From positions 75,499-139,498 of the forward strand of contig JAZRPS010000018.1 in the NCBI GenBank assembly GCA_045649345.1: DNA of 64,000 nucleotides, in the 5' to 3' direction. The translations under genes were made by a program, and so were the position numbers. This DNA is from Candidatus Enterousia sp. (lineage in GTDB: Bacteria > Pseudomonadota > Alphaproteobacteria > Rs-D84). The notes beneath the pieces were generated by a model. That model searched no databases and was not told where the DNA came from. It saw only the letters and a list, made by a program, of their open reading frames with translations. Positions 1 through 64,000 of the stretch are shown piece by piece (within the stretch, counting starts at the first letter, position 1; every line of letters starts with the position of its first letter).

Positions 1-433
1 ATAATTTCCGCATCATAATTCGTACTTAACGAATTTACGCCCATTATATCCATATCCATCTGATAAAATTCACGATAGCGACCACGTTGCGCACGTTCCC
101 CACGATAACGTTTTGAAAACTGACTTGCACGAAACGGGAACGTCAAATCATTCAGATGTCCTGCAACATATCGCGACAACCCGACCGTCCCATCATATCG
201 CAGCCCCATTTTGGTATCGCCCTTTTGAAACAAGAACATCTGCGTTTCAATTTCATCCCAGTTATCTTTGTCTGTCAAAACCTCGGCCCGTTCAATTGCC
301 GGCAAATCCAACTGATTAAACCCAGACATTTTCAACACATTCAACATACGCGCCGCACAAAAGTCAAAGCAACGTTGCTCGGTCGGTAATAATTCTATAA
401 AACCCGATAGCGGTTTTGTTGGTTTTAAATCCA
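1..433 (-). CDS. hisS: Histidyl-tRNA synthetase family protein, N-terminal part (HisS or its paralog HisZ); gene continues beyond the window start
   Basis: Minus-strand translation from the ATG at 433 gives MDLKPTKPLSGFIELLPTEQ...RYRGERAQRGRYREFYQMDMDIMG. These are the class II HisRS motifs (FRYERPQ-GRYRQF-Q). It is not in the ORF track because it is truncated by the window edge. Confidence 0.55.
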
Positions 434-791
434 TTTTTAATTCCCTATTGTTCTAATGGAAAAAACTTTATGCACATTATGCACACATTATATCATATAA
501 AAAGACAATATGCTAATATTCGCCCACATGGGCGTGATGCAATTCAACAAAAATAAACATTTTATTTTTCATCCCATTAATAATAGGATAAAAATATTTT
601 TTTTCAAGCAAAAACAATAAAGAAACAGGAATGCGAAATCAATTTGCAAACGCAGAAAGAAAAGCATTCTTATTAACGCATTCCACAAAAAGTCACATTC
701 CTGTCGAATGTAATCAGCGTTATTTTCATCTGACTACATAACACAATATACCAAACAGCACCTATAATTGCCACAGGTACCTATTCTTAAA

Positions 792-1499
792 TTAAAACCA
801 CCGATGCAGTTCACCACCATGTTGCGACAACCAGCGTTTTGCACGTTCTACCCCAAAACCATACAAATCACGAACCTGCGCCCAAAATTCTGGCGAATGA
901 TCCATATGTTTTTTATGCGCTAATTCATGCATCACAACATAACGCATAACATCCAACGGCGCAAACGCCAACCGCCACGAAAAAGACATGGTTCCAGATG
1001 TCGAACAACTGCCCCAGCGACTGGTGGTGTCACGAATTGCGATACGTGCCGGCCAAAATTCACGCGGCGTATTACGTATCATCTGTTTAACCTGACACAA
1101 AAATTCTGCCTTAATAAAGTCGCGCACACGCCGTTCAAACATAGAAATATCACCGCCAATTATCAATGCTTCGCCATTTTCAGAATACTTGTTTGACCGA
1201 ACAGACGCATCGTGACGCAATACTATCTGCCGACCTAAAAATTCAATAACATCACCCGGTTTTAACTTTATTTTAGCCGGACATTTTTGAAATGTACATT
1301 CAAGCCATTTTTGTTTTGATTCCAAGAACTTTAACGCATACGCCGTTGAAACCAACCATGGTTTTGATATATGAATTTCGCGCACCGGGCGCAATTTTGG
1401 TCGCAATGTAATATTTCGCAAACCACGTCGCGTTGTAATTATAACCGGAATTTCTTCACCCGACGACAAAGTAAAAACATAATCAGTCGCCATCTTCAA
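792..1499 (-). CDS. YgjP/DUF45-type (M48/WLM-like) zinc metallohydrolase
   Basis: 235-aa ORF with a C-terminal HELAH (HExxH) motif: VVMHELAHKKHMDHSPEFW. Confidence 0.5.
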   Translation of the reverse strand: MKMATDYVFTLSSGEEIPVIITTRRGLRNITLRPKLRPVREIHISKPWLVSTAYALKFLESKQKWLECTFQKCPAKIKLKPGDVIEFLGRQIVLRHDASVRSNKYSENGEALIIGGDISMFERRVRDFIKAEFLCQVKQMIRNTPREFWPARIAIRDTTSRWGSCSTSGTMSFSWRLAFAPLDVMRYVVMHELAHKKHMDHSPEFWAQVRDLYGFGVERAKRWLSQHGGELHRWF

Positions 1500-2139
1500 C
1501 CTTTTCTATTTCCTCTTTTAACAACTTACCAACTTCTCCAAACAAAACATTATCAAATTCATTTGCCTGTTCTATCGCATAATCCAACAACTCTATTTTT
1601 TCTGCTTTGCTTTTTTTACTTTGTGCCAGCTGCGAAAAAAGACATATATAAAAATCCTGATACTTCTTTTTTATTGCCTCTACTTCAAACAAATATCGGA
1701 AAGCCCAACGGGAATTATATTCTATACCACACTCTAAATCTATCAAACAAAGTTTAACGAATTTTCGCTTTGCCTCATAAACAGGATGTCCTGTATTTTC
1801 AGGGTTTTGCGCTGCACACAATGTACTGTACCAACCCGCCAGCCAATGATCCCACTCACTACGCGAAAAATCGACTTTACCCGTTTGTAACAACGTCTGT
1901 AAAATCTTTACCTGCTCTTCATTTCCCCAATCAGAATTTAATCTACGTTCAAAATCCTGGGTAATAATAAACGACGGAATATTGTCACCATAATACCCCA
2001 ACGCAAAATCAACCTGACGCCATGTAATTGCATTTTTTAGTTCTTCTTTTATTGTTTGTTCTTTTGATTCAACGCCACATACACAGACAGGCACAAACAC
2101 CATCAACACACAAAACAAAAAACGATTGAACCAAATCAT
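1483..2139 (-). CDS. Hypothetical secreted protein
   Basis: 218 aa with an N-terminal hydrophobic signal-like segment; no motif I recognise. Confidence 0.4.
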   Translation of the reverse strand: MIWFNRFLFCVLMVFVPVCVCGVESKEQTIKEELKNAITWRQVDFALGYYGDNIPSFIITQDFERRLNSDWGNEEQVKILQTLLQTGKVDFSRSEWDHWLAGWYSTLCAAQNPENTGHPVYEAKRKFVKLCLIDLECGIEYNSRWAFRYLFEVEAIKKKYQDFYICLFSQLAQSKKSKAEKIELLDYAIEQANEFDNVLFGEVGKLLKEEIEKVEDGD

Positions 2140-2140
2140 A

Positions 2141-3922
2141 CTATTTCATTTTATGCTTTATATCTGCAACGATTGCGTCTACATCAAAACCCATCCGCGC
2201 ATAGACCGCATCACCTGAACCAGACATACCAAATCTATCAATTCCAACAACCGCATCGGCAAATTCAAACCATGGTGCAGATGCCGCCGCCTCTATCGCA
2301 ACGACAAAACCACGCAACATCTGTTGTTTATATTGTAAATCTTGCATACGAAAATCTGCAACAGATGGCACAGACACCACCTGAACCGCATCGCCCAGTT
2401 TTTCTGCAACAGCGATTGCCAACGGAACCTCACTCCCCGTTGCTAGCAATGTCACAGACACACGCGACTTTGACGCAGACCGCACCACATATGCACCGCG
2501 CGACAAATCAGCACCCAACGGCGTTGCAACCAAACCAATCAATTGGCGCGACAGAACAATACATGATGGGCGTGTTTTTTCTGTTAACGCACGTCGCCAT
2601 GCATACATAACCTCTACCCCATTACATGGACGAAAAACATTTAAGTTCGGCATTAATCGCAACGACGGCAATTGTTCAATTGGCTGATGCGTTGGTCCAT
2701 CTTCGCCGACTGCAACACTATCATGCGTCAACACATAAACAACCGGCAATCCGGACAAGGCTGCAAGACGAATACTGGGTCGCAAATAATCACTGAACAC
2801 CAAGAATGTAGAACCAAAAACACGCAACCCAGACAACGCCATGCCATTCATAATCGCACCCATTGCATGTTCGCGAACGCCATAGTTTATATAATTACCG
2901 GCAAAATCATCTGACGTTATATCACGCGTTGCACTACTTTTTACATTCGTACTGCCACCTAAATCCGCACTGCCACCAACGACACGAAGCCCAACCTTAA
3001 AAAGTTCTTCTAAACAAAGCCCCGACAATTCACGTGTCGACATCGCCCCACCAACCACAGGCATAACAATATTTGGAATCGAAACATCTGGTTTACGCCC
3101 CACTGTTTCAACACGTTCTGTCGCCAAATTTCCCCACAACGCATCACCCGTTGGCGACAAATAACGCTGAACCAAATCCATCAATTCTGCATCCGACAAC
3201 GAAAAACCATGTGCCTTGTGCGAACCGGCACGACTGGAACCACGACCAATTTCCGTTTTACATTGAATAAAGACAGGACGATCTGATTTTTGCGCTGCAT
3301 TCAACGCACGATTAATCTGCACAAAATTGCCACCATTTACCGTAATTACACGCCACCCTGCCGCCACCATACGCGCAGGCACATCAACATCCGTCAATGC
3401 CACACCATCAATACTGACCCCATTATCATCCCACAATAAAATCAGATTATTTAACTTATACCGACCTGCAAACGCGATTGACTCTTGGGCGACACCTTCC
3501 ATTAAATCGCCATCAGAACACAAACAATACACACGCGAATCGGTCTTGTTTATTTTTTCCGCCATTGCCATACCAACAGCATTTCCAACACCCTGCCCCA
3601 GTGGCCCTGTTGTTGCATCAACACCTGGGATTCCATATTCAGGATGCCCAGGCAAGCCATCAATTTTACGATAACCATTTAAATCGCCGATATTATACCC
3701 GACCAATTTTAACACAGAATATAACAGCGCACTGCCATGCCCGGCAGACATAACGAATCGGTCACGACCGCGACGAATAAAATTCGCAAACAGCGTTGTC
3801 ACAACATCCGTCGCCCCCAAGACAATGCCAACATGCCCACTGCGCGCAACACGCACTGCATGCAACGCCCATGCACGAACCGCATTTGCCATTTCTTTTA
3901 AATCTTTGGAATTATATGTCAT
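2141..3922 (-). CDS. tkt: Transketolase
   Basis: Strong TPP-binding and transketolase motifs (GHxGxxLG, DGDLMEG). The start was trimmed to MTYNSKDL at 3922 because the ORF-track N-terminal extension is non-homologous. Confidence 0.9.
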   Translation of the reverse strand: MTYNSKDLKEMANAVRAWALHAVRVARSGHVGIVLGATDVVTTLFANFIRRGRDRFVMSAGHGSALLYSVLKLVGYNIGDLNGYRKIDGLPGHPEYGIPGVDATTGPLGQGVGNAVGMAMAEKINKTDSRVYCLCSDGDLMEGVAQESIAFAGRYKLNNLILLWDDNGVSIDGVALTDVDVPARMVAAGWRVITVNGGNFVQINRALNAAQKSDRPVFIQCKTEIGRGSSRAGSHKAHGFSLSDAELMDLVQRYLSPTGDALWGNLATERVETVGRKPDVSIPNIVMPVVGGAMSTRELSGLCLEELFKVGLRVVGGSADLGGSTNVKSSATRDITSDDFAGNYINYGVREHAMGAIMNGMALSGLRVFGSTFLVFSDYLRPSIRLAALSGLPVVYVLTHDSVAVGEDGPTHQPIEQLPSLRLMPNLNVFRPCNGVEVMYAWRRALTEKTRPSCIVLSRQLIGLVATPLGADLSRGAYVVRSASKSRVSVTLLATGSEVPLAIAVAEKLGDAVQVVSVPSVADFRMQDLQYKQQMLRGFVVAIEAAASAPWFEFADAVVGIDRFGMSGSGDAVYARMGFDVDAIVADIKHKMK

Positions 3923-3957
3923 GTGTGGTATTATATCATAAAAAGGACGCATATAAA

Positions 3958-4386
3958 ATGTTAAAAATTTGGACAGATGGATCTTGTCTTGGCAACCCCG
4001 GACCGGGGGGCTGGGGCTTTGTTGCAACAGACGGCAAAAACATTGCTGAACGCAGCGGTGGCGAACGTGACACAACCAACAATCGCATGGAATTAATGGC
4101 GGTAATCCGTGCATTAACCGCCGCACGCAAACACGATGAACTGGAAATACACACAGACAGCCAATACGTCAAAAACGGCATGCAGTCTTGGCTGAAACAA
4201 TGGAAGAAAAATAATTGGCGTACATCAACAAAAAAACCGGTAAAGAATCAAGACCTGTGGCAACAGCTTGATAAATTGGCATCTGCAAAAAAAATACATT
4301 GGTTTTGGGTACGCGGTCACAATGGCGACGAAATGAACGAACGGGTTGACATATTGGCACGCACCGCCGCCGAAGGTTTAAAATAA
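3958..4386 (+). CDS. rnhA: Ribonuclease HI
   Basis: MLKIWTDGSCLGNPGPGGWGF...TDSQYV...WVRGHNGDEMNERVD. Start set at the internal ATG 3958, which has an RBS-like purine run upstream. Confidence 0.9.
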   Translation: MLKIWTDGSCLGNPGPGGWGFVATDGKNIAERSGGERDTTNNRMELMAVIRALTAARKHDELEIHTDSQYVKNGMQSWLKQWKKNNWRTSTKKPVKNQDLWQQLDKLASAKKIHWFWVRGHNGDEMNERVDILARTAAEGLK

Positions 4387-4415
4387 AAAAACGCCGAAAC
4401 GGCGGCTTTTTTTAT
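4385..4415. terminator. Bidirectional rho-independent terminator between rnhA and rlmE
   Basis: cgccgaaacggcg hairpin flanked by an A-run and a T-run. Confidence 0.6.
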
Positions 4416-5071
4416 CCACGAAACCCCATTGCAACGATAAACATTTCAACACTATCCTTGCGCGATGAAGGTGGCTTTATATGATGAACGGCATCAAACT
4501 TTTCTTTGATTTGTTTCAACAAATCCTGGGTCGTACCGCCGGTAAACGATTTGCAAACGAATGTTCCACCTGGCTTTAACGCACGCAATGCAAAATCGAA
4601 CGCATATTCCAACAACACCATTTGACGAATATGATCTGTCTTTTTATGTCCAACAGTATTTGGTGCCATATCAGAAACAATTACATCTGCGGTACCATTG
4701 CCCATTTCATCCGGTGCCAAACCCAACTTTTCTTCCAACCAGCGCAACGCATCATCCGATGTAAAATCACCTTGATATGTTTCAACACCAACAATTGGTG
4801 ATATTTCCAGCAAATCCATCGCAAAAATCTTTGATTTCGGGTACGTACGCGCAATATATTGTGACCAAGACCCCGGCGCCGCCCCCAAATCAACAACAAC
4901 CTGACCATTACTAAGAAACTTAAACTTTTCATTCATTTCAATCAGTTTATATGCCGCACGCGCACGATACCCATCTTTCTGGGCGCGCGCAACATACGGA
5001 TCTGCCGCCTGGCGTTGCAGCCATGCGACAGAAGATTTTTTACTGGCAATTTTTTTATTTGTTATTTTCAT
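4412..5071 (-). CDS. rlmE: 23S rRNA U2552 2'-O-methyltransferase RlmE/FtsJ
   Basis: SAM motif VVDLGAAPGSWSQY; typical length. Confidence 0.85.
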   Translation of the reverse strand: MKITNKKIASKKSSVAWLQRQAADPYVARAQKDGYRARAAYKLIEMNEKFKFLSNGQVVVDLGAAPGSWSQYIARTYPKSKIFAMDLLEISPIVGVETYQGDFTSDDALRWLEEKLGLAPDEMGNGTADVIVSDMAPNTVGHKKTDHIRQMVLLEYAFDFALRALKPGGTFVCKSFTGGTTQDLLKQIKEKFDAVHHIKPPSSRKDSVEMFIVAMGFRG

Positions 5072-5086
5072 ATCTTGTCATTTAAA

Positions 5087-5608
5087 TTATTTCGCACCTG
5101 GAAAGCCACCTTGTTGCATACGTTGCATAACAGCTTCCATTCCACCCATACGCTGAATCATTGCCATTTGCTGTTTCATTTTTGTGTATTGCTTAATAAT
5201 ATGTTCAACGTCACGCACAGTACAACCCGCCGTTTCAGCAATACGCGCCTTGGCATTTGCAAAAACCTTTTCTGGTTCTGCACGTTCTGCCGACGTCATT
5301 GCTTCTAGTATTTTAATTTGAGCATCGACACTGCCGTCTTTGATTTTTTCTTTCATTGCACCGACTGCATCTTTCATGCCCGGCACCATTTTTAACAGAC
5401 CGCTAAAATTGCTCATCTTTTTAATCTGCTTTAACTGTGCCAACATATCATTCATATCGAATTGACCAGACATCATGCGCTGGGCTGTTTCTTTCATGCC
5501 ACTGGGCATCTTATCCATACCTAAATCTTTCTCTGCTGCTTTAACATCAGCCTCTGTCACATTGTCTGCAATAACTTTTTTTTCTTTCTTTTTACCAAAA
5601 CCAAACAT
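5087..5608 (-). CDS. Standalone SRP54 (Ffh) M-domain-like protein with a Lys-rich N-terminus; no NG GTPase domain
   Basis: FDMNDMLAQLKQIKKMSNFSGLLKMVPGM...RIAETAGCTVRDVEHIIKQYTKMKQQMAMI...GGFPG aligns with the E. coli Ffh C-terminal M domain. It starts 3 nt after the uvrA stop, leaving no room for an NG domain. Confidence 0.6.
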   Translation of the reverse strand: MFGFGKKKEKKVIADNVTEADVKAAEKDLGMDKMPSGMKETAQRMMSGQFDMNDMLAQLKQIKKMSNFSGLLKMVPGMKDAVGAMKEKIKDGSVDAQIKILEAMTSAERAEPEKVFANAKARIAETAGCTVRDVEHIIKQYTKMKQQMAMIQRMGGMEAVMQRMQQGGFPGAK

Positions 5609-5610
5609 TT

Positions 5611-8484
5611 CTACTCCTTTTTACTCTTCTTTATTTTATTGTCTTTTGTTGTTTTGTCCAGATACTTTTGTAAATATTTTCCTGTTTGCGATTCTGGGAC
5701 TCGCACCACATCTTCTGGCGTCCCTGTTGCAATAACTTGCCCGCCCTTGGCGCCACCGGTTGGTCCCAAGTCTATAATCCAATCCGCTGTTTTAATGACT
5801 TCCAGGTTATGCTCAATAACTATTACGGTATTACCCTGCTCTACCAATTCATGTAAAACAGACAATAACATTTTAATATCTTCAAAGTGCAAACCTGTTG
5901 TTGGCTCATCCAAGATATAAATTGTTTCACCTGTACTGCGTGCCGATAATTCCTTGGATAATTTTATGCGCTGTGCCTCACCCCCAGATAAATCCAGCGA
6001 ACTCTGCCCCAATTTTATATAATCCAGCCCCACACGCTTTAACAATTCCAATTTACGGGCAATTTTTGGCACATTAATAAAGAATCTATATGCCTCTTCA
6101 ACAGTCATGTTCAAGACATCTGCGATTGATTTTCCCTTGTACTTTACCGCCAGCGTTTCTTCGTTATAACGCGTTCCACGACAGCAATCGCATTCGACAT
6201 ACACATCTGCCAAGAAATTCATTTCTATTTTTATCTGACCATCACCCTGACACGCTTCACACCGACCGCCCTTAACATTGAACGAGAAACGCCCCGACGT
6301 ATAACCGCGTGCCTTTGCCTCTGGCAAACCTGCAAAGAAATCACGAATATCGCCAAAAACGCCCGTATACGTTGCCGGATTACTGCGTGGCGTACGTCCA
6401 ATTGGCGACTGGTCAATATCGACAACCTTGTCCACATTTTCCATACCACGAATAATATCATGCGCCCCTGTTTCCAACTTTGAATTATACAGTGCGCGCA
6501 TCAGTGCCGGGTACAGCGTATTTAATAACAGCGTTGATTTCCCAGACCCGGAAACACCGGTTAATGCCACAAATTTACCCAACGGGAATTCTACCGTCAC
6601 ATTCTTTAAATTATTTTCACGCGCCCCCACAACAACAATTGACTTACCATTACCAGACCGACGTTTTTTCGGCACGGGGATTTGACGCACACCCGACAAA
6701 TATTGTCCCGTAATTGAATCTTTATTTTTTATAACCTGTTGCGGCGTTCCGTGCGCAATAACATTTCCACCATTGATACCCGCACCACGCCCAATATCGA
6801 CCAGGTAATCCGCCTCTCTCATTGCGTCTTCATCATGCTCAACAACGATAACGGTATTATCCTTGTCACGCAGCATTTTTAATGTTTCCAGCAGTTTATC
6901 ATTATCGCTTTGATGCAGACCAATTGACGGCTCATCTAAAACATATAAAACACCAGACAGCCCACTGCCAATCTGGGACGCCAAACGAATACGTTGCGCT
7001 TCGCCCCCAGACAATGTACCAGCCATACGCGACAACGTTAAATATCCCAAACCAACATTTTGCAAGAAATACAACCTGTCTGTAATCTCACGCAAAACAA
7101 TTCGTGCAATTTCGTTATCTTTTTGCGACAAATGATTCGGCAAATCACGAAACCATTGCAAACAGTCGTCAACAGACATATCGCAAACATCCATAATATC
7201 TGCATCGTTGATCCGCACACACAAGGCATGAATATTCAACCGCTTGCCATGACAAACCGGGCAAGGCTTTTCAGACTGATATTTTGCCAGTTCCGTACGC
7301 ATTGCCTCTGATTCAGACTCGCGCCAACGACGTTCAATATTTGGAATTACACCTTCATATGGCTTTTCATAAACAAATCCATTCCAATTTATTTTTATTG
7401 CCTCGTCACCACTGCCATATAAAATCAAATCTTTCTGTTCCTGGGTTAATGTATGCCACGGTTTTGATAACGGAATCTTAAACTTTTTATGCAGCGCATC
7501 CAACAAATGTTCAAATTGACTAAGCATGCCACCACGCGACCACGGCGCAATTGCCCCACTTAAAATCGATTTTGATGGATCCGGCACCACCAAATCTGGC
7601 GACATATTTAACTGTACCCCCAATCCATCACAGTTCTGACACGCACCCATCGGGGCATTAAATGAAAACAATCTTGGTTCAATCTTTGGCACGGTAAAGC
7701 CACTAACCGGGCATGCATAACTTTGCGAATAAAGCGTATCTTCGTTCGTATCCAAACGACGCACCAATACAGACCCCGGCACCAAACGCAACGACCCTTC
7801 AAACGAAGAATAAAGTCGCGACCTAAATTCTTCTGTATCCGAATCCAACAGTGGCATTTGCAATCTATCCACCACGACCAAAATTGTATGCTTTTTATTT
7901 TTATCCAATGGTGGCACAGCAGACAAATCAACAATTTCCCCGTCAATAATCGCACGTTGATAACCCTGCTTTACCAAGAACGCCAATTCTTTACGATATT
8001 CGCCTTTGCGTTCCCGCACCAAGGGCGCCAGTATAAAAATTTTTGTCCCAGACGGTATTTTCATTGTCCAGTCGACCATTTCTGCAACCGTTTGTGACTT
8101 AATCGGTTTTCCCGTCACAGGCGAATGCGGCACACCAATTCGCGCCCATAACAAACGTAAATAATCATAAATTTCTGTCACTGTACCAACAGTTGAACGT
8201 GGATTTTTTGATGTTGTTTTCTGTTCAATTGAAATCGCAGGCGCCAATCCTTCTATCAAATCAACATCTGGCTTTTTTTGCATATCCAAGAATTGGCGTG
8301 CATAACTGGACAACGATTCCACATATCTACGTTGTCCTTCGGCATAAATAGTATTAAACGCCAACGATGATTTCCCGGAACCAGACACGCCGGTAAAGAC
8401 CACCAATTTATTTTTTGGTATGTCTAAATCAATATTCTTAAGATTGTTTTCGCGCGCACCACGAATTTTAATTACACCAGCCAT
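5611..8484 (-). CDS. uvrA: Excinuclease ABC subunit A
   Basis: 957 aa with two ABC ATPase modules. The N-terminus [43 protein letters not shown] is canonical UvrA. Confidence 0.95.
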
Positions 8485-8562
8485 AGTACCAATAAATATA
8501 GACTAAAAATTGAAAAATTCAAGACAAAGGGCGAAGATTCCTTTCGCCCTTTTTTATACAGC

Positions 8563-9429
8563 TTATTTTTTTGTTTTCATCAAACTTTCTGGGGTCAACA
8601 ACACACCAGATTTCTTGGTATATTCCGGCCCAATTTGTGGTGCCAACTTTTTATCAACCCACACATCAATTCCACCCGCATTGCCAATCGTTGCCCTGTA
8701 TTCTCCACCGCTTGGAACATAGTATACATCGCCAGGCAACAGTACACGACTCTGTTCTGTACGACCGCGCGCGTCCTTGACTTCAATCCAAGTACCTGCT
8801 TCTCCTGTTTTTTGATTCGCTTGTAATATTATACGTGCTTTTTCACGATTCTCTGTTCCAAAACGTTCGCGCACCGCCATATTATACTCAGGTTCATCGA
8901 CAACATTTTCCACAACAACTACATTTTCCTTGACTTCCTGTGACATCTTTTCTGATGGCTTTAACATCACCAAGACACAAATTGTCAGCGCAATAACAAC
9001 AATTGTACCAACAAACCAAATCCAATGCTGATAAACAAACTGATAAACCTTAACAAAAGTGACCTTTGCCCAATTTTCTTCTTTTATACTGGGCATTGCA
9101 CATGCCGAAGTATCTTCGTCATCATCTGCTGCGCAATCACTTGTCATACCCATTTCTTTTTTAATTTTTGCAACAATTTCATCTGGATTCAGTCCCAATT
9201 CCAACGCATAATTACGCGCAAAACCTAAAATATATACAGGTTCCGGGATAACAGAATAATTCCCTGTTTCCAAGGCTTCTAAAAATTCCTCACGAATACA
9301 TAATTGTTTTGAAATTGTTGGAATTTCACGTTTACGACGCCCAGTTGTACGTGCATTACGCAACATTTCACCCGCGGTTAATTCAACAGGCGTTTCTACA
9401 ACTTCTTTATTTTCTATATTTTCTGTCAT
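8563..9429 (-). CDS. rodZ: RodZ-like cytoskeleton protein (XRE-type HTH + TM + C-terminal DUF4115-like domain)
   Basis: N-terminal HTH (LTAGEMLRNARTTGRRK...), a central TM segment and a C-terminal domain PGDVYYVPSGGEYRATIGNAGGI. Confidence 0.6.
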   Translation of the reverse strand: MTENIENKEVVETPVELTAGEMLRNARTTGRRKREIPTISKQLCIREEFLEALETGNYSVIPEPVYILGFARNYALELGLNPDEIVAKIKKEMGMTSDCAADDDEDTSACAMPSIKEENWAKVTFVKVYQFVYQHWIWFVGTIVVIALTICVLVMLKPSEKMSQEVKENVVVVENVVDEPEYNMAVRERFGTENREKARIILQANQKTGEAGTWIEVKDARGRTEQSRVLLPGDVYYVPSGGEYRATIGNAGGIDVWVDKKLAPQIGPEYTKKSGVLLTPESLMKTKK

Positions 9430-9459
9430 CTTTCACAATCCCCTAAAATTATTTTCACG

Positions 9460-10374
9460 CTAAATAATACCCCAAAATTCACGAATTGCAACCTTTAAGG
9501 CATCAGCATCATCAATTCTATTAACTTTTATACGAAAATCCGAAGAATTCGGCATCCCCGCGCTATACCATGCGGCATGCTTTCTAAACATCGGAACGGC
9601 TGTTTTTTCACCATAATATTCCAAGGCATAATCTAAATGTCTTAAAACAACCTGTCCAATATTTTCTGGCACACCACCACCAGATAATTCCGACAACAGC
9701 CACGGACGCCCCAGAATTCCACGCCCAATCATCGCACCGCTGTACCCCAATTTTTTTACACGTAAAATATCCTCCAGCGTTCGAATATCACCATTTGCAA
9801 TAATTGGCATTGGTGCATCTGAAACATCTGGCAGAACCGCTGCCCCCAGATACAATTGCGCACGCGTACGCCCATGCAGTGCCGCAAAAGACACGCCGCA
9901 ATCAGCCGCAATATTTATCAAATCACGCCAATCCATATGTTCCGCATCCCAGCCCAAACGTGTTTTTATTGAAACAGGTATCTGTACCGCGCCAACAACC
10001 GAACGCATAATTTTTTCTGCCAGCCTATGATCACGCATCAAATGCGCCCCTGCCCCTGCACGCGTTGCAACCTTTGGCACAGGACATCCCATATTTATAT
10101 CAATCCATTTTGCACCTTGATCTTGCAGTATACGTGCAGCATCTGCCATTAAATTAACATCCGCACCAAAAATCTGGGCGCCCACTGCCCCCTCAGTCAA
10201 ATAATTATCGAAATTACGTAAACAATTTTTATGCGACCCAACCAGCGAATGACACGAAATCATTTCCGTCACCAATGGCGCGTTTGGTGAAAAATCACGA
10301 ACAACACGTCGAAATGGACGATCTGTTATCCCGGCAAGTGGTGCAACAAAAATTTGGTTCTGATTATCAAACAT
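9460..10374 (-). CDS. dus: tRNA-dihydrouridine synthase (Dus family, DusB-like)
   Basis: MFDNQNQIFVAPLAGITDRPFRR...DINMGCPVPKV aligns with E. coli DusB. Start trimmed to 10374 because the ORF-track extension to 10596 is non-homologous and overlaps ftsB. Confidence 0.85.
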   Translation of the reverse strand: MFDNQNQIFVAPLAGITDRPFRRVVRDFSPNAPLVTEMISCHSLVGSHKNCLRNFDNYLTEGAVGAQIFGADVNLMADAARILQDQGAKWIDINMGCPVPKVATRAGAGAHLMRDHRLAEKIMRSVVGAVQIPVSIKTRLGWDAEHMDWRDLINIAADCGVSFAALHGRTRAQLYLGAAVLPDVSDAPMPIIANGDIRTLEDILRVKKLGYSGAMIGRGILGRPWLLSELSGGGVPENIGQVVLRHLDYALEYYGEKTAVPMFRKHAAWYSAGMPNSSDFRIKVNRIDDADALKVAIREFWGII

Positions 10375-10384
10375 TTGTGATATA

Positions 10385-10720
10385 ATGCCATCTATGAAGG
10401 AAAAAATCAAAAATTTATTTGGATTCTTGTCACGCGCCTGGTCTGGTGGCTGGCGTGGCAAGTTGGGTATATTGCTTACATTTTTTGCATTCCTTATGTT
10501 TATACGTATGTTTTTGGGCGACGTAAACATACAGAAATTTGCATACAATATATGGCAATTAAACCAAGAACAAAAACAACTGGTCCTGGAACACAAAAAA
10601 CTGGATAATACGAATCGTCATATTGAATTGATTCAGAATTATAGCCCAGATTATGTCGAAGAACTGGGGTTAAAATATTTAAACATTGGCGATCCTGGCG
10701 TAAAAATATTAAAAATTTAA
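10385..10720 (+). CDS. ftsB: Septum formation initiator FtsB/DivIC family
   Basis: Single TM followed by a coiled coil and C-terminal SPDYVEELGLKYLNIGDPG. Divergent from dus with a ~10-bp gap. Confidence 0.6.
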   Translation: MPSMKEKIKNLFGFLSRAWSGGWRGKLGILLTFFAFLMFIRMFLGDVNIQKFAYNIWQLNQEQKQLVLEHKKLDNTNRHIELIQNYSPDYVEELGLKYLNIGDPGVKILKI

Positions 10721-10745
10721 TCCCCCAAATTGGGGGATTTTTCTT
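10712..10745. terminator. Bidirectional terminator between ftsB and tspO
   Basis: atcccccaaattgggggat hairpin followed by a T-run. Confidence 0.65.
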
Positions 10746-11220
10746 AATTCAATAACAATATTGTTCCATTTAAATATAACGCGAACAACAACCATGCAAT
10801 ATACGGCCACACTAAATATGACGCAGCGCGACTAATTGGCTTAAACGCGACCAGCATCCAAATTGAAATCGCAATCAACGCAACCAAACACAACAATGCA
10901 GCACCAACAAAATGCAAACCAAAGAACAGGTACGTCCACAACGCATTAAGCCCCATTTGCGCCACAAATAATATATACGCCTTGGATTTACTGTGTCTGG
11001 TTTTTGTATTATTCATTATCAAGAATAAAGAAATTCCCAACAAAGTATACAAAATCAGCCATACCACCATAAACACCCATCCATTTGGCGTCCATACAGA
11101 CTGCGCCAATCCATTATACCATTCATTTGCCCCCGGTGACATTGGCGAAAAGAAACCACCAATAATCCCTGGAATAAATGAAATTACAATCGCTAAAACA
11201 AAAGTTAAAAATTTTTTCAT
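10744..11220 (-). CDS. tspO: TspO/MBR tryptophan-rich sensory protein
   Basis: 158 aa with five TM helices and the Trp-rich motifs WYNGLAQSVWTPNGWVFMVVWLILY. Confidence 0.8.
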   Translation of the reverse strand: MKKFLTFVLAIVISFIPGIIGGFFSPMSPGANEWYNGLAQSVWTPNGWVFMVVWLILYTLLGISLFLIMNNTKTRHSKSKAYILFVAQMGLNALWTYLFFGLHFVGAALLCLVALIAISIWMLVAFKPISRAASYLVWPYIAWLLFALYLNGTILLLN

Positions 11221-11315
11221 TTTTTTCTCCTTTTGTTCGCAATTATATCATGCAATTTATTAAAATATCATAGGAACGATTGACTAAAAAAAGTCCCTTT
11301 TGGGACTTTTAAAAA

Positions 11316-11657
11316 TTATATACATGCCTCATACGTATAATATTCCCCTGTATCTTTTATCAAGAATCTGTGCGATGGCACATCTGGCGCACAACCATTT
11401 GGGACAACATTTACATAAATAACACCCTGTTCTTGAATCAAATCTGCAATATTAACCTGTGACACAACAGACGCAAAAACAGTATTTGCATCTTGAATTT
11501 TAAATATCTCTAAATCTTTTGTCAGTGGACATTTTAACAAATAATCACCATCTGCGCCCGTAATAATTTTTTCACAAACTGTACCCATCACAGATTCTGC
11601 ATTTGCATTAAAAACACCCGATAAAACACAAAACAAAGCAACTAAAAACTTTTTCAT
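11316..11657 (-). CDS. Hypothetical secreted protein
   Basis: Start at the internal Met MKKFLVALFCVLSGVFNANAES (Sec signal) preceded by a GGAGGAGG RBS; the rest is unrecognised. Confidence 0.5.
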   Translation of the reverse strand: MKKFLVALFCVLSGVFNANAESVMGTVCEKIITGADGDYLLKCPLTKDLEIFKIQDANTVFASVVSQVNIADLIQEQGVIYVNVVPNGCAPDVPSHRFLIKDTGEYYTYEACI

Positions 11658-11668
11658 GCATTCCTCCT

Positions 11669-11807
11669 CCAAAAACTTGGCACGCCCTACAGGATTGTAA
11701 ATTCCCATCTTCGCTTTCGCTCAATGGGCCCCTTTCGCCTACGGCTCGAACCTGTGACGGCTCTCATCCTTTGTCCGCGCCAAAAACTTGGCACGCCCTA
11801 CAGGATT
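11669..11807. repeat. Tandem partial duplicate of the tRNA-Arg 3' region: two 28-bp direct repeats (11669-11696 and 11780-11807) flank an 83-bp insert whose first 50 bp (11697-11746) is a conserved core also found at tRNA-Ser
   Basis: ccaaaaacttggcacgccctacaggatt occurs twice. On the tRNA strand the insert reads ...gtcACAGGTTCGA[50-bp core]AATCCTGTAGGGCGTGCCA. This is a tRNA-Arg T-arm/acceptor copy split inside the T-loop. Confidence 0.85.
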
Positions 11808-11865
11808 CGAACCTGTGACCTGCAGATTAGAAATCTGATGCTCTATCCAGCTGAGCTAAGGGCGC
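11789..11865 (-). tRNA. tRNA-Arg (anticodon TCT)
   Basis: GCGCCCTTAGCTCAGCTGGATAGAGCATCAGATTTCTAATCTGCAGGTCACAGGTTCGAATCCTGTAGGGCGTGCCA folds as a clean cloverleaf with anticodon loop TTTCTAA. Confidence 0.9.
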
Positions 11866-11882
11866 ACACTATGTATTCTACA

Positions 11883-13154
11883 CTATTTTTTTTGAATTTC
11901 AAGTCCCAGGTTTTCTGGGGTCAAGACACCAATCGCAGACAATATTGCAAAATATGCAGAAATCCGGGCATGTTTGGCACGCGTATGCGCAACCCGGGAA
12001 TTCAATAGTTCTTGTTCCGCGTTTAACACATCCAAAACCGTACGACGACCGCGTATTTGTTCATCACGGATACCATTCAAGGCCAGCTTATTTGCATCAA
12101 TACTGGCCCGTGTCGCAGATATTGCATATTCCTGCGCCTGATATACATTCCATGCCGACCGTAAATTTTCAATTATCACACGACGTGCATTTATTGTTTG
12201 TTCTTGAATACCCGCAACAGTTGCACGAACCTTGTCCGCATTGGCAAATGCATTACCTTTGTCATACAATGGAACCTTTAAATAAACACCAACACGACTG
12301 TCACGAATATCATCTAAATATGGTACATCGTCTATCTGTTGTATCGAACCACGCACATCAACTGACGGCAATATTGATTTATATGCAACCGTTATATTTG
12401 CACGTGCGGTTTCTTCTTGTGCAGTCAATGCACGCAATATTGGATGATTTCGCAGCGCACCTTGTTCCGCACTATCAATATCATCAGGAAACAAACCTGA
12501 TACAGGCGCCAAATTGACATCTGTCCATTTGCAATCAATATCACCATAAATTCGCCGAAATGTTTCCAGCGCATTCTCATACTGGGCCCGCGCATCCACA
12601 ACATGATAGTTCGCCATTTCCAGACGCGCAGATGCCTGGGAAACATCTGTTCGTGTCAACATACCAACCGATTGCCTGTCACGAACAAAATTATAATATT
12701 CTGTTAAAACACGCTGATTATTTTCATTCAAATATAACACCTGTTTCGCATTTAAAACCTCTATATACGCATTTATCGCGGACATAAACACGTCCTGCTG
12801 TGTTGCGTATAAACTTGCCTGTTGTGCAACTAAATTATTCTTTGCACCTTTATATCGGGCAAAATTCGCCCCACCCTGGAACAAAGTCTGTTGAAATTCC
12901 AGTCCATATTGCAGTGGCGAATAATCAAACGTTTCGCCTAAAACCTTGGTTCGTGCAACGCCTGCATTACCAGACAGCCCCAAATACGGCTGAAATTCTG
13001 TTGTTGACGCGCGCACATCTGCCTGGGCCACCTCAACTGCACTGCGTTCCTGGTTAATAACAGGGTTCAAATCATATACATATTGCAATGCCGAATACAT
13101 GTCTGCATTTGCCACACATGGACACAAAAATATAAATAAAAACATCCTCTTCAT
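11883..13154 (-). CDS. TolC-family outer-membrane efflux protein
   Basis: 423 aa with a signal peptide and the TolC/OEP two-repeat architecture; last gene of the exporter operon. Confidence 0.75.
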   Translation of the reverse strand: MKRMFLFIFLCPCVANADMYSALQYVYDLNPVINQERSAVEVAQADVRASTTEFQPYLGLSGNAGVARTKVLGETFDYSPLQYGLEFQQTLFQGGANFARYKGAKNNLVAQQASLYATQQDVFMSAINAYIEVLNAKQVLYLNENNQRVLTEYYNFVRDRQSVGMLTRTDVSQASARLEMANYHVVDARAQYENALETFRRIYGDIDCKWTDVNLAPVSGLFPDDIDSAEQGALRNHPILRALTAQEETARANITVAYKSILPSVDVRGSIQQIDDVPYLDDIRDSRVGVYLKVPLYDKGNAFANADKVRATVAGIQEQTINARRVIIENLRSAWNVYQAQEYAISATRASIDANKLALNGIRDEQIRGRRTVLDVLNAEQELLNSRVAHTRAKHARISAYFAILSAIGVLTPENLGLEIQKK

Positions 13155-13169
13155 ATTGTTCCTCCGTAT

Positions 13170-14261
13170 CTATAACGTTGTTTTCCATCTGCGCAGCGCA
13201 ATCAACCATATCACAGCCCCTGCCCCCAGCATTGCCGACGCGTGTTTTGAAAAATAAATCCAATCCGGTCCCTTTAACATAATATTCCGCACCAAATACG
13301 AATAGTGACTTAATGGATTTATATAACTTATCCAGCGTAAAACAATTGGCATATTTTCCGTTGATATAATTGCCCCTGACAGCATCAACGCCAAGAATGC
13401 CACAATAATCAATCCTAACATCGCCTGTTGCTGTGTATGCGTATACGTTGACAGCCAAACACCAATTCCACACGCCGGCACACAAAACACCAAAAAAGAC
13501 AGCAAAAACATTAACCCCGACCCTGCAAATGGCGCACCAAAAACAGCCATGCCAACAATAACAACGCTTAACATAACAACGAAAGAAACCAAGACATACG
13601 GAACAACCTTGCCCAACACAATATCATACTTTGAAATCGGCGCTGAAATCAGCGTTTCCATTGTGCCTGTTTCTTTTTCCTTGGTTATTGATATGGACAC
13701 CAGTATCAACAATGCTAAAAACACCAAGATAGACACCATTGACGGCACCATAAAAAACTTAGTATTTAACTGAGGATTAAATAATATTCGCAAATTAAAA
13801 TCTATCGGAGACTTTATTTGTGTATTTGTCATATCCGCCAATGTTTTTGTTATGATTGCACGCAGATACGCCTCTATACTATGCGCCTTTAATATATTCA
13901 TAGAATCAACAAGTATTTGAATTTCACCATCGCCACGAACCAAGGCGCGCGTTAAACCACCATCTGGCGCAATTATTGCAACATCTGCATGTCCGCCCTG
14001 AACCATATCAACAGGATCGCGTCCCATATCGTTTACAGGCACAAAAAAACCAGTACCCAATGCATCATTATAAATACGACTCATAACAGAATCATTTGGC
14101 ATATTTTGCATTACCAAACGTAAATTTGTTGCCTGAAAGGTAATTGCCCCCGACAACAATACCATCTGAACCACCGGCATTATCAAGACCGCCATCATCA
14201 ATATCGGATCACGCAGCAATGAAATCATTTCTTTCTTAAAAAATCCCAACAAAACCTTCAT
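13170..14261 (-). CDS. ABC-2 family transporter permease (YbhR/YbhS-like)
   Basis: 363 aa with an N-terminal TM, a large periplasmic loop and a C-terminal cluster of TM helices. Confidence 0.7.
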   Translation of the reverse strand: MKVLLGFFKKEMISLLRDPILMMAVLIMPVVQMVLLSGAITFQATNLRLVMQNMPNDSVMSRIYNDALGTGFFVPVNDMGRDPVDMVQGGHADVAIIAPDGGLTRALVRGDGEIQILVDSMNILKAHSIEAYLRAIITKTLADMTNTQIKSPIDFNLRILFNPQLNTKFFMVPSMVSILVFLALLILVSISITKEKETGTMETLISAPISKYDIVLGKVVPYVLVSFVVMLSVVIVGMAVFGAPFAGSGLMFLLSFLVFCVPACGIGVWLSTYTHTQQQAMLGLIIVAFLALMLSGAIISTENMPIVLRWISYINPLSHYSYLVRNIMLKGPDWIYFSKHASAMLGAGAVIWLIALRRWKTTL

Positions 14262-15382
14262 TCCAGCGACCTCTTAAACCGAAAGACACAAAACACCAAT
14301 ATAATTAATGCCTGAAATGCTAATACCGCATACAACCACCATATATCTATAAAAAAACTGCCTTTTAAAAATTGATCACGTGTTAAATCCATATAAAATC
14401 GTGCAGGAAACAACGACGAAACAACTTGATAGCCACGGCTCATATATTCAATTGGGAAAACAAATCCAGATAATATAACCGTCGGCAACAAACCTATTAT
14501 TGCGGCATATTGAATTGCAACCTCTTGCTTTTTAGTTGAAACAGAAATCAACAACCCAATCGCCAGATAACCCAATATAAACAACCATGTTCCTAAAATT
14601 AATTGCCAATACGAACCGACAAACGGCACACCAAATACAATACGCGCGATAAAAAACACCAAAACAAAGCCTATAAAACTAAGTATTGCATATGGCGCAA
14701 CCTTGCCCACAATAATATCCAAGCGCGTTGCTGGCGTAGACAACAACATTTCCATCGAACCTCGTTCCCACTCACGACATATTGTCAATGTGGTCAACAT
14801 TATTGCCACCAGTGCGATAATCACTGCACTTAACCCAGGCACCGCAAACCAGCGTGAATTTAATTCTGGATTAAACAAATATCTAATTTTATACGATGGA
14901 TTTTGAACAACCGCCCCCACAGGAATATCCAAAACTTTAAAATATGCATTATTATTTATTGTTGCCAGATAATTCGAAACAGATGAAATTGATGAACTCT
15001 CTGTTCCATCAACCAAAATTTGAACTGCGCCATCGCCACGCCCCAAAACATCTTTTTCGAAATCTGGCGGAATAATCAGCCCAACACGCGCCACACCCGA
15101 CACAATATCATCAAATATGCTTTCTGGATTATCAACATCATACGGTTTGAAATAATTAGAACTGCCAAATGTTTCAATTAATTTTCGCGATGCAAATGAT
15201 TTATCTGCATCAGAATACGCCAGTCGAATCGACTTTATATTAAATTCAATTGAACTGCCCAAAATCAAAACAATCAACAATGGCAACATCAGTGCCATCA
15301 TCAACGTAAACGGATCGCGAAATATGTGCTTAAATTCTTTGGACAAAATTGCACGCGTACGTCGCCACGAAAAGACCGTCAT
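14258..15382 (-). CDS. ABC-2 family transporter permease (YbhS/YbhR-like)
   Basis: 374 aa, paralogous to the downstream permease; overlaps the neighbouring genes by 4 nt at each end. Confidence 0.7.
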   Translation of the reverse strand: MTVFSWRRTRAILSKEFKHIFRDPFTLMMALMLPLLIVLILGSSIEFNIKSIRLAYSDADKSFASRKLIETFGSSNYFKPYDVDNPESIFDDIVSGVARVGLIIPPDFEKDVLGRGDGAVQILVDGTESSSISSVSNYLATINNNAYFKVLDIPVGAVVQNPSYKIRYLFNPELNSRWFAVPGLSAVIIALVAIMLTTLTICREWERGSMEMLLSTPATRLDIIVGKVAPYAILSFIGFVLVFFIARIVFGVPFVGSYWQLILGTWLFILGYLAIGLLISVSTKKQEVAIQYAAIIGLLPTVILSGFVFPIEYMSRGYQVVSSLFPARFYMDLTRDQFLKGSFFIDIWWLYAVLAFQALIILVFCVFRFKRSLE

Positions 15383-16290
15383 CTGTTTTGCCCCTCAACC
15401 AATTGAACAAAAACATCCTCTAATGACGGTTGAATTTGCTCTATTTCCCAATCTGCCCTCAACAGATTTAACTGATACGAAACAGGGACATCTTCTTTAA
15501 AGCGCAAATGAAAATCGCGTCCATACGGTTGCCAAATATCGACCAATGCCATATCAGGTGCTTTTGCTTTACCATGCCTGGGACGCAATCTATATAAACC
15601 ATTTACAAATGTTGTACGTTTTAATTCCGACGGCGTATCAATTGCAATCAATTCACCAGCACGCATCAATGCGATACGATTACAATTTTCTGCTTCGTCC
15701 ATATAATGCGTGGTCACAAATATAGTCTTTTTATCTTCTGCCAATTTTTTTATCAAGAACCAAAATCGTTGACGCGCAACAGGTGCAACACCTGCAGTCG
15801 GCTCATCAAGGAATACAATTTGCGGATCATGCAACAACGCAACGCACAAGGCAACTTCCTGCTTTATACCCCCCGGCAAATTTTTAACCAAAACATTTAA
15901 TTTTCTATCAAAACCGATAAAATCCAATAACCTTTCACGTCGTTTTACATACATATCGCTATCAAGTCTGCGCAACGCAGCTGCAAAATCAAAATTTTCT
16001 TTGACCGACAGCCCATCATACAGCGTAAATCGCTGGGACATATATCCAACTTTCTGTTTTATTATATTTTCACGTCCTGCGATAAAATTTTCACCATCTA
16101 TTTCTACATCACCTGCGCTGGCTAGCAACAGTCCGCACAAAACACGTATTGTCGTCGTTTTACCTGCACCATTTGCCCCCAAAAAGCCAAAAATTTCACC
16201 ACGCGCGACATCAAAAGACACATTCCGCACTGCATAAAAATCGCCAAAACGCACAGACATGTTCTTAACACGAACAATTGCATTTTTCAT
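15379..16290 (-). CDS. ABC transporter ATP-binding protein
   Basis: Walker A GANGAGKTT, signature LPGGIKQ, Walker B FLDEPT. Confidence 0.8.
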   Translation of the reverse strand: MKNAIVRVKNMSVRFGDFYAVRNVSFDVARGEIFGFLGANGAGKTTTIRVLCGLLLASAGDVEIDGENFIAGRENIIKQKVGYMSQRFTLYDGLSVKENFDFAAALRRLDSDMYVKRRERLLDFIGFDRKLNVLVKNLPGGIKQEVALCVALLHDPQIVFLDEPTAGVAPVARQRFWFLIKKLAEDKKTIFVTTHYMDEAENCNRIALMRAGELIAIDTPSELKRTTFVNGLYRLRPRHGKAKAPDMALVDIWQPYGRDFHLRFKEDVPVSYQLNLLRADWEIEQIQPSLEDVFVQLVEGQNR

Positions 16291-17021
16291 TCTCGTATTC
16301 CCCCACGTGACGAAAATAATTCATCAAAATTTCGACTATTGTATTTCTGTAATAAATTTCCAGGCGCCCCATGTGCCAAAACGTGTCCATATTCCATTAA
16401 AACAACCGCTGTACAACGTTCTGCCTCGTCCATATATGCAGTAGACATCAACACCAAAATCCCATCAGAGACTGCATTATGTAATAAATCCCAAAATTCA
16501 CGTCTACTAATCGGGTCAACACCATTTGTTGGCTCGTCTAATAACATAATTTGTGGCGACCGTAATAATGCACAAATCAACCCCAACTTTTTATACATTC
16601 CACCAGACAATTCGCCGGCAGGCCTATCGATAAATTTATCCAAACGTGCCAAATGAAGCAATTCTGCCTTTTTATGCCGAAAATCATTGTCATTGATTCC
16701 ATAAAGTTTTCTAAAAAAATCCAAATGTTCTGCCACAGACAAATCAGAATATAAACTTTGGCTTTGTGGCATGTATGCAATATGTTCCTGAATTTTATCA
16801 AACAAAATAGGCATACCATTTTCATGATATTGTACAGCCCCCGAATTTGCACGCATTAAATCCAGCATTATACGAAACAACGTTGTCTTACCAGCCCCGG
16901 CAGGTCCAATAACACCATACAAATTACCACTTTTAAAACGCATAGACACATCATCCAACGCCAAAATATCTTTAAAGCGTTTTGAAACATTTGTGACGTG
17001 AATTTCGATATTATTTTTCAT
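16287..17021 (-). CDS. ABC transporter ATP-binding protein
   Basis: Walker A GPAGAGKTT, signature LSGGMYKK, Walker B LLDEPTNGVD. Confidence 0.8.
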   Translation of the reverse strand: MKNNIEIHVTNVSKRFKDILALDDVSMRFKSGNLYGVIGPAGAGKTTLFRIMLDLMRANSGAVQYHENGMPILFDKIQEHIAYMPQSQSLYSDLSVAEHLDFFRKLYGINDNDFRHKKAELLHLARLDKFIDRPAGELSGGMYKKLGLICALLRSPQIMLLDEPTNGVDPISRREFWDLLHNAVSDGILVLMSTAYMDEAERCTAVVLMEYGHVLAHGAPGNLLQKYNSRNFDELFSSRGGIRE

Positions 17022-17826
17022 TTGGCATCAATGTACTTTCAATTGTCATACCAGATTTCAAAATCAAATCAGGATTTTCAAATTGCACCTTTATACCATA
17101 TACCAATCGCGTACGTTCTTCACGTGTCTGAACATTTTTTGGTGTAAATTCTGCCTGCTCGCTAATTTTAATAATACGTCCCAAAAATTGCATATTTTCT
17201 GCTTCTGGCAAAAAACCAATAACTTCCTGTCCAACATTCAATTTATGCAGCATAGAATATGGGACATAAAAATAAGCCCATATATCATAGGGATTTGCCA
17301 ATGAAACTAGCACTGTTCCAGGCGCAACAATTTCGCCAACCTGACGAAATTTTGTGACAACAATGCCATTTATTGGCGACAATATATTACACCAACTTAG
17401 CTTTAAGTCATTATCTTGTTTATTACGTGTTAATACGTCATATTCTGCCTGTGACAAATGCCCACGTTCTAATAACTTGGTTGCCCTGTCATAATCACTA
17501 TCGATTTGTCGCGCTAAAATTTTATATGCATCACACGACATTTTCATTAACGGTTGTTTAACAGATACATTATCCCCCTCTATAACAAACACATCTGAAA
17601 TATCCGATGCGACACGCGACGTCAAAGTCACCTTGGTTGTTTCCAACGTTCCTGCAAAAACAAATGGTCTTTTCTTAACAAAATAATGTATAACCAGACC
17701 AATAATTATGGCAATTGTTATAACAACAAAAGTCCACACAAAAATTCGTTTCCATTTTGTATTCATATACAAAGTATGCCAAAAAAATCCCGACATTTCG
17801 CCGGGTATAAATTCATAAATAGACAT
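17011..17826 (-). CDS. HlyD-family periplasmic adaptor / membrane fusion protein
   Basis: N-terminal TM followed by a coiled coil and a beta-barrel (YbhG-like); first gene of the exporter operon. Confidence 0.65.
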   Translation of the reverse strand: MSIYEFIPGEMSGFFWHTLYMNTKWKRIFVWTFVVITIAIIIGLVIHYFVKKRPFVFAGTLETTKVTLTSRVASDISDVFVIEGDNVSVKQPLMKMSCDAYKILARQIDSDYDRATKLLERGHLSQAEYDVLTRNKQDNDLKLSWCNILSPINGIVVTKFRQVGEIVAPGTVLVSLANPYDIWAYFYVPYSMLHKLNVGQEVIGFLPEAENMQFLGRIIKISEQAEFTPKNVQTREERTRLVYGIKVQFENPDLILKSGMTIESTLMPNEK

Positions 17827-17836
17827 CTAAACGAAT

Positions 17837-18745
17837 TTATTCAAATAATTCCACTGAGATATCATATTCCTTGCAGAAATCATAAAAGAATTCCAAAAAC
17901 GCATGAATTTTTTGACTTTTTACCTTTAACGGATTAACAATTCCTGTCAATAAGTATTCATAGTCAAAATCGATATTTGGCACCTCTATCAATTTTGCAT
18001 TTTTATTTGTACACCATTCTGGCATCAATGCAATTCCTGCACCATCACACGTTAACTGATATATTATTGACGCAGAATCTGCAGTTGTATTTAATTTCTT
18101 GGCACGTTTCAGGACAAAATTAAATTCAGGCAAATCTAAGAACAGCTGTCTAATACACAGGTCAAAATTTTCCAGCATATCATCCATATCTTTGGGCATA
18201 CCATGCTTTGCCAAATATTCTGGCGACGCATAGAATTTTGCCTTTGTTTTAAATTTAAACAATACCTTGCCAGGTACTTTTTGCAACGAACGCGCATCCA
18301 CAATAGTTATATCTGGGCTTGCCATATTCATATGCCGATTCGTTAAGATGTCCAGACGCACCTTTGGATGTTTCGCATATAATTTAGATAAACCGGTCAA
18401 TAACCCACTACCTGAAAATCCTTCTTCGGTCCAAATTGAAATATAACCCGCCAATTCTTCGGGCCCTGTTAAATTATCCAGCAATGAATTTGCAATATTT
18501 GAAATATTTTCAATTTCTGTATACAATTGACGCGCCATATTTGTCGGCACACACCCTGCAGAACTACGAATTAATAGCGTTGCATTAAATCGCTTTTCCA
18601 AATCTGAAATCAATTTGGACATATTTGAATGTTTTATTCCATTTCTTTCCGCGGCGGCATAGATTTGTCCAAAATCAATAACCTCTTTCAAAGCCAACAA
18701 TTCACGCAACAGCGCAATTTTGGTTTTTATTGTCGCCATAAACAC
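17837..18745 (-). CDS. LysR-family transcriptional regulator
   Basis: N-terminal wHTH (AAAERNGIKHSNMSKLISDLEKRF) plus a C-terminal substrate-binding domain; co-directional with and upstream of the exporter operon. Confidence 0.65.
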   Translation of the reverse strand: MFMATIKTKIALLRELLALKEVIDFGQIYAAAERNGIKHSNMSKLISDLEKRFNATLLIRSSAGCVPTNMARQLYTEIENISNIANSLLDNLTGPEELAGYISIWTEEGFSGSGLLTGLSKLYAKHPKVRLDILTNRHMNMASPDITIVDARSLQKVPGKVLFKFKTKAKFYASPEYLAKHGMPKDMDDMLENFDLCIRQLFLDLPEFNFVLKRAKKLNTTADSASIIYQLTCDGAGIALMPEWCTNKNAKLIEVPNIDFDYEYLLTGIVNPLKVKSQKIHAFLEFFYDFCKEYDISVELFE

Positions 18746-18997
18746 CCCCTTATACTGTTAAAATAATATTATTTTCCTATATAGGCAAAAAAGACCCCGT
18801 GTCCCACAAATTTTTTTCTAAGAATATATACCTTAACCAAGGAGCATCTTAGTCAAAAAATCCCGAAAAACCGAACTTTTTCCAATTCCTATCCCCTTTT
18901 TATACACTATTTTGAATAAAAAAGGTATAAAATAAAACAATAAAGCCTATTTTATAATAAACGCATACCAATTTCACAAAATACTAAGGAGAAAAAA

Positions 18998-19261
18998 ATG
19001 AAACATAATGAAGTCTGGTATGCAATAGACTGCTTTGCCCAAGAACATAAAATGTCATGTTCTGGTCTGGCAAAATACAGCGGGCTTGATCCAACAACGT
19101 TTAACAAAAGCAAACGCTGGTCAAAATATGGTCAGCCACGGTGGCCATCAACAAACAGCATTGCAAAAATATTAGAGGCCACAAATTCCAGAATCCAAGA
19201 TTTGATAAAGTTTATTGACGTGCCAAATGCCCAGCCTGGCGGGGAACGCGTACCTCAATAA
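18998..19261 (+). CDS. Small XRE/phage-repressor-like HTH DNA-binding protein
   Basis: 87 aa: EVWYAIDCFAQEHKMSCSGLAKYSGLDPTTFNKSKR...RWPSTNSIAKILEAT. A strong terminator hairpin follows at 19271-19295. Confidence 0.6.
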   Translation: MKHNEVWYAIDCFAQEHKMSCSGLAKYSGLDPTTFNKSKRWSKYGQPRWPSTNSIAKILEATNSRIQDLIKFIDVPNAQPGGERVPQ

Positions 19262-19299
19262 TCACAAAAAAAAGTACCGCACAATTATGCGGTATTTTT

Positions 19300-20730
19300 T
19301 TACCCAATTTGTACAACCGTATCTATGTTTATATTCCGCGCAAACATTTCATCGTGACTGACCAACAATATTGCACCCCGATAGTGATTCAGCGCATCTT
19401 CTAAAATCTGAATACTTTTTATTTCAAGATTATTTGTCGGCTCATCCAAAATCAATAAATCTGGCTGTTCGGCACCACCCAAGACCGCTGCCAAGGTTGC
19501 TTTTAACAGTTCCCCACCAGACAAAACACCAACAACCTTTTTTGATAAATCCCCACGAAATCCAAAGTTTGCTGCAAATGCATGTGCATCGTGTCTAAGG
19601 ACACCGGCAACATCCATAATATTTTCAACAATTGTCTTATTTTTATCCAAAACAGACAAATCTTGATTCAAATACGAAATTTTACCAAACGTTTTAATCG
19701 TTCCCGACTGTGGTATTAATTGCCCACAAATCAACTTTAACAACGTTGATTTTCCTGCCCCATTTTTTCCAGTCAAACGCACACGTGTCGCCCCATACAT
19801 AACAAAATCAAAATCTTTCAAAACGCTCTTTTTATCGTATGCAAAGCACACATCAGAAACACGCACCAATTCCTTGCTATAAAAAGACTTATTTGGCACT
19901 GGAATTTTTATTTTTTCATCACGCATTTGCATTGATAAATCTTGTTGCAACGCCAACTGTGCGTCCAACTTTTTTTGAATTATTGCATGCTTTTTTGCCT
20001 CGGTTTCTTGACTTTTTCCTTTTAATGCATTGACCACCATCCTGGACCCTGCCGCGCTATTTGCTTTATCTTTTTTCTGTTTCAAGACATGATGTTGACG
20101 TGTATTTTGTGCCCGATTTAATGTTCCTTGCAGACGCGCAATTTCCTTGTTTGAATCAACATATTGCGCATAAATATTTTCCTGTTCCGCACGTTTCTGG
20201 GCAATCCAGAAATCATAATTTCCCCCATAAACACGTATTTTACCATTTGATATCTCAATTATTTTATCAACATATTGTAACAATTCCCGATCATGCGAAA
20301 CAATAACCACACCAAACGGATACGCAAACAATTCACCCAAAAAATAGCTCTTGGCATCCACATCCAGATTATTTGTTGGTTCATCCAACAACAATATTTC
20401 AGCATTACTATCAAATGCACGCGCCAATTCAAACAACTGACGTTCACCACCACTTTTTGAACCATCTTGTTTTATTTGATTTAGAAAATAGACAGATGCC
20501 TTTCTATCAACCGTCCCAGATTCAGGCACCAATTGCCCTGCCAACAATCGCAACAACGTCGATTTCCCTGCGCCATTATCACCAACAATCGCGATCTTAT
20601 CACTATCATTAAATACATATGAAACACCATCCAACAAAACATTGTCAGATTCATAACCAAAACAAATATTCAATACTGAAATAAAACCCATAACAAAAAC
20701 CCCATAATATTGTGTTAACCAACGGCACAT
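19300..20730 (-). CDS. Compact ABC-F family ATPase (two NBDs, ~100-aa charged linker, no NBD1 arm)
   Basis: Two Walker A sites (GDNGAGKST, GKNGAGKST) and two signature/Walker B sets with no TM domain. NBD1 has almost no insert between the Q-loop and the signature. An alternative start at MGFISV would end the gene at 20691. Confidence 0.7.
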   Translation of the reverse strand: MCRWLTQYYGVFVMGFISVLNICFGYESDNVLLDGVSYVFNDSDKIAIVGDNGAGKSTLLRLLAGQLVPESGTVDRKASVYFLNQIKQDGSKSGGERQLFELARAFDSNAEILLLDEPTNNLDVDAKSYFLGELFAYPFGVVIVSHDRELLQYVDKIIEISNGKIRVYGGNYDFWIAQKRAEQENIYAQYVDSNKEIARLQGTLNRAQNTRQHHVLKQKKDKANSAAGSRMVVNALKGKSQETEAKKHAIIQKKLDAQLALQQDLSMQMRDEKIKIPVPNKSFYSKELVRVSDVCFAYDKKSVLKDFDFVMYGATRVRLTGKNGAGKSTLLKLICGQLIPQSGTIKTFGKISYLNQDLSVLDKNKTIVENIMDVAGVLRHDAHAFAANFGFRGDLSKKVVGVLSGGELLKATLAAVLGGAEQPDLLILDEPTNNLEIKSIQILEDALNHYRGAILLVSHDEMFARNINIDTVVQIG

Positions 20731-20841
20731 ATTCGCGCCATTACATAAATAAAATTCACAATATTATTTACACATCGGTTTTTGTCCTTTGATTAATTTA
20801 CACACCGAGATTGTATCAGACTATTAAGAAAAATCAACAAA

Positions 20842-22062
20842 TTATTTTCTTGTCACCAAAAATTCGGAAACCTTTTTCAATGCCCAAACCAATAAAACCG
20901 TCATGCACAAGAAAACAACCAAGGTCGCCGTTATACCAAACCCATCTAACAAAACCTTTGCCAACATTAATGTCATTGCCCCACAAACTGTCGACACCAT
21001 TGCACGCGTAGACAACACAGTTCCACGCTCTTGCGATTTTATACTATGATGAATCAATGTATTATATTGCAAATTATTCAGCACACGTACCGCCGGCAGC
21101 ATCGCCAGCACAGCACACACAACATAAACCAATGCCATGCTCGGCGCATAAATCGCAACCAATCCCATAAATATACTTAAAACAATAGCACCAATTGTTA
21201 TAATCGAAACCTTAATTTCGCCATATCTTTCACAAATTTTATACGCATATTTCGACAAAACAATTTCAGAAAATTGTTTCATACCTAAATACAATCCAAA
21301 CAGTTGAACCGGGACCATTGCTGTTTCCATTATCGGCTGCGAAATCCATAACAACACAATTGTAAACGCACCAAACATTGCCGGAAATAAAATCAAATTT
21401 CGCAATCTGGGATTTTGCAACGTATGCCATGTAATCCCCAATGCATCTGCAATCGCTGTTTTGTTTTTCACAACACGTTTTACCTCTAATAATTCTGGTA
21501 AAAAACAAAACGCAAATACCGACATTAATGCAAACAATATCTGAACCCAAAGCAAGCAATCACCACCAAAACGTGCAAACAAACCGCCACCGAAAATCGC
21601 AGCAACGAATGATGCTGCACTGCCAAACGTCATAATATTTCCAAACTCTTTCAAGAACTGTTTTTGCGTTTTATTGCGCTTTAACAAATCGTACGTATAC
21701 GCTTCTAATGTACCTGTAAACAGTGCGGACGTAACACCTAACAAAGCCTCTCCTAAAACAATAGCCCAAAAACCGTACGCCATCGCAATTACAGAAAATC
21801 CCGCCACACAAAACGCGCCACCCATAATCATCACACGACGACGACTAAATCTATCCGACAAATACCCTGATGGAATTTCAAACAAAAAAGCAACCAATCT
21901 AAAAATTCCCTGAATCAGAAAAAAATCACCAACACTGATACCACGTTGCGTATAAACCAAAACAATCACCGGCAACACCAACATAAAATTGTGAAAGAAC
22001 CACCCTGCCCGCAACAAATACAGCCCACGTTTAACGGATTTAATTGATTGATTTTTTGCCAT
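20842..22062 (-). CDS. MFS transporter
   Basis: 406 aa with ~12 predicted TM helices. Confidence 0.7.
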   Translation of the reverse strand: MAKNQSIKSVKRGLYLLRAGWFFHNFMLVLPVIVLVYTQRGISVGDFFLIQGIFRLVAFLFEIPSGYLSDRFSRRRVMIMGGAFCVAGFSVIAMAYGFWAIVLGEALLGVTSALFTGTLEAYTYDLLKRNKTQKQFLKEFGNIMTFGSAASFVAAIFGGGLFARFGGDCLLWVQILFALMSVFAFCFLPELLEVKRVVKNKTAIADALGITWHTLQNPRLRNLILFPAMFGAFTIVLLWISQPIMETAMVPVQLFGLYLGMKQFSEIVLSKYAYKICERYGEIKVSIITIGAIVLSIFMGLVAIYAPSMALVYVVCAVLAMLPAVRVLNNLQYNTLIHHSIKSQERGTVLSTRAMVSTVCGAMTLMLAKVLLDGFGITATLVVFLCMTVLLVWALKKVSEFLVTRK

Positions 22063-22122
22063 ATTAGCATGATAACATATTCAGGAATTAAATTCTAATC
22101 AAAATTAGCTATTTCGCCCCTT

Positions 22123-22360
22123 TTATCCAACCACCGCAACATAAAAATAAAATGCCCAAAACGGGCATTTAATTTTTATAGCGGATGGTGAGGGATTGTA
22201 AATTCCCATCTTCGCTTTCGCTCTATGGGCCCCTTTCGCCTACGGCTTCGAACCCCACGCAACTTCGTTGCTCATCCGGGTGTTCTTATCCAACCACCGC
22301 AACATAAAAATAAAATGCCCAAAACGGGCATTTAATTTTTATGGCGGATGGTGAGGGATT
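22123..22360. repeat. Tandem partial duplicate of the tRNA-Ser 3' region: two 75-bp direct repeats (22123-22197 and 22286-22360, 1 mismatch) flank an 88-bp insert that starts with the same 50-bp core (22198-22247) seen at tRNA-Arg
   Basis: Each repeat contains the tRNA 3' 19 nt plus 56 bp of flank, including the gcccaaaacgggc terminator hairpin. On the tRNA strand the insert reads ...gcgtGGGGTTCGAA[core]AATCCCTCACCATCCGCTA. Confidence 0.85.
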
Positions 22361-22431
22361 CGAACCCCCGGTGGAGTTGCCCCCACAACGGTTTTCAAGA
22401 GCGTCGCATTCGACCGCTCTGCCAACCATCC
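22342..22431 (-). tRNA. Class II tRNA with long variable arm, most likely tRNA-Ser (anticodon TGA)
   Basis: GGATGGT...CTCTTGAAAACCG...GGGGGTTCGAATCCCTCACCATCCGCCA has a 7-bp acceptor stem, a T-loop and a long variable stem. The cloverleaf could not be fully folded by eye. Confidence 0.7.
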
Positions 22432-22568
22432 GAAACTATACACGCCGGCGGTTCTTTCAAACCGACGGTTTTGGTGTTTCACATGACATTGTCATGCTCA
22501 CACTCCACTTCGCTGGCGCTTCGTAGTCAAGACCGCTCATCTCAACACGCTCTGCCAACCATCCGAAA
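22415..22568. repeat. 21-bp direct repeat of the tRNA-Ser 5' end (22415-22435 within the gene; 22548-22568 as an upstream fragment) separated by 112 bp
   Basis: cgctctgccaaccatccgaaa appears twice, covering tRNA positions 1-17 plus 4 nt of flank. The spacer contains a catgacaatgtcatg palindrome and a GATGAGCGGTC motif resembling the tails of the 3' inserts. Confidence 0.8.
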
Positions 22569-22577
22569 GTATATTCA

Positions 22578-22877
22578 CTAATTTGTCAGACAGCACCAAC
22601 GGCGCACATTATACATTATTTTTTTTAAAATTGCAAACATAAAATCATATATCCAATAACAAATCCCTAAATCAACAATGACACAACCAGGACGTTGCAT
22701 GGTATCATATAGTTGAAAACCAAAGTCATTTTTCTGATAGTAATTATCAATCGCCAGCATTCTTACCAAGATATCTGCACGATTTATATTTTGTTTCATA
22801 GAGTGAGAAAAGAGCCATTCGGTATCAAGTATCGTTTCGTCAATCAGCTTGTATTTTGGATATGGTATAAGATTCAT
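22578..22877 (-). CDS. Hypothetical ORF in an AT-rich spacer (possibly a gene fragment)
   Basis: 99 aa with no recognised motif in unusually AT-rich DNA; its C-terminal part looks low-complexity. Confidence 0.2.
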   Translation of the reverse strand: MNLIPYPKYKLIDETILDTEWLFSHSMKQNINRADILVRMLAIDNYYQKNDFGFQLYDTMQRPGCVIVDLGICYWIYDFMFAILKKIMYNVRRWCCLTN

Positions 22878-22997
22878 ATTACAGAGAGGTTTCTTTTTAG
22901 CCTATCGTATTATATCGTCTTGTCAAATAATATATTGTAATTAGATTGACTTTTAACATGCTTGGTATAAAATAATGAAAGATCAAAGGGTTCTTTT

Positions 22998-24281
22998 ATG
23001 ACTAAATATGTTGCTGGGATTGATTTTGGGACAACTAATTCTGCTGCTGCGATTTCTGATGGGGCTACACCACGTATGGTGGATGTAGAAGGCGGCAAAG
23101 ACACAATTCCAACCGCATTATTTTTTGCAGATAAAACCAATAGTGTGCATTATGGTCGTGACGCACAGAATAAATATACAAATGGCGATGGTTCTGGGCG
23201 TTTTATGCGCAGCATGAAGCGTATTTTGGGATCACAAACAATGCGTGGTGGGACGGTCGTAAATGGAAAAATGACCCGCTTTGATACAATTATTGAATAT
23301 TTTGTAAAACACCTGAAACAGAAAATTGATAAGGCAGCAGGCACCAAGGTTGAATATGTTGTTATGGGGCGACCAGTACATTTTCGTGATAACGATCCTG
23401 CTGGTGATGCCCAAGCCCAGGCGGAATTGGAAAAAATCGCACTTGCAGCCGGTTTTAAACATGTCGCATTTCAGTATGAGCCAATTGCAGCAGCCTTTGC
23501 ACACGAACAGAATTTAACATCGGAAAAGCTTGCTTTTGTTGTTGATATTGGCGGTGGGACATCTGACTTTACAGTTATCAGATTATCGCCAGAACGCAAG
23601 TTCAAGTTGGATAGAACCGAAGATGTATTGGCTAATACGGGTGTTCGTATTGGCGGAAATGATTTTGACAAGGCGCTATCAATGAAATCATTTATGCCAT
23701 GTTTTGGATTGGGGACAGAGTATAAATCGTATGATAAAAACATCACAATCCCAACCAGTCCGTATATCAGTCTTTCCACATGGTCATCTGTGAACGAAGT
23801 GTATAACTATAAAACACTGAATATGGTGCGTGGCTATACTGTTTGGGGGCTGGAACCAGAAAAAACAAAACGTCTATATGAAATAATAGAAAATCGTCTG
23901 GGGCATAAAAACTTAGATTATGTTGAAAATGCTAAAATGGCACTATCTTCACAGCAGGACTATGAAATAGTTTTAGACTTTTTAGCAGATGCTCCATTGG
24001 TCAAAACTAATCGTTCTATTTTTGAAGACTCTATCAAGTCTGATATAGCCAAAATTGAAAAGTCTGTTCAAGAGTGCATCGCCCAGGCAGGCATAAAAAA
24101 TACAGATATAGAATTAGTCATTTTAACGGGTGGTTCGACCGAAATTCCATATGTCAGTCGTGTTATGCAATCTTATTTCCCAAATGCAGAATTGTCATCA
24201 GCAAATAAAATGGCAAGTGTGGGCCTTGGCTTGGCATACGATGCAATGCGTCGATTTGCCGAACCACAACATACGAAATAA
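22998..24281 (+). CDS. Hsp70-family protein, YegD-like (actin-like ATPase, NBD only)
   Basis: MTKYVAGIDFGTTNSAAA...ELEKIALAAGFKHVAFQYEPIAAAFAHEQ...VVDIGGGTSDFTVIRLS...RIGGNDFDKALSMK aligns along the whole length with E. coli YegD. Confidence 0.8.
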   Translation: MTKYVAGIDFGTTNSAAAISDGATPRMVDVEGGKDTIPTALFFADKTNSVHYGRDAQNKYTNGDGSGRFMRSMKRILGSQTMRGGTVVNGKMTRFDTIIEYFVKHLKQKIDKAAGTKVEYVVMGRPVHFRDNDPAGDAQAQAELEKIALAAGFKHVAFQYEPIAAAFAHEQNLTSEKLAFVVDIGGGTSDFTVIRLSPERKFKLDRTEDVLANTGVRIGGNDFDKALSMKSFMPCFGLGTEYKSYDKNITIPTSPYISLSTWSSVNEVYNYKTLNMVRGYTVWGLEPEKTKRLYEIIENRLGHKNLDYVENAKMALSSQQDYEIVLDFLADAPLVKTNRSIFEDSIKSDIAKIEKSVQECIAQAGIKNTDIELVILTGGSTEIPYVSRVMQSYFPNAELSSANKMASVGLGLAYDAMRRFAEPQHTK

Positions 24282-24507
24282 AAATTCCCTGTAAAACTGG
24301 ATTTTATATGTGAAGTATCATGTTACGTTCATACCCTGCCAACAAAGTGGCAGTGCGAAAAAGCCTATTGGATGTAAATGGCGCTTTTTTTATGCATTTT
24401 TGCATCCGCAAAAACACATCCGTTTACACACATCAAAAAACATCACCCGCACCCCCGCAGAACTCTGGGATATAAAAAATAGACGTGTGCCGAACACACG
24501 TCTATTA

Positions 24508-24723
24508 TTATCTCTGGTCGGGGCGACAATGAGTAAATTTGCCAAGTATCAAACGCAGGCAAATTGTCACGAATGCCACGCAGATTTATCACATTTTGTG
24601 ATAAAGCGAGTGAAACGTTCGAACCCGACAAAAGGATTTTGTCGTTTGAATCCACAGTTCCACCAAAATAAACAAAAATACCGCATTAACTGCGGTATTT
24701 TTGTTTATCTCTGGTCGGGGCGA
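24508..24723. repeat. 19-bp direct repeat of the tRNA-Pro 3' end plus flank (24508-24526 and 24705-24723) flanking a 178-bp insert
   Basis: ttatctctggtcggggcga occurs twice. On the tRNA strand the insert carries a T-arm-like GTCGGGTTCGAAC, then ~95 nt ending ...caaatttactcattg, then TCGCCCCGACCA. It also contains the bidirectional hairpin taccgcattaactgcggta. Confidence 0.8.
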
Positions 24724-24788
24724 AAGGATTCGAACCTTCGACATCTTGGTCCCAAACCAAGCACTCTACCAGACTGAGCTACACCCCG
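24712..24788 (-). tRNA. tRNA-Pro (anticodon TGG)
   Basis: CGGGGTGTAGCTCAGTCTGGTAGAGTGCTTGGTTTGGGACCAAGATGTCGAAGGTTCGAATCCTTTCGCCCCGACCA folds as a clean cloverleaf. Confidence 0.9.
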
Positions 24789-24885
24789 AAACGAGAGGTA
24801 TTATAACAGCATTTTTTTCAAATGCAAATTTTTATTTACATTTTATGCTTGTTTGATTTCATTAAGTTTTATATCATACAAATGA

Positions 24886-25881
24886 ATGAGAAGGATATTT
24901 CAATATTTTATAATATTTTCTGTTGTCGCCACTGGTGCATATGCCATGACACGCGATGCGCAACTGACCAACACAACTGGTTATAATTACAACTATATGT
25001 ATCCATATATGAACAATCAGATGCGTACCGACCTAAATCCCGGTGTCACGACATCACAATCATTAAGCCCGATAAACACCGTCGTGAAAACAACAAAATT
25101 ATCCGCAGACAGACGCGTTGTGCCACGCAAGACAAGCACCGCACGCAGTGCATCCAACACAAACATGGCACCACGAATTAATACCAGCACGCAATCCGAT
25201 ACGCGTCGCGTCGTTGCACGTAGTGCGTCCAGTACAAATGCACGTCGTATGACCAATCCTGCGAATCGCCGTGTCGTTGCACGTGCCGGCATTAATCAAC
25301 CGGGCAACATGCGTACTGGGACACGTGCAGAAACCACAAATACATACCGTAATGCAACCAACACGAACAATACATACACAACAACCCAGCGCACGTCATC
25401 AACCCGTTGTTTGGCAGACTATATGGAATGCATGGACAGGTATTGTGAACGCGAAAACACTGCATACAATCGATGTTATTGCAGTTCAAAACTGTCGCAA
25501 ATCGATTCGACATACCAATCTGAAATCGACAGTCTTATTAAACAGATTATTGCGCTACAAGGCATAAACAAATGGACCGACACAGAAATGAACGAATACT
25601 GGATGGACACAATCGGTAAATATTCGGGCGATAATTCTTGGACGAATATTGATGACGCATTGAACATCGATTGGGCAGGCATGGAAAGCCGTGTTCGCGG
25701 TCAAAACGCATTTACAACTGGTCATGAATATTGTGTTCAGCATTTGCGTGGCTGTTATTACATGGCATCAAACCTGCGTGACGCATATCGATCTGAAATC
25801 GCACGTGACTGCAACACTTACGAACAAGCCCTGCAAAAATTGAAAAATGCCGCCGAAAGTATCATAGGTGCATACAAATGA
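24886..25881 (+). CDS. Secreted protein with an Arg/Thr/Asn-rich repetitive N-half (RRVV(A/P)R repeats) and a Cys-containing C-terminal domain
   Basis: Sec signal MRRIFQYFIIFSVVATGAYA, repeats RRVVPR/RRVVAR x4, then C-terminal CLADYMECMDRYCERENTAYNRCYC. Confidence 0.55.
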   Translation: MRRIFQYFIIFSVVATGAYAMTRDAQLTNTTGYNYNYMYPYMNNQMRTDLNPGVTTSQSLSPINTVVKTTKLSADRRVVPRKTSTARSASNTNMAPRINTSTQSDTRRVVARSASSTNARRMTNPANRRVVARAGINQPGNMRTGTRAETTNTYRNATNTNNTYTTTQRTSSTRCLADYMECMDRYCERENTAYNRCYCSSKLSQIDSTYQSEIDSLIKQIIALQGINKWTDTEMNEYWMDTIGKYSGDNSWTNIDDALNIDWAGMESRVRGQNAFTTGHEYCVQHLRGCYYMASNLRDAYRSEIARDCNTYEQALQKLKNAAESIIGAYK

Positions 25882-26708
25882 CACACTTTTTAGGAATCGA
25901 ATACGGACGCGGTTGCTTAAAAAACGCAATTGATGGGGGGCCTGCACTGGGACCACGTGCGATAGAAAAAATGTTTCCAGCGCACAAATGGTCAATAATT
26001 ACCGCCGAACCATTTAATCCAATCGAATGCGCGAACGACCGTTTTGGCGAAAATTTTAAAATACAACAAAAAATATGCCAAAATACGCCAAACACACCAC
26101 ATATTATGGTTGGTGGCGACCATTCTGTAAATTATGGTCATTTTGTCGCACTGGCAAATGCCTTGCCAGAACAAAACTTGTGCCTGATATACATTGATGC
26201 ACACCTGGACATACACACCCCCGAAACCGCCATTGCCCAGGCATCTGGCGCACCACACGGCACAAATGTTCGCGCATTATTGGGGAATGGTGATGCACGC
26301 TGGTTAACATTACAAGACAAACGCCCTGCCCTGCATCCAGAAAATTTATTTTACATCGGTACACGATCTTTTGAACCGGCGGAAATAGAATTCGCAACAC
26401 GACAAAATATCTATATCAAATACGCCAATGAATTAAACACATTATCTGATTGGGAACAAACCGTTTCAGAAATTCGCGAACGAATCGACGACAGACCATT
26501 CGTTGTATCATTTGATTTTGACGCAATCGACCCAAAATACTTTCGTGACGTGCTGGTTCCTGCAAAAAATGGTCTTTGCGTTGATGCTGCTAAATACTTT
26601 ATTAACGCCTTTAAAGATGCACACTGTTTCGAATTTGTAGAGTACGCCCCCAATGGCGACAAACAAAGCGCACAAATCACACACGATTTAATTGAGATAC
26701 TGGTATAA
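25878..26708 (+). CDS. Arginase/agmatinase/formiminoglutamase-family (ureohydrolase) enzyme
   Basis: Binuclear-Mn motifs GGDHSVNYG, DAHLDIHTP and SFDFDAIDP. The ATGA overlap with the upstream gene indicates co-transcription. Confidence 0.75.
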   Translation: MTHFLGIEYGRGCLKNAIDGGPALGPRAIEKMFPAHKWSIITAEPFNPIECANDRFGENFKIQQKICQNTPNTPHIMVGGDHSVNYGHFVALANALPEQNLCLIYIDAHLDIHTPETAIAQASGAPHGTNVRALLGNGDARWLTLQDKRPALHPENLFYIGTRSFEPAEIEFATRQNIYIKYANELNTLSDWEQTVSEIRERIDDRPFVVSFDFDAIDPKYFRDVLVPAKNGLCVDAAKYFINAFKDAHCFEFVEYAPNGDKQSAQITHDLIEILV

Positions 26709-27677
26709 TTAACGAATTCTTATATTTGCAATAAAATTTTCCAGACGTTTATCATCAACCCAGGAAGCATACGTCGAAATTAAATCAATCGCCTGTTCCA
26801 TCTCTTTTAAACTACGTGTATTACAGCGCGCGCTTGCAATGGATTTTTCAACTGCCGCCATATCATAACTCATAATTTGACGATACAATTTACGCGACAA
26901 ATAAGACAACGACCCATAACTTGTCTTATACGTTTCACCCCAGTCTATTCTGCGCCCACAACGACGATTTCTGGAATCATCTTCATTTTCACTTGTTGCA
27001 AAAATTTCATTTTTGTTTTCACGACTTGGAATATTATCGATAACATCACCAGCCCACGCAGATAACATATATTTTTCGTGTTTTAACGACGCCATATAAA
27101 TTTTATTATTATCACACGGTTCCGCATACGATGCTGCCAAGGCAGTTGCAACTTCAAACCAAATACCATGATCGCAATTATCCCCCCATAAATGTATATC
27201 GTCATACAGTTTCAACGCATAATGTGCGTTTATTTCCGGAAAAGACAATTTACAAACAAAGCCAACGCCGCCCTGCCAAATATTTATTCCATGTTCATTG
27301 ACGCCACGCACCAACATTTTACATGGCGTATCAAACAAATCGGAAATCTGCTTCAAATCATAGACGCGACTGCCATCCTTATTTCTAATGTCATATATAT
27401 TTTGAATTAAAAAGTTTTCTAAGCCATTACGAAATTCATATGTCACGCGCGAAACATCTTCTTTTGGCAAACGATTACGCAATTCTGGTGGCAAGGCGCC
27501 TAAATATGGCGACACATCCGTACAATGTACTATTTTCTGCAAAATACGAGTATCACGATTCCATTTTCGACGCAAAAAACCAGTCAGCGCAACATGCTTT
27601 ACACGCCGTTTACCTTCTTTATACGATAAAAATTTAATACCTTGTCCCATCACAATACAAATATAGGACAAATACAC
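26709..27677 (-). CDS. Hypothetical protein of unknown function
   Basis: 322-aa ORF convergent on the arginase-family gene. It has weak kinase-like patterns (GQGIKF, HLWGDNCDHG, IDWGE) but no confident family match. Confidence 0.4.
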   Translation of the reverse strand: MYLSYICIVMGQGIKFLSYKEGKRRVKHVALTGFLRRKWNRDTRILQKIVHCTDVSPYLGALPPELRNRLPKEDVSRVTYEFRNGLENFLIQNIYDIRNKDGSRVYDLKQISDLFDTPCKMLVRGVNEHGINIWQGGVGFVCKLSFPEINAHYALKLYDDIHLWGDNCDHGIWFEVATALAASYAEPCDNNKIYMASLKHEKYMLSAWAGDVIDNIPSRENKNEIFATSENEDDSRNRRCGRRIDWGETYKTSYGSLSYLSRKLYRQIMSYDMAAVEKSIASARCNTRSLKEMEQAIDLISTYASWVDDKRLENFIANIRIR

Positions 27678-27690
27678 GCATTGTCAACAA

Positions 27691-27897
27691 CTATTTATTT
27701 AACTCCTCGCATATTTTATTATGTCGATATATATTTCGCGCTAAATCATCACTGATAACCTCCCAATCTGTCATTCGCCCATATATTGGTATACAGGACA
27801 CATCCAGGCATACATTATTCTGCAATTGTGTATCTTTCGCGCAAGATACGACGAATATCGACAAGACCACGACTAAAAGTTTCTGCATTAACATCAC
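27691..27897 (-). CDS. Small putative lipoprotein
   Basis: MMLMQKLLVVVLSIFVVSCAKD is a signal peptide with a lipobox-like VVSC. It overlaps the next ORF by 83 nt in another frame. Confidence 0.3.
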   Translation of the reverse strand: MMLMQKLLVVVLSIFVVSCAKDTQLQNNVCLDVSCIPIYGRMTDWEVISDDLARNIYRHNKICEELNK

Positions 27898-28057
27898 CTA
27901 CCTTTTTTAATATTTCTGATTGCATATTCGATTGTGCAACCAGTGTTTCTGTCTGACAATTGGTATGCCCAACATATTTTCCCACAAAAAAAGCAAAAAA
28001 AATGACACCAAACAGTGTCAAAAAAATACAAATTCGCATTTTAAACCCCAAAAACAT
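27815..28057 (-). CDS. Small membrane/secreted hypothetical protein
   Basis: 80 aa with an N-terminal TM (MRICIFLTLFGVIFFAFFV). It overlaps the 27691-27897 ORF, which may indicate a frameshifted single gene. Confidence 0.3.
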   Translation of the reverse strand: MFLGFKMRICIFLTLFGVIFFAFFVGKYVGHTNCQTETLVAQSNMQSEILKKVGDVNAETFSRGLVDIRRILRERYTIAE

Positions 28058-28089
28058 TTAAAAACCCACCAATTGGTGGGTTGATTTCA

Positions 28090-28296
28090 TTAGAAGCCGA
28101 AAACCATACGCTGTTTTGATTGACGTTTCTTTTCGTTGCGAACAGCTTCTTCCTTCAAACGCTTGCGTCGTGTTGTTGGTTTTTCATAACGCTGACGTTC
28201 TTTCATTTCGCGGTACAGGCCTTCTTTCTGTGATTTACGTTTTGCAACACGCAATGCCTGTTCGACGTTATTGTCGCGAACCAGAACTTTTACCAT
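28090..28296 (-). CDS. rpsU: 30S ribosomal protein S21
   Basis: [46 protein letters not shown]. Confidence 0.9.
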
Positions 28297-28372
28297 CGGT
28301 CATTCACCCCCTTTACACGTTTTCGCTTATTCTACATAAGAAGGGGATTTTCATCCCCTTCCCCTTTTGTTT

Positions 28373-28448
28373 TGGTGGAGCTGATCAGGCTCGAACTGAC
28401 GACCCCCTGCTTGCAAAGCAGGTGCTCTACCAACTGAGCTACAACCCC
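28373..28448 (-). tRNA. tRNA-Ala (anticodon TGC)
   Basis: GGGGTTGTAGCTCAGTTGGTAGAGCACCTGCTTTGCAAGCAGGGGGTCGTCAGTTCGAGCCTGATCAGCTCCACCA carries the G3:U70 Ala identity pair. Confidence 0.9.
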
Positions 28449-28589
28449 AAAACTTTGCACTTTCATCATGAAAGCGAACGCATTTTATACAATTTAAAAG
28501 ACTTTGTCAATCCAAAAATTATTTTTATAAAAAATAAAATCGCTTTTAAACTAGACTTTTATCAAATACACCGTATAATAATACTCATT

Positions 28590-30410
28590 ATGGTAAAAAA
28601 GATATCAAACTCTATAAAGTCCTTTATCAAAGGCGATGAATCAAACGGCCGTATTAAATGGTCGTTGTATGGGCGTGTCTGGCGCGAAATCGGCAGACCA
28701 TATGTTAAATGGTTGGTGGCCGGTATTTTATTCACTATACTTGCCGCTGCCGCCGAGGGTTATACAATCACCCTGGTTCAACAGGTTGTTGACAAGGCGT
28801 TCATAGAAAAAAGCATGAACGCAATATACTGGCTGGGCGTTCAGGTTATTATTGCCTTTGGTGCCAAAGGTACCTTTACATATGCAAAATCCTTGATTAT
28901 GTCCAAAGGTGGCTTGTTAGCCAGCGCAAATCTGCAAAAAAAGATTTATCGCCACATGATGCATATGAATCTGTCACGCTTTTATGGTGATGGGATTGGC
29001 AAAAACTTGAACTATTTCGGGGTTCAGGCAGGCGCGGTATTAAACCTGGTGACAGGAACCGTTATCCGTGTCGTTCAAAACGTTGCGACATTGGCCATGA
29101 CATTAGGATTGATGTTCTACTACGCCCACCAAATGTGTATTGTATTAATGTTCTTGGCACCTGCAATCATGATTCCAATGGTTATTATCATGCGCAAACG
29201 TCGCAAACTGTCACGTCAATCATTTGGCATTGCAAACAATGTTTCACAACAATTAAACCAGACATTGCACGGAATTAAAACGATTCAGGCATTTGCCGCC
29301 GAAGAACGCGAAGAAAAGAATTTTGCACACGTATTAAATAACGCAATGGTAAATGCATACAAAAGCACACAAGCAAACGCCCTGCGTTCACCATTAATGG
29401 AATTCATGATTTCCATTGGTTTATGCATCGCAATGATTATGGGCGGTCATTTTATTGCCAGTGGCGCAATCTCAACAGGTGACTTTACGGCATTCTTGTT
29501 GGCTTTGACTGCTGCATATAAACCTGCAAAAAGCATCACATCAACTGGCGACACATTACAACACGGGTTATTGGCGGCAGAAATTTTGTTCGAATTCCTG
29601 GACAGCAAACCAGAAATAACTGACGCACCAGACGCCCGCGAATTAACAGCAAAAAATCTATCCGTTGGATTTCACGATGTTTCATTTGCATATAATCCAG
29701 AAGAACCTGTTATCAAAAAACTTAGTCTACATGTTCCTGCAGGCAAGGTGTGCGCACTTGTTGGTCCATCTGGTGGCGGTAAAACAACATTATTCAATTT
29801 ATTGGAACGTTTTTACGAACCACAAACCGGTAAAATTACAATAAACAAAACTGACATACGTAAATACACATTAAAATCCCTGCGCGAAAACATTGCAGAG
29901 GTTTCACAAAGCGTATTCTTGTTCAAAGGCTCAATCGCCGACAACATCAGATACGGTCGCCCAAACGCCACAGATGAAGAAGTCATCGCGGCAGCACGCG
30001 CCGCAAACGCACACGATTTTATCATGGAATTCCCAAATGGTTATGATACAAACGTTGGTGAATCAGGTGGCATGCTATCAGGCGGACAAAAGCAACGCGT
30101 CGCAATCGCGCGCGCAATATTAAAAGATGCCCCCATCTTGCTATTGGACGAGGCAACATCTGCCCTGGATACACAAAGCGAAAAATTAATTCAGGCTGCC
30201 TTAACTGACCTGATGCGTGGACGCACCACATTTGTTATTGCGCACCGCCTGTCTACAATCTTGGACGCGGATATTATATGCGTAATCAAAAACGGTCAAA
30301 TTATTGAACAAGGAACAGATGCTGAATTATGCGCCCTGGGTGGGGAATACAAAAAATTGCGCGACATTCAGTTTAGAACAGAAACTAAAAAGAACAAAAA
30401 GAACAACTAA
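28590..30410 (+). CDS. ABC exporter, fused TMD-NBD (MsbA/multidrug-like)
   Basis: Six TM helices followed by an NBD (GPSGGGKTT, LSGGQKQRVAIARA, LLLDEATSALD). Start trimmed to 28590 because the ORF-track extension runs antisense through rpsU and tRNA-Ala. Confidence 0.8.
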   Translation: MVKKISNSIKSFIKGDESNGRIKWSLYGRVWREIGRPYVKWLVAGILFTILAAAAEGYTITLVQQVVDKAFIEKSMNAIYWLGVQVIIAFGAKGTFTYAKSLIMSKGGLLASANLQKKIYRHMMHMNLSRFYGDGIGKNLNYFGVQAGAVLNLVTGTVIRVVQNVATLAMTLGLMFYYAHQMCIVLMFLAPAIMIPMVIIMRKRRKLSRQSFGIANNVSQQLNQTLHGIKTIQAFAAEEREEKNFAHVLNNAMVNAYKSTQANALRSPLMEFMISIGLCIAMIMGGHFIASGAISTGDFTAFLLALTAAYKPAKSITSTGDTLQHGLLAAEILFEFLDSKPEITDAPDARELTAKNLSVGFHDVSFAYNPEEPVIKKLSLHVPAGKVCALVGPSGGGKTTLFNLLERFYEPQTGKITINKTDIRKYTLKSLRENIAEVSQSVFLFKGSIADNIRYGRPNATDEEVIAAARAANAHDFIMEFPNGYDTNVGESGGMLSGGQKQRVAIARAILKDAPILLLDEATSALDTQSEKLIQAALTDLMRGRTTFVIAHRLSTILDADIICVIKNGQIIEQGTDAELCALGGEYKKLRDIQFRTETKKNKKNN

Positions 30411-30440
30411 AAAAAAAACGCCCAAATGGGCGTTTTTTAC
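30410..30440. terminator. Bidirectional terminator between the ABC exporter and rho
   Basis: aacgcccaaatgggcgtt hairpin flanked by an A-run and a T-run. Confidence 0.65.
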
Positions 30441-31705
30441 TGGTTCATCGAACTAAAAAAGTCCGAATTTGTCTTGGTCATACGTAATTTATCTAACAAG
30501 AATTCCATCGCCTCTAACGTACCCATCGGATTAATTATTCGACGCAAAACATACATCTTAGACAATATTTCTTTGCCAACCAACAGGTCTTCTTTACGCG
30601 TACCAGACTTTGTTATATCAATTGCCGGATATACACGCTTATCAGACAACTTTCTATCCAAGATAATTTCACTATTACCCGTACCCTTAAACTCTTCAAA
30701 GATAACTTCATCCATCTTGGATCCTGTATCTACTAATGCAGTTGCAATAATAGTCAATGAACCGCCACCTTCGATATTACGTGCAGCACCAAAGAAACGT
30801 TTTGGACGCTGTAATGCGTATGCATCAACACCACCAGTCAAAACTTTGCCACTGGACGGAACACATGTATTATATGCACGCCCCAAACGTGTGATTGAAT
30901 CCAACAAGATAACTACATCCTGACCTGATTCTACCAAACGTTTCGCCTTTTCAATAACCATTTCTGCAACCTGAATATGACGCACAGCCGGCTCATCAAA
31001 TGTCGAAGAAATAACCTCTCCCTTAACACTGCGTTGCATATCCGTCACTTCTTCGGGACGTTCATCAATCAATAACACAATTAATTTTACATCTGGATAG
31101 TTCGTAGCAATACTGTGTGCAATATTTTGCAACATAACTGTTTTACCAGTACGTGGTGGCGCAACAATCAGCGAACGTTGCCCCTTACCCGTTGGGGAAA
31201 TCAAATCAATTACGCGCGCAGACAAATTGCGCCCCTTGTCTTTATCGTCTGGAACCTCCATCTTTAACTGTTCATCAGGATACAATGGCGTCATATCATC
31301 AAACGACACACGATGTTTCAGTTTTTCTGGATCGTCACCATTTACACGTTCAATTGTTTCCAGCGCAAAATAACGTTCTGTTTCTGCCGCAGGTGCCTGA
31401 ATCTGTCCTTCGACATAATCACCGGTTTTTAATCCATACTTTTTAATCAAATTTGGCGACACATATAAATCGTCCGGTCCTGCCAAATAGTTTGATTCTG
31501 GCGCACGCAAGAATCCAAAACCATCTTGCATACGTTCCAATACCCCATCACCAATCAACGTCACTTTTTTATCAGCCGCGAACACACGCATAACCGCGAA
31601 ACGCAACTGTTGCACGTTCAACTGTGACGGATTTTCAATCCCCATATCTTCCGCCATTTTCAGCAACTGCTGAGGCGACTTTGCCTTTAATTCATTAATA
31701 TGCAT
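30437..31705 (-). CDS. rho: Transcription termination factor Rho
   Basis: N-terminal RNA-binding domain plus a RecA-like ATPase ([19 protein letters not shown]); typical 422 aa. Confidence 0.95.
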
Positions 31706-31754
31706 AAAATATCCTTTTGTGGAAATGTTAGACGCAGAACTACGTCCCTTTTGT

Positions 31755-31795
31755 AAGTTATATCTTACACTAAATTGACAAAAAAGTCAAGTTTT
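31755..31795 (-). promoter_or_regulatory. Candidate sigma70 promoter for rho with a ~55-nt leader
   Basis: On the minus strand: -35 TTGACT, 18-nt spacer, -10 TAAGAT. Confidence 0.35.
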
Positions 31796-31842
31796 TTTAA
31801 TTTTCTCAAAAAAAATCCCCACAACACGTAGGGGATTTTATT

Positions 31843-34800
31843 TTAGAATCTATACGAACCAGAAATCTTGATATTATGCAACTGAATTTCTGAATTATAT
31901 TGATAACGATAATCAACACCAACCTGAACACCATTCGCAGATAGCAGCTCTATACCGCCACCAATATTAGCCCATAACGGATTAATATCAATATCATATT
32001 TCGTGCTGTGATCCGCCTGAACAAAACGATATTTTGCAAAATCGGGCGTCCCCAACACATCATATTCCACACCAATCGACGCATATGGACGAATCTGGAA
32101 CCATGCAGATGGATATATACGCTTTTGCGCAATCAAAGAATACCCTGGCGTCAGAACAAAGTAGCCATCTGATTCCAAACGCATATAATCATCGCCATTT
32201 ATCTTTTCTTTGACATCAAAGCCAAAATTATAACCTGCACGCGCATACAAATTACCAACAACATATTGATTCAAAATATCATGCATCAGCCCCCATTCTG
32301 TCAACAAACTCAACGCATAACCATCTCCATCAATATGACCTGTATAATTTTGAGAACGACTGATATCAAAGAAATGCATATCCAAGAACGCATTTCCATA
32401 CAAGCGCGCCTTTTCACCCAAAATCTTCATCATATATGCACCAAATCCAACATTTGTATCTTCTACATCAACCTTAACACGACCATTTTCAACAATATTC
32501 GCATAACTTAAATCCATTCTGTCCGCCCCAGCAGAAGATGTATGCGATACACGACCAGTCAATCCCAAAATCAAAGTATTAGATTCCTGCCAATCAAAGC
32601 CACCCGACACACTGAAACGATTACCATCTGTATGCTTGCCATCTGCAACATTTTGATAGAACATGCCATAATCCACATCCAACCATGCTTTTTTCAAATT
32701 ACGATTACGATTCCAGATAAATTCATCAAACATTCGGTCTTCGAATGAACGGAATGCAGTATGTTCATTTAACGCAACGACACCCATAATTTGTTCAACT
32801 TCACGTGCCTGAACTAAACGACTGAAACGTGCCAACGGTTCGCCATTCGACGTTTCGACGTAGTATTCCATACGGTTATACAGTTCATTCATCAATTCTT
32901 CTATATTCGTACCATCAAATATCAGTGGTATTACCTCTATCGGGGTGCGATTATAAAAACCTTTATCCTCTAATTGACCTGCGATCAGGTTGTCCAACGC
33001 ACCAGCTGATACATATTCGCCTGTTGTATAGTCAGGCTGACGCGCAACAATTGGTTGAATCTTTGTATTTTCAATTAACACAGGTCCACCGAAACGCGGA
33101 TCAAATACGATATACAAACTTTCCTTTGTACCATCTGCATTCATATCACGAACAGAAACATATGCCGGCAAGTCATCTTCATCGTTTGAGCCTGTCTTGG
33201 TCAAAGAATCAAAATAGTTATAGCAAACACTGCCATCTGCATTACAGAAACTGACATTCAAATTACGAATTTTCGTTGCTAGTTCGCTAATACCATCATT
33301 TGCCTGCAAGAATAAAATCGCCGTCCCCTGATCAATCGCATCTGTGATATTAATACCAATCTGTGGTTTACCCAACGTGCCATCCGATGTCAAAGAACCA
33401 ATTGTATTTATGTTCGCGTCAAACTTGCCACCAACAGTTATCAGTGCAGTTGCATCTTGCGGATTTGTTATTTGCCCTAAACTATTATCTGAATTCAAGC
33501 TTACTGTTGCCCAATAATTACGGTCTGTCGAACCAGCACCTGTTGCATACGGTAATATAATTGCGTTAATACTGCTGTTATCACCAAATATGTAATCACC
33601 GGCAACAGACATCTTTTCCAAACCAATAAAAGACACATTCTCACCCAGATTGCCACCAACACTAACAATCTGATTATCTGTTGTACCATCAGATAATTTT
33701 TGTGCAACAAACCGCAAATCAGTTGCGACGATATTGCCACCAACATCAATATCACTGCTGTTTATTACCAAAGAACCACTCTGATTAATACCAGACACGA
33801 CTAAATTCGACGTTGTTATTTCATACTTATTTGCAGAAATATTTATATCCTTGCTCGACAAAGCCCCCGCATACCCCTGATACAGCATCGCATTAGTTGC
33901 AATTGCACCATCAACATAAATGCCTGCGCCATCTAAAATCAAATTACCTGAATTTATTGTCAAATCAGACACATCTATAAACGCACTGCCCGAATCCAGT
34001 GTCAACACACCAGAATTATTAACAACGTCATCAAAATCAATACCATTAGCCGCACTTAACAGCAATGTACCAGAATTTGTCAATCCAGCCCCAGTTATCG
34101 AATTTCCTGCATAAACATCTGCTATACCCCCTGCCCCAGAAATAATATCACCAGAAACAACAACATTCGTTCCAACATCATATGTCGTATCACCAGCATT
34201 GATAACAAAATTTTCGCCAACAACTAGATTTCCAGCCTGCAATCTAGAAGTATTCAAATTCAACATGCCATCTGCTGCACCTGCTTGAACCAGATCAGCA
34301 GCGACACGAACATTTCCGGCAATATTAACAACATCTGCATTAATATTAGTCTGTGTTCCCGTCGTTCCACTGACAACCAAGCTATCCGCCACCAATTCAG
34401 ACGCGTCAACATCCAATACACCGCCCGTCTGGGAAATCGCACGCGCAACCACAGTATCATTTGCGGACAAAACCAAGGAATCACTTGTCATCACACTGCC
34501 CGTCACAATATCACCATTTGTTGCAACAAATTCTGCATCACCAGTATTATTAATATCGCCCGTTTCAATATCACCACCCGTGACATTCAAGACACCTGAA
34601 TTTGTCACCATGCCCATGACATCAACCACGCCATCCGCCACGATATTAACACTAGATTTATTTGACAATGCGCCACCAACTAATACAGCATCCGCAGATT
34701 CAATTTCAAATGTACGCCCTGTTCCTATGGACACAGCACCCAAAGACACATCTGAACCTGCCACAGTCGTACCCAGCTTAAAACTGTCAGTGTCTTCGAT

Positions 34801-37002
34801 AATTAATCCTGTATTTGCCGTCGTCCCATCAAATAAAACATTGCCACCGATATCAATATTGCCCGCCTCAGCAACAATATAAGCACCATGCGCAACAACC
34901 TTACCATCACCCGACATACTACCAACATTGGTACCATACGAATAAATTTCTACACCACCGTTATTATTCGCCATTAATGCACCATCAATATCAAGTTTTG
35001 ACGTCGCCAAACCAACTGTGCCAGAATCACCAAACACAACACTACCTAAATTTGCAACGTCTACATCACCCCCAATACCAATATCATTGGAAACAATTTG
35101 AATTCCCCTGGTCAACGCACTGTCCGTTGCAATAATATCACCTGAAATTTCAACATTTCCATTATTTGCCGTCAAAACAACCGGCGCACCATATGCGTTA
35201 ACATTCAGATTCCCTGCCCCCGTTGTATCTGCACCCAAAACAACATTGCCACCAACATATACATTGCCACCAACAGTCGTGTCATACAAACTGGCGCCAA
35301 AATTCATGGTACCTGTTGCCGCAATGTTTAATGAATTATCAACTGTCACACTGCCAGCCAAAGCGTTCAAATTAAACGTTCCCCCCACAACATTAATACC
35401 GCCAATTTGTACCGCACCACCAGACGTGTCAGAACCATAAAGGGTGGTTGTACCACTATTGTTTGTCATTGTTCCACTAACGAACACATCCTTGGCATGA
35501 ATTGTTGTTTCACCATCTGAATTTGTGACATCACCCGAAATCCCAATGTCGCCGGTTGTATCTGTCAAGGATTCAATCGCCAACACCGACCCAATCCCAG
35601 AATTCGATACAGATTGCAAATCAACGGTGGAACCATTCAACAACATATCCCCAGAATTTGAAATGTTTCCAGCAACAGACAAAACATACGCAGAAATCAA
35701 ATCTGTATTTGTCCCTGCCGTTGCGACAACAGGTCCAGAAATATACATATCACTGTCTGAACTTAATGTCATATTATTACCACGATTATTCACCGATGTC
35801 GCATAAATATCCATTGCCTTTATATTCATATTCGCATCAGCATTTACATCACCGTCCGAATTGACACCATTTAATATCGTGGTCGTATCTATTGCACCAT
35901 TATTCAAAATCAGATTAAAACTATCTAAATAATTTGCAAATGCCCCAAATTTCATATCACTTGAAACATTTGTTCCAAACGTCAGACTGCCCGTTTCCAA
36001 ACTAAATACATTTGCTGCCTTCATCCCGGACAAATTTATACCATTTTCAAAGTGTGTCTGACCAGATACATTGGCATAAAAATCACCGCTATTCACAAAG
36101 GAATATTCTGTACCAGAACCACCCGTGACCATCAGACTGGCAACATTCATGCGCATTGTTCCATTTTGCGAATCGTTTTTCATTGTCCCAGAAATCGTCA
36201 CAACACCCGCAGTATTTGCGTTTCCCGTGGTTGAATCTGTACCAATACCCGTCACCTGCATCAACGTCCCAGAATTTTCAAAATTCCCTGTCACAACCAT
36301 TGCACCAGATGTCGACAAAACCATTGAGCCCACACCGTTTTGAATCGTGCCACTGGACGATACGCCACCGTTCGCAGTAATATTTGTACTTGTCGCGCCT
36401 GTTTCAGAAACCAAACCACCCATAGTGACAGCATTATCTGATTCGATATTTAACACCCCAGACGTATTAATCGAACCAGTCGCAACAGTCGTCGCATTTA
36501 AATCAAATACCCCATTATTATCAATATTACTGGATTCAAAATTTTCAATATCTTCAAACGTCAATGTCCCATTATTGGTTATCGCATCAGCAACCGTCAT
36601 GTTAAATTTCGTAGTTGTCGCATCGTTTGATTTAAAACCCAAATTCCAACCGTCCAAAACCTGTAATAATGCACCAATCGAAACATTACCATTCGATTCG
36701 ACGGTAAAAGACTTTTTTCCACCGTTAACGGCATTTAGTATGTACAAATTCCCAGTTTGACTGCCCTGATCAGATGTCGCACCAACATACATATTATTTG
36801 TAATAGAAAATCCACCTGGGGATTGAATACTATTAACCCCGGCATCAGAAATTGTAATTGTCTGATTCGTTGGACGCGTTGCCTGCCACGCAGAACCATC
36901 TGTCGAAACAAACGAATCTCCAATATTTGCAGGTCCTACAACAACTGCGTTTGCACCAAATGGCACCAAACAGCAAACAAAAGAAATTAATTTTTTTATC
37001 AT
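31843..37002 (-). CDS. Large autotransporter (type Va) with ~1400-aa beta-helical Gly/Thr/Asn/Ser-rich passenger
   Basis: Sec signal MIKKLISFVCCLVPFGANA, a long repetitive passenger and a C-terminal beta-barrel ending ...ISGSYRF. A terminator hairpin follows at 31812-31838. Confidence 0.75.
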   Translation of the reverse strand: MIKKLISFVCCLVPFGANAVVVGPANIGDSFVSTDGSAWQATRPTNQTITISDAGVNSIQSPGGFSITNNMYVGATSDQGSQTGNLYILNAVNGGKKSFTVESNGNVSIGALLQVLDGWNLGFKSNDATTTKFNMTVADAITNNGTLTFEDIENFESSNIDNNGVFDLNATTVATGSINTSGVLNIESDNAVTMGGLVSETGATSTNITANGGVSSSGTIQNGVGSMVLSTSGAMVVTGNFENSGTLMQVTGIGTDSTTGNANTAGVVTISGTMKNDSQNGTMRMNVASLMVTGGSGTEYSFVNSGDFYANVSGQTHFENGINLSGMKAANVFSLETGSLTFGTNVSSDMKFGAFANYLDSFNLILNNGAIDTTTILNGVNSDGDVNADANMNIKAMDIYATSVNNRGNNMTLSSDSDMYISGPVVATAGTNTDLISAYVLSVAGNISNSGDMLLNGSTVDLQSVSNSGIGSVLAIESLTDTTGDIGISGDVTNSDGETTIHAKDVFVSGTMTNNSGTTTLYGSDTSGGAVQIGGINVVGGTFNLNALAGSVTVDNSLNIAATGTMNFGASLYDTTVGGNVYVGGNVVLGADTTGAGNLNVNAYGAPVVLTANNGNVEISGDIIATDSALTRGIQIVSNDIGIGGDVDVANLGSVVFGDSGTVGLATSKLDIDGALMANNNGGVEIYSYGTNVGSMSGDGKVVAHGAYIVAEAGNIDIGGNVLFDGTTANTGLIIEDTDSFKLGTTVAGSDVSLGAVSIGTGRTFEIESADAVLVGGALSNKSSVNIVADGVVDVMGMVTNSGVLNVTGGDIETGDINNTGDAEFVATNGDIVTGSVMTSDSLVLSANDTVVARAISQTGGVLDVDASELVADSLVVSGTTGTQTNINADVVNIAGNVRVAADLVQAGAADGMLNLNTSRLQAGNLVVGENFVINAGDTTYDVGTNVVVSGDIISGAGGIADVYAGNSITGAGLTNSGTLLLSAANGIDFDDVVNNSGVLTLDSGSAFIDVSDLTINSGNLILDGAGIYVDGAIATNAMLYQGYAGALSSKDINISANKYEITTSNLVVSGINQSGSLVINSSDIDVGGNIVATDLRFVAQKLSDGTTDNQIVSVGGNLGENVSFIGLEKMSVAGDYIFGDNSSINAIILPYATGAGSTDRNYWATVSLNSDNSLGQITNPQDATALITVGGKFDANINTIGSLTSDGTLGKPQIGINITDAIDQGTAILFLQANDGISELATKIRNLNVSFCNADGSVCYNYFDSLTKTGSNDEDDLPAYVSVRDMNADGTKESLYIVFDPRFGGPVLIENTKIQPIVARQPDYTTGEYVSAGALDNLIAGQLEDKGFYNRTPIEVIPLIFDGTNIEELMNELYNRMEYYVETSNGEPLARFSRLVQAREVEQIMGVVALNEHTAFRSFEDRMFDEFIWNRNRNLKKAWLDVDYGMFYQNVADGKHTDGNRFSVSGGFDWQESNTLILGLTGRVSHTSSAGADRMDLSYANIVENGRVKVDVEDTNVGFGAYMMKILGEKARLYGNAFLDMHFFDISRSQNYTGHIDGDGYALSLLTEWGLMHDILNQYVVGNLYARAGYNFGFDVKEKINGDDYMRLESDGYFVLTPGYSLIAQKRIYPSAWFQIRPYASIGVEYDVLGTPDFAKYRFVQADHSTKYDIDINPLWANIGGGIELLSANGVQVGVDYRYQYNSEIQLHNIKISGSYRF

Positions 37003-37030
37003 TTTTTTATTTTTTCCATTCCATTCTTAG

Positions 37031-38356
<1,326 letters not shown>

Positions 38357-38433
38357 TCCGATCAGAGATGAACAAACTAAACACAGGGGGGCGCATAAAA
38401 AGTGCCCCTTTGTCATATAATATATGAACGGCA

Positions 38434-38643
38434 ATGTCGGTTGATTGGGATATGTTTTTGCTGGTCGGCAAATACGCAATATGCGTGTTGTTATTGTTGG
38501 GCGTAATTTTGGCACCATCATGGATTGCACGCCAAAATGGCAAGGGAAAACCACAAATGCACGCCGTACGCCTGGGCAGCTGGGTATTCGGTTGGTCAAT
38601 TATCGGATGGCTGTGGGCGTTATATTGGGCAGTACGTAAATAA
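38434..38643 (+). CDS. Superinfection-immunity-like small membrane protein (Imm_superinfect-like)
   Basis: LAPSWIARQNGKGKPQMHAVRLGSWVFGWSIIGWLWALYWAV fits the two-TM PSIIA...LGWT.IGW..AL.WA pattern. A terminator follows at 38642-38670. Confidence 0.5.
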   Translation: MSVDWDMFLLVGKYAICVLLLLGVILAPSWIARQNGKGKPQMHAVRLGSWVFGWSIIGWLWALYWAVRK

Positions 38644-38667
38644 AAAAAACGCCAAACGGCGTTTTTT

Positions 38668-38781
38668 TTAATAAACTGGATAATCACGTGGGAACGAAGA
38701 ATCAGGACGAACTAATTCAGACTTCACACCACATCCCACCAACAATAATGCCATAAATAACAATACACTAAATTTCTTCAT
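38668..38781 (-). CDS. Very small putative lipoprotein (37 aa), absent from the ORF track
   Basis: MKKFSVLLFMALLLVGCGVKSELVRPDSSFPRDYPVY has a lipobox LLVGC. It has no clear RBS. Confidence 0.3.
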   Translation of the reverse strand: MKKFSVLLFMALLLVGCGVKSELVRPDSSFPRDYPVY

Positions 38782-38807
38782 GTACATATAATACCCAATA
38801 TTAAATA

Positions 38808-39908
38808 TTATGCAACCTGTTTCATATCAGATTTAATCTGACGAATATATTTACGCAATTCATCAATCGCCACCAACGAACCGTCACGCTTTTGTGCAGA
38901 CCAATAATCCCACCCATTAAAACTGACACTGCGTTGCAACTTTGCCGCCATAACATGAATTGATGCCTTGCCTAATAATGGATGTGCCAACATCGCATCA
39001 CGCGTTATCATGACACGTTCACCACGCGGACTGACCAACGTCTGACCAACATACAACAATCCAGCAGCTATCAGTTCTTTAAAGGCAACACGAACCTCCT
39101 CTCGTTTTGGTTTTGCGACCTCTATATCCGACAAATCAATTGGCGTCACTGCGGCAACACGTTCACGTGCCGCACTTACATATTCTGCCTCTCGTTCAAA
39201 GCCAATAAATTGGCGTCCCAATTCACGCGCAGCAACCGCCGTTGTACCCGACCCCATAAAAGGATCCAATATAATATCACCCGGCTTGGTTGATGCCAAA
39301 ATAACCCTATGTAATAAATCCAGTGGTTTTTGTGTATTATGCAAACTCTTGCCATCTGCACCCTTTACACGTTCTTCACCCAGGCAAATATTCAATCCCC
39401 AGTCAGAACGCATCTGTTTCCCACCGTTTAATTTTTTCATTGTTTCATAATTAAACGTATATTTACCTGTTTTTGTTGGCGTTGCCCAAATTAACGTTTC
39501 ATGCGCATTTGTAAAGCGCGTCCCACGAAAATTCGGCATTGGATTTGTCTTTACCCAAACGACATCATTCAAAATCCAAAAACCCATATCCTGTAAAGCA
39601 GCACCAACACGAAAAATATTATGATAACTGCCAATCGTCCACATGGCACCATTTGGTTTTAATACGCGTTTACATTCCGCCAGCCATTGACGCGTAAATT
39701 CATCATACGCATCCGAAGATTCAAACGAATCCCATGAATCACGCACTGCACGTGCCGCGGTCTGATCTTCGGGTCTATATAATGTCTTGGCGCCCAATTG
39801 TAAATTATATGGCGGATCGGCAAATACCGCATCAACAGACGCATCTGGCAAACCACGCATCAATTCGATGCAATCGCCCAGCAAAATTTGATTCAGGTAT
39901 TTGTTCAT
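38808..39908 (-). CDS. ccrM: CcrM-type N6-adenine DNA methyltransferase (GANTC)
   Basis: DPPYN motif, a beta-class MTase with a ~80-aa C-terminal extension typical of alphaproteobacterial CcrM. Start trimmed to MNKYLNQILLGD. Confidence 0.85.
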   Translation of the reverse strand: MNKYLNQILLGDCIELMRGLPDASVDAVFADPPYNLQLGAKTLYRPEDQTAARAVRDSWDSFESSDAYDEFTRQWLAECKRVLKPNGAMWTIGSYHNIFRVGAALQDMGFWILNDVVWVKTNPMPNFRGTRFTNAHETLIWATPTKTGKYTFNYETMKKLNGGKQMRSDWGLNICLGEERVKGADGKSLHNTQKPLDLLHRVILASTKPGDIILDPFMGSGTTAVAARELGRQFIGFEREAEYVSAARERVAAVTPIDLSDIEVAKPKREEVRVAFKELIAAGLLYVGQTLVSPRGERVMITRDAMLAHPLLGKASIHVMAAKLQRSVSFNGWDYWSAQKRDGSLVAIDELRKYIRQIKSDMKQVA

Positions 39909-40075
39909 CTCTCTCATTCTCCCTATGCAAGACATTTTATCATATTTTTAACTATAAAAATTTGTATCCCACCCCACATTTTTGAAATAAAACACTTGAT
40001 TTTTTGTTAAAGTGCATTTTTTTGAAAAATAAAATCACTTGCCAAGTTCGGATTTGATTGCTACCGTATATAACC

Positions 40076-40576
40076 ATGAGATGCCCATATTGCAATTCTA
40101 CGGATAGCCGTGTGACGGATTCACGCCCAGATATCGAAGACGCGATTATTCGCCGTCGTCGTGTCTGCGAACAGTGTGGCGCAAAATTTACAACCGTTGA
40201 ACGCGTACAAATGCGCGACCTGATGGTTCGCAAAAATAGTGGCAAGTTAGAGGCATTCGATCGCGAGAAACTGCGTCGCAGCATAAAGTTAGCCTGTCGC
40301 AATCGTGATGTTGGCGACGAACAAATAGAAAAACTGGTCACATCAATCCATCGCCGTCTGGAAACAGAAACCCCAGATGATACGGTCACCAGTGTTATGG
40401 TTGGTCAAATGGTATCCGATTCATTATTAAATCTGGACCCAATCGCGTTCGTACGTTTTGCATCTGTTTATCGCAAGTTTTCACGCGTGTCAGACTTCAA
40501 AAAAATCATTGACCAAATACCAGAGGATAAAGATGACGCAGTGGTATGCAAACTGCCCAAGACGTCATTATTCTGA
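40076..40576 (+). CDS. nrdR: Transcriptional repressor NrdR
   Basis: MRCPYCNSTDSRVTDSRP...RRRRVCEQCGAKFTT is the NrdR zinc ribbon, followed by an ATP-cone domain. Confidence 0.9.
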   Translation: MRCPYCNSTDSRVTDSRPDIEDAIIRRRRVCEQCGAKFTTVERVQMRDLMVRKNSGKLEAFDREKLRRSIKLACRNRDVGDEQIEKLVTSIHRRLETETPDDTVTSVMVGQMVSDSLLNLDPIAFVRFASVYRKFSRVSDFKKIIDQIPEDKDDAVVCKLPKTSLF

Positions 40577-40588
40577 TGATATAATAAA

Positions 40589-42313
40589 ATGAAAAAAATA
40601 ATTTCCCTTTTTATCGGTTTATTTTTACCGCTGACTGTGATGGCGGTGGACACACCACAAATTTTAACAAACGTCGACGCCAGTCTTTATGAACAAATAT
40701 TCATGTTGCAAGACAAAGAAAAAATTGACACAGCAATAAAGGTCGAAAATCAAATCGCAGACAGACTATTGATGAACGAAGTTTTATATCAGCGTTATAT
40801 TTCTGATACATACCACACACGCGGTCGCGAAATTGTTGCATGGATGGAACGCTACTATGATATGCCGGGCGCACAGCGCATGGAAAAACTGGCAAAGATA
40901 AAAAAAGCCACAGTTCGTCGCGCACGCGTTCCAAACATTATGACAGGACCCGAATCGATTGAAACCGCCCAATCTGAAACATGGACTGCAAAAAAATATA
41001 CAGGCACAACAAATAAAAAAATCAACGAATTCAAGCGCGCAATTCGTACCGGCTCAACAAAAATCGCCCGACAAATTCTGGAAGACAAATCATTCAAAAA
41101 GAAATTAACCGAATCGGACTATGGTCGTCTTTCTGGTCGCTTGGCATACATATATTATACAAATGGCGAAATGGAATTGGCAAAAAAATGGGGATTTATC
41201 GCATCTGATGCACGTTCCGAATACGGTCTGTGGGCAATGGGATTACTATACTTCAAAGAAGAAAATTATACAGAAGCACAAAAATATTTCAGTCGCATCC
41301 TGGACTTAAAACAAATCAACAACGCCAGAAAGACAGAGGCCGCATTCTGGGCTGGGCGCTCGGCTGATTTTAACGGGGACCGCGAAACAGCACAGCAGTA
41401 CTGGCGCGTGGCGGCAACATATCCGATGGCGTTTTATGGCGCATTATCCGCAACGATGTTGGGTCAACAACCACAATATGAATTCTTTGAAAACGACGTC
41501 ACAGACGAAGACTACATCGAATTAAGCAACACAAAATATGGAAAAATCGCACTGGCATTATTACAGGTTGGACGCAAAGACCGTGCCGAAGAATATTTAA
41601 AATATTTAATCACATCCAAGGCATCCGACAGGACTCTACATGCCGTAAATTCTATTGCAACCGCGTACAGTATGCCGCGCGTTTCAATCCAATCAGCCAG
41701 CGTTATCAAAGACCGTGGAATCTTGGAAATTGACGACGACATTATTTATTCTGCGCAATACCCCCTGCCCGATTGGGAACCAATGGGTGGCTGGTCAATC
41801 GACCGTGCATTACTGTTGGCAATCACAAAACAAGAAAGTAATTTCCGCGTATCTGCAAAATCCACCGCTGGCGCCAACGGCGTTATGCAATTAATGCCCA
41901 GCACAGCCAAACGCGTCGCGCGTAAAAACAAGGTGGACATTTCGCAAATCGACATGTCAAACCCAGAACATAATATGTTCTTGGGTCAACAATATATCGT
42001 AGACTTGTTGGCACACCCCAGCGTTGAAAACAATATCATAAAGATGTTGGCGGCATATAATGCCGGCATGGGAACAATGGTCAAATTTGAAAAGTCGTTC
42101 TATACATATGACCCACTGTTATATATCGAAAGCTTTCCTGCATACGAAACCCGCAGTTATATAAAACGCGTAATGTCTAATTTATGGCTGTATCGCGCAC
42201 GATTGAATCAACCATTAACATCAATGGAAGAACTAGCCAACGGTAATTGGCCATTATACAACAGCGAAGACGCCTATGTTCAACAACAAATTGCCGAACG
42301 TATGACAATATAA
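40589..42313 (+). CDS. Soluble lytic murein transglycosylase (Slt-family)
   Basis: Signal peptide, a superhelical N-terminal domain and the SLT catalytic motif AITKQESNFRVSAKSTAGANGVMQLMP. A terminator follows at 42312-42340. Confidence 0.8.
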   Translation: MKKIISLFIGLFLPLTVMAVDTPQILTNVDASLYEQIFMLQDKEKIDTAIKVENQIADRLLMNEVLYQRYISDTYHTRGREIVAWMERYYDMPGAQRMEKLAKIKKATVRRARVPNIMTGPESIETAQSETWTAKKYTGTTNKKINEFKRAIRTGSTKIARQILEDKSFKKKLTESDYGRLSGRLAYIYYTNGEMELAKKWGFIASDARSEYGLWAMGLLYFKEENYTEAQKYFSRILDLKQINNARKTEAAFWAGRSADFNGDRETAQQYWRVAATYPMAFYGALSATMLGQQPQYEFFENDVTDEDYIELSNTKYGKIALALLQVGRKDRAEEYLKYLITSKASDRTLHAVNSIATAYSMPRVSIQSASVIKDRGILEIDDDIIYSAQYPLPDWEPMGGWSIDRALLLAITKQESNFRVSAKSTAGANGVMQLMPSTAKRVARKNKVDISQIDMSNPEHNMFLGQQYIVDLLAHPSVENNIIKMLAAYNAGMGTMVKFEKSFYTYDPLLYIESFPAYETRSYIKRVMSNLWLYRARLNQPLTSMEELANGNWPLYNSEDAYVQQQIAERMTI

Positions 42314-42338
42314 AAAACGCCCAAACCGGGCGTTTTCT

Positions 42339-42578
42339 TTATCGTGTTTTTTGATTATTGTTATTTTTGTTCTTATGAAACAACTGATACCAACGGACAC
42401 CAGAATAAACGCTTAGCAACGCCCACAGACCCAGAATTGCCATTTTTTCTTGGCTATACCCGTTATTAACCATATCCCTGGTTGCATTAAGCGTACTTCC
42501 AACCGCAAAGCCGTTCATCATCAGATAAACTAATTCAAAAACACGTGGAATATCGTTCTTCTTTTTACCATCGTCCAT
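42339..42578 (-). CDS. Small hypothetical membrane protein
   Basis: 79 aa with a central hydrophobic stretch and no recognised motif. Confidence 0.35.
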   Translation of the reverse strand: MDDGKKKNDIPRVFELVYLMMNGFAVGSTLNATRDMVNNGYSQEKMAILGLWALLSVYSGVRWYQLFHKNKNNNNQKTR

Positions 42579-42593
42579 AAGAGACTCCCTTAA

Positions 42594-42899
42594 CTATCGT
42601 GTTTTTTGACTTGCCAGCAACTTTTGCATTCTTTGATTCATATTATCACGCTTATAATTCAAATTTTCATTTGCTTCATCTGCTGCCCATTTCGACATTT
42701 TTGCCAATAAGAACATCATCCCAGGAACCATAAACGCCCTAAAATTACCCGTTTCATAGAAACCCATAATATATGGCGCACTGCCCATAACCGCCGCAAC
42801 ATATGCAGCCTTACCCGCCGCGTCATTCATTTTTGCACGCACAAAATACCAATTCATTTTTTTGCGCAATTCTTTTGCTACTCTTTCTTTTTCCGTCAT
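42594..42899 (-). CDS. Small hypothetical protein
   Basis: 101 aa with an amphipathic/hydrophobic centre, adjacent to the 79-aa ORF. Confidence 0.4.
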   Translation of the reverse strand: MTEKERVAKELRKKMNWYFVRAKMNDAAGKAAYVAAVMGSAPYIMGFYETGNFRAFMVPGMMFLLAKMSKWAADEANENLNYKRDNMNQRMQKLLASQKTR

Positions 42900-43012
42900 T
42901 TTTTATCCTTTTATTTGTTTTTAGTTGACAGAATCTTATCACAAAAACACATATTTGTCAACAATAAAATAAAGTTTGGTATTCTTTTCATTTTATTGCT
43001 ATATTTTATACA

Positions 43013-43639
43013 ATGATTATAACAGAACCCGATTTTAGCATAGAAATTGCAAGTGGTCACAAACTGGTTGCCGGCGTAGACGAGGCTGGACGCGGCCCAC
43101 TATGTGGCCCTGTCGTTGCAGGCGCGGTTATTTTTCCAAATCGCGACATCGAAATACCTGTAATCATTCGCGATTCTAAAAAGATGACCGCACGTCAACG
43201 TGCATTGGCATATGAATGGATAACACAAAACACAATCTGGGCAGTTGCAGAATGCAGTCCATCCGAAATTGATGAACTTAACATTTTATGGGCATCAATG
43301 CAGGCAATGACACGCGCCGTAAATAAATTAAGTTTAAAACCAGAATACATACTGGCAGACGGGAACAGATTGCCACACAATTTGACAGGTCAAGCCATTA
43401 CAAAAGGCGACGCAAAATCACTATCAATCGCCGCCGCTTCTATTATCGCCAAGGAAACCCGCGACAAAATAATGTCCAATCTATCCACGCAATATCCACA
43501 ATACGGATGGGACAAAAACGCAGGCTATCCAACAAAATCTCATTTACAGGCAATCGATTTATATGGTATAAATCAGCATTATCGAAAAAGTTTTGGTCCA
43601 ATTAAGGAAAGGATAAAAAATGAAACTAAGAACAATTGA
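43013..43639 (+). CDS. rnhB: Ribonuclease HII
   Basis: VAGVDEAGRGPLCGPVVAGAV...ADG motifs. Confidence 0.9.
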   Translation: MIITEPDFSIEIASGHKLVAGVDEAGRGPLCGPVVAGAVIFPNRDIEIPVIIRDSKKMTARQRALAYEWITQNTIWAVAECSPSEIDELNILWASMQAMTRAVNKLSLKPEYILADGNRLPHNLTGQAITKGDAKSLSIAAASIIAKETRDKIMSNLSTQYPQYGWDKNAGYPTKSHLQAIDLYGINQHYRKSFGPIKERIKNETKNN

Positions 43640-44789
43640 AAATATCAACGTTCGTGGTAAATATGTTTTATTGCGCGATGACTTTAACGTCCAAATTGTT
43701 GACGGCAAAATTACAGACGCATTCAGGATCGAACAAAGCATGCCAACAATCAACGCCCTGCGTGACGCCGGCGCACGTATCGTTATTGTTGCACACCGTG
43801 GTCGCCCAAAGGGAACGCGCAACATGGAATACACCATGGCCCCAATCGCCGAATACATGGGCATTAAATTAATTCCAGATTGCCTGGACCGCGAATTCAT
43901 GTCACAGATGTCTGACGGCGATATCGTTATGTTGGAAAATGTACGTTTTTACCCAGGCGAAGAACAAAACGACCCAACATTTGCAGCGGACCTGGCACGC
44001 GGATTCGACATTTTTGTGAATGACGCATTTGCCGTGTCACATCGCGCACACGCCAGCACAGTCGGCGTGGCAGAAATATTGCCATCATACGCGGGCAAAT
44101 TATTGGCATCTGAAATCGAACACCTGACTGCGGTTATGGAAAATCCAAAACGCCCATTGCTGTCCATCGTCGCCGGCAGCAAAGTTTCAACAAAAATTGG
44201 CGTTTTAAAGGCATTGGCAAAATTGTCAGACACACTGATTATCGGTGGCGCATTGGGTACAACATTCAACTTTGCCCAGGGCGGACGCGTTGGAAATTCA
44301 TTATATGAAGCCGACCAGAAAGACACCGCCCTGGAAATATTAAATTATGCACGCGAACACAATTGCAATGTCCTGTTGCCACTGGACAAGGGTGTCGCCA
44401 AGGTATTTGACCGTGATGCAGAACGCACAAACAAAGACTTTACCGAAATCGAAGACGACGATGTTATCATTGACGCAGGCGAACGCACAACCGAACGCGA
44501 CATTGATGCAATTCGCAACGCCAAAACAGTAATTTGGAATGGAACCGTCGGCATGGCTGAATGGCAACCAACATGGTCATATGGCTCGTTTGCGATTGCA
44601 AATGCAATCGCAGAACAGACACGCGCCGGCAAACTGGAAAGCATTGTTGGCGGCGGCGACACCGTCGCAGCACTGGAAGCATGCGGCGTCAAAGATGATA
44701 TAACATACGTTTCAACCGGTGGTGGTGCATTCCTAGAATTTATTGAGGGTCGCACCCTGCCCGGCATCGCAATACTAGAAAACGAATAA
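43620..44789 (+). CDS. pgk: Phosphoglycerate kinase
   Basis: GKYVLLRDDFNV N-terminus; full-length PGK; a terminator follows at 44788-44820. Confidence 0.95.
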   Translation: MKLRTIENINVRGKYVLLRDDFNVQIVDGKITDAFRIEQSMPTINALRDAGARIVIVAHRGRPKGTRNMEYTMAPIAEYMGIKLIPDCLDREFMSQMSDGDIVMLENVRFYPGEEQNDPTFAADLARGFDIFVNDAFAVSHRAHASTVGVAEILPSYAGKLLASEIEHLTAVMENPKRPLLSIVAGSKVSTKIGVLKALAKLSDTLIIGGALGTTFNFAQGGRVGNSLYEADQKDTALEILNYAREHNCNVLLPLDKGVAKVFDRDAERTNKDFTEIEDDDVIIDAGERTTERDIDAIRNAKTVIWNGTVGMAEWQPTWSYGSFAIANAIAEQTRAGKLESIVGGGDTVAALEACGVKDDITYVSTGGGAFLEFIEGRTLPGIAILENE

Positions 44790-44816
44790 AAAACACCGCC
44801 CATTTGGGCGGTTTAT

Positions 44817-46076
44817 TTATGCAACTTTTTTAGCTTCTTTAAATATCTCAATCGGTTGTTTTTTTCCCAAAACCACTTCTGCATCAATTACAATTTCTGC
44901 CAGTTCTTCTTTATCTGGGGCATCAAACATCGGCTGCATCAACACACGTTCCAAGATACTGCGCAAACCACGCGCCCCCGTCTTGCGCGCAACCGCCATT
45001 TTTGCAATTTCACGCAACGCATCATCTGTAATATTCAATTTTACATTATCCATTTCCAACATCGCAGCAAACTGCTTTACAACCGCATTCTTCGGTTCTG
45101 TCAAGATTTTAACCAATGCATCTTCATCCAATTCTTGCAATGTTGTAATAACAGGCAATCGACCAATCAATTCGGGAATGATACCAAACTTTACCAAATC
45201 TTCTGGTTCAACATCTTTCAAGAAATTCTTGGCATTACGTTCTTCCTTGGATTCAACATGCGCACCAAAACCAATACCACGACGTTCGCACGTACGATTT
45301 CCAATAATCTTGTTCAAACCATCAAAGGCACCACCACAGATAAACAAAATCTTGCTGGTATCCAGTTGTACTGTTGTCTCGCCCGGATGTTTACGCCCTG
45401 CCCCACCGGCTGGGACATTCGCAATGGTACCTTCGATTAATTTCAGCAACGCCTGTTGCACACCTTCGCCAGACACATCACGTGTCAGCGATGGATTTTC
45501 AGACTTTCGCGAAATTTTATCAATTTCATCGATATAAATAATACCACGCCCAGCACGCTCTACATCAAAATTCGCATTTTGCAACAAGCGTGTTAAAACA
45601 CTTTCCACATCATCACCGACATAACCCGCCTCAGTCAAAGTGGTGGCATCCGCAATTGCAAACGGCACATCCAATATACGCGCCAATGTCTGGGCAAACA
45701 AAGTTTTTCCAGTACCGGTTGAACCAATCAACAAAACATTCGACTTTTGAATTTCGACATTTGACGTTGTTGCAACCGAATGACGCTTATAATGGTTGTA
45801 TACCGCCACTGCCAGGGTACGCTTTGCCGTATCTTGTCCAATAATATACTCATTCAAAAAGTTATAAATCTGTGACGGCGTCGGCAATTTTTTTGCATCT
45901 TTGCTAACTTCACGCCGTGTATCATCTGCCATGATATCATTACACAGATTAATACATTCATCACAAATGCAAACATTTCGCCCACTGACCAGTTTTTTTA
46001 CTTCATATACAGCCTTGCCACAAAAACTGCAAAACTGCTGATTATTTTCTGTTTTTGGCGTTTTTTCATCACTCAT
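44817..46076 (-). CDS. clpX: ATP-dependent Clp protease ATP-binding subunit ClpX
   Basis: Zinc finger CSFCGK...CICDEC plus an AAA+ domain with GSTGTGKT. Confidence 0.95.
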
Positions 46077-46099
46077 ATCGCATTTCCTACACTTACGAA

Positions 46100-46690
46100 T
46101 TATTTGCGTTCCAAGATTCCATCTATCAAACCGAATTTTTTCGCTTCATCTGGGCACATCCAGTTATCACGTTCCATTGCATCAAACAGTTCTTTTTCTT
46201 TTTTACCTGTAAATTCAGACATCTGTTTAATCAACATTTTTTTATTTTTCTGATACTGCGCCATTTGGATTTCCATATCTGTAATCTGCCCCTGGGCGCC
46301 AGCCAACGGTTGATGAATCATAATCTGGGTGTTCGGCAAAACGAAGCGTTTACCCTTTTCCCCCGCAGCCAACAACACAGATCCCATCGACGCAACCAAC
46401 CCCATACCAATTGTTGAAACCGGCGCCTTGATATATTGCATTGTGTCCATAATTGCCCAACCTGCGGACACATCACCACCCGGCGAATTAATATACATTG
46501 AAATATCAGCATTTGGATTTTCAGATTCCAAGAACAACAGCTGTGCAACAATGCTGTTTGCCATTGTTGGTTCAATCTGACCGTTAACCATAATAATTCT
46601 GTCGCGCAATAAACGCGAATAAATATCAAACGAACGTTCACCACGTGGCGATTCTTCGATAACCATTGGAATTAAAGCCATTTCCATCAA
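46100..46690 (-). CDS. clpP: ATP-dependent Clp protease proteolytic subunit ClpP
   Basis: [16 protein letters not shown]...[13 protein letters not shown] catalytic Ser region. Confidence 0.95.
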
Positions 46691-46799
46691 CCTCTTTATT
46701 TATCTATCTATGAAATTATACCATATAAAAACCCGATTCGCGAATTTATCATATATATAGGCAAAAATTATAAAAAAACAAGCCAATAAAAACACAACA

Positions 46800-46832
46800 A
46801 AAAAGACCGCCCAACCGGGCGGTCTTTTATAC
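46800..46832. terminator. Bidirectional terminator between clpP upstream region and dsbA-like gene
   Basis: agaccgcccaaccgggcggtct hairpin followed by a T-run. Confidence 0.6.
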
Positions 46833-46843
46833 AATCAACCAGA

Positions 46844-47668
46844 TTATTTATCCAATGCTGCATTGATTTGTGATGCAGGAATTGCACCTGGGAATGCTTC
46901 TTCGCCAATAATCAAGAACGGTGTACCAGAAATTTCAAACTGCTGTGCCAATTCACGAACGTTTGCCATTTCACGTGCAACAACTTCACCTTTCATGTCT
47001 TTTTCCAGCTTTTCTGTATCCAAGCCTGCTTCTGCTGCGAATTTCATAACATTCTTGTGAACTTTTTCACCCAATTTTGACTGATCTTTCATGTCATCCT
47101 GTGTGTAATATTCACGTGTCATCAGCATATCAACCAATTTTGCAGCCTTTGCATTGTCCTGCAATTTTGCAGCAATTGTTGCCTTGGCTGGTGCATCAGA
47201 CAATGGACCATGGATAGAGAAGTTCTTGATAACAACACGAACGTCGTCACGATCTGCCAATACGCGATCTAATTCACCATGTACACGACGGCAGTATGGG
47301 CAAGAATAGTCTGTCCAAACATAGATTGTTTTCTTTGCATCCTGTGCGCCCAAGAATGGTGCATCTGCAGACATTGTATCAGCCTTTGAACGAACATATT
47401 TACGGATTGCTTTGTTCTTTTCCGCATTCTGTTGCGCCTGCATACCTTCGACCATCTCTTGAATAATCGCAGGATTAACGCTTGTCAAATAATATGGAAC
47501 ATACAGACGGCAAACACTGCCTGCAACCATAATAATTGCAATAACTGCAATTGCTTTCTTGGTCAAGATAACACCCATAGATGGTTTCTTGGCATCACGT
47601 TTCAACATCATGCCACCAAACATGTACAGTGCAATACCCAAGACCAGTACCAAAATTGTCCAAGTCAT
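46844..47668 (-). CDS. DsbA-family thiol:disulfide oxidoreductase with N-terminal TM anchor
   Basis: CPYC active site (WTDYSCPYCRRVH) in a thioredoxin fold. Confidence 0.75.
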   Translation of the reverse strand: MTWTILVLVLGIALYMFGGMMLKRDAKKPSMGVILTKKAIAVIAIIMVAGSVCRLYVPYYLTSVNPAIIQEMVEGMQAQQNAEKNKAIRKYVRSKADTMSADAPFLGAQDAKKTIYVWTDYSCPYCRRVHGELDRVLADRDDVRVVIKNFSIHGPLSDAPAKATIAAKLQDNAKAAKLVDMLMTREYYTQDDMKDQSKLGEKVHKNVMKFAAEAGLDTEKLEKDMKGEVVAREMANVRELAQQFEISGTPFLIIGEEAFPGAIPASQINAALDK

Positions 47669-47744
47669 GATTTTCTCCTTCTTTTGTTGAACAGGTTTAC
47701 CATAGCAAATTTTATAAAAAGCGCAAGGAATAAATATATAAAAA

Positions 47745-48446
47745 TTAAACCATTTTTAACACGCGACGCATATACGGAACATCTGTACCCTGTTGTGTAC
47801 AAATACCTTCTAAAAAGCGCAATGTCACATTTAAATTTACCGGCAACGTATATAATTTATTTCTGTACGGCGCGCCACAATCTGCACACACCGCCCGTCC
47901 AGTCCGCGGCGACAAATAACACAAATTATCAAGCCCACCGCATCCCGAACAGCGCGATAAATCCAACGCATAGCCCAATTCGCGCAACAAACCAATTTCC
48001 CATTCTAAATAAGTGTCCATATTTCCACACGCTAATTTTTGACATAAACGACATGTATCATCATATAAGTTTTGATACGATTCGCGTTCTGGCAATAAAG
48101 TCCCCAAAATATCAAACGCCGCATTCATACACATCAGTCGCACCGAATCCAACATTAATGGCACGGATAGATTTTTTTCAGCGTCCCAATGAAATACCCC
48201 CAATTGTGTATCCAAGCGAGCATTCCATGTTGCGACACCAACCTGTCCCACCAAAGGGCGATTTTTTTTTGCCACAACCGCCCCCCGCATCATACCGACC
48301 AGAACACCATATTCACGGGTAAATATACGCGCAACACAGTCACGTTCATTAAACGGTCGTAAATTTATTAGCAAACCAACTGATTCCAATTTCATATCCA
48401 CCACATTATATATAAAGCAAACAAAAATTACCAGCCCCACAAACAC
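47745..48446 (-). CDS. recO: DNA repair protein RecO
   Basis: N-terminal OB fold and a C-terminal Cys4 zinc motif (CSGCG...CADCG). The start is probably at MKLESVG (48395). Confidence 0.8.
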   Translation of the reverse strand: MFVGLVIFVCFIYNVVDMKLESVGLLINLRPFNERDCVARIFTREYGVLVGMMRGAVVAKKNRPLVGQVGVATWNARLDTQLGVFHWDAEKNLSVPLMLDSVRLMCMNAAFDILGTLLPERESYQNLYDDTCRLCQKLACGNMDTYLEWEIGLLRELGYALDLSRCSGCGGLDNLCYLSPRTGRAVCADCGAPYRNKLYTLPVNLNVTLRFLEGICTQQGTDVPYMRRVLKMV

Positions 48447-48502
48447 GTTGACAAAACATCACATTGTGCTAGCATACACAAAAACAACACAAAGGCAAAT
48501 TC

Positions 48503-49132
48503 ATGAAAAAACAGAACACATTATTCGACATCAGATTAACCAAGGAAGAACGCGACTTTTTAATTTCTGTGGGCGGCAATCGCGCACGCAAAATTTTATC
48601 ACATGCAACCGAAATTAATCCAGCACTGCCTGAAAACCAAGAAATTTTAACCGACAAAAAAATGAACGAATTGTTTAGCGGAAAACCATACATCCTGTAT
48701 TATAACTTTGACGCAAGCAACTGGAATTCAGCCAGATTTATGGGACACGTACGTCCAAATATTACAAAGGACACGTACGACGTTATAGAAATGAAAAAAA
48801 CATTAGAAAAACAACTAAACTTTATCGACAAAGAAATCGTTGCCGTTGTTATCATAACCGCTATACGCTACCCTGGTTGGGGCGATTTGACCCATTATCA
48901 CGCAATATGTCCTGATGCAAAAAATACTGCCGTTGGGACGTTGGTTTGCCGAAACAAAAAAACAGGTAAAATCATGCAACAACCGAAACAATATATTGGC
49001 ATCGGACGTTATCTACATGAATCCGCCGTTCCAGAATATGCGGTCCAGGCATTTGCACGCGATGCCATGTCAGATACACGCAATTCAAAGTTTGCAAAAA
49101 CATTAAACGAATTATGCAAGCGTCAGCGTTAA
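48503..49132 (+). CDS. Hypothetical protein
   Basis: 209 aa with no recognised motif; a strong terminator follows at 49130-49162. Confidence 0.45.
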   Translation: MKKQNTLFDIRLTKEERDFLISVGGNRARKILSHATEINPALPENQEILTDKKMNELFSGKPYILYYNFDASNWNSARFMGHVRPNITKDTYDVIEMKKTLEKQLNFIDKEIVAVVIITAIRYPGWGDLTHYHAICPDAKNTAVGTLVCRNKKTGKIMQQPKQYIGIGRYLHESAVPEYAVQAFARDAMSDTRNSKFAKTLNELCKRQR

Positions 49133-49159
49133 AAAAATCCCCCAAATGGGGGACTTTTT

Positions 49160-49549
49160 TTAAATCTTTTCAACATAATTAACTTCGATTTCTGTTTTAA
49201 AGATACCACGATCAACATCGCCGTACAGTTTTACTGTATCTGTTGGCGTAATTGTTTGACCACGCCATTCATCATCGTCAATTTCAACAGTGATTGAACC
49301 TGTTGCATCTTCGAACAGATAATTATCATCACCCATACGCTGAACAATATTACCCTTTACAATAACTGGCACATCATCGCGCATTTCATTTACCTGCTTT
49401 ACCGTGACGATTGTTTCTGCGCCACCAACAAACCCACCTTTGGCACCGGCGGATGGTTTTGCAGTTTCCGCCGTCGCACCTGCAAATTCAGCAGACGCAC
49501 CACCAATTGACAAAACACCCATTAACACAGCAATTGAAATTTTTTTCAT
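49160..49549 (-). CDS. BOF (YgiW/YdeI) family periplasmic OB-fold protein
   Basis: Signal peptide plus VTVKQVNEMRDDVPVIVKGNIVQRMGDDNYLFEDATGSITVEIDDD. Confidence 0.7.
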   Translation of the reverse strand: MKKISIAVLMGVLSIGGASAEFAGATAETAKPSAGAKGGFVGGAETIVTVKQVNEMRDDVPVIVKGNIVQRMGDDNYLFEDATGSITVEIDDDEWRGQTITPTDTVKLYGDVDRGIFKTEIEVNYVEKI

Positions 49550-49644
49550 ATTTTGCCCCTTTGTTTATATTGTTTCACATTGCAAAAAAATTATATCATA
49601 TATAAAGATATATTTGTCTAGGATTATTTTTTCATAAATTTAAA

Positions 49645-49676
49645 TTTTATAAAACCGCCAAACGGCGGTTTTATAA
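49645..49676. terminator. Terminator downstream of the 868-aa secreted protein gene
   Basis: aaccgccaaacggcggtt hairpin immediately after the stop codon. Confidence 0.6.
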
Positions 49677-52283
49677 TCATTCACTTGGTGGACGGATAAA
49701 GCAACTGGTATAATTACTGTTTCCAAAACTGCCTGATTGCACACAATTCACCCCTGCTTTTACACACATATATTTGCACCGTGTAGAACCAGATGAATTA
49801 TCCGGCGTTCCAAAATCACACGTCGCATCAAAAAATGTATTATATGTGCCAGACGTATTTTTCCCCACAGTATAAACCCTAATATCTTCTTTCCATGTAC
49901 CTTTATTTTCTGTACAAGCTTCAATAGCTTTATATATATAGTCACCACGTGACGTTGATTGGTATATATCATGATAAAGAATAGTTGTTGATGCCCCAGC
50001 CAAAGGCAACCATTCAGTATTCCCTGCCCCCGGCGAAACAACTTCACTATCAGCTATACATTTCAATTTTAATTTCACATACGGACACGGTGTTGGCGTA
50101 TCTTTTTGACAACCACCACCACGTATCATATACACTGACGCATCAACCTGAACGCTTGTACTTTTAATCTTTGACGCGATATATTTTTCAACCGCCTTTT
50201 GTTCCGCACGACGTCTTTTAAACGTATCTTTCTCAGAAAATGGTTCTTGCAAGACAACCTCAAACAAACATGCCCGCCCCGCCATTTTGCCAAAGTATCC
50301 ATCAATAACAGACTGCCCTTTGGCGGTTAAATCCTGATTTGCAATCATTTCTGGCATTGAAATAATTTCCCAATCTTCATTTTTCTTTGCCGTCTTTACA
50401 GAATTCAGCACCGAACCAATCATTTGACTTTTCTCATCACCTTCGGTACCACCTGTCACGGACGAAAGCAAGCTTGTAATACCGGCATTATCTTCTTCAC
50501 TAAGCACAATCGGTGTTTCAGGCGACACGCGCATAACGACAGAATCGCTAACAATTTCCTGACGTTTCTTGTCATACTCTGCCTCTATTTCATCTGACTT
50601 TTCTTTTTTATCGTCCCCGGAATTTATCGCGATATTGGCAACCGCACTGCCAATCGCACCAACCGCTGCCAATGTCGTACCTGTCTTTTTATCTTTCGCA
50701 GTTTCTTCTTTCTGTGCAGCCCACTTTTTCGCATCTTCGCCATTCGGGTCACTTAACGCACGTGCCAGCGATGTATACGCACCACTCGTCTTGCCCAATG
50801 CAACATCGTCATATAATCCAGACGTCGCACCGTCTAATATCGCCTCGCTCTCTATCCCAGGACGAAGACCCAACGCTTCTTTCCGAACCTTTAAGTCATT
50901 CGCCAACGCAACATATTCTGTATATAACGGCAACAAACTATTCGCCCCAGGCAATTCAACTTCTTTTTCGCCACCCTTTACATTCTTGCCAGGCGCATAA
51001 TTGCAATGCATCGTCGCAAGATACGCCGCCATGTCCAGTTCCGCCGCTTCGTCCGCCTTTTGTTCCGCACCCGCAGACATAGATTGCATCAATCCCATTC
51101 CAGTCATACCCATACCAGCCGCACCCAACAGTTTGTTTTCCATCGACTGTTCTTTCTCTTTCATCTTTCTTGCGTTTTCTTCCAGTTCCGCAACACGCGC
51201 CTTTTGGTCTTCCTCGCTCAGAACCATACCGGCAACACACTTGTTATTGTCTTTATCAACACTGTAATTTTTCTTACACGCCGTAATCACACAAACCAAT
51301 TTACCACCACGGTTTTTATATTCACCTGCGGTCGCATTCTTATCACCTGGCGTACACGGCTGTTTATTTTTACTTTCGCACTTATTGTCTTTTAATTCGT
51401 AATCTTCACTGACGCATTTATCTATCTTACATACCGCCTTGTCATTATCACAGATCATCTTTGCACTGGCTGCATCATCCGGCAAACGGGGTTTTGTATC
51501 TGCTGTACATTCTTTATTCTCTGCCCATGCAACACATTTTTCATTTTCCAAACTAAAACCACACTTACATTCCTGGGCAACACAGATTTCCGTACCCTTT
51601 TTTATTCCTGTTTTTGTCGCATTTGGGTGTTCTTTTGCCTGGGCATCTGTACATTTGTTCAGCATTTCACGACAATATTCCCCACTGCCATCAGCGCTAA
51701 ATTCCTTTTTATAGCCATTTTTACATTTTTCCAGTTTACAGACCCAAGCGTCACCATTCTCTACCCATTCCCCGGTTCCATTGTCAAACTTACACTTTTG
51801 TTCTTTGCACTTGGCACTTTTACCACTGCCCTTTAATTTCCAACGGGGTTCGATACATGCCGACGGCGCACAATTATTGTTTATATCACGCGCCTTTATC
51901 CCTTGTTCCTTTGCACCTTCTAAAGAACATTCTTTTTTTGTGACTTCACCCAACACCTTTGAATTAACTTCCATCTTAATCGTGCCAAAATCTTTTTTTC
52001 CATCTGTTGAACTTACATCTAAAATCTGGGTTTTCTGCCCAACATAAGACAGCTGAATCGAACTGCCAACACCAACATCCAACTTAAACTTTCCATCCGC
52101 ATCGGCCGCTGTGCCATTGTTAACCACTTGTTTTAGCACATTTGAATATTCCTGCACAGCTGCACCAATACAAGGATCACCATCGCACACAACAGTCCCC
52201 GTCACAGTCACGTTCGCCCCAAACACAGGCGTGACGGCACACAATGGAATTAACAATGATAAAAATGCAAAGAATTTAAACAA
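49677..52283 (-). CDS. Large secreted Cys-rich protein with a carboxypeptidase-regulatory-like N-terminus, Cys/Lys-rich repeats and a central glycine-zipper plus coiled-coil module; function unknown
   Basis: Signal MFKFFAFLSLLIPLCAVTPVFGA, then VTVTGTVVCDGDPCIGAAV, many CxxC-type repeats, GAAGMGMTGMGLMQSMSAGA and a Cys-rich C-terminus. Confidence 0.6.
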   Translation of the reverse strand: MFKFFAFLSLLIPLCAVTPVFGANVTVTGTVVCDGDPCIGAAVQEYSNVLKQVVNNGTAADADGKFKLDVGVGSSIQLSYVGQKTQILDVSSTDGKKDFGTIKMEVNSKVLGEVTKKECSLEGAKEQGIKARDINNNCAPSACIEPRWKLKGSGKSAKCKEQKCKFDNGTGEWVENGDAWVCKLEKCKNGYKKEFSADGSGEYCREMLNKCTDAQAKEHPNATKTGIKKGTEICVAQECKCGFSLENEKCVAWAENKECTADTKPRLPDDAASAKMICDNDKAVCKIDKCVSEDYELKDNKCESKNKQPCTPGDKNATAGEYKNRGGKLVCVITACKKNYSVDKDNNKCVAGMVLSEEDQKARVAELEENARKMKEKEQSMENKLLGAAGMGMTGMGLMQSMSAGAEQKADEAAELDMAAYLATMHCNYAPGKNVKGGEKEVELPGANSLLPLYTEYVALANDLKVRKEALGLRPGIESEAILDGATSGLYDDVALGKTSGAYTSLARALSDPNGEDAKKWAAQKEETAKDKKTGTTLAAVGAIGSAVANIAINSGDDKKEKSDEIEAEYDKKRQEIVSDSVVMRVSPETPIVLSEEDNAGITSLLSSVTGGTEGDEKSQMIGSVLNSVKTAKKNEDWEIISMPEMIANQDLTAKGQSVIDGYFGKMAGRACLFEVVLQEPFSEKDTFKRRRAEQKAVEKYIASKIKSTSVQVDASVYMIRGGGCQKDTPTPCPYVKLKLKCIADSEVVSPGAGNTEWLPLAGASTTILYHDIYQSTSRGDYIYKAIEACTENKGTWKEDIRVYTVGKNTSGTYNTFFDATCDFGTPDNSSGSTRCKYMCVKAGVNCVQSGSFGNSNYTSCFIRPPSE

Positions 52284-52436
52284 AATCTCTCTCCTGCTCA
52301 GCCAAAAAAACCGGTGTTTTTTTTAGGCATAATTCCAACTTCCATTTTTCCTTATTTTATCATATTTTTTTGATGTAATGCCAGTAAAAAATTGCTGAAA
52401 AAAACACTTTTTTTAGGCATATTTTCCATAATCCCA

Positions 52437-52463
52437 CAAAAAAACCGCCTTTATTGGCGGGTT
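52437..52463 (-). terminator. Terminator downstream of the VanX-like gene
   Basis: accgcctttattggcgggt hairpin followed by a T-run on the minus strand. Confidence 0.55.
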
Positions 52464-52560
52464 TGTCTATCTTGGTTGTGCAACATGTGCAATTTGCGAG
52501 CCGAGTTGGCAGAGATTGGGCGAAAGATTGATGAGGTAAAAGAGAAATTAGGATTATAAA

Positions 52561-53277
52561 TTATTTTGGCATACCATATAAAGCGATACTTTTTTTTGAA
52601 TATGCGGCCCACATTCTGTCCCCATAACAGAAATGCCACCATTCGCCAGGATAATTTTTGAAGCCTATATTTTCCAAAGCTGTTTTTAAAATTTTTCTGT
52701 TATATTTTTGTTTTGGGGTTAAATGTTTTGATTTTGTACAAGTTTTATTATTTGTTTCCTGATAGTTTGTTCCCATATCGTAATCTTTCCCATTTTTATC
52801 GCACAAAGAAATATCTATGGCACCACCCGTTTGATGACCACCAAAACCAAATCGTGGGTCAGCACAAACAGCCTTGGTTTTAATTATAATTTCTTGTTCT
52901 GATAAATCAGGGTTTGCATTTTTAATTTTTTGATAATTTTTATTCCATAATAGAACCTGTTCATCATGGGAGCGGAATGCAGAATATATTTTAAAAAAAT
53001 GATTATCAGGTAATATCTTTTGAGCTTGTTTAATTTTATCATATACTGTTTTTCGCAGATAGACATTTTTGCGTTGTTTTAATTCTGATGAAAAACGTAT
53101 CGTTTTATCACCAGTTATATCAACCAATTTTTCGCCATTTTCTTTGATTGGTATATTGTTAATTATGGATGCAGGGATGGTCATACGCAGACCCAATCGC
53201 CATAATATATATTTAGTTTTATCTTTTATTTTCTTAATCATGTGAAACATTATAACATAGAGGGTTCGAAAGTTCAA
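52561..53277 (-). CDS. D-Ala-D-Ala dipeptidase (VanX/DdpX, M15D family)
   Basis: SAFRSHDEQ, GGHQTGGAIDISL and EWWHF zinc/catalytic motifs. The gene is markedly AT-richer than its neighbours. Confidence 0.75.
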   Translation of the reverse strand: MNFRTLYVIMFHMIKKIKDKTKYILWRLGLRMTIPASIINNIPIKENGEKLVDITGDKTIRFSSELKQRKNVYLRKTVYDKIKQAQKILPDNHFFKIYSAFRSHDEQVLLWNKNYQKIKNANPDLSEQEIIIKTKAVCADPRFGFGGHQTGGAIDISLCDKNGKDYDMGTNYQETNNKTCTKSKHLTPKQKYNRKILKTALENIGFKNYPGEWWHFCYGDRMWAAYSKKSIALYGMPK

Positions 53278-53369
53278 AAAATAATGATTTTTGATTTGTC
53301 AACATTCGAACTCGGTGGAAATATTAGAAAACAAAAGAAAACTTGCCTCGATAGGCAAGTTTTGAAACT

Positions 53370-53443
53370 TTGGTTGGGGCAGCTGGATTCGAACCAACAC
53401 TGACGGAGTCAGAGTCCGGAGTTCTACCATTAAACTATGCCCC
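53370..53443 (-). tRNA. tRNA-Gln (anticodon CTG)
   Basis: TGGGGCATAGTTTAATGGTAGAACTCCGGACTCTGACTCCGTCAGTGTTGGTTCGAATCCAGCTGCCCCAACCA has the Gln-characteristic U1:A72 pair. Confidence 0.85.
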
Positions 53444-53444
53444 A
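53407..53444. repeat. 38-bp direct repeat, copy 1 (tRNA-Gln positions 1-38 plus 1 nt flank); its partner lies at 56175-56212
   Basis: gtcagagtccggagttctaccattaaactatgccccaa is identical at both sites. Confidence 0.9.
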
Positions 53445-53500
53445 AGCACCGCGGATTATAAGCCTTTTTTATTTTTAATGCAAGTAGAAAGTTTTTTCTA

Positions 53501-53518
53501 TGTAAAAAATATGTAAAA
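53501..53518. repeat. 18-bp motif TGTAAAAAATATGTAAAA, copy 1 (copy 2 at 56023-56040)
   Basis: Exact repeat at both borders of the tRNA-Gln islet in the same orientation, each upstream of a plus-strand gene. Confidence 0.8.
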
Positions 53519-53613
53519 TTTTTTGCAAAATGTGATATAATACCCATGACACAGGCGACTGTGTTGGGGCGTAAGAACCTCGCTATTTTCGGTGTCCGTG
53601 GGGACAATAAATA

Positions 53614-53720
53614 CCTCCAACTTTATTTTGGTTGGAGGGTCGCGAATATATTGAATAAGCGCGCTATTTTCCGAAAATAATAGTTCTTAACCTCCAACCG
53701 TCCGCTTTGTGACGGTTATT
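53614..53720 (+). promoter_or_regulatory. Structured 5' leader with alternative pairings (candidate attenuator) upstream of the 53743 gene
   Basis: cctccaac (53614-21) can pair with gttggagg (53631-38). A second cctccaacc (53691-99) overlaps the terminator-like stem aaccgtc/gacggtt + ATTTTAT (53696-53720), so the two pairings are mutually exclusive. Confidence 0.3.
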
Positions 53721-53742
53721 TTATAACAAAGGGAATACAAAT

Positions 53743-54669
53743 ATGCGATTAACATTTGGGATTTTATTGTCGTTGATGGTGGGGGTTGCACACGCAAACA
53801 CAGACCTGGCCGCGGCGATTGAAAATGTTCGCGCCACATGCGGAAACATCAGTGCGGAATTATCAGACATGAAAAAAATGGCGGGTATAACAACGGCGGT
53901 GACGGGTGTTGGAACGGTCGCCGGTGGTGTGGCACTGGGGACCGGTATTGCCAAGGCAAATGTTGATAAAGAAATAGAAGAATTAGAATCCCAAATCGCA
54001 CGCTTAAACGCGGAACGCGGTGATGTGCCGATTGAACATTTGCAAATAGAAGACGAGGCCTTATTCAAACGCCAGGTGAATGAGTTTATTGCGTATTATC
54101 AGGCGAAAGAGCAAGAAATATCAGTAGCTGAACAAAAATCAAAAAATCTTGGCAATTGGCGTACCGGCACATTGGCGGCCGCCACAGCAACAAACATTGC
54201 AGGTGCGGTTATGTCGGGCACAAATCGGGTCAAGGGAGATTTGAAACAACAAATTGATGAATGCTTGGTATCTGTAAAAACATTGTCCAACATTCGTATG
54301 CAGGCACGCATAGACGGCAGTGCCACAGACACAGATTTAGCACGTGCCGAAAATATTATTCGTGCATGCGATGCATGGACCACGGTTGACATCACATCAA
54401 TCAACAATCGTTCCAAGGGCGCAACAGTATCATCTGGCATTGGTGCGGGATTGGGACTTGCCGGCACAATAACATCCGCATCGGCAAATTCAAAGGACGT
54501 TCGCGATGGCGACAGCGACAAAGAAAAGAACTTGAACACAGCGGCAAATGTGTTGGCCGGTGGTACAACCGTTGCATCGGCGACCGCAACAATATTTAAC
54601 GCGACACAAATAAATGCAATAAAACGTGCGGCAACCGTTGCCGATGAATGCGAGGGGGCGCTGAGATAA
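53743..54669 (+). CDS. Secreted glycine-zipper / coiled-coil protein (possible membrane-active or pore-forming protein); unknown family
   Basis: Signal MRLTFGILLSLMVGVAHA, then three Gly/Ala/Thr-rich hydrophobic segments (AGITTAVTGVGTVAGGVALGTGIA, GTLAAATATNIAGAVMSG, SSGIGAGLGLAGTITSA) alternating with charged helices. Confidence 0.55.
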   Translation: MRLTFGILLSLMVGVAHANTDLAAAIENVRATCGNISAELSDMKKMAGITTAVTGVGTVAGGVALGTGIAKANVDKEIEELESQIARLNAERGDVPIEHLQIEDEALFKRQVNEFIAYYQAKEQEISVAEQKSKNLGNWRTGTLAAATATNIAGAVMSGTNRVKGDLKQQIDECLVSVKTLSNIRMQARIDGSATDTDLARAENIIRACDAWTTVDITSINNRSKGATVSSGIGAGLGLAGTITSASANSKDVRDGDSDKEKNLNTAANVLAGGTTVASATATIFNATQINAIKRAATVADECEGALR

Positions 54670-54670
54670 A

Positions 54671-55411
54671 ATGAAAAAGATACTACTTATTGCAGGTATG
54701 ATTGCCACACCATTAAGCGTGGCATTGGCAAAAGGTATTAACTTTGATACGGCAATACGATGGAACACACAAGTTATTTCACAGGCACTGAAAGATACTG
54801 GATTTAAACCAAGTTCCAGTGTGGGACCCGTGTATAATAGAATACTTAAAGCGTTGTTAGCTCTGGATACATTTTCGGCACGCCAAGCTGTTGAAGTCTG
54901 TATGGAAGAATGCAACAAGTCAAAGATGTTAAAAGAAGGACAAGGTAATAGTGGCAAGAAATGTCCACAGTTGTGTCAAGAATTTGCAAGTTCGTTAGTA
55001 ATAGCAAATAATAAAGCAAATAACGCTTTGTTGACTGGGAATACTGAACACAAAACCGTTAGTTATCGAGTTTATTTTAGTAAAGAAAGTGCTGCATATA
55101 TTACCGGTACTAGCCCTATTACTCATGATGTAATTATTACTTTTAAGGACGAAGAACACTCTTCTAAGACTTTTTGTAAGAAATTGACAGCAGATGCATT
55201 TGAGCGCGGTCTAAAATACCCTATGACATGTGGCGGTGAGTGTAAACTGTTCGGAAACGATATAATCGAGGTTTCAGCTAGTGGGACTGGTCGATACTAT
55301 GACACTTTATACTATGAAGTTGATGATTTTTGTGATAGTTGGTATGGCCGTGAAGGTAAGTTTTTCTGGCGCGTTAATTTTGATGGTACTATGGAAGAAC
55401 TAAAGAACTAG
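54671..55411 (+). CDS. Secreted Cys-rich hypothetical protein
   Basis: Signal MKKILLIAGMIATPLSVALA, several Cys pairs, and a 1-nt gap from the upstream gene. Confidence 0.55.
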   Translation: MKKILLIAGMIATPLSVALAKGINFDTAIRWNTQVISQALKDTGFKPSSSVGPVYNRILKALLALDTFSARQAVEVCMEECNKSKMLKEGQGNSGKKCPQLCQEFASSLVIANNKANNALLTGNTEHKTVSYRVYFSKESAAYITGTSPITHDVIITFKDEEHSSKTFCKKLTADAFERGLKYPMTCGGECKLFGNDIIEVSASGTGRYYDTLYYEVDDFCDSWYGREGKFFWRVNFDGTMEELKN

Positions 55412-55459
55412 ACAGATGACACAATAGAATTTGATATAAATAACAAAAAGGAAAATACT

Positions 55460-55978
55460 ATGTTAAACACAATGAATATTACTGAAATAATGCGATTGAC
55501 AGATGCTGTTTATGAATGCGATAAACTTGGCCACGGTCAAAACATTGATTCATTCAAAGAAATCAGCAACCCAAATCGTATTAAACGATTTGTACGATTT
55601 GAAAATCGCACACCGCACAGTAAATATCAATCTGCCCTGACAGATAACTTGAAAAATGCTGGCAATGGCGAAGCCGTTATTACAATGAAAATTACCGAGC
55701 AAAATGGAAACTTTATTTTGTCAGATCGTGGTTTTACGAGTGCAACCTTTATTGACTTGTCCAAAGTATCCGATGAAGAAAAAGCGTTTTTGAGTGAATT
55801 GATTCGCAACACACAAACAAAAATGCAGTTGGCCAAAGCGCAATCCAAAGCAGATAAATTGAACGCTGGTATTACACAAATCCAAGATGCCGCAAACAAA
55901 ACAAAATCTGGTTTGGGCAGTCGCAACGTCAATGCACTAAAACAAATTATTGCCGAAACCGCAGAATACACAAAATAA
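55460..55978 (+). CDS. Hypothetical protein (no signal peptide)
   Basis: 172 aa, last gene of the islet, followed by the terminator ccaccgccccatatgggcggtg + T-run. Confidence 0.5.
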   Translation: MLNTMNITEIMRLTDAVYECDKLGHGQNIDSFKEISNPNRIKRFVRFENRTPHSKYQSALTDNLKNAGNGEAVITMKITEQNGNFILSDRGFTSATFIDLSKVSDEEKAFLSELIRNTQTKMQLAKAQSKADKLNAGITQIQDAANKTKSGLGSRNVNALKQIIAETAEYTK

Positions 55979-56022
55979 CTCCACCGCCCCATATGGGCGG
56001 TGTTTTTATGCCAAAATTCCTG

Positions 56023-56040
56023 TGTAAAAAATATGTAAAA
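56023..56040. repeat. 18-bp motif TGTAAAAAATATGTAAAA, copy 2
   Basis: Identical to 53501-53518. Confidence 0.8.
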
Positions 56041-56174
56041 CTGAAACTATATACGGACCAGCTTAAACCAGCCTGTATGCAGTGATATGCACAAATGTTA
56101 AACGGCCATTTTTGCCCGAAATTCAGGCTGTATTGCGCGGAAATCTGGGAATTTTTTTGTGTAGCATATAGGTT

Positions 56175-56212
56175 GTCAGAGTCCGGAGTTCTACCATTAA
56201 ACTATGCCCCAA
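56175..56212. repeat. 38-bp direct repeat, copy 2: a 5'-half fragment of tRNA-Gln (pseudo-tRNA fragment)
   Basis: Identical to 53407-53444; 2.73 kb separates the two copies. Confidence 0.9.
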
Positions 56213-56346
56213 TGCCCGCCTATTATATGCATCACGAATACATTTTGCAAGCAGAAAATTTAACACTTTTTACCCCCCCACACACAAAAACAATATTGAC
56301 AAATTTTATTATTGTGCTATACTCTGCCCATAAAAAGGCGCACAAT

Positions 56347-57087
56347 ATGCAAAAACCAACAATTGAATACAAAACTATTATTATTAATGAAAAAAACATT
56401 CAAGCATTTCGCATGCTGCCGGGGGTTCGTGGTCGATATATATCGAACAATCACAAAATTATTATATACCGATACACAATCGCATCAAATTTAATACTGC
56501 CCCAAAACGACAATGCTCATAAAAAGATTGCAGAAATAAAGCGCGAAGAACCAATGGTTTTAGCACACGAAATGCAACACGCACAAAACAGAATGAAATC
56601 CGAACCAATAACAACGATTTCAAACAATATTTATGAATATATCGCTCTGCATTGCATGGACGAGGCATCAGCATTCACCGCTGGAATTTTATCAGGTCAA
56701 CGAATAAAAACAAACAAAGCTGTTTTACAAGCTGCAATTGACGGCACCAATGAATTTCTGGCAAAAAAAGAATTTTATTTAACACGATTTGCAAGTGTCA
56801 TTATGAACGACGTCGTGTCCTTTAATAACGAAAAACCAACGTCTAGCATGATTAAACGCAATGGCGCAAAATTCTTTGAACAAAACTTTTCTACGAACTT
56901 TCGTGCCACATTATCTACATATTTTACATTCAATGGGTATTGTTTATTAAATGATTCTGCATTGCACACAACCAAAGAATGGCAGATATTTCGCAACAAT
57001 GTCAAAGAAATTAAGACCGCGTGCATCAATCGTGCATCTGCAATTGCGAACATGATCAAGCAACATAATTACTTTTATGGTTGCTAA
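56347..57087 (+). CDS. Hypothetical protein with HExxH zinc-metallopeptidase-like motif
   Basis: PMVLAHEMQHAQNRM. Start trimmed to MQKPTIEYK because the ORF-track extension runs through the tRNA-Gln fragment. Confidence 0.5.
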   Translation: MQKPTIEYKTIIINEKNIQAFRMLPGVRGRYISNNHKIIIYRYTIASNLILPQNDNAHKKIAEIKREEPMVLAHEMQHAQNRMKSEPITTISNNIYEYIALHCMDEASAFTAGILSGQRIKTNKAVLQAAIDGTNEFLAKKEFYLTRFASVIMNDVVSFNNEKPTSSMIKRNGAKFFEQNFSTNFRATLSTYFTFNGYCLLNDSALHTTKEWQIFRNNVKEIKTACINRASAIANMIKQHNYFYGC

Positions 57088-57133
57088 ATAACCAAAGACT
57101 TCTGTCACAAAATAGTGTATAATAACATACACT

Positions 57134-57667
57134 ATGAACGTATCTGCAAAGACAATCTTTGAATTTCATAAAACACGAACCGCATGCCATATTAAATGCA
57201 TGAACTATTTTGCACAATTATTGGGCTATCATTTCCCAGAACATGATAACGACAAAAATAATGACCCGGTTCGTATTGGATATGCCTATATGAACTATGT
57301 ACGATATCATCGTGGGTGCAAGATGTTGCCTGTATACGTTGATATATTTCACCATGCACATGGTGAACATCATCGTTCACAACCACACCATATTGAACAT
57401 TATGAATCTGTTTCTAATATTCCAAAAATACGCCTAATCGAAATGGTCTGCGACTGGTTCAGCGCGAATTTTGAACAATCATATATTTTGCATGAAAAAA
57501 ATGTTGGCACAGTCTATGATTTTTATAAAAAATTTTGCCAATCATCAAAATGGACACGCCAACAACGCAAGATTATAGAAAATGCGATTGCGTATATCAG
57601 CACACACACAGACCATCAACAAGCACTAAAAATATGGCAATCTGTACTTGAATTATCTGACCTATAA
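57134..57667 (+). CDS. Hypothetical His-rich protein
   Basis: 177 aa with the His cluster FHHAHGEHHRSQPHHIEHYE; a terminator follows at 57676-57708. Confidence 0.45.
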   Translation: MNVSAKTIFEFHKTRTACHIKCMNYFAQLLGYHFPEHDNDKNNDPVRIGYAYMNYVRYHRGCKMLPVYVDIFHHAHGEHHRSQPHHIEHYESVSNIPKIRLIEMVCDWFSANFEQSYILHEKNVGTVYDFYKKFCQSSKWTRQQRKIIENAIAYISTHTDHQQALKIWQSVLELSDL

Positions 57668-57720
57668 AAGATTTACAAAAAAAATCCCCCAAACGGGGGA
57701 TTTTTTAACTAAATGTATTT

Positions 57721-58590
57721 TTAGCCCAACATCTTGGCAACTTCGTCGGCCAAATTGTCTTCGCGTTTTTCAATACCTTCACCCAAGACATAGTATGCAA
57801 AGCCTGCCAATTTACCGTTGGCTTCTTCGATAACCTGTTTTACTGTCTTTGATGGATCCATAACGAATGGTTGTTCTTCCAGAACAGATTCGCCATAGTA
57901 TTTCTTGATACGCCCTTCGACCATCTTTTCAACGATATTTTCTGGTTTACCTGCTGTTGCGCCGGATTCGATAAACACTTTCTTTTCACGTTCAACAGCA
58001 ACCGGATCAACGTCTGCGATTGTCATAAATTCAGGCTTATTTGCGGCAATGTGCATTGCGATTTTCGAACCAATTTCGTCAATTTTTGCATCTGTTCCAT
58101 TGATTGCAACCGCAACACCAATCTGCCCCATACCTGGGACCAATGCATTGTGAATATATGTAAAGATTTTATCACCTTCGACCATTGCGATACGACGCAG
58201 GTTCATATTTTCACCAATGGTTGAAATTGTTGCCGCGATATCGTCCTTTACAGCTGCCATTGTTGCATCGAAATCACCCTTTAATTCCATCGCTTTGGCT
58301 GCGACATCCGCGACCAATTTTTGGAACTTTTCATTTTTTGCAACAAAGTCTGTTTCTGCATTCAATTCAACGACACAACCCATATTGTCACATTTAACAA
58401 CCGTCACCAAACCAGATGCTGCAACACGACCTGCCTTGGATGCAGCCTTTACAATACCCTTTTGACGCAACCAATCAGCAGCAGCTTCGATGTCACCGTT
58501 ATTTTCAATCAACGCTTTTTTACAGTCCATCATACCGGCGGATGTTTTTTCACGCAATTGCTGAATTAATTTTGCTGTAATTTCTGCCAT
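57721..58590 (-). CDS. tsf: Elongation factor Ts
   Basis: MAEITAKLIQQLREKTSAGMMDCKKAL UBA-like N-terminus; full-length EF-Ts. Confidence 0.95.
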   Translation of the reverse strand: MAEITAKLIQQLREKTSAGMMDCKKALIENNGDIEAAADWLRQKGIVKAASKAGRVAASGLVTVVKCDNMGCVVELNAETDFVAKNEKFQKLVADVAAKAMELKGDFDATMAAVKDDIAATISTIGENMNLRRIAMVEGDKIFTYIHNALVPGMGQIGVAVAINGTDAKIDEIGSKIAMHIAANKPEFMTIADVDPVAVEREKKVFIESGATAGKPENIVEKMVEGRIKKYYGESVLEEQPFVMDPSKTVKQVIEEANGKLAGFAYYVLGEGIEKREDNLADEVAKMLG

Positions 58591-58659
58591 TGTAATCTCC
58601 CATAATTATTTAAGTATGTGTGGGGCAACATACCCCACACTTATAATATCAACAGATAA

Positions 58660-59511
58660 TTATTTATCTGCTTTTTCTGCCAATTTGCCACGACGTTCTG
58701 CGCGCGCTTCGGACGTTTTGGATTTGATTTTTGCTTCTTTTTCTTTGATTTCATCTTCCAATTCGTCTGCAACATCAGCCTTTATATCAGCTTCTGCTTT
58801 TTTGCCAGCCGCACCGCCCAAACGTTTTTCAATACCAGACAAAATCGCATCTACGAACAAGTCGCAATACAACTGTGTTGCACGTGACGCATCATCATTA
58901 CCTGGTACTGGATAGTCAACCATTTCTGGATTTGCGTTTGTATCACAAATTGCAATTGTTGGGATATCCAGGTTTTTCGCTTCGCGAACAGCATTCATTT
59001 CACGTGGCACATCAATAACAACCATCGCCTGTGGTGTACCGTGCATTTCCATAATACCACCGAAAATACCGCGCAGTTTTTCAACTTCCTTGGTCATAAC
59101 ACCAACTTCTTTCTTGGTTAAGCCCAACTTTTCTGCATTTGCGATATCTGCTTCCATCTTTTTCAAGCGACGGATAGACTGTGAAACTGTTGTCCAGTTT
59201 GTCAACATACCGCCCAACCAGCGATTGTTAACATAATACTGACCACAACGTTCTGCGGCATCTTTAACGATGTCTTTTGCCTGATGCTTGGTTGCAACAA
59301 ACAAAACCTTACCACCTGCGGCAGCAATCGCTTCCAGTGCAACCAAAGAACGATGCAACAATGGTGCAGTCTTGTTCAAGTTAATGATGTGAATTTTATC
59401 TTTGACGCCATAAACATATGGTGTCATCAACGGATTCCAGCGACGTGTGTGGTGACCAAAATGAACACCTGCTTCCATCAACTGTTTCATTGTAAATGTT
59501 GGCAATGCCAT
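58660..59511 (-). CDS. rpsB: 30S ribosomal protein S2
   Basis: MALPTFTMKQLMEAGVHFGHHTRRWNP followed by an acidic/Lys-rich C-terminal tail. Start trimmed to 59511. Confidence 0.9.
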   Translation of the reverse strand: MALPTFTMKQLMEAGVHFGHHTRRWNPLMTPYVYGVKDKIHIINLNKTAPLLHRSLVALEAIAAAGGKVLFVATKHQAKDIVKDAAERCGQYYVNNRWLGGMLTNWTTVSQSIRRLKKMEADIANAEKLGLTKKEVGVMTKEVEKLRGIFGGIMEMHGTPQAMVVIDVPREMNAVREAKNLDIPTIAICDTNANPEMVDYPVPGNDDASRATQLYCDLFVDAILSGIEKRLGGAAGKKAEADIKADVADELEDEIKEKEAKIKSKTSEARAERRGKLAEKADK

Positions 59512-59713
59512 GATTTCATCCTTTTTTGTGTTATTATCCTCACCGTGTGCGGAACCCAAATCACCAGATTTGGACACAAATCTTGCACAACGGCTGTGTT
59601 CTTCGCACAACGTGCGTGCCACGATAATAGCCAAATCTTATAAAAAAATCAAGTAAAATGTTAATTTTGTCCAACTTTTCCCAACATCTTATTAATCTTG
59701 ACAAACGATTTGT

Positions 59714-61576
59714 TTGTATTATATTTATTGTGTGTGGGCAAGATATAGAATTTTTATCACATCACTTATATGTGCAACAGCAATTTGCGCACCTGTTCAC
59801 GCACAAAACTGCAACAGCGAAGTATACCGACTTTATCACCCAGACAAATGTGACAAATTCGTAAATTCAACCATAAAAAAAAGCGCGATTATTACTGGTT
59901 CTGCCATTGGATTGGTCGGTGGCGCAATCGTATTGTTCGGCAATACGTCATCGGATTCATCTTCTGACAACGGCACACCACAAGCATTACAACCAACCGC
60001 ATCAACATATGACCATGTCGGCGCCGATGTCGATATCGCCAGTATCAATCGGATAATCCAAGACCACGAATATTCTAAAAACATAAACCAATATAACGAA
60101 ATTCGTTTGGCATATTCTTTAGCACGTGGCTATACAGGATTAGGCAGTACAATTGCGGTTCTCGATTCTGGCAAAAACACATGGCACGGCGGAAATGTTG
60201 CATATTTCGCGTCTGGTCAAATCGCACCAAACGCGACTGTAAATTCATACATGGTATCTGATCGCGACGGAAACTTTATGCCATTTAACGAAATTGCAAA
60301 TGTTATTGAATCTGCAAACGGATCAAATATTTACAATTTCAGTTGGGCAATGGACAAACCCGCCACACAAATAAAGTCACGAACACAACTGGAACGCTTG
60401 ACCAGTGTAAACTTTATAAATTCATTAACAAATGCTGCCACACAAAACGATGCAATCTTTGTTTGGGCAGCAGGCAACGAATATCGCACACAACCAAACG
60501 CGTTGGCAGCAATGCCAAATGTTATCCCAGAATTACAAGGTCATGTTGTGAACGTCGTCGCATGGGACAGCGTAACAGGCGCATTGGCCGACTTCAGCAA
60601 TTCATGTGGCGTCACAATGAATTATTGCATAACCGCCCCAGGCACAAACTTAACAACGCCACAATCATCAGAAACACTGAACGGCACCAGTTTTGCTGCC
60701 CCAATCGTATCATCTGCTATCGCAGTAATACGCGAAGCATTCCCATACATGAAATCCACAGAAATAACACACTTACTATTCACAACTGCACGCGACCTGG
60801 GCATCGCCGGCATTGACGAAACATACGGTCACGGAATGCTGGACCTGGAACGTGCAACCCGCCCCGTTGGCACGCCACTGGTGCCATTATCAGATGGCAC
60901 GACCGTCAACCTGACCCAGGCACGCGTTGGTTCTTCTATTGGCAACCAAATAAAATCCAAAGATATAAAATTTGCCTTTGTTGATTCGTATGGCCGCGCA
61001 TTTGAAACGTCACTGAACAACAACATAAAAATACAGAACCGCAGCATTGGATTCGAACGCCTGCGCGAACACAACACCCCCCAGGCAAAAATCGGAAAAA
61101 TCACATTTGGCATAAAACAAAGCGACCTGCTGATGGCAGACGGTTTTTTACAATCCAACACACGCAACACCATGACATTCATCAGATATGATGATAAAAT
61201 CCAACTTGGCAACACGGAATTATTCCAACAGACGACATTTGGTTCAATGAACCCACGCCCAACACCCGAATCAATGATTTCTGGGTTTTTTAACGTATAC
61301 ACAGCATCTATTTTCATTGGCGCACGTTATAATGACCTAAGTTTCAGCATCGGCATACCAGACACAATTGTTGGCGGCAACGCGCACCTGAATATACCAA
61401 CAGGACGCACCACATCCGGCGAATATACATTCCGCGGCGCAACCATTGATTTAACAAATCATGACCCCACACTGGAATACAACGCAACATATAAATTTGT
61501 GACAGCCGGCTTTGTTGACAATCCATACGGCACAGACGAATTTTACATTTTGGGGCGCGGTCGCCTAAAATTTTAA
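59714..61576 (+). CDS. Subtilisin-like (S8) serine peptidase with probable C-terminal autotransporter beta-domain; atypical Asp/His spacing
   Basis: Signal peptide, then VLDSG, AAGNEY and GTSFAAP motifs. The only nearby His (TWHGG) lies 7 residues after the Asp. The C-terminal ~250 aa has alternating beta-strand character and ends ...RGRLKF. Confidence 0.55.
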   Translation: MYYIYCVWARYRIFITSLICATAICAPVHAQNCNSEVYRLYHPDKCDKFVNSTIKKSAIITGSAIGLVGGAIVLFGNTSSDSSSDNGTPQALQPTASTYDHVGADVDIASINRIIQDHEYSKNINQYNEIRLAYSLARGYTGLGSTIAVLDSGKNTWHGGNVAYFASGQIAPNATVNSYMVSDRDGNFMPFNEIANVIESANGSNIYNFSWAMDKPATQIKSRTQLERLTSVNFINSLTNAATQNDAIFVWAAGNEYRTQPNALAAMPNVIPELQGHVVNVVAWDSVTGALADFSNSCGVTMNYCITAPGTNLTTPQSSETLNGTSFAAPIVSSAIAVIREAFPYMKSTEITHLLFTTARDLGIAGIDETYGHGMLDLERATRPVGTPLVPLSDGTTVNLTQARVGSSIGNQIKSKDIKFAFVDSYGRAFETSLNNNIKIQNRSIGFERLREHNTPQAKIGKITFGIKQSDLLMADGFLQSNTRNTMTFIRYDDKIQLGNTELFQQTTFGSMNPRPTPESMISGFFNVYTASIFIGARYNDLSFSIGIPDTIVGGNAHLNIPTGRTTSGEYTFRGATIDLTNHDPTLEYNATYKFVTAGFVDNPYGTDEFYILGRGRLKF

Positions 61577-62181
61577 TCCCATTCTGGCATTATCTCATTT
61601 TTTTCTATAAAACGTGTCAGCGTATCACGATGCACGTGCAATCTTCGTGCAATTTCATATTTACTGCGCCCTGCCCCCAATTTTTGTGCGATATATTTTT
61701 CACGTCCACACAGCTTAGAATTACTTAAACAACCACGAGGTCGCCCGATAACCTTGCCTTCTGCCTTTACACGCGCCAGGGCCTCTTTGGTACGTTGGGA
61801 AATTAAGTTTCTTTCAATTTCCGCGGACAAACCAAATGCGAACGCCAAAACCTTGCTGGTTATATCACTGCCCAGGCGATAATTATCTTTTATTGTCCAA
61901 ATTCTTGCCCCTACATCCATACAATGGTGCAATATACTCATAACCTGCAACAAATTTCGCCCCAATCGTGATAATTCTGATGCAATAATCATATCATCTT
62001 TTTTTAACTTTTTGATTAATCGCCCTAGCTTTCGTTTTTCTAAATCCGTTGTTGACGATATTTTTTCAACAATCCAGCTATCTATAATCAAATCTTGTTT
62101 TTCACAAAACTTTTCAATTTCAAACCGTTGATTTTCTGTATTTTGATGTTCTGTTGACACACGAATATAACCATAAATCAT
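61573..62181 (-). CDS. Serine recombinase (resolvase/invertase family)
   Basis: MIYGYIRVSTEHQNTENQ catalytic Ser motif plus a C-terminal HTH. Its stop overlaps the stop of the S8 gene by 4 nt (convergent). Confidence 0.8.
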   Translation of the reverse strand: MIYGYIRVSTEHQNTENQRFEIEKFCEKQDLIIDSWIVEKISSTTDLEKRKLGRLIKKLKKDDMIIASELSRLGRNLLQVMSILHHCMDVGARIWTIKDNYRLGSDITSKVLAFAFGLSAEIERNLISQRTKEALARVKAEGKVIGRPRGCLSNSKLCGREKYIAQKLGAGRSKYEIARRLHVHRDTLTRFIEKNEIMPEWD

Positions 62182-62287
62182 TTCTTGCCCCTATAAATCT
62201 GTTGGTTAAAATAAAAAATCCTTGCAATTTCGTATGATTCTTGCTCAAATTCAAGACAAGGAAAAAAAACGAACAAAGGAAGTGAAT

Positions 62288-62746
62288 ATGGCAGGCAGCA
62301 TTAACAAAGTTATTCTGGTTGGCAACATTGGTCAAGAACCCCAGGTTCGCACAATGGGCAGCGGACAAAAAGTGGTCAGTTTTTCATTGGCAACATCTGA
62401 TCGTTGGCGCGACCGTGCAACAGGTGAACAAAAAGAACAAACCGAATGGCACCGCGTTGTAATCTTTAACCCAAATTTAGTAGAGGTTGCAGAACGCATG
62501 TTGCAAAAAGGAACAAAATTATATATAGAAGGTTCACTGCGTACGCGCAAATGGCAAAATCAACAGGGCGCAGATGTTTATACAACAGAAGTGGTATTAA
62601 ATCCATTCGGTGGTCAAATGGTAATTCTGTCTGGCGCCAAAACAATGGATTCAATGGGTGGCGATTATGGCACACCATCTGCACCAGCAACGACCCCACG
62701 CGAAGAAATATCTGTTGCAGACATTGGCGACGATATTCCATTCTAA
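62288..62746 (+). CDS. ssb: Single-stranded DNA-binding protein
   Basis: [23 protein letters not shown]...WHRVVIF with a C-terminal DDIPF acidic tip. RBS AAGGAAG; a terminator follows at 62766-62795. Confidence 0.9.
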
Positions 62747-62867
62747 AAAAATATACATCTTTATACAATCCGCCAAACCCGGCGGATTTTTTTATGTGCA
62801 ATGCTTCCTATGGAACCCATACCACGAAATATAAATAATTTATATATCAACCAAAGGGGCATACACA

Positions 62868-63953
62868 ATGCAAAAAAATCATTCAAAATTCATCGCAACA
62901 TTTGTTATATGTCTGGGGCTGGTTCAGACCGCCAATGCATGTACAGGTATAACTTTACGCTCAAAAGACGACGCAACAATTGTTGCACGCACAATTGATT
63001 GGTCTGGGACAGAAATGAACAATATTTATACCGTTGTTCCACGTGGTCATCAACAGCAATCACTGTTGCCCGACGAAACAATGGGCGGTTTGGAATTCAT
63101 TTCCCTTTATGGCTATGTAGGCATGGCGGTAGAACAACCAGAATTTGTTGTCGACGGCACAAACGAAGCAGGTCTATCTGCAGCCCTATTCTATTTCCCA
63201 AATTATGGCGAATATCAACCATATAACGAAGCAGACAAAGACATTTCTCTGGCTGACTTTCAGGTTGTATCATGGATATTATCACGCTTTTCTACCATTG
63301 ACCAGGTCAAGAACGCTATTAACAACGTACGCATAATAAACATCGACCCCAGCGCATCAACCGTACATTGGCGCATAACAGAACCCAACGGTCGTCAGGT
63401 TGTAATGGAAATCGTTGACGGCGTGCCACACTTTTATGAAAACGAAATTGGCGTACTGACAAATTCACCTGGATTTGAATGGCAAATGACCAACCTAAAC
63501 AACTACGTAAATCTACATCCTGGTGGCGCAGGTCCAACTGCATTTGGTCCGATAACCCTGCGCGCATTTGGATCTGGTTCCGGATTTCGTGGGATTCCAG
63601 GCGACTTCACACCACCATCACGCTTTGTTCGCGCTGCTTTCTTTAAAACATATTCGCTGCAACAAGAAACAGCATACGACACCATGCAACAGGCATTTCA
63701 TATCTTAAACAACTTTGATGTGCCGCTGGGCATACAATTCAAAGTCGGTCAGGCGCCAAACAATATGCCATCTGCAACCCAATGGACGGTCGCGACAGAT
63801 TTAAAAAATATGGTGATATATTACCACACTATGTACAACCGGGCGATTCGCAGTATCAATATGAAAGAAATAGATTTTGCCACCGTTCCATTTCAGTATC
63901 ATCTATTGGACACAGTCAAACGCCAAACTATTATACCGGTACAGATTGATTAA
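62868..63953 (+). CDS. Choloylglycine hydrolase / penicillin V acylase-family Ntn hydrolase (linear amide C-N hydrolase), secreted
   Basis: The signal peptide ends ...TANA|CTGITL with an N-terminal nucleophile Cys. The Ntn-hydrolase fold spans ~335 aa. Confidence 0.7.
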   Translation: MQKNHSKFIATFVICLGLVQTANACTGITLRSKDDATIVARTIDWSGTEMNNIYTVVPRGHQQQSLLPDETMGGLEFISLYGYVGMAVEQPEFVVDGTNEAGLSAALFYFPNYGEYQPYNEADKDISLADFQVVSWILSRFSTIDQVKNAINNVRIINIDPSASTVHWRITEPNGRQVVMEIVDGVPHFYENEIGVLTNSPGFEWQMTNLNNYVNLHPGGAGPTAFGPITLRAFGSGSGFRGIPGDFTPPSRFVRAAFFKTYSLQQETAYDTMQQAFHILNNFDVPLGIQFKVGQAPNNMPSATQWTVATDLKNMVIYYHTMYNRAIRSINMKEIDFATVPFQYHLLDTVKRQTIIPVQID

Positions 63954-64000
63954 AGAACGGGGCAGTTGCCCCGTTTAATTTTTACTGTTTACAATTGGAT

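Follow-up and report, generated by a model that had tools for sequence, protein, structure and literature searches.

Most likely, the decoy tRNA 3' ends described here harbour a tiny, previously undescribed mobile DNA. In the window (the whole stretch of DNA analysed, 64,000 nt from a 'Candidatus Enterousia' genome), a 49-nt core splits the T-loop of partial tRNA copies lying in tandem behind two intact tRNA genes, and approximately 30 copies of this core are known from 'Candidatus Enterousia' and related gut Alphaproteobacteria MAGs, to which the family is confined within our sampling. Our preferred interpretation, to which we assign a probability of roughly 0.4, is that the core is a miniature, non-autonomous insertion element. 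Its target would be TTCGA|A in T-arm-like DNA, probably in the form of folded single-stranded DNA, and the element would survive only in decoy tRNA ends.

Interrupted tRNA copies at two loci of the window

The intact tRNA-Arg(TCT) gene occupies 11789-11865 on the reverse strand (ARAGORN; Rfam tRNA, 67.9 bits), the strand of all features described below for this locus. A repeat search placed a 28-nt direct repeat, CCAAAAACTTGGCACGCCCTACAGGATT, at 11669-11696 and 11780-11807 with 100% identity, the latter copy comprising the last 19 nt of the tRNA (nt 58-76, AATCC..GCCA; 11789-11807), the first of the two 3'-end copies, and 9 nt of flank, AGTTTTTGG, just as an earlier sequence-only reading of this DNA had described. 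The 83 nt separating the repeats consist, on the tRNA strand, of ...GTCACAGGTTCGA, the core and AATCCTGTAGGGCGTGCCA, which bears out the partial T-arm/acceptor copy claimed there. The core (11697-11745), identified from its two window copies (none expected by chance), hairpin-3 covariation and a profile search, splits the partial copy exactly between TTCGA and AATCC; its position had been given correctly, and its length is 49 nt rather than the 50 bp proposed. The near-absence of a target duplication, put earlier at about 1 nt at most, likewise stands, with the limit set at 1-2 A residues at the core junctions.

From the tRNA gene outwards, the decoy begins with a left arm (11766-11783) that repeats the tRNA-Arg 3' end in inverted and diverged form (TTGGCGCGGACAAAGGAT, where the exact reverse complement would be TTGGCACGCCCTACAGGAT; local alignment, p ~0.026), followed by a GAG motif and hairpin 1 (GAGCC-GTCACA-GGTTC; 11748-11765), delimited from the sequence. 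Beyond the core, the right arm AATCCTGTAGGGCGTGCCA (11678-11696) supplies the T-loop 3' part, the T-stem 3' strand, the acceptor 3' strand and CCA, and is succeeded by the second copy of the 9-nt flank (11669-11677), which runs into the ribosome-binding site GGAGGAGG and ATG (11657) of a downstream signal-peptide ORF. The tRNA leads into this unit without an intervening terminator hairpin, a stem and U run end the unit just before the next gene, and a CCAA-N4-TTGG mini-palindrome forms the centre of a long imperfect palindrome.

The same core recurs with one mismatch at 22198-22246 (reverse strand), at the same T-loop position, between GGGGTTCGAA and AATCCCTCACC of a partial copy of tRNA-Ser(TGA), whose intact gene lies at 22342-22431 on the same strand (ARAGORN; Rfam). 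This second occurrence, already recognised in the sequence-only reading as an argument against random duplication, is not expected by chance (0 expected; 0/100 shuffles). The Ser core lies inside a 75-nt direct repeat of 99% identity, with a proximal copy at 22286-22360 and a distal copy at 22123-22197 (both reverse strand), the latter consisting of tRNA-Ser nt 58-76, a terminator hairpin and the start of a left arm (repeat search; terminator scan). The left part of the unit (22247-22302, reverse strand) combines the left arm TTGCGGTGGTTGGATAAGAAC, an inverted tRNA-Ser 3' end (alignment p ~4e-4), with a hairpin 1 that encloses a GCAAC-GAA-GTTGC mini-hairpin and ends in GGGGTTCGAA; it differs from the corresponding part of the Arg unit. 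In the Ser partial copy CCA is mutated to CTA, and neither ARAGORN nor Rfam called a tRNA in the Arg or Ser partial copies. Both window cores share a private variant, CGAAGATGGG..TTTAC, and Ser-type cores of other genomes have GGAGTGAAAACGAAC. These sequences indicate that the core alone was exchanged between the Arg and Ser units within this genome, and the identity of the two cores could reflect gene conversion instead of transposition.

A palindromic decoy unit

The decoy unit is palindromic, with inverted (left arm) and direct (right arm) copies of the tRNA 3' end flanking hairpin 1 and the core. The sequence-only reading had overlooked both the inverted copy and the conserved hairpin 1, whose 3' arm, together with the following GA, is what it described as the T-stem 5' half and TTCGA. 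In place of the T-loop complement GGATTCGAACC stands the motif GGAT[G/A]AGAACC, which is exclusive to this element (19 sites in relatives). Among these relatives (sequences given by L numbers), the hairpin-1 arms remain paired, with G.U variants, and the left arm matches the reverse complement of the cognate upstream tRNA. Both the hairpin-1 3' arm and the right arm are complementary to it; distal pairing is poor, as is pairing between left and right arms in general, and its decay differs by lineage. The tRNA 3' end, the terminator and the left arm together make up one long imperfect palindrome centred on the terminator loop.

Units measure 111-170 nt, and in nearly all copies the core lies approximately 60-110 nt from where the tRNA (or partial tRNA) ends. 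Most genomes have a strong intrinsic terminator between the tRNA and the unit, and the unit lacks its own promoter. In L004, L008, L009, L010, L013, L023 and L024 the proximal terminator is unlike the distal one, and the proximal terminators of Gln and Ser units are alike. The direct repeat extends 9-56 nt into the flank, reaching the left arm in the window Ser unit and L028. CCA has decayed to ACA in the L020 partial copy, and the inverted copy of L028 lacks the acceptor part.

We rejected several further readings of these parts. The left arm might have been made as cDNA of the mature tRNA, in which case the GAG change (positions 57/58) could be a signature of reverse transcriptase, but other decoys keep TCG; GGATGAG...GAAA departs from the hammerhead consensus and has no Rfam match; and putative decayed older units past the distal repeat (window Ser, L028 and window Arg) show no significant similarity to the unit.

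Core structure and covariation

The core consists of hairpin 2 (GCC-GTA-GGC; 11737-11745), a conserved linker (GAAAGGGG), hairpin 3 (CCCATT..GCGAAAGC..GATGGG; 11704-11728) and the tail AATTTAC. Hairpin 2 abuts the left junction, hairpin 3 lies 7-9 nt from the right end, and the two are dissimilar. Compensatory changes maintain the larger hairpin, hairpin 3, with pair 24-38 observed as AU (11), GC (4) and UG (1), pair 28-33 as CG (12), UA (4) and UG (1), and pair 27-34 as GC (15), AU (1) and GU (1). The covariation score was 0.156 against 0.075 for shuffled data, a value reached in 0/500 shuffles. In the L028 core the whole inner hairpin is swapped for CCCGCCGC-AATT-GCGGTGGG, with the outer CCC/GGG pairs kept and the single-stranded GGCGAAAGGGG and GGGAATTAC retained.

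The apical loops of hairpin 3 are GAAA, GTAA, GACA, GATA or GAA; 5 of 17 distinct sequences have loops (GACA or GATA) that break the RNA GNRA rule and fit G-N(N)-A. Wobble (G.U) pairs occur on the tRNA-sense strand only. RNA folding gave z = -2.5 (Arg) and -2.1 (Ser) for the sense strand, and -0.2 (Arg) and -2.3 (Ser) for the antisense strand, so that the strands are told apart by the Arg unit only. Single-strand DNA fold energy was unexceptional (z = -1.2 to +0.8) and was dropped as uninformative evidence.

Distribution across relatives and empty sites

An exact 20-nt seed matched 23 times in 22 GTDB species genomes, all of them Enterousia or gut Alphaproteobacteria MAGs, with 1-2 matches in each species genome having any. 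Further copies came from one JGI contig, L001 and the divergent L028 and L029, which were found without the seed, and overall copy number is low (1-3 per genome). A genome scan with a hairpin-3 pattern returned 0 matches because hairpin 3 varies, and a pattern for the 5' half of the core succeeded. Six tRNA anticodon types lie upstream of the copies: Arg(TCT), Arg(ACG), Ser(TGA), Gln(CTG), Pro(CGG) and Tyr(GTA). In the search among relatives that the sequence-only reading had proposed, every complete copy sits in a T-loop context, preceded by T(T/G)CG(A/G) and followed by AATC(C/T); a profile HMM run over 338 kb of sequence detected no core copy away from such a tRNA-linked context. Unit boundaries and small size are the same in approximately 30 copies from more than 25 species. 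L007 and L017 are the two contig ends of one MAG, meeting inside a unit.

Comparison with relatives lacking the insert, also proposed in the sequence-only reading, revealed empty sites in L002 (filled in L001 at the same locus) and in L030/L031, and the window's own tRNA-Gln is empty where L009, L010 and L013 are filled. Units form tandem arrays in L004, L006 and L020. The left arm of the Tyr-type unit is nearer to the reverse complement of tRNA-Gln than to that of tRNA-Tyr, both tRNAs having GGTTCGAATCCAGC; judged by this sequence resemblance, it suggests a hop from Gln to Tyr. An apparent integron-like cassette in L009, with two copies around a methyltransferase gene, proved to be a 1288-nt segmental duplication whose left edge ignores the T-loop junction.

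A second, unrelated element of 72 nt (CAATGAGTA...GCCGAGGG) occupies the same T-loop position in related decoys, at GGTTCGA|..|AATCC in L004 and at GGTTCGA| in L003 and L006. It is nested in a type-1 core at GGCGA|AAGGGG in L020, and lies reversed at GGGGCGA| in the tRNA-Pro decoys of the window, L002 and L014; in the L002 Pro decoy the T-loop is intact and the element sits elsewhere in the decoy. Ser decoys with either element have a GCAAC-N3-4-GTTGC mini-hairpin in common. We saw no decoy of the same locus in which the T-loop was uninterrupted and both elements were absent.

Search for a linked enzyme and known families

Clustering of 445 ORFs yielded no family recurring at different tRNA loci, and Pfam scans of 111 neighbouring ORFs and approximately 34 others (28 from the window, 6 from relatives) found no recurring family and no recurring recombinase. 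The sole recombinase genes seen were a small resolvase 50 kb off and a large serine recombinase abutting tRNA-Pro in L026. Candidate enzyme families include Y1 HUH/RAYT and IS110-like proteins, Xer paralogues and small serine recombinases such as that encoded at 61573-62181 of the window. Among the ORFs scanned in the 64-kb window and relatives there was no Y1 HUH transposase, and in no copy do the tRNA and the core enclose an integrase gene or a kb-sized insert. A tRNA-Arg 3' half that begins within the anticodon loop neighbours Fic and PHP/AAA_21 genes in L011 and L020. An exact-protein look-up of the neighbouring TolC-like gene returned no record.

Rfam 15 at gathering score reported five tRNAs only and left the cores unmatched even at E = 10, which led us to reject known RNA families, including tRNA pseudogenes, group I introns, ribozymes and rtT. 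Bacterial group I tRNA introns exceed 200 nt and interrupt the anticodon loop of an otherwise complete tRNA gene; with an insert of 49 nt in the T-loop of a copy without tRNA positions 1-48, this class was rejected as well. A phage attP arm was discounted after IMG/VR viral contigs scanned with two core sub-patterns gave 0 matches.

Probable mobility and alternative explanations

Under the preferred reading, a non-coding, hairpin-structured element would land between TTCGA and A(A)TCC of T-arm-like DNA and would persist only in a spare decoy tRNA 3' end in tandem behind the intact gene; insertion into a real tRNA would destroy that tRNA. From the DNA-type G-N(N)-A loops, the strict orientation and the lack of both a target duplication and terminal inverted repeats, we infer that it moves as, or into, folded single-stranded DNA, presumably through a trans-acting nuclease or recombinase, with an HUH/IS200-IS605-like enzyme and a recombinase that acts on folded att sites as the obvious candidates. 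This small non-autonomous element inserting into T-loop-like DNA was one of two explanations in the sequence-only reading, and is the better supported by the approximately 30 copies, six anticodon types, empty sites and a second element at the same site. Counting against it are the lack of a transposase or recombinase linked to the element, the copy number of 1-3 per genome, the absence of an intact element-free decoy and the unexceptional single-strand DNA fold energy (z = -1.2); the model also leaves the origin of the palindromic decoy unaccounted for.

The GATGAG motif conserved in most left arms moves together with the core, which fits a larger mobile unit better than one of 49 nt. It is possible, if doubtful, that the whole 111-170-nt unit (replacement tRNA 3' end, terminator, left arm, hairpin 1 and core) is a mini integrative element recombining at the tRNA T-loop TTCGA|A. 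Folded on one strand, its left arm would pair with the hairpin-1 3' arm and the right arm and mimic the duplex T-arm/acceptor region of the gene for the tRNA, leaving the core to stick out at the crossover point. On integration, the tRNA would be restored and its native 3' end displaced to become the partial copy. Such a unit would account for left arms that fit the upstream intact tRNA even where the distal copy is another allele (Arg in L008 and L011; Ser in L003, L005 and L025), for the unlike proximal and distal terminators at many loci and the likeness of Gln and Ser proximal terminators, for the Gln-like left arm of the Tyr unit, and for the tandem arrays in L004, L006 and L020. It would also agree with the sense-strand wobble pairs and with the GATGAG motif, which sets tandem G.A mismatches opposite TTCGA, the putative crossover. 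Duplex DNA of 111-170 nt is too short for easy circularisation, so this model favours a single-stranded intermediate. However, the repeat copies in the window Arg and Ser units, L001, L019 and L028 are identical well past the tRNA, terminator included, so the model needs later gene conversion, and where alleles differ the intact tRNA is self-consistent along its full length, which excludes a simple T-loop crossover as origin and is explained equally well by homologous recombination through the conserved core. The second element moreover moves as a bare core without arms (L020), arm pairing is poor with lineage-specific decay, and no recombinase was found among the ORFs scanned. A bolder and unlikely version would be a viroid-sized (111-170 nt) single-stranded DNA element whose arms imitate a chosen tRNA 3' end and direct a recombinase or nuclease to cut and join at the T-loop; in such arm-matched, retargetable integration, the switch from Gln to Tyr would represent natural retargeting, as would the versions for Arg, Ser, Gln and Pro, and every integration would restore the tRNA with a carried 3' end and terminator.

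The remaining explanations fare less well than the miniature insertion element. The sense-strand fold scores and G.U pairs, the tandem G.A pairs and GAAA loops, which are common RNA motifs, and the window Arg unit with its missing upstream terminator and terminal stem and U run would suit a structured RNA of host or element, co-transcribed with the tRNA as a CCA-ending tRNA-like minihelix, an extended terminator/processing module or an antisense/decoy RNA for the tRNA 3' end. We consider this decidedly unlikely, given the strong terminator between tRNA and unit in most genomes, the lack of a promoter in the unit and of any Rfam match even at E = 10, the decay of CCA (CTA in window Ser, ACA in L020) and of left-arm pairing, the 5/17 GACA/GATA loops that depart from GNRA, and the presence or absence of units among close relatives. 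Tandem inversion duplications of direct-inverted-direct topology have reportedly been described in Salmonella, and snap-back or template switching at the terminator palindrome, followed by remodelling and by homogenisation through gene conversion in which the core was a passenger, would involve no dedicated machinery; the imperfect palindrome of tRNA 3' end, terminator and left arm and the local flank included in the repeats agree with such an origin, yet it leaves unexplained why the same core, GATGAG change and inner boundary (5' of the T-stem) recur at six tRNAs, as well as the Gln-like left arm of the Tyr unit, the hairpin covariation and the missing acceptor part in L028, making it improbable. 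Most improbable is the other explanation of the sequence-only reading, that the units are relics (attR plus an att-proximal arm) of larger tRNA-integrating islands or prophages deleted down to their ends. A tRNA 3'-end direct repeat behind the gene is said to be the classic footprint of a tRNA-targeting integrase, islands at tRNA-Arg exist (L011 and L020), and L026 has its serine recombinase beside tRNA-Pro. In its usual form, however, this origin is at odds with constant boundaries and the same small size in approximately 30 copies, which span six tRNA types and more than 25 species (and genomes), with the lack of a recurring integrase or protein family and of any integrase or kb-sized insert between tRNA and core, with a core placed within the T-loop of the copy and not beside an intact att core, and with repeats running into the flank; compensatory upkeep of the core hairpin is also unexpected in a dead relic.

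If mobile, the element would be among the smallest known site-specific insertion elements, and its target would be the universally conserved tRNA T-loop. Abundant gut Alphaproteobacteria would then possess a nuclease or recombinase, so far unrecognised, able to read T-arm-like DNA, probably in single-stranded form, and decoy tRNA ends would serve as safe landing sites that protect essential genes. The tRNA-fragment repeats of the element break assemblies, as in the L007/L017 case, and can pass for prophage att sites.

Comparison with known systems

Tandem repeats that each contain the last 19 nt of the tRNA reportedly lie behind E. coli tyrT (rtT RNA, Rfam RF00391). The arrangement is alike, but sequence and Rfam similarity are absent, the E. 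coli repeats have neither a T-loop insert nor an inverted arm, and tyrT-type repeats are not known from many different tRNAs. With tRNA-targeting integrative elements of T-loop sublocation, our units have in common a tRNA 3'-end direct repeat starting in the T-loop, an intact gene proximal and partial copy distal, and tandem accretion; they differ in lacking an integrase and a kb-sized element, in the inverted tRNA-end copy, in the conserved insert within the T-loop of the partial copy and in repeats that exceed the identity block into the flank.

Miniature elements derived from IS200/IS605 (PATEs/MITEs) are said to be moved by HUH Y1 transposases. The core resembles them in being non-coding, without terminal inverted repeats or target duplication, in the fixed short sequence (TTCGA, with the variants T(T/G)CG(A/G) among complete copies) directly 5' of the insertion, in hairpins near its ends, and in a strict orientation that would fit a single-stranded target and putative mobilisation in trans. 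Unlike those derivatives, it is only 49 nt long, far below known sizes; its first hairpin stands at the junction rather than approximately 19 nt inside; its two hairpins are dissimilar, whereas IS200/IS605 elements have similar subterminal hairpins and guide/cleavage tetranucleotides at set spacing; and its target is embedded in a T-arm-like structure. REP/REPIN elements with their RAYT transposases (PMC3733652) are likewise small, extragenic and hairpin-forming, and often lie near terminators, but number tens to hundreds per genome against 1-3 here. Membership of that family, which is marked by a conserved GTAG or CGTC tag, was rejected, with only two copies in 64 kb, a core GTAG that is not conserved and is lost in L028/L029 (GCCAACGGC in L028), and a strict tie to tRNA 3' ends.

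Folded single-strand recombination sites are known from the CTX phage attP(+) with XerCD (PMC3442271) and the integron attC with IntI (PMC4792948). Here the target would be a tRNA T-loop in place of dif or attI, and, unlike integron attC, the units carry no ORF cassettes and their arms pair weakly. As in attP(+) and attC, however, imperfect inverted repeats folded on one strand may imitate the duplex target, with unpaired bases at the putative crossover, and the parallel would extend to strand specificity and to tandem arrays at a fixed chromosomal site.

Structure of the tRNA-Arg and tRNA-Ser decoys

Behind the intact tRNA-Arg(TCT) gene (11789-11865, minus strand), the last 19 nt of the tRNA plus 9 nt of flank (11780-11807) recur as an exact second copy at 11669-11696, confirming the repeat described in the sequence-only reading. 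On the tRNA strand, the interval between the copies runs from GTCACAGGTTCGA through a conserved hairpin-forming core (11697-11745) to AATCCTGTAGGGCGTGCCA. The core splits the T-loop of this decoy, a spare partial tRNA 3' end in tandem behind the intact gene, at the position first proposed, but is 49 nt long rather than 50. The same core was also correctly placed in the T-loop at tRNA-Ser (22198-22246; one mismatch, with no such match expected by chance), where a partial tRNA-Ser(TGA) copy, enclosed by a 75-nt direct repeat, flanks it with GGGGTTCGAA and AATCCCTCACC. Target duplication, previously put at possibly 1 nt, amounts to at most 1-2 duplicated A residues at the core junctions. Each repeat copy at the Ser locus contains a terminator hairpin; at the Arg locus no terminator was found between the tRNA and the unit, and the distal repeat continues into the start of a signal-peptide ORF, with its ribosome-binding site and ATG (11657).

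Upstream of tRNA-Ser (22432-22600), a partial 5' copy comprising the leader and nt 1-17 (22548-22573 versus 22415-22440) adjoins a promoter (22608-22637) and is separated from the intact gene by ~107 nt containing GATGAGCGGTC; with the 3' fragment downstream, the intact tRNA-Ser is therefore bordered by fragments on both sides. Plus-strand GC skew is strongly negative over nearly the entire window (1-64000) and the minus strand carries all five window tRNAs and most genes, indicating that the tRNA-sense strand has leading-strand composition.

The type-1 unit consists of a left arm (an inverted copy of the tRNA 3' end), hairpin 1, the core and a right arm (a direct partial copy). Sequence left of the apparent Arg T-stem is non-random: TTGGCGCGGACAAAGGAT (11766-11783) is a diverged inverted tRNA-Arg 3' end (reverse complement TTGGCACGCCCTACAGGAT), as TTGCGGTGGTTGGATAAGAAC is of tRNA-Ser. 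In shuffle tests, left arms matched their own tRNA (p ~0.026 for Arg, ~4e-4 for Ser) and cross-comparisons were not significant. GGAT(G/A)AGAACC stands in place of the T-loop complement GGATTCGAACC, what looks like the 5' half of the T-stem belongs to a hairpin, GAGCC-loop-GGTTC, as its 3' arm, and tandem G.A pairs can form in the GA..GA closing hairpin 1. The best match of the left arm is the reverse complement of the intact upstream tRNA, even where the distal copy is of a different allele (comparison loci L008 and L011 at Arg, L003, L005 and L025 at Ser). The Tyr-type left arm is nearer to tRNA-Gln than to tRNA-Tyr and GGTTCGAATCCAGC is common to both tRNAs, which suggests that units may change tRNA. 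Left-arm decay varies by lineage; core hairpins are kept.

Distribution and polymorphism among relatives

UvrA from the window shares 91-95% identity with proteins encoded in MAGs of uncultured Alphaproteobacteria. Further copies in relatives, a check proposed in the sequence-only reading, were recovered with a 20-nt core piece as probe against GTDB species, each represented by a single genome; this gave 23 tRNA-linked matches at 22 loci, all from 'Candidatus Enterousia' or gut/rumen Alphaproteobacteria MAGs. JGI metagenomes contributed one additional copy and viral contigs none. The gene preceding a copy is tRNA-Arg(TCT), Arg(ACG), Ser(TGA), Gln(CTG), Pro(CGG) or Tyr(GTA), and the tRNA-strand order is near-constant: the tRNA and a terminator come first, then the left arm, hairpin 1 (with GGTTCG(A/G) at its end), the core, AATC(C/T)-3' end-CCA and a second terminator. 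Across 338 kb of sequence, a profile HMM matched only tRNA-linked copies.

Loci L001, L002 and L028-L031 were obtained via UvrA relatives and hence not chosen by core. Relatives lacking the insert, also anticipated earlier, were present among them as two empty tRNA-Arg sites (L002; L030/L031), and L001 was filled (88% identity to the window copy). L028/L029 carry a divergent version that retains GATGAGAACC, GGTTCGG, GGCGAAAGGGGCCC and the junction of GGGAATTAC with AATCC, and has a wholly different inner hairpin 3 (CCCGCCGC-AATT-GCGGTGGG). The tRNA-Gln site is empty in the window and occupied in L009, L010 and L013. Arg and Ser cores of this genome have private variants in common, with Ser cores from other genomes forming a separate group; these common variants imply that units have exchanged the core alone, by either transposition or gene conversion. 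In MAG RGIG2010, where L007 closes one contig and L017 opens another, a type-1 unit is split by the assembly break, indicating that the repeat fragments MAG assemblies.

Folding of the core

The core comprises hairpin 2 (GCC-GTA-GGC), linker GAAAGGGG, hairpin 3 (CCCAT..GC-GAAA-GC..ATGGG) and tail AATT(T)AC. Across 17 distinct cores, hairpin 3 covaried at three pairs (AU/GC/UG, GC/AU/GU and CG/UA/UG), with a score of 0.156 versus 0.075 when shuffled, reached by 0/500 shuffles. In this genome the closing pair of hairpin 3 is caught in mid-change: its 3' side has gone from T to G in both window copies, and in the Arg copy a compensating A to T produces a U.G pair. All wobble pairs work on the tRNA-sense strand only. 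Apical loops (GAAA, GTAA, GACA, GATA or GAA) break the RNA GNRA rule in 5/17 cases, and all fit G-N(N)-A with C-G closure. Hirao et al. reportedly described d(GCGAAGC) and d(GCGAAAGC), which follow this loop pattern, as very stable DNA mini-hairpins, and the C-GTA-G triloop of hairpin 2 is likewise of this pattern. RNA fold z-scores were -2.5 and -2.1 on the sense strand and DNA fold z-scores were uninformative; no promoter for the unit was found, and the distal CCA of partial copies decays. Together with the intervening terminators, these loop, fold, promoter and CCA data suggest that the structure acts in single-stranded DNA rather than RNA.

Other inserts at tRNA ends

A second element of ~72 nt, unrelated to the core, reads CAATGAGTA..GAATGCCCCGCAGGC..GCCGAGGG and has two hairpins that vary in sequence; its insertions follow CGA or CCA and are seen in either orientation. 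It lies exactly between GGTTCGA and AATCC in L004, at GGTTCGA in the L003 and L006 decoys, after GCCA in L017, and inside a type-1 core between GGCGA and AAGGGG in L020 (6880-7040, minus strand). In the window tRNA-Pro decoy it occupies 24527-24617 (plus strand), reversed, after GGGGCGA, an arrangement repeated in the tRNA-Pro decoys of L002 (~6100-6210) and L014. This element moves as an insert alone, with neither arms nor a duplication. A GCAAC-N3-4-GTTGC mini-hairpin is common to Ser decoys with either element, indicating one decoy lineage with different inserts. The window tRNA-Pro decoy is a third unit (24508-24704, minus strand) behind tRNA-Pro(TGG) (24712-24788). The tRNA-Pro 3' end and flank recur there as a 19-nt repeat (24508-24526 and 24705-24723); the inverted arm is GGTGGAACTGTGGATTCAAAC, and a hairpin, GGGTTCGAA and the second element are also present.

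A 31-nt hairpin insert, TACTTCGCAAAATGCTTCGTATGGTAAACCA, ending in its own CCA, lies directly 3' of the tRNA CCA in L011 (~3620-3650), L015, L020 and L021, behind partial tRNA-Arg copies and tRNA-Gly. Another small repeat (..GACAATTA(A/G)NAAAATCTT(A/C)AAAAATCG..GATTTTTTTGATTTT..GAGGCAC), in L006 (1500-1640), L010 (~6150-6300), L013, L016 and L022, stops at a partial tRNA-Gln or tRNA-Ser 3' end, with its junction after the T-stem and not in the T-loop. In L009 (436-1800), a 1288-nt tandem duplication spans a whole type-1 unit, a class I SAM methyltransferase gene and a ~100-nt palindromic promoter/operator-like region (GAGTTCGAAAGT..TTTTCGAACTTTT); a similar operator-like sequence also follows the window tRNA-Gln (~53230-53300).

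Candidate enzymes and larger integrations

Across the different tRNA loci, the element has no protein family as a recurring neighbour, and the 111 adjacent ORFs scanned against Pfam included no recurrent integrase or transposase. Scanned window ORFs were housekeeping genes except for a small serine recombinase (61573-62181, minus strand; 202 aa, resolvase N-terminal domain), the only recombinase seen in the window, placed between subtilase and choloylglycine hydrolase genes. In L011 (3800-7690) and L020 (7250-7500), a tRNA-Arg 3' half begins in the anticodon loop, the mark of a different kind of integration at this gene; it adjoins Fic/DOC-HTH and PHP-AAA_21 (defence-like) genes in L011, and a further intact tRNA-Arg(TCT) of a different allele lies upstream in L020. 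In L026 (10343-11871), a gene for a large serine recombinase with Resolvase, Recombinase and Zn_ribbon domains ends within or against tRNA-Pro(TGG), which suggests an integrated element supplying most of this tRNA.

Interpretation and comparison with known systems

Our tentative preference (probability about 0.4) is to read the core as a non-autonomous insertion element of miniature size, which would be specific for the TTCGA-A junction in T-arm-like DNA and maintained only within decoy tRNA 3' ends. The anatomy, distribution, polymorphism, covariation and nesting are observed; from these sequences we infer the strand form and the enzyme, in that a trans-acting HUH-type nuclease or recombinase probably acts on the core as a folded DNA single strand. 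The main rival, which we consider somewhat unlikely, makes the whole unit of 111-170 nt the integrating entity: folded as one strand to imitate the tRNA gene, it would enter at the T-loop, as for CTX attP(+) and integron attC (PMC3442271, PMC4792948). Such integration accounts for the left arm, differing terminators and arrays, but is hard to square with the inclusion of local flank in the repeats and with a second element that behaves as a bare core. Other explanations are less likely still. An RNA gene is improbable, being at odds with the terminators, CCA decay and presence/absence polymorphism; slightly less credible is an inversion duplication by replication error, which leaves recurrence at six tRNAs unaccounted for; and a relic of large islands, at odds with the constant small size and absence of integrases, is the most doubtful.

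Literature searches found nothing similar to the core element, and a REP element was rejected on low copy number and non-conservation of GTAG. T-loop-targeting integrative elements resemble the core in the repeat only. With IS200/IS605-derived miniature elements, the putative insertion element shares a fixed 5' target, lack of duplication, hairpins and strict orientation; its hairpin geometry may differ, and no cognate transposase turned up among the ORFs scanned. The core would represent small non-autonomous mobile DNA, unusual in both target and habitat.

Follow-up and report, generated by a model that had tools for sequence, protein, structure and literature searches.

tRNA genes are the classic landing sites of islands and prophages, and the elements that use them are usually of kilobase scale and carry an integrase. 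Remnants that resemble cis-mobilisable elements are among the known remnants of tRNA-targeting integrative elements, and in 2002 Williams reportedly distinguished a class of tRNA attachment sites with a T-loop sublocation. Short insertions in tRNA genes are also found in the Thermoproteales, where transposed archaeal tRNA introns lie at non-canonical positions including the T-loop; introns of this kind disrupt functional tRNA genes, and an archaeal endonuclease acts in their splicing at bulge-helix-bulge motifs. Integration is typically recognised by the partial tRNA copy that it leaves (PMC9897764), and tycheposons, which show tandem accretion, leave degenerate remnants with partial tRNAs (bioRxiv 10.1101/2020.12.28.424599). 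Tyrosine integrases can use T-loop attachment sites, an example being that of mycobacteriophage Ms6. Its attP core is 26 bp long and extends from the T-arm, with the T-stem 5' half, through the T-loop to the tRNA 3' end, and strand exchange probably takes place in the 7-nt T-loop (PMC1762012).

We analysed a 64-kb stretch of DNA (the window, meaning the whole stretch) in which very short inserts lie behind several tRNA genes. Their host is an uncultured, AT-rich gut or rumen alphaproteobacterium, and the protein neighbours of the window are from uncultured Alphaproteobacteria of ruminant or gut metagenomes. The features of the three loci are listed in Table 1. Behind the intact tRNA-Ser(UGA) gene there is a 75-nt direct repeat with copies that are 74/75 identical (99%), the sole mismatch being CCA to CTA in the downstream copy. 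As an earlier sequence-only reading of this DNA had described, the repeat consists of the final 19 nt of tRNA-Ser and 56 nt of flank, including a terminator-like hairpin, which is present twice at this locus. On the minus strand, the 88 nt that separate the two copies read, in this order, GAACACCCGGATGAGCAACGAAGTTGCGTG, GGGTTCGAA and GCCG...AATTTAC, after which the next repeat opens with AATCCCTCACC. This interval is made up of a 29-nt filler (GAACACCCGGATGAGCAACGAAGTTGCGT), then GGGGTTCGAA, then a 49-nt core (GCCGTAGGCGAAAGGGGCCCATAGAGCGAAAGCGAAGATGGGAATTTAC), and it is followed by the repeat, which starts from A58 (AATCCCTCACCATCCGCTA). At tRNA-Arg(UCU), which is also intact and on the minus strand, a repeat of 28 bp encloses 83 bp of non-coding DNA, and the ribosome-binding site of the next gene comes directly after the second repeat copy.

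The 50-nt core pattern occurs exactly twice in the 64 kb (22197-22246 and 11696-11745), both times on the tRNA strand, and shuffled sequence never matched it (0/100 shuffles). The Ser and Arg cores are identical at 49 of 50 positions. As the left copy of the T-arm reaches A59 at Ser and A58 at Arg, and the right copy resumes at A58 in both, the insert is 49 nt long with AA (Ser) or A (Arg) on both sides. The sequence-only reading was thus right that one and the same core splits the T-loop of partial tRNA 3' copies at both loci. It had further stated that two different tRNAs were hit at the identical loop position; the position (A58/A59) is indeed the same, but the functional tRNAs were not hit, as both are uninterrupted and it is the spare copy that is split. 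The common, specific mechanism that it proposed is a reasonable one to suppose, because the same A58/A59 position was used at two tRNAs, because empty sites exist and because the core is not a generic intergenic repeat, both of its copies in the window lying at T-loops.

Table 1. Position of the tRNA genes, repeats, fillers, pseudo T-arm halves and cores in the window.
Feature	Position	Strand	Remarks
Functional tRNA-Ser(UGA)	22342..22431	-	ARAGORN, Rfam (tRNA, 47.8 bits)
Promoter-like site of tRNA-Ser	22637-22608	-	further upstream of the gene
Ser direct-repeat copy 1: last 19 nt of tRNA from A58 + 56 nt of 3' flank, terminator 22313-22333	22286..22360	-	no differences between the window and strain L015
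Ser left filler 'X' GAACACCCGGATGAGCAACGAAGTTGCGT with GCAAC-GAA-GTTGC hairpin	22257..22285	-	
Ser pseudo T-arm 5' half GGGGTTCGAA = tRNA-Ser T-stem 5' strand + T-loop 54-59	22247..22256	-	
Core, Ser copy, 49 nt GCCGTAGGCGAAAGGGGCCCATAGAGCGAAAGCGAAGATGGGAATTTAC	22198..22246	-	49/50 identical to Arg copy
Ser direct-repeat copy 2: displaced 3' end from A58 (CTA) + 56 nt of flank, terminator 22150-22170	22123..22197	-	
tRNA-Pro(UGG)	24712-24788		
Analogous element behind tRNA-Pro(UGG)	24508..24711	-	counterparts L008 113-310, L030 1091-1320
Functional tRNA-Arg(UCU)	11789..11865	-	ARAGORN, Rfam
Arg direct-repeat copy 1 (28 bp): 19 nt of tRNA 3' end + AGTTTTTGG	11780..11807	-	
Arg left filler 'X' (21 nt) CGCGGACAAAGGATGAGAGCC	11759..11779	-	20/21 kept in L029
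Arg pseudo T-arm 5' half GTCACAGGTTCGA	11746..11758	-	tRNA-Arg match 13/13, through A58
Core, Arg copy	11697..11745	-	L029 48/50, L025 49/50 identical
Arg direct-repeat copy 2: displaced tRNA 3' end + 9-nt flank	11669..11696	-	

The Arg insert also has a consequence for annotation. Over window 11658-11708, a 130-aa ORF (protein P0121) is called from an ATG within the core (GAAGATGGG), while the true start of the 113-aa secreted protein is at 11657; the 130-aa call is an annotation artefact due to the insert. A 5.9-kb HlyD/ABC-2/TolC-like efflux operon (11883-17826) lies between the gene of a LysR-family (HTH_1) regulator and tRNA-Arg. In L015 (1662-7563) and in L016 this operon directly adjoins the MFS transporter gene, which in the window is the neighbour of tRNA-Ser, and in L008 (10390-10440) it is cut down to the last codons of the outer-membrane gene. 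Either close relatives differ by extensive rearrangement of this region or there are chimeric contigs among the MAGs.

A third, analogous element follows tRNA-Pro(UGG). Its order is terminator module, filler, pseudo T-arm GGGTTCGAA, a cassette of ~92 nt and the repeat of the tRNA 3' end (TCGCCCCGACCAGAGATA). The filler contains an inverted T-loop-like GGATTCAAAC and a hairpin, and in relatives another hairpin stands in the place of this inner one. The cassette is different from the Ser/Arg core and holds an operator-like palindrome, TTATCACA-N-TGTGATAA; we also noted a possible outward promoter in it. In L008-type relatives the cassette is 96% identical, in a surrounding alignment of ~85%, and in L030 its right half differs (is swapped). 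The terminator modules, which seem to travel with the element, are ordered A...B in the window, C...A in L008 and A...C in L030. Judged from these arrangements, such shuffling of modules would be the expected outcome of repeated integration and repeat-mediated deletion at one tRNA. Repeat lengths at the tRNAs are 28 bp (Arg), 75 bp (Ser) and 13-17 bp.

Synteny between window and relatives is lost precisely at three tRNA genes, those for tRNA-Arg, tRNA-Ser and tRNA-Pro. The segment 22578-24508, from the Pro scar to the tRNA-Ser promoter, varies by lineage: in the window it contains a 427-aa Hsp70/MreB-like ATPase and a 99-aa ORF, in L030 an unrelated 171-aa ORF, and in L008-type genomes 5.8 kb of housekeeping genes. 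The leader of tRNA-Ser (22432-22575, minus strand) carries an insertion of ~135 nt between the promoter-like site and the gene that L030 does not have. This insertion is bounded by CCGTTGGT/CCGTCGGT and contains 21 nt that perfectly repeat TTTC and positions 1-17 of tRNA-Ser, after which come the scrambled tRNA-like pieces GAGCGGTC and AAAACCGT. At tRNA-Gln(CUG) (segment 53371-56230), the promoter-proximal 5' half of the gene (to the anticodon loop) together with the upstream region is repeated at 56175-56230. The repeat sits beside the ancestral neighbours of the gene (compare L031), and the full tRNA is 2.7 kb off. The 2.7-kb segment holds three ORFs, which by appearance encode signal-peptide (secreted) or surface-type proteins and are without family matches, and no recombinase. 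The segment has the look of a cargo-only island that took the place of the 5' half of the tRNA. Since the duplicate of the 5' half brackets the island, tRNA-directed integration operates in this lineage.

The same structures were found in related genomes. The Ser structure is also present in L015, with identical filler and core, and the Arg structure in L025 and L029. As these are independent assemblies, the two structures are not assembly artefacts. Relatives at a greater distance have empty sites. At Arg, L008, L026, L027 and L028 read tRNA-Arg...CCAAGTTTTTGG|AGGAGG-ATG, and at Ser, L030 has tRNA-Ser and one homologous terminator and flank, without the duplicate and without the core. Gene order in L030 is that of the window, with tRNA-Pro ... 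tRNA-Ser and then an MFS transporter gene adjoining tRNA-Ser. Gain and loss cannot be polarised from these sites, since a clean site is also what recombination between the repeats would leave behind. Short-read contigs of related strains end precisely at or within the tRNA repeats: L015 starts inside tRNA-Ser, L025 starts inside the T-loop of tRNA-Arg, and L032 and L033 (1-70) begin at the Ser repeat. L032 opens with TTCGAATCCC joined to a flank of the distal type (copy 2), which could be an element-free allele of the same species or a collapsed repeat.

The two copies of the Ser repeat differ in their variability. The tRNA-proximal copy is the same in the window and in L015, the sole other assembly that covers it, whereas the distal copy has five variable sites among the window, L015, L032, L033 and L016, and these include CCA, the T-stem strand and the terminator stem. 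The distal pseudo-3'-end with its split T-loop is therefore dispensable and decaying. At Arg, L029 belongs to a lineage ~12% divergent and has flanks about 83-88% identical to the window, and 81 of the 84 nt of its insert are identical (3 changes). The adjacent CDS, by comparison, is 82.9% identical (third codon positions, 73%) and the upstream intergenic DNA 47%. L025, of the same species as the window, differs from it at 2 of 84 nt in the insert vs 7/699 elsewhere, which gives no sign of extra constraint. Because similarity is high between lineages and constraint is absent within the lineage, recent horizontal spread fits these alignments better than purifying selection, although the numbers are small.

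The ends of the core, GCCGTAGG... and ...AATTTAC, do not form an inverted repeat. The predicted fold consists of a CCCAU/AUGGG stem around GC-GAAA-GC and a weak GCC/GGC hairpin. The GNRA hairpins and the CCCAT/ATGGG stem that the sequence-only reading had pointed out are thus predicted, but they are marginal against shuffled sequences: z is -1.7 for the core, with 8/200 shuffles folding as well, and -2.0 and -1.2 for the whole inserts, and the opposite strand of the core folds no better than random. All of the observed core substitutions are outside the predicted CCCAT/ATGGG and GC-GAAA-GC pairs, and these pairs show no compensatory change or covariation. The Rfam search that the same reading had suggested gave no match to the core: scans of the Ser, Arg and Pro loci with the Rfam 15 covariance models, at gathering and at permissive thresholds (E up to 10 at the Ser locus and up to 5 at the Arg locus), gave only tRNAs and chance-level matches. 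An exact 19-mer of the core had 7 matches in GTDB representative genomes (one genome per species) and 8 in JGI metagenomes, all of them unrelated and attributable to chance. Two words of the core and two of the tRNA-Pro cassette had 0 matches in viral contigs (IMG/VR), and blastn of the core against phage and plasmid records returned nothing meaningful. Diverged relatives of the core would escape the word scans because these require exact words. As far as such limited (exact-word and blastn) searches go, the core appears to be lineage-specific. Several other candidates were rejected. A conserved small ORF is contradicted by the extra A that at Ser breaks the 26-codon frame present at Arg; GGATGAG and GAGCCGTA, judged by eye as parts of a hammerhead, group II domain V, K-turn or box C/D RNA, lack the partner strands, and Rfam is silent on them; and derivation of the core start from a decayed tRNA-Arg 3' end, and of the core end from a decayed T-stem half, gave p = 0.13 and worse.

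The fillers to the left of the pseudo T-arm were compared in the same way. GGATGAG, which the sequence-only reading took for a motif common to the tails of the Ser and Arg inserts, is not significant (shuffle test, p ~0.39). The Ser filler resembles the reverse complement of the variable-arm/T-stem region of tRNA-Ser, to a degree seen in 0/300 shuffles, and it can fold back on the pseudo T-arm by pairing of GAAC(A)CCC with the downstream GGGGTTC. A hairpin of this type, formed by filler and pseudo T-arm, was tried as a candidate feature and set aside; it is present at Ser and in two Pro versions and absent at Arg. At Ser and Pro, this pairing can rebuild the T-loop duplex. Homology of the Arg, Ser and Pro fillers through GRAC-N3-4-GGAT was not significant in pairwise shuffle tests and is a lead only; the regular expression was built post hoc from these loci and matches only them in ~150 kb. 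The resemblance of the filler to a shrunken 5' part of the host tRNA was likewise not significant.

The features of the inserts were also set against those of described classes of mobile and structured sequences. As in integrative elements, direct repeats of a tRNA 3' segment bracket the insert, an intact tRNA stands at one end and the empty sites at Arg (L008, L026-L028) and Ser (L030) show the unoccupied state; an integrase gene in or next to the 83-88-bp non-coding insert is lacking among the 30 window ORFs scanned. At Ser, the duplicated 56-nt flank is homologous to the native flank of the element-free L030. Of the marks of MITE/DDE elements, we found neither terminal inverted repeats nor a target duplication of fixed length, the duplications being 28 and 75 bp, or 1-2 nt if the core alone is counted. 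For REP/REPIN sequences, two copies in 64 kb, both at T-loops, and a weak 5-bp stem are a poor match, and no Y1 transposase gene was present among the window ORFs scanned. A tRNA intron, whether of group I or of the archaeal bulge-helix-bulge type, does not agree with the uninterrupted tRNA-Ser and tRNA-Arg, and the Rfam scans returned no intron family; as for described structured RNA families (Rfam 15), no covariance model matched beyond the tRNAs. The sequence-only reading had advised looking for an integrase or transposase; none was detected with Pfam or PHROGs among the 30 window ORFs scanned. The only recombinase among these ORFs is a small serine recombinase of 202 aa (Resolvase N-terminal domain; 61573-62181, minus strand). 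It is ~40 kb away, and no link between it and the tRNA inserts was established.

What has to be explained is directly observed: the anatomy of the loci, the presence/absence polymorphism, the decay of the distal copy, the near-identity across lineages and the same core at the same T-loop position. We favour, while giving it slightly less than an even chance of being correct, a lineage-specific family of miniature, non-coding, non-autonomous insertion elements of tRNA 3' ends, or trimmed remnants that are still spreading. The mechanism of this reading is one that we infer throughout. Read along the tRNA strand, each locus consists of the intact tRNA, 9-56 nt of the 3' flank of that tRNA (including any terminator) and a short filler, followed by a copy of the 5' half of the host T-stem with the T-loop to A58/A59, a cassette, and a second tRNA 3' end from A58 with its flank; the cassette is the 49-nt core at Arg and Ser and another sequence at Pro. 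The unit would have been placed by site-specific recombination aimed at the T-loop and the 3' part of tRNA genes, by a recombinase that would be encoded elsewhere than among the scanned window ORFs. It would be tolerated because a working tRNA and terminator are kept upstream. The insert is probably selfish or neutral DNA and not a functional RNA. Some features speak against this reading. The 30 scanned ORFs contain neither integrase nor transposase, an insert of 83-88 bp is too small to circularise as a free element, the repeat lengths differ by locus (28, 75 and 13-17 bp), and the core is at only two loci within the 64-kb window. The Ser repeat takes in 56 nt of native flank, which is predicted by duplication of the target in place and not by a classical attP block. 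Moreover, the core splits a pseudo T-arm that is contiguous in a classical T-loop attR, so the core would be either a second event or an unusual design of attP.

Because the flank duplication at Ser and the split pseudo T-arm misfit textbook integration, they keep alive another reading, the closest to the sequence-only one, which we regard as rather unlikely: the mobile unit would be the 49-nt core alone, a tiny insertion with the T-loop site TTCGA|A as its target. The spare T-arm would then have come from a prior partial tandem duplication, or from an old att scar that was later trimmed, and only insertions into a spare T-arm would survive, because a core in a working single-copy tRNA gene would be lethal. 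This agrees with the precise boundaries on both sides at two unrelated tRNAs, with the 1-2-nt A/AA overlap, with pseudo T-stem halves that are specific to the host tRNA (Arg 13/13, Ser 10/10) and with Arg and Ser fillers that are not significantly related; the in-place duplication of native flank at Ser also suits a duplicated target better than a segment carried by the element. It does not agree with the window's partial 3' tRNA duplicates, 3/3 of which have a T-loop-adjacent insert and 0/3 an intact spare T-arm, so that duplication and insertion look like one event. The core is also without terminal inverted repeats and too small for the known miniature elements derived from IS200/IS605 or of DDE type, there are only two copies of it, and no mobilising enzyme is known. 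A bolder proposal, which we consider speculative and somewhat less probable again, is that the core (perhaps with the fold-back filler) represents a miniature mobile element of a new kind, for which a single phosphodiester in the T-loop DNA (A58/A59) of any tRNA gene would be the target. A putative recombinase or nickase would move the element, recognising either the T-arm hairpin or a single strand folded so as to mimic it. The gene would be rescued by a duplication of the tRNA 3' end, which each insertion would either bring about or require.

Two further readings are less likely because of the points that count against them. One, which we think improbable, is that the insert encodes a structured RNA under selection, a tRNA-like minihelix with a 49-nt hairpin module in its T-loop that is cotranscribed with the tRNA. 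The insert is indeed far better conserved between the window and L029 than the adjacent coding and intergenic DNA, every core substitution spares the predicted pairs, and the Arg insert lies within the leader of a co-transcribed gene. Yet the fold barely beats shuffled sequences and no compensatory change accompanies it, Rfam families do not match it, the extra constraint is absent within the species, and the insert is missing from equally close relatives; besides, the Ser insert is behind a terminator and its 3' half (CCA, T-stem strand) mutates freely among strains. To a reading without any mobile element we assign an equally small chance. Here, replication slippage or unequal exchange would have produced local tandem duplications of tRNA 3' regions with templated filler at the junctions, and ectopic gene conversion, by way of the T-loop sequence common to both loci, would have copied the core from one to the other. 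The likeness of the Ser filler to the reverse complement of the adjacent tRNA-Ser recalls snap-back templated insertions, the tRNA-Ser leader also has a partial 5' duplicate (the one bounded by CCGTTGGT/CCGTCGGT), and rearrangement breakpoints are abundant at tRNAs in the region. But the homology available for conversion is just GGTTCGA plus AATCC (7 + 5 nt), three loci have this multi-part architecture in common, and the Arg insert is nearly identical in a lineage ~12% divergent.

The known phenomenon to which these loci belong is tRNA-associated integration scars, and what we describe is a real, specific and unusual variant of it. The unit is <100 bp long, it is found at a single-nucleotide-precise T-loop position of two different tRNAs, and it is nearly identical in lineages ~12% apart. 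If mobile, it would be the smallest tRNA-directed element described and would provide a handle for finding a recombinase that recognises the T-arm. In practical terms, such inserts break assemblies at tRNAs, create false ORF starts and mark rearrangement breakpoints in these gut alphaproteobacterial MAGs. T-loop-precise copies genome-wide and a matching recombinase would sharply raise the interest of the system.

Finally, we compared the inserts with the described systems. They share with archaeal tRNA introns the recurrence of a short, near-identical sequence at one structural position in different tRNAs; unlike those introns, they occur in a bacterium and leave the functional genes whole, and what they interrupt is a fragment in decay. 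Like MITEs, REPs and elements derived from IS200/IS605, they are short, non-coding and hairpin-containing, with near-identical copies at more than one locus, and the core contains GTAG followed by palindromic segments, which we take to be loosely reminiscent of REP heads. They differ from these elements in the absence of terminal inverted repeats, of a fixed target duplication and of a transposase among the scanned ORFs, and in that the two copies in 64 kb are both at one precise T-loop position. The attachment site of Ms6 is similar in that the breakpoint here is also in the T-loop, with a host-matched 5' half of the T-stem on the element side. In Ms6, though, the T-arm is contiguous in attP and in the scar, whereas here its halves are 49 nt apart and no integrase was detected among the 30 window ORFs. 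The scars of integrative elements (genomic islands) and tycheposon remnants resemble these loci in the direct orientation of a complete and a partial tRNA and in the working tRNA that is kept. Further points of likeness are the presence that varies among relatives, the decay of the displaced copy and, at tRNA-Pro, the signs of repeated events. In contrast to such scars, only 83-88 bp, without integrase or cargo, lie between the repeats, the Ser repeat runs 56 nt into native flank, and a cassette common to two different tRNAs divides the scar-side pseudo T-arm.

Follow-up and report, generated by a model that had tools for sequence, protein, structure and literature searches.

The locus analyzed here raises a simple question: why is a tRNA-Ser(UGA) gene of Candidatus Enterousia sp. 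preceded by a second, partial copy of its own 5′ end? The window, i.e., the whole stretch of 64,000 nucleotides that was analyzed, contains five tRNA genes, all on the minus strand. For the tRNA-Ser gene, the original prediction described a 21-nt copy of the 5′ end lying 112 bp upstream, together with a partial copy of the 3′ end downstream, which would leave the gene bracketed on both sides. Both duplications were found, as direct repeats of 26 nt (5′) and 75 nt (3′). The 21-mer CGCTCTGCCAACCATCCGAAA occurs exactly twice (22415–22435 and 22548–22568, with a gap of 112 nt), while zero matches are expected from 100 shuffles. The predicted extent of the 5′ repeat was nevertheless too short, as the repeat comprises 26 nt with one mismatch (25/26; 22415–22440 versus 22548–22573, with a gap of 107 nt), and degenerate homology continues from there to the anticodon. 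The 26 nt consist of a 9-nt leader, 8/9 identical between the two copies, and of tRNA nt 1–17. Along the tRNA strand, the order is promoter, outer copy, 107-nt spacer, inner copy, and full gene.

22342–22431, minus strand: tRNA-Ser(UGA), the working gene (ARAGORN; Rfam, 47.8 bits)
22415–22440, minus strand: inner copy of the 5′ repeat

A divergent second tRNA gene in the spacer was dropped as an explanation, as neither ARAGORN nor the Rfam tRNA model recovers a cloverleaf. Even at an E-value of 10, a single tRNA is called in 22050–22650, in agreement with the earlier judgment, made by folding, that the 21-bp match is not part of a second gene.

The best explanation, and a rather likely one, is that the 5′ duplication was left by an element that inserted site-specifically into the anticodon loop of tRNA-Ser(UGA) and restored the gene as it did so. 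The incoming DNA would have brought its own leader and 5′ half (nt 1–37), recombination in the anticodon loop would have joined this incoming half to the native 3′ part, and the native 5′ half, which retained the native promoter, would have been left upstream as a dead fragment. The working tRNA-Ser(UGA) would then be a regenerated gene and is probably chimeric. Nucleotide 37 refers to linear numbering throughout and corresponds to canonical position 36.

The first line of evidence is the outer copy, which is best read as a 47-nt displaced native 5′ half (the 9-nt leader and nt 1–37) joined to the native promoter.

22527–22573, minus strand: displaced native 5′ half of tRNA-Ser (repeat, MAFFT and global alignments; native G at both variant positions)
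22565–22573, minus strand: outer leader
22548–22564, minus strand: outer copy of tRNA nt 1–17
22537–22547, minus strand: scrambled D-arm of 11 nt, TGTTGAGATGA (native counterpart GTCGAATGCG)
22527–22536, minus strand: outer anticodon stem and loop, GCGGTCTTGA (10/10 to the native gene)

In the MAFFT alignment, homology of the outer copy stops directly after the last anticodon base, at 22527. Global alignment of 21 nt of the outer copy with native nt 18–37 gives a score of 9, against a null of −5.8 ± 3.0 obtained with 20000 random 21-mers from the window (P about 1e-4). Over the terminal segment GCGGTCTTGA, there is no difference from the native genes of the related loci L007, L009, and L038, in which this sequence forms the 5′ strand of the anticodon stem and the loop. 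The decay of the outer copy is uneven, with 25/26 identical positions followed by about six changes in 11 nt and then by 10/10, a distribution that simple decay does not predict. Moreover, GCGGTC is repeated inside the native tRNA-Ser, and GAGCGGTCTTGA is thus also readable as a copy of the D-loop.

The comparative genomics called for by the original prediction provides the empty site. A scan of a genome collection with the core of the 3′ insert (see below) returned 31 loci, all in metagenome-assembled genomes of animal or human gut origin whose labels read Candidatus Enterousia or uncultured Alphaproteobacteria. In L007 and L009, which represent two other species, the orthologous tRNA-Ser(UGA) lacks the 133-nt block made up of the spacer and the inner repeat, and the promoter directly abuts the gene. 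For this reason, the outer copy of the window, the one joined to the homologous promoter, is taken as the native one. A closer relative, L038, is 98.7% identical over 525 nt and carries the same 3′ insert; its contig starts at tRNA nt 8 and is informative from that nucleotide onward only, and the contigs L038, L044, and L049 all end before the 5′ junctions. Exact look-ups of the window proteins returned no match. In relatives that are 97–99% identical, the Hsp70-like gene has different neighbors and no tRNA-Ser, and the MFS gene is accompanied by GrpE instead, or the contig stops inside or before the tRNA. Given this level of identity in the flanking proteins, the different neighbors indicate that the region has been rearranged around its tRNAs.

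The inner copy provides the second line of evidence.

22395–22440, minus strand: incoming leader and 5′ half, nt 1–37 (repeat and alignments; A28/C31)
22432–22440, minus strand: incoming leader
22404, minus strand: variant base A28
22401, minus strand: variant base C31

Within the 90-nt tRNA, the window and L038 differ at two positions only, nt 28 (A versus G) and nt 31 (C versus G). These positions belong to the 5′ strand of the anticodon stem and are next to the junction; the latter change results in a C31 × C41 mismatch. At both positions, G is retained in the outer copy and in L007, L009, and L038. The two-base change and the C × C mismatch suggest a chimera, since they would be expected if the stem of the donor was compensated on the other strand; if A28/C31 is the signature of the donor, the crossover took place between nt 31 and nt 37. 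No donor tRNA-Ser with A28/C31 was found in the metagenome scan. Among the viral contigs, three related ones (L052, L055, and L058) combine A28 with the native G31, and C31 occurs in none. No phage carrying an Enterousia-type 5′ half was found. Alternatively, C31 could be a local templated mutation, since, together with AGAGCG in the D-arm, it gives a complete 6-bp inverted repeat. As regards the leaders, their 8/9 identity implies either that the donor was a close relative or that the copies are of local origin.

The arrangement has consequences for expression.

22608–22636, minus strand: native sigma-70-type promoter, TTGCAA-17 nt-TATAAT (promoter scan, 10/12 match)

This site lies upstream of the displaced half and can be aligned with the promoters of L007 and L009, which stand immediately before tRNA-Ser; it is the sole promoter-like site on that strand able to drive the tRNA. 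On the tRNA strand, neither a promoter nor a terminator was detected inside the insert, and a terminator was called on neither strand. Transcription would therefore be initiated at the native promoter and cross both the dead half and the insert before it reaches the gene, and cleavage by RNase P at G1 (22431) would restore a normal 5′ end by removing a leader of about 170 nt.

Between the two halves lies a short stretch of non-tRNA sequence.

22441–22526, minus strand: 86-bp non-tRNA insert, remnant or body of the putative element (fold z-score, GA/GAA hairpins, absent from L007 and L009)
22505–22526, minus strand: hairpin M, CTAC-GAA-GC-GCCA-GC-GAA-GTGG
22474–22503, minus strand: second GA/GAA-bulged hairpin, which holds the palindrome
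22445–22468, minus strand: hairpin CCGTCGGTTTGAAAGAACCGCCGG

The insert folds better than its shuffles (z = −2.8, or −4.0 with flanks), and in its two adjacent hairpins the inner stem is flanked by GA(A) and GAA. At least two such hairpins occurred in 0/20000 shuffles and in 0/~19850 random real windows (a single one in 0.5%); as the motif was defined after the first examples had been seen, only the second hairpin is an independent test. The first hairpin fits the motif CTACGAAGC-N-GCGAAGTRG. A looser search pattern for this motif M returned nine matches in 387 kb, compared with 0.25 expected; seven of the nine adjoin a displaced tRNA fragment, and the other two look like coding sequence. In viral contigs there are 41 matches, none of them near a tRNA, a number close to a chance estimate that assumes about 6e10 bases in the viral collection. 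The perfect palindrome noticed earlier in the spacer, CATGACAATGTCATG, is present at 22482–22496, and the suggested search for further copies returned no second one, leaving it unique in the window and among 99 loci.

The 86-bp filler has no source in the window. Searches for other copies by blastn in 37 and then 49 loci, as well as in viral, metagenome, and phage databases, matched only the tRNA part. Over the spacer, Rfam returned nothing beyond tRNAs. Hammerhead, K-turn, and other ribozyme readings of GATGAG...CGAAA were dropped by eye, as invariant core bases are absent. A search for an inverted copy of the 5′ part in the insert gave nothing significant; at 22497–22506, 8/10 positions agree with the complement of the 3′ acceptor strand. 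A transposon or MITE was also rejected, as the ends CTACGAAG... and ...GGCGTG are not inverted repeats and the direct repeat measures 26–47 nt instead of the expected 2–14 bp.

With only 86 bp and no gene between the copies, the element must be decayed or miniature: either a decayed remnant that keeps both attachment sites, or an element that was always miniature and was moved by a recombinase in trans. No recombinase lies between the copies, none of 19 window ORFs scanned with Pfam matches PF00589, and a crude search by HMM, which covered the window and 49 Enterousia loci, returned none. The enzyme would be encoded elsewhere and would most likely be a tyrosine integrase, and the inner 5′ half would be of foreign origin. 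Under the same model, excision would leave an empty site reading ...TATACTTTCGGATGGTTGGCAGAGCGGTCGAATGCGGCGGTCTTGAAAACCG..., and the circle would read ...GGCGTGTATAGTTTCGGATGG...CTCTTGA and then, across the junction, CTACGAAGCG....

A precedent for the proposed crossover is available from phages. Scanning viral contigs with the D-arm and anticodon-stem sequence of tRNA-Ser returned nine contigs. In the phage contig L050, a tyrosine integrase with an arm-binding domain (2295–3470; PF00589, 1.9e-22) is followed by a promoter-like TTGAAA-16-TAGAAT and then, about 95 nt downstream, by a tRNA-Ser(UGA) 5′ half (3568–3604). This half ends at CTTGA, the same base as the outer copy of the window; beyond it lies unrelated phage DNA that contains a capsid gene, and tRNA calling gave no intact gene there. 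It is read as a phage attachment site carrying a tRNA-Ser 5′ half. The contig L056 has an integrase-linked tRNA-Ser with two tandem 5′ halves in front of it; in these, a 17-nt hairpin replaces the D-arm, a replacement that parallels the scrambled D-arm of the outer copy. A sublocation scheme for tDNA attachment sites was reportedly introduced by Williams in 2002. The fragment boundary in the window, where it is best placed, falls at a canonical crossover sublocation, the anticodon loop, and at the same point as in L050. This layout recurs twice within the lineage: tRNA-Met in L022 has a 40-nt 5′ repeat that reaches the anticodon loop, with a 165-nt insert, and the tRNA-Gln of the window has a 56-nt 5′ repeat (89% identity) that ends at the anticodon loop, with a 2.7-kb 5′ insert bearing its own promoter.

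Among genomic islands, such fragments are the rarer kind. The Islander database holds 159 islands with a 5′ tDNA fragment compared with 3760 with a 3′ fragment (159/3919), and lists 2083 anticodon-centred sites (PMC4383910). As in tRNA-integrated islands and prophages, the tRNA of the window is regenerated, the replaced half would be supplied by the incoming DNA, and the direct-repeat fragment ends in the anticodon loop. Unlike in these elements, only 86 bp separate the copies, there is neither integrase nor cargo, the incoming part has no usable promoter, and the displaced fragment has a scrambled D-arm. The locus can also be compared with CIMEs, elements that keep attL and attR and have lost their genes (PMC5704250). 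Attachment-type flanking repeats, the lack of a recombinase between them, and tandem accretion at the same tRNA are common to both, whereas the CIMEs described are kilobases long and sit at 3′ ends, in contrast to the 86 bp found here on the 5′ side. With respect to the definition of a CIME, flanking att repeats are present and genes for integration and transfer are absent; no related larger element was found.

The finding is thus real and belongs to an uncommon subtype of a known insertion scar, ordinary to moderately interesting in itself and set in a more unusual context. This context is provided by the 3′ side of the same gene.

22198–22285, minus strand: T-loop insert of the "E" family, 88 bp, on the 3′ side (core profile, repeats; separate from the 5′ event)
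22286–22360, minus strand: 75-nt direct repeat, copy in use
22123–22197, minus strand: 75-nt direct repeat, displaced copy (CCA changed to CTA)

The core of this insert is 98% identical over 55 nt (one mismatch) to that of an insert beside tRNA-Arg (11697–11779). A core profile (nhmmer) detected 35 copies, 33 in the 31 loci and two in the window. The inserts lie beside ten tRNA species, are protein-less, and measure 83–165 bp; the core, AAAGGGGCCCATAGAGCGAAAGCGAATATGGGAAT, is invariant over 45 nt, and this invariance leaves no covariation to draw on. They follow a common plan: the intact tRNA is followed by an element-borne terminator, an imperfect inverted tRNA 3′ end, GG(A/C)(T/C)GAG, a hairpin whose 3′ strand copies the target T-stem and TTCGA, a small hairpin, the invariant core, (T)TACA, and finally the displaced native 3′ end, which starts at the T loop.

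The two inserts beside tRNA-Ser resemble each other in being small, protein-less, and tRNA-restoring, in having GA/GAA-bulged hairpins, and in having a GATGAG-type motif followed by a target copy, with the same polarity relative to the tRNA strand. They differ in that the "E" insert has a terminator and an inverted tRNA 3′ end and, like its whole family, always replaces the 3′ part at the T loop, whereas the 5′ insert has neither and exists as a single copy. The "E" core, AAAGGGGCCCATNGAGCGAAAGCG...GGGAAT, is absent from the 5′ spacer (22441–22547; nhmmer). The idea that an E-like element had entered the D loop in inverse orientation was dropped, as the outer copy reaches the anticodon and the insert has no terminator. 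The 3′ duplication is therefore an independent T-loop event by a different element. Of the two scenarios put forward earlier, repeated recombination at this tRNA agrees with these results, the gene having been restored after two independent insertions, on its 3′ side at the T loop and on its 5′ side, by best placement, at the anticodon loop; for one composite element that drew on both halves there is no support, given the missing core and the occurrence of the 3′ insert in L038 as well.

The likeness that had been noticed between a motif of the upstream spacer and the tails of the 3′ inserts requires a similar distinction. The motif GATGAGCGGTC is located at 22531–22541, and the 8-mer GAGATGAG is common to the 5′ insert and the "E" copies at tRNA-Gln and tRNA-Tyr. 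The derivations of the two strings differ. In the 5′ insert, GATGA of the scrambled D-arm is joined to GCGGTC of the native anticodon stem, whereas GGAT-GAG-AACC of the 3′ inserts is an altered reverse complement of the T-loop GGTTCGAATCC, found unaltered in L024 as GGATTCGAACC. Most simply, the resemblance is a coincidence of origin, although the common 8-mer and the GA/GAA-bulged hairpins of both inserts leave some probability to a genuine connection.

Other explanations can be weighed against these data. One alternative places the crossover in the D loop, at nt 17/18, and takes the insert for a complete miniature element that belongs to one guild with the T-loop inserts of the 3′ side; it appears unlikely. 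In that case, the insert would begin with GAGATGAG and GAGCGGTC (= tRNA nt 13–20) and continue with the two GA/GAA hairpins. Given its likeness to the T loop GGTTCGAAT, the D loop GGTCGAAT could be a pseudo-site; GAGCGGTC matches the D loop at 8/8 positions, and GAGATGAG recurs unchanged as the motif of the "E" copies at tRNA-Gln and tRNA-Tyr, a family in which the GATGAG motif likewise precedes a target copy. The two hairpins, far above chance, are like those of the "E" core and motif M, and protein-less inserts of 83–165 bp are the norm at the tRNAs of this clade. Yet the "E" core itself is lacking and the insert is unique wherever it was searched for; the local alignment is weak (z about 2.2), while the alignment extending to the anticodon reaches P about 1e-4; and "E" inserts have their target copy directly at the crossover sequence, while the segment found here matches the anticodon stem best. 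Neither TTGA nor the A28/C31 changes would be explained. The boundary at the anticodon end also bears on a purely local rearrangement (slippage, template switching, or break repair) with captured filler and no mobile element, a doubtful account of the locus. It would be in keeping with the near-identical leaders, the quasi-palindrome completed by C31, the lack of a nearby recombinase, and a neighborhood heavily rearranged relative to strains that are 97–99% identical in flanking proteins, and a 13-nt tandem duplication, combined with a deletion between the GCGGTC repeats, could yield the outer copy. It would nevertheless have to place the boundary exactly at the canonical crossover position, which is shared with phage L050 and two other 5′ duplications, and to supply 86 bp of filler that has no source in the window and whose hairpins are typical of sequences beside displaced tRNA fragments.

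That the spacer was instead kept as an RNA, either a structured 5′ leader or a small RNA from the tRNA-Ser precursor, with the duplication being secondary, is very improbable. The fold z-scores (−2.8, and −4.0 with flanks) would suit such a role, as would the position of the only promoter, which implies that the insert must be co-transcribed with the tRNA; against it, Rfam gives no match, no homologue occurs in any collection searched, and the orthologous genes work without the insert. An assembly or binning artefact of the metagenome-assembled genome can be regarded as highly improbable. Although no independent assembly spans the junctions and three related contigs break inside or beside the tRNA region, the two copies are non-identical and are separated by a unique 86-bp sequence, the 26-bp repeat is far shorter than assembly k-mers, and the outer copy adjoins a promoter homologous to the native one.

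If the insertion into the anticodon loop is accepted as the preferred explanation, the working tRNA-Ser(UGA) probably derives from three sources, namely incoming DNA for the 5′ half, the native gene for the middle, and another element for the 3′ end. Published Candidatus Enterousia genomes are mostly smaller than 1 Mb (PMC12306168). If the tRNA is single-copy, as is likely in such a genome, the leader of about 170 nt and the stem mismatch represent a real functional constraint. As markers of past integration, displaced 5′ tRNA fragments are furthermore reliable, and the present locus can be read accordingly even though so little of the element survives; the size of such scars can be misjudged from the perfect repeat alone, here 26 nt for a fragment of 47 nt.

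A broader and rather speculative grouping, unlikely as it stands, would unite the 5′ insert, the "E" inserts, and the 31–35-nt "M" hairpins in one lineage-specific guild of protein-less mini-elements whose recombinase is encoded elsewhere. GA/GAA-bulged hairpins, among them the mini-hairpin GCGAAAGC, would be the common trait, with possible movement via folded single strands, and either end of tRNA genes that are probably single-copy would be overwritten in these genomes of less than 1 Mb. If such a guild exists, tRNA-Ser would be a triple chimera from two elements, and the module of GATGAG and target copy a shared functional part. In any case, the clade-wide family of tiny tRNA-restoring inserts deserves a study of its own.

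The T loop of tRNA genes is the insertion site of a family of short, protein-less inserts (83-165 bp), here called E, which is represented twice in the window:

22198-22285, E insert on the 3' side of tRNA-Ser
11697-11779, E insert beside tRNA-Arg

Together with the 31 loci (L001-L031) recovered by their E core in the genome-collection scan, 35 copies were found adjoining ten tRNA species (Met, Lys, Gly, Leu, Ser, Gln, Arg-TCT, Arg-CCT, Tyr and Pro). The core, AAAGGGGCCCATAGAGCGAAAGCGAATATGGGAAT, is essentially invariant across these copies, and each of them brings a matching tRNA 3' end as well as its own terminator. All copies come from genomes of Candidatus Enterousia or of related alphaproteobacteria from the gut, and a search of viral contigs found no E.

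In its left part, E repeats the tRNA 3' end in inverted and imperfect form; this is followed by GGAT-GAG-AACC, the complement of the T loop with an altered centre. This layout is exemplified by the following copies:

L010 1722-1921, E copy
L012 5300-5570, E copy
window 11669-11807, E copy beside tRNA-Arg

Minimum-free-energy folds of many individual copies predict a four-way junction composed of an acceptor-like stem and three hairpins, all three of which are also obtained from the alignment consensus. Among the wobble pairs, 41 are G.T versus 18 A.C, which favours the tRNA-sense strand. Within the core lies GCGAAAGC, a DNA mini-hairpin described as extraordinarily stable (PMC13037366).

E copies also occur in tandem arrays (L012 5372-5570, L006 4888-5110, L004 5107-5350 and L010 434-1767). 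The array of L010 contains a methyltransferase-like ORF (664-1626) between two copies spaced 1.29 kb apart, an arrangement resembling a gene cassette. In L023 (5805-5900), a tRNA-Arg 3' fragment without an upstream duplicate has its T loop interrupted by the core as a simple insertion of 50 nt, a state that probably arose by deletion between the two GGTTCGA repeats. Moreover, tRNA-Arg 3' fragments whose 5' part has been exchanged for unrelated sequence were observed in L012, L013 and L023. At L009 4780-4860 and L013 3600-3660, the 3' end to the left of E belongs to one tRNA and the tRNA-like 3' fragment to its right is a different one; these mixed flanks suggest recombination between E copies residing at different tRNA genes.

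A second recurrent element, M, is a hairpin insert of 31-35 nt with the organization CTAC-GAA-stem-loop-stem-GAA-GTAG. It is located in displaced tRNA 3' fragments, where it either separates the discriminator base from CCA or lies directly 3' of CCA, and its motif is also present at the junction of the tRNA-Ser 5' insert in the window. A pattern search over 387 kb returned nine matches versus 0.25 expected, seven of which adjoin displaced tRNA fragments. The M sites are:

L015 1982-2002, M site
L015 282-302, M site
L016 435-455, M site
L022 2089-2109, M site
L013 3622-3638, M site
L017 7981-7997, M site
window 22505-22526, M motif at the tRNA-Ser 5' insert junction

Duplication of a tRNA 5' half is not restricted to tRNA-Ser in the window. 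The 5' half of tRNA-Gln, through the end of the anticodon loop, and its leader have a second copy 2.7 kb upstream with 89% identity:

53408-53463, tRNA-Gln 5' duplicate
56175-56230, tRNA-Gln 5' duplicate

The DNA between them provides its own promoter before the working gene, carries the 18-mer TTTTACATATTTTTTACA near both ends (53501-53518 and 56023-56040) and contains three ORFs, for which a Pfam search gave no match. Elsewhere, L022 (1620-1830) harbours a tRNA-Met(CAT) with a perfect 40-nt 5' duplication up to the anticodon loop, a 165-nt insert and, ahead of the outer copy, the promoter. The window tRNA-Ser has the same layout, and TGTTGAGTATGA in the L022 insert resembles TGTTGAGATGAG of the window. 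On the prophage-end contig L056 (10082-10300), two tandem 5'-half copies precede a tRNA-Ser(UGA). Both bear the hairpin GCCCCGAAGTGTCGGGA in place of the D-arm GAATGC, paralleling the scrambled D-arm in the displaced tRNA-Ser half of the window.

The 75-nt 3' repeat of the window tRNA-Ser has a sole mismatch, at 22180, where the displaced copy reads CTA versus CCA in the working copy. The tRNA-Pro 3' end, TCGCCCCGACCAGAGATA, is likewise present twice (24509-24526 and 24706-24723), the copies being separated by a 179-bp insert that includes a degenerate T-arm copy and terminates in AATTTAC, like the E inserts.

The neighbours of the nearby Hsp70-like gene (22998-24281) differ in every relative that is 97-99% identical in this protein; homology to these relatives begins at 22946 and stops just past the stop codon. 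In the window, the gene is flanked by:

22574-22945, segment before the Hsp70-like gene
24296-24900, segment after the Hsp70-like gene

A 99-aa ORF (22578-22877) has the C-terminus FMFAILKK, which resembles that of the gene preceding the orthologous tRNA-Ser in L007 and L009; the ORF probably represents what is left of a fusion at a rearrangement breakpoint.

Follow-up and report, generated by a model that had tools for sequence, protein, structure and literature searches.

The tRNA-Pro(TGG) gene in the 64-kb stretch of DNA analysed here (the window) is followed, on the far side of a 178-bp insert, by a second copy of its own 3' end. This arrangement raises the question of what the insert is and how it came to lie between two copies of a tRNA 3' end. 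We find that it is a copy of an apparently undescribed family of tiny, protein-less, hairpin-rich elements that occupy spare tRNA ends in small-genome gut bacteria. A search of the literature on tRNA T-loop mini-elements found nothing specific.

Organization of the tRNA-Pro locus

A repeat search found the sequence TTATCTCTGGTCGGGGCGA twice, without mismatches and at a distance of 197 nt (Table 1). A 19-mer repeated exactly over such a distance lies far outside what chance would give. The repeat comprises the last 12 nt of tRNA-Pro plus 7 nt of flank (on the tRNA strand, copy 2 reads TCGCCCCGACCA followed by GAGATAA) and encloses 178 bp (24527–24704) that contain no open reading frame (ORF) and are non-coding. 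Thus, the duplication of the tRNA-Pro 3' end around a 178-bp insert, as originally predicted, is confirmed. The gene itself is 100% identical to its counterparts in two of the other loci compared, L071 and L076, and its promoter-like site has 10/12 consensus matches (a pattern match only). The + strand end of repeat copy 1, GGGGCGA, is the left flank of the unit designated core-2, and the same junction recurs in L023, L061, L065, L071 and L076.

The insert consists of three modules: a terminator hairpin carried by the element, the hairpin H1, which derives from an incomplete T-arm copy of tRNA-Pro, and the 87-nt core-2. Read on the tRNA strand, it contains GTCGGGTTCGAAC (24617–24629 on the + strand), then about 90 nt leading to caaatttactcattg (24527–24541 on the + strand), and then TCGCCCCGACCA. 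The terminator-like hairpin directly follows the restored tRNA 3' end; its centre, taccgcattaactgcggta, lies within a perfect 18-bp inverted repeat (24668–24685 and 24691–24708), and the hairpin is 97% identical in L076 and L071. It is absent from the terminator scan because its A and T runs pair and leave no free T-tail. Canonical elements also hold a terminator at this position, as a regular component next to the restored tRNA end, and the proposed role of the hairpin and T-run in ending transcripts is a reasonable one. A second terminator-like hairpin adjoins the outer side of the displaced tRNA fragment. Folded as single-stranded DNA, the segment 24519–24711 reaches −43 kcal/mol versus −20.4 ± 3.1 kcal/mol for shuffled sequences (z = −7.2).

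H1 is an inverted pair of T-arm-like sequences separated by an 11-nt loop. Equivalent hairpins precede the core in other copies, with stems that differ in sequence but compensate. The underlying T-arm copy is less decayed in L076 and L065, which read GTCG(G/T)GTTCGAATCTT, than in the window.

Table 1. Features of the tRNA-Pro(TGG) locus and related features of the window (strand given where assigned)
Feature	Position	Strand	Evidence or description
Intact tRNA-Pro(TGG)	24712–24788	-	ARAGORN; Rfam tRNA, 66.9 bits
Direct repeat copy 2	24705–24723		Within and just past the intact tRNA; 100% identity
Direct repeat copy 1	24508–24526		Displaced 12-nt tRNA-Pro 3' fragment plus 7 nt of flank
Promoter-like site for tRNA-Pro	24800–24828	-	TTTGCA-17-TATAAT, TG ahead of the second hexamer
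Terminator-like hairpin, bidirectional, element-borne	24668–24708		18-bp perfect stem, A-run and T-run
Second terminator-like hairpin	24475–24509		Inverted repeat; terminator scan, both strands
H1 hairpin	24617–24653		GTTCGAACCCGAC / GTCGTTTGAATCC; sequence and fold
Decayed partial T-arm copy of tRNA-Pro	24614–24629	-	GTCGGGTTCGAACGTT versus GTCGAAGGTTCGAATCCTT in the gene
Core-2, 87 nt	24527–24613	+	Antisense to tRNA-Pro; covariance model and blastn
Type-1 core with GGTTCGA flank	11697–11752	-	Partial T-arm copy downstream of tRNA-Arg(TCT)
Type-1 core with GGTTCGA flank	22198–22254	-	Downstream of tRNA-Ser(TGA)
Mpi-type serine recombinase, 202 aa	61576–62181		NCBIfam equivalog and Pfam Resolvase domain

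Relationship to the type-1 elements at tRNA-Arg and tRNA-Ser

The window carries two further elements of this general kind (type-1), each with a 50-nt core. The one at tRNA-Arg is 83 nt long and bracketed by a 28-bp direct repeat, and the one at tRNA-Ser is 88 nt long and bracketed by a 75-bp direct repeat. Both are inserted within the T-loop, at GGTTCGA^ATCC (here and below, the caret marks the junction). Their conserved 5' block, GCCRTAGGCGAAAGGGGCCC, is matched in the window only by the Arg and Ser copies, even with up to three mismatches allowed, and their 3' part is a CCC/GGG-closed hairpin followed, on the tRNA strand, by GGGAATT(T)AC and then by AATCC of the tRNA fragment. The Arg, Ser and Pro sites do have a layout in common: the intact tRNA, an element-borne flank or terminator, a hairpin ending in GGTTCGA, the core and the displaced 3' fragment. 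This order, from intact tRNA to displaced fragment, is seen in 24 of the 31 type-1 and 26 of the 42 type-2 copies.

The original prediction went further and regarded the Pro insert as a longer, diverged version of the Arg/Ser core, with its insertion point in the T-loop following TTCGAA and with the AATTTAC end in common. GGTTCGA(A) and AATTTAC are indeed found at both kinds of site, but pairwise alignment of the Pro insert with the type-1 cores revealed no significant similarity, with GGTTCGA(A) as the only local match (p = 0.43 and 0.02 versus shuffled sequences). There was no cross-detection between the two kinds of core either, as the covariance model of the Pro type missed both type-1 cores at E ≤ 1. 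In the Pro insert, AATTTAC is the reverse complement of GTAAATT inside CAATGAGTAAAT, in an element that lies on the opposite strand, and it continues into TCATTG and TCGCCCC; it is unrelated to the type-1 end GGGAATTTAC, in which AATTTAC forms the 3' terminus as read on the tRNA strand. The insertion point differs, too. L065 and L076 keep a near-complete T-arm copy (GTTCGAATCTT) ahead of the core, and core-2 at the Pro site occupies the T-stem/acceptor junction of the displaced tRNA fragment, between the 3' half of the T-stem and the acceptor strand (GGGGCGA^AAGG). The alignment, the covariance model and the junctions refute this literal reading, and the Pro insert is not a relative of the Arg/Ser core; the earlier interpretation as a whole is partly supported, being right in outline and wrong in its specifics. 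The two kinds of core do belong to a single system: their target motif is the same, and in L031 a core-2 is nested inside a type-1 core, at GTAGGCGA^...^AAGGGG.

The core-2 family

In the window, core-2 begins with CAATGAGTAAAT and ends with GCGAGTGA. The core-2 covariance model (R1), whose training set of 38 distinct copies includes the one in the window, assigns the Pro insert 79.5 bits (E about 5e-24; 24519–24619, + strand). Independently of the model, blastn aligns the window core-2 with that of L023 at 94% identity over 69 nt (E = 2e-25). In total, 42 copies were recovered, from the window and from genomic and metagenomic loci of Alphaproteobacteria of the gut and rumen (Ca. Enterousia, order Rs-D84). 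Of these, 26 follow a tRNA on the same strand at a distance of no more than 300 nt, with 16 isoacceptors represented; the opposite orientation occurs in six cases, every one at tRNA-Pro(TGG). A possible second, degenerate core-2 remnant at 24441–24474 gained no support from the covariance model and was discarded.

The core folds into helices P0 (24527–24530 with 24572–24575), P1 (24536–24543 with 24558–24565) and P2 (24577–24579 with 24610–24612, enclosing an inner hairpin at 24584–24605), all pairs of which form in the window copy. Across the family, 95.7% of the helix cells are paired versus 82.3% in shuffled controls, and 104 cells have changed on both sides versus 34.2 in the shuffles, a value reached by none of 500 shuffles; controls in which the helices were slid gave at most 48% pairing. 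P2 contains an A-U pair in the window and C-G at the same place in 36 copies, the window being one of two compensated copies. The sequences joining the helices are highly conserved.

Core-2 sits after ...CGA, mostly in T-loops of partial tRNA copies; its left flank is TTCGA in 23 copies, GGCGA in six and GTTCA in another six. The window junctions, GGGGCGA^CAATGAG...GAGTGA^AACG, agree with this in having ...CGA on the left and A as the first letter on the right, and on the + strand the Pro-site junction can be written GGGGCGA^...^AAG(G)ATTCGAAC. Comparison of L040 with L059 reveals a clean insertion without target duplication, CCCCACGA^68 nt^(G/A)TTTTTATAG, and the insertions in L031 and at the Pro sites are likewise clean.

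The strong helix covariation and the very conserved joining regions could also mean that the core acts first and foremost as a structured RNA (a small RNA, a processing signal or a ribozyme) that is produced from the tRNA trailer, in which case incidental recombination between T-arm sequences would have spread it among tRNA loci. This would agree with the conservation of the element, which exceeds that of its flanks, with the greater stability of the tRNA strand in 19 of 21 type-1 copies, which have GNRA-like loops, and with the lack of a terminator between tRNA-Arg, its element and the next ORF in the window. However, a terminator separates the tRNA from the core in most copies and leaves no space for a promoter; the core at tRNA-Pro(TGG) runs antisense to the tRNA and lies between a pair of bidirectional terminators; and copies nested in other elements or found at non-tRNA sites suit a parasite better than a gene. 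Moreover, Rfam contains no match even at E ≤ 5–10. We consider an RNA gene distinctly unlikely. The wobble pairs in the curated helices (8 G-U versus 3 C-A) are weak evidence as to the strand of core-2, and counting G-U pairs in minimum free energy folds gave a contradictory strand signal.

When the window, the Pro region, a canonical type-2 locus and the Arg element were compared with Rfam 15 at gathering and permissive thresholds, only tRNAs passed, and the non-tRNA matches, small ribozymes included, scored at most 25 bits, far below threshold. A canonical element had no blastn match in plasmid and phage collections, and the type-1, Pro-insert and core-2 motifs gave in viral contigs either no match or a single chance match in high-GC coding sequence. 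Several specific identities were tried and rejected: a hammerhead-like reading of GGATGAG...GAAA lacks the essential C3 and U4, a group II intron domain V reading of GAGCCGTA... has the wrong strand order, and a mini-tRNA with its 5' acceptor strand upstream of H1 fits the Gln and Ser copies but not those at Arg and Tyr and is thus not general.

Variation among orthologous tRNA-Pro sites

Among the orthologous tRNA-Pro(TGG) sites, those of L074 and L075 are empty, L065 holds a single unit, L061 two in tandem and L077 a different insert. The element of the window is present in L076, where the flank past the second repeat is the same as the flank that directly follows the tRNA in L077. The window and L076 share 89.9% identity over the element, versus 69% over the neighbouring gene and 76% over the promoter spacer; the better conservation of the element could stem from selection for some cellular function and not from recent spread. 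The modules reassort. In L071, core-2 is 95% identical to that of the window, yet only 12 of 52 nt of H1 align, and in L076 H1 is 98% and core-2 84% identical. The direct repeat is 19 bp long in the window, 14 bp in L076 and 15–75 bp at other tRNAs. Small cargo blocks lie between tRNA fragments nearby, among them a block with an Hsp70-like gene, and in L017 a methyltransferase gene lies between two elements.

Integrative elements that target tRNA genes are classically recognized by a direct repeat of the tRNA 3' end (Williams 2002), and the insert might accordingly be an inert scar, the decayed attL and attR of integrase-borne islands once present at tRNA-Pro, with no present activity or function. 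The composition of the repeat and the small cargo between tRNA fragments would be in keeping with such an origin. On the other hand, no integrase is seen near about 70 copies among the recurrent families listed, identical junctions recur precisely at no fewer than 16 tRNA species, three helices are kept by compensatory substitutions, the flanking gene is less conserved than the element, and there are tandem copies and reassorted modules. Random decay predicts none of these precise junctions, compensations, conservation, tandems or reassortments, which makes inert scars improbable.

A proposed model for the spread of the element

Our preferred explanation, which we hold tentatively and at somewhat less than even confidence, takes the 178-bp insert to be a mobile DNA module, non-coding and non-autonomous, that has nested parts and is moved in trans. 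Its membership in a family, covarying structure, clean insertions, presence or absence at orthologous sites, occurrence in tandem, reassortment of modules and lack of a linked protein gene are matters of observation; comparisons between species suggest that it has moved. The outer layer would bring its own tRNA-Pro 3' end, a terminator and H1 on the T-arm copy. On arrival at a tRNA gene it would leave the gene intact and push the original 3' end downstream as a spare fragment, and the direct repeat would arise because of this displacement. The inner layer, the 87-nt core-2, would be a discrete insertion unit inside the spare tRNA fragment, entering directly 3' of a GGNNCGA-like motif that has A as the next base, with no duplication of the target. 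This motif reads GGTTCGA^A in tRNA T-loops and GGGGCGA^A on the strand complementary to the tRNA-Pro acceptor arm. Insertions in working tRNA genes would be lethal, so that only those in spare fragments or within other elements would persist.

The core may be recognized in the form of a folded single strand, by an enzyme that acts in trans, much as in IS200/IS605- or REP-type HUH/Y1 systems. A single-strand, HUH-like mechanism would fit the anatomy of the element, with its subterminal hairpins, lack of terminal inverted repeats and GTAG directly at the foot of P1. Since HUH transposition does not yield the direct repeat of the outer layer, a second process would be needed, and the outer layer may spread through recombination for which the invariant tRNA sequence serves as an anchor.

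The host genomes are smaller than 1 Mb (PMC12306168), and active transposons are unexpected in genomes of that size. No Y1 transposase or RAYT gene was found within the window, and no HUH/Y1 transposase in the DNA sampled, about 476 kb in all (∼ 7% of one genome together with scattered loci); a tblastn search for Y1 transposases, with an approximate IS200 TnpA sequence as the sole probe, gave no match. The 25 most frequent Pfam families among 247 ORFs located up to 3 kb from the elements include no recombinase, transposase or reverse transcriptase. The window contains no tyrosine integrase, and Phage_integrase is not among the recurrent families near about 70 copies.

The sole recombinase seen in the window is a 202-aa protein that matches the NCBIfam 'master DNA invertase Mpi family' with 297.5 bits (cut-off 272) and shows 76–84% identity across more than 100 protein clusters of gut Alphaproteobacteria. 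Its gene is always arranged tail-to-tail with an S8 peptidase gene, and this constant context marks it as a core gene. The Mpi-type recombinase is a candidate mover of the elements, and the units could have been moved, inverted or exchanged by it as double-stranded DNA, with a 2-nt GA crossover in T-arm-like dyads and with the tRNA T-arm and the H1 palindromes (..AACC-N-GGTT..) as sites. Apart from its being a conserved Mpi-family equivalog and the only recombinase seen in the window, this reading gains from the lack of target duplication and from the GA at both junctions, as a 2-nt crossover would give. Crossover sites of Hin and Gin have ..AAACC NN GGTTT.. centres, and the Mpi repeat consensus presumably resembles AAACGTTCGA, which is present at 24613–24622.

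Against this, a double-stranded circle of 70–90 bp is a physically implausible intermediate, the four half-sites that the junctions imply (..GGTTC, ATCC.., ..CGAGG and CAAYRAG..) do not share a common half-site, and the arbitrary compensatory changes in P1 and P2 point to pairing within a strand and not to half-sites read by a protein. The Mpi-like motif is not enriched in the window (three matches versus 0.75 expected; 5 of 100 shuffles reach three). Inversion polymorphism is not seen across orthologous loci, all six orthologous Pro loci having one orientation; inverted T-arm motifs flank only the 11-nt loop of H1 and, as a tRNA-disrupting pair, 24614–24626 and 24726–24738. We regard movement as double-stranded DNA by this enzyme as unlikely. 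A related idea, an invertible switch that gives tRNA-Pro an alternative 3' end, was discarded, as the inverted product would not pair with the 5' strand of the tRNA.

A bolder reading, which we rate as doubtful though slightly less so than double-stranded movement by the Mpi-type recombinase, is that these 50–90-nt structured elements constitute an undescribed class that homes without target duplication to GGTTCGA^A of tRNA T-loops and to look-alike sites in hosts with genomes of less than 1 Mb and no recognizable transposase. Such elements might be moved by the Mpi-type recombinase, which is conserved throughout the clade, in an unprecedented way, by a novel single-strand enzyme or as a self-inserting nucleic acid, with spare tRNA ends as safe harbours.

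tRNA genes are classic landing sites of large mobile islands. Here, tRNA sites host nested protein-less units of 50–190 bp in otherwise stripped-down genomes. If mobile, these units would define a new target rule, a tRNA T-loop motif, and their compact, strongly constrained DNA or RNA fold would offer an entry point to a new site-specific insertion activity; if the core makes a structured RNA, it would represent a new RNA family that is absent from Rfam. The elements account for the odd partial copies of tRNAs and the tandem terminators, which could otherwise mislead the annotation of these metagenome-assembled genomes, and they mark places at which species exchange small cargo genes (restriction-modification, methyltransferase, chaperone).

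Comparison with known systems

The integron attC site is a recombination site set by a folded single strand and not by sequence, as the core would be. Arrays of small cassettes at one attachment point and the AAC...GTT triplet pair in H1 are further points of likeness, whereas the core is not a single long imperfect palindrome, GTTCGAA does not meet the R box consensus (GTTRRRY), and no IntI was found.

As in the serine invertase systems (Mpi of Bacteroides fragilis; Hin/Gin), the window encodes a conserved 'master' Mpi-family recombinase, and the elements have short ..AACC-N-GGTT.. palindromes and a shared dinucleotide at both junctions. In contrast to those systems, no invertible promoter segment, distant inverted-repeat pair or orientation polymorphism was found, and invertases leave the covariation of the hairpins unexplained, so that the link is circumstantial.

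tRNA-targeted integrative elements and their derivatives without an integrase (cis-mobilizable elements, CIMEs, and tycheposon-like arrays of partial tRNAs) also have repeats that consist of the 3' part of a tRNA gene restored by the element; new units adjoin the tRNA, older remnants lie farther out, and tRNA fragments bound small cargo blocks. Unlike in these systems, the unit at tRNA-Pro is only about 190 bp long and has no integrase in its vicinity, a structured core interrupts the spare tRNA fragment, and the repeat boundary in the Pro sublineage is the acceptor arm and not the loop.

The PATEs (miniature elements derived from IS200/IS605) and the REP and REPIN sequences resemble core-2 in being small and non-coding, without terminal inverted repeats or target-site duplication, in inserting immediately 3' of a short specific motif and in having covarying hairpins near both ends; they are served in trans by HUH/Y1 transposases (TnpA, RAYT). 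By contrast, no gene for a Y1 or RAYT protein turned up in the DNA sampled here, core-2 targets a 7-nt motif that resembles the tRNA T-loop, and it lies within a second layer by which the tRNA 3' end is duplicated. A P0 helix and long conserved joining regions are also atypical for REPs. The GTAG-tagged REPs have GTAG at the foot of the first hairpin (PMC3733652, PMC3333891), just as core-2 does.

Repeat and insert at tRNA-Pro(TGG)

The five tRNA genes of the window all lie on the minus strand, and its proteins find matches in metagenome-assembled genomes that bear the label Alphaproteobacteria or Candidatus Enterousia, a member of the uncultured order Rs-D84, where genomes are mostly smaller than 1 Mb (PMC12306168). 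A repeat search found exactly two copies of the 19-mer TTATCTCTGGTCGGGGCGA, which on the tRNA strand comprises the final 12 nt of tRNA-Pro and 7 nt of flank; the copies enclose 178 bp, as originally predicted, and every string quoted in that prediction for the insert is present in the sequence. The insert carries no ORF and folds, as single-stranded DNA, into four hairpins at -43 kcal/mol, compared with -20.4 +/- 3.1 for shuffles (z = -7.2).

Positions of features in the window
Feature	Position	Strand	Basis or remark
tRNA-Arg(TCT)	11789-11865	minus	
tRNA-Ser(TGA)	22342-22431	minus	
tRNA-Pro(TGG)	24712-24788	minus	
tRNA-Ala	28373-28448	minus	
tRNA-Gln(CTG)	53371-53444	minus	
19-mer, two copies	24508-24526; 24705-24723		exact copies
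Pro insert	24527-24704		178 bp
core-2, window copy	24527-24613	+ (antisense to tRNA-Pro)	covariance model
Type-1 cores	11697-11752; 22198-22254		
Region between tRNA-Arg, type-1 element and next ORF	11660-11700		no terminator
Displaced tRNA-Ser 5' fragment	22548-22564		
Hsp70/YegD-like gene block	22946-24341		
Degenerate tRNA-Ser 3' fragment	24328-24341		end of Hsp70-like block
Core-2-like stretch	24441-24474		no support from the covariance model
T-loop-like motifs	53263-53371		
Mpi-family recombinase	61576-62181	minus	202 aa

The type-1 element of the Arg and Ser sites

Scanning one genome per species for the conserved block GCCRTAGGCGAAAGGGGCCC of the type-1 element, the one found at tRNA-Arg and tRNA-Ser, yielded 28 loci, every one from the same clade as the window; adding the copies of the window and of four related loci (L004-L007) and removing redundant loci gave a set of 31 copies. 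A same-strand tRNA (Arg-TCT, Arg-ACG, Ser-TGA, Gln-CTG, Tyr-GTA or Pro-GGG) lies within 300 nt upstream of 24 of the 31. Read along the tRNA strand, the order of parts does not change: an intact tRNA, a direct repeat (from AATCC in the T-loop as far as CCA or at most 55 nt past it), usually a terminator, the hairpin H1 whose 3' strand terminates in GGTTCGA, the core, the second repeat copy, which is a displaced tRNA 3' fragment, and the chromosomal terminator. The core (GCCRTAGGCGAAAGGGGCCC-hairpin-GGGAATT(T)AC, ~50 nt) shows compensatory changes in its hairpin. RNAalifold also pairs its GGGG with the TCCY that opens the displaced tRNA fragment, an unproven pairing in nearly invariant columns that would enclose the insert in a rebuilt T-stem-like helix.

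Behind tRNA-Arg, no terminator stands between the tRNA, the element and the ORF that follows, which has 130 aa and no Pfam match. The ribosome-binding site of this ORF, GGAGGAGG, begins directly after the displaced tRNA fragment, so that co-transcription of all three is possible. The tRNA-Gln of the window is empty for the type-1 element, which three related species carry at this gene; two T-loop-like motifs, GAGTTCGAATG and TTTCGAACCC, ~40 nt apart, lie immediately 3' of it and precede a promoter-like TATAAT of the next gene. At one related locus (L017, 400-1930), a 320-aa ORF for a putative SAM-dependent methyltransferase, covered by the pooled Pfam scan in which methyltransferase families recur, lies between two near-identical type-1 elements that share one downstream flank and looks like a small cargo cassette.

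Fragments of tRNA genes also occur elsewhere in the window. One, the tRNA-Ser 5' fragment GGATGGTTGGCAGAGCG, lies ~115 nt upstream of the intact gene, suggesting that tRNA genes of this genome are replaced or duplicated on their 5' side as well. The Hsp70/YegD-like block is ~90-93% identical in DNA to relatives within its limits only, and a degenerate tRNA-Ser 3' fragment (..CTGCCA in the window, ..CCGCCA in L001 and L004) closes it. Both its flanks vary among relatives, the downstream side carrying a gene for a glycosyltransferase, one for an ABC-F protein or a restriction-modification system, and the block acts like a cassette delimited by a tRNA fragment.

A second core with conserved structure

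The Pro insert had been taken for a longer, diverged member of the Arg/Ser family. However, its alignment to the type-1 element is limited to GGTTCGA(A) (p = 0.43 and 0.02 against shuffles). The original prediction is confirmed for the repeat and insert; its reading of them holds in part, without the kinship. In blastn searches of the fetched loci, the promoter-distal part of the insert matched L023 (94% over 69 nt, E = 2e-25) as well as L031 and L009, in which a second kind of core, core-2, was recognised. Searching metagenomes for its conserved blocks added 34 loci from rumen and gut samples, for a total of 42 copies with the consensus CAAYRAGTAGAT - P1 hairpin - ATCGTCACGRWTGCCCCGCAG - P2 hairpin - CGAGGGA (68-88 nt). 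Twenty-six of these, behind 16 different isoacceptors, are in the canonical position: they share the strand of the tRNA and part the GGTTCGA from the ATCC of an incomplete tRNA copy. A covariance model trained on 38 distinct copies, the window copy among them, scores that copy at 79.5 bits (E about 5e-24) and finds no further core-2 in the window, the type-1 cores being unmatched too. The stretch CATCACCCGCACCCCCGCAGAACTCTGGGATAT, considered as a remnant of a core-2 3' half (cf. ..TCACGAATGCCCCGCAG..GGGAAT), received no support from the model, and the likeness may reflect decay or chance.

RNAalifold and explicit pair counting identified three helices. P0 pairs CAAY with RWTG, one pair alternating between U-A (20 copies) and C-G (17 copies); P1 has 8 + 2 bp, with both sides changed in five plus two pairs; and P2, CCC/GGG, closes a variable hairpin. 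Paired cells amount to 95.7% versus 82.3% in shuffles, and 104 cells are changed on both sides versus 34.2, a number reached by none of 500 shuffles; when partner columns were slid, pairing fell to 48% or less. All helices pair in the window copy, where an unusual P2 (GCCACGCAG...GAGTGA) is maintained by a compensated A-U pair. The joining regions hardly vary. As to the strand on which the structure matters, curated pairs (eight G-U versus three C-A) and MFE-based counts disagree. We regard a functional RNA as a less likely identity for the core than a mobile single strand.

Core-2 as an insertion unit

One locus (L059) reads ...GTCCCCACGAGTTTTTATAG..., and another (L040) is identical there except for 68 nt of core-2 after CACGA, without duplication. 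In L031, core-2 is nested in a type-1 core, and its removal restores exactly GCCGTAGGCGA/AAGGGG; in L047 it directly follows the CGAGGGA end of another copy. The left flanks are TTCGA (23 copies), GGCGA (6), GTTCA (6) or variants seen once each; nearly all of them, like core-2 itself, end in GA. This tally and the clean insertions define the target as a GGNNCGA-like motif followed by A, of which the tRNA T-loop is the commonest genomic instance; insertions into working tRNA genes would presumably not be survivable, which would confine the copies to spare tRNA fragments.

The six opposite-strand copies (window, L065, L071, L076 and two in L061) are all at tRNA-Pro(TGG), and L023, at a contig end, is a seventh with a GGGGCGA junction. 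On the plus strand, core-2 is preceded by TGGTCGG(G/A)GCGA, the complement of the tRNA 3' end. It is followed by AAGATTCGAAC in L065 and L076; the window and L071 have AACGTTCGAAC at this place, as has one of the two L061 copies, the second of which has AATGTTCGAAC. In the complement of the intact gene, the sequence is TGGTCGGGGCGA/AAGGATTCGAAC. A partial tRNA copy, running from T-arm to CCA, is therefore broken by core-2 where the T-stem 3' half meets the acceptor strand, rather than in the T-loop after TTCGAA as proposed; that 'junction' is the decayed rest of the T-arm copy, adjoining the core-2 3' end, and AATTTAC, read as a terminus shared with Arg and Ser, is the complement of GTAAATT within CAATGAGTAAAT.

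Orthologous tRNA-Pro sites, located through the neighbouring 331-aa gene, are empty in L074 and L075 (tRNA, then native terminator). L065 holds one unit, L061 two in tandem, and L076 shares the window's unit; the unit in L071 differs in its H1 and has a leftover 'gagataa + terminator' behind it. L077 has a different insert, ending in TCGCCCCGACCA, and its sequence directly after the tRNA is that found past the second repeat in L076. Over 178 nt, the unit of L076 is 89.9% identical to that of the window, compared with 69% for the adjacent gene and 76% for the tRNA promoter spacer. By module, L076 matches the window at 84% (core-2), 98% (H1/partial T-arm) and 97% (terminator), and L071 at 95%, 12 of 52 nt aligned, and 97%: modules reassort between loci. 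A third module (~85 nt), with terminal inverted repeats GAATACGAGAATACACAATT...ATTGTGTATTGAGG, lies between core end and tRNA fragment in L012, L025, L034, L040, L059 and L077, all outside the window; at the L077 site it replaces the window's element.

Proposed mobilisation and relation to known systems

These elements form a structured, non-coding, modular family whose members insert cleanly, vary in their presence at a site, occur in tandem and reassort; an inert scar is a less likely reading of the insert. Most likely, we infer, an enzyme acting in trans moves the core as a folded single strand, by analogy with IS200/IS605-derived miniature elements and REP/REPINs. The features in its favour are a hairpin beside each end, a GTAG at the base of P1, a fixed motif 5' of the insertion, and the lack of terminal inverted repeats and of target duplication. 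The outer layer brings along a replacement tRNA 3' end and a terminator, and the direct repeat is a by-product of that 3' end. The layer could spread through site-specific recombination or through recombination anchored by homology to the invariant tRNA.

The 247 ORFs within 3 kb of elements encode housekeeping proteins and small cargo families, and their listed Pfam families include no recurrent recombinase, transposase or reverse transcriptase; tblastn with one IS200 TnpA probe found no Y1 transposase in about 476 kb. The sole recombinase in the annotated window is a serine recombinase of the 'master DNA invertase Mpi family' (NCBI equivalog, 297.5 bits, cut-off 272). Its homologues (76-84% identity, more than 100 clusters, gut Alphaproteobacteria) are more conserved across relatives than the other two window proteins compared, and its gene is always tail-to-tail with that of an S8 peptidase, marking it as a core gene of the clade. 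Such a conserved global recombinase in a genome below 1 Mb is notable in itself, and the enzyme is a candidate for moving the elements in trans. As the engine it is the main rival to single-strand mobilisation: GA at both junctions and AACC-N-GGTT palindromes would suit it, but the junctions share no half-site, double-stranded circles of 70-90 bp are implausible, and the core helices covary.

No match to the family was found in Rfam 15, plasmid and phage collections or viral contigs, nor a description in the literature. We rate its members as small non-autonomous site-specific insertion elements; with a low but appreciable probability, their mechanism is new. In their working they most resemble HUH-dependent miniature elements, and similar tRNA-end duplications are known from integrative islands, although neither the transposase that defines the former nor the integrase that defines the latter was found in the window or among the listed families near the elements; here the duplications house the nested elements.
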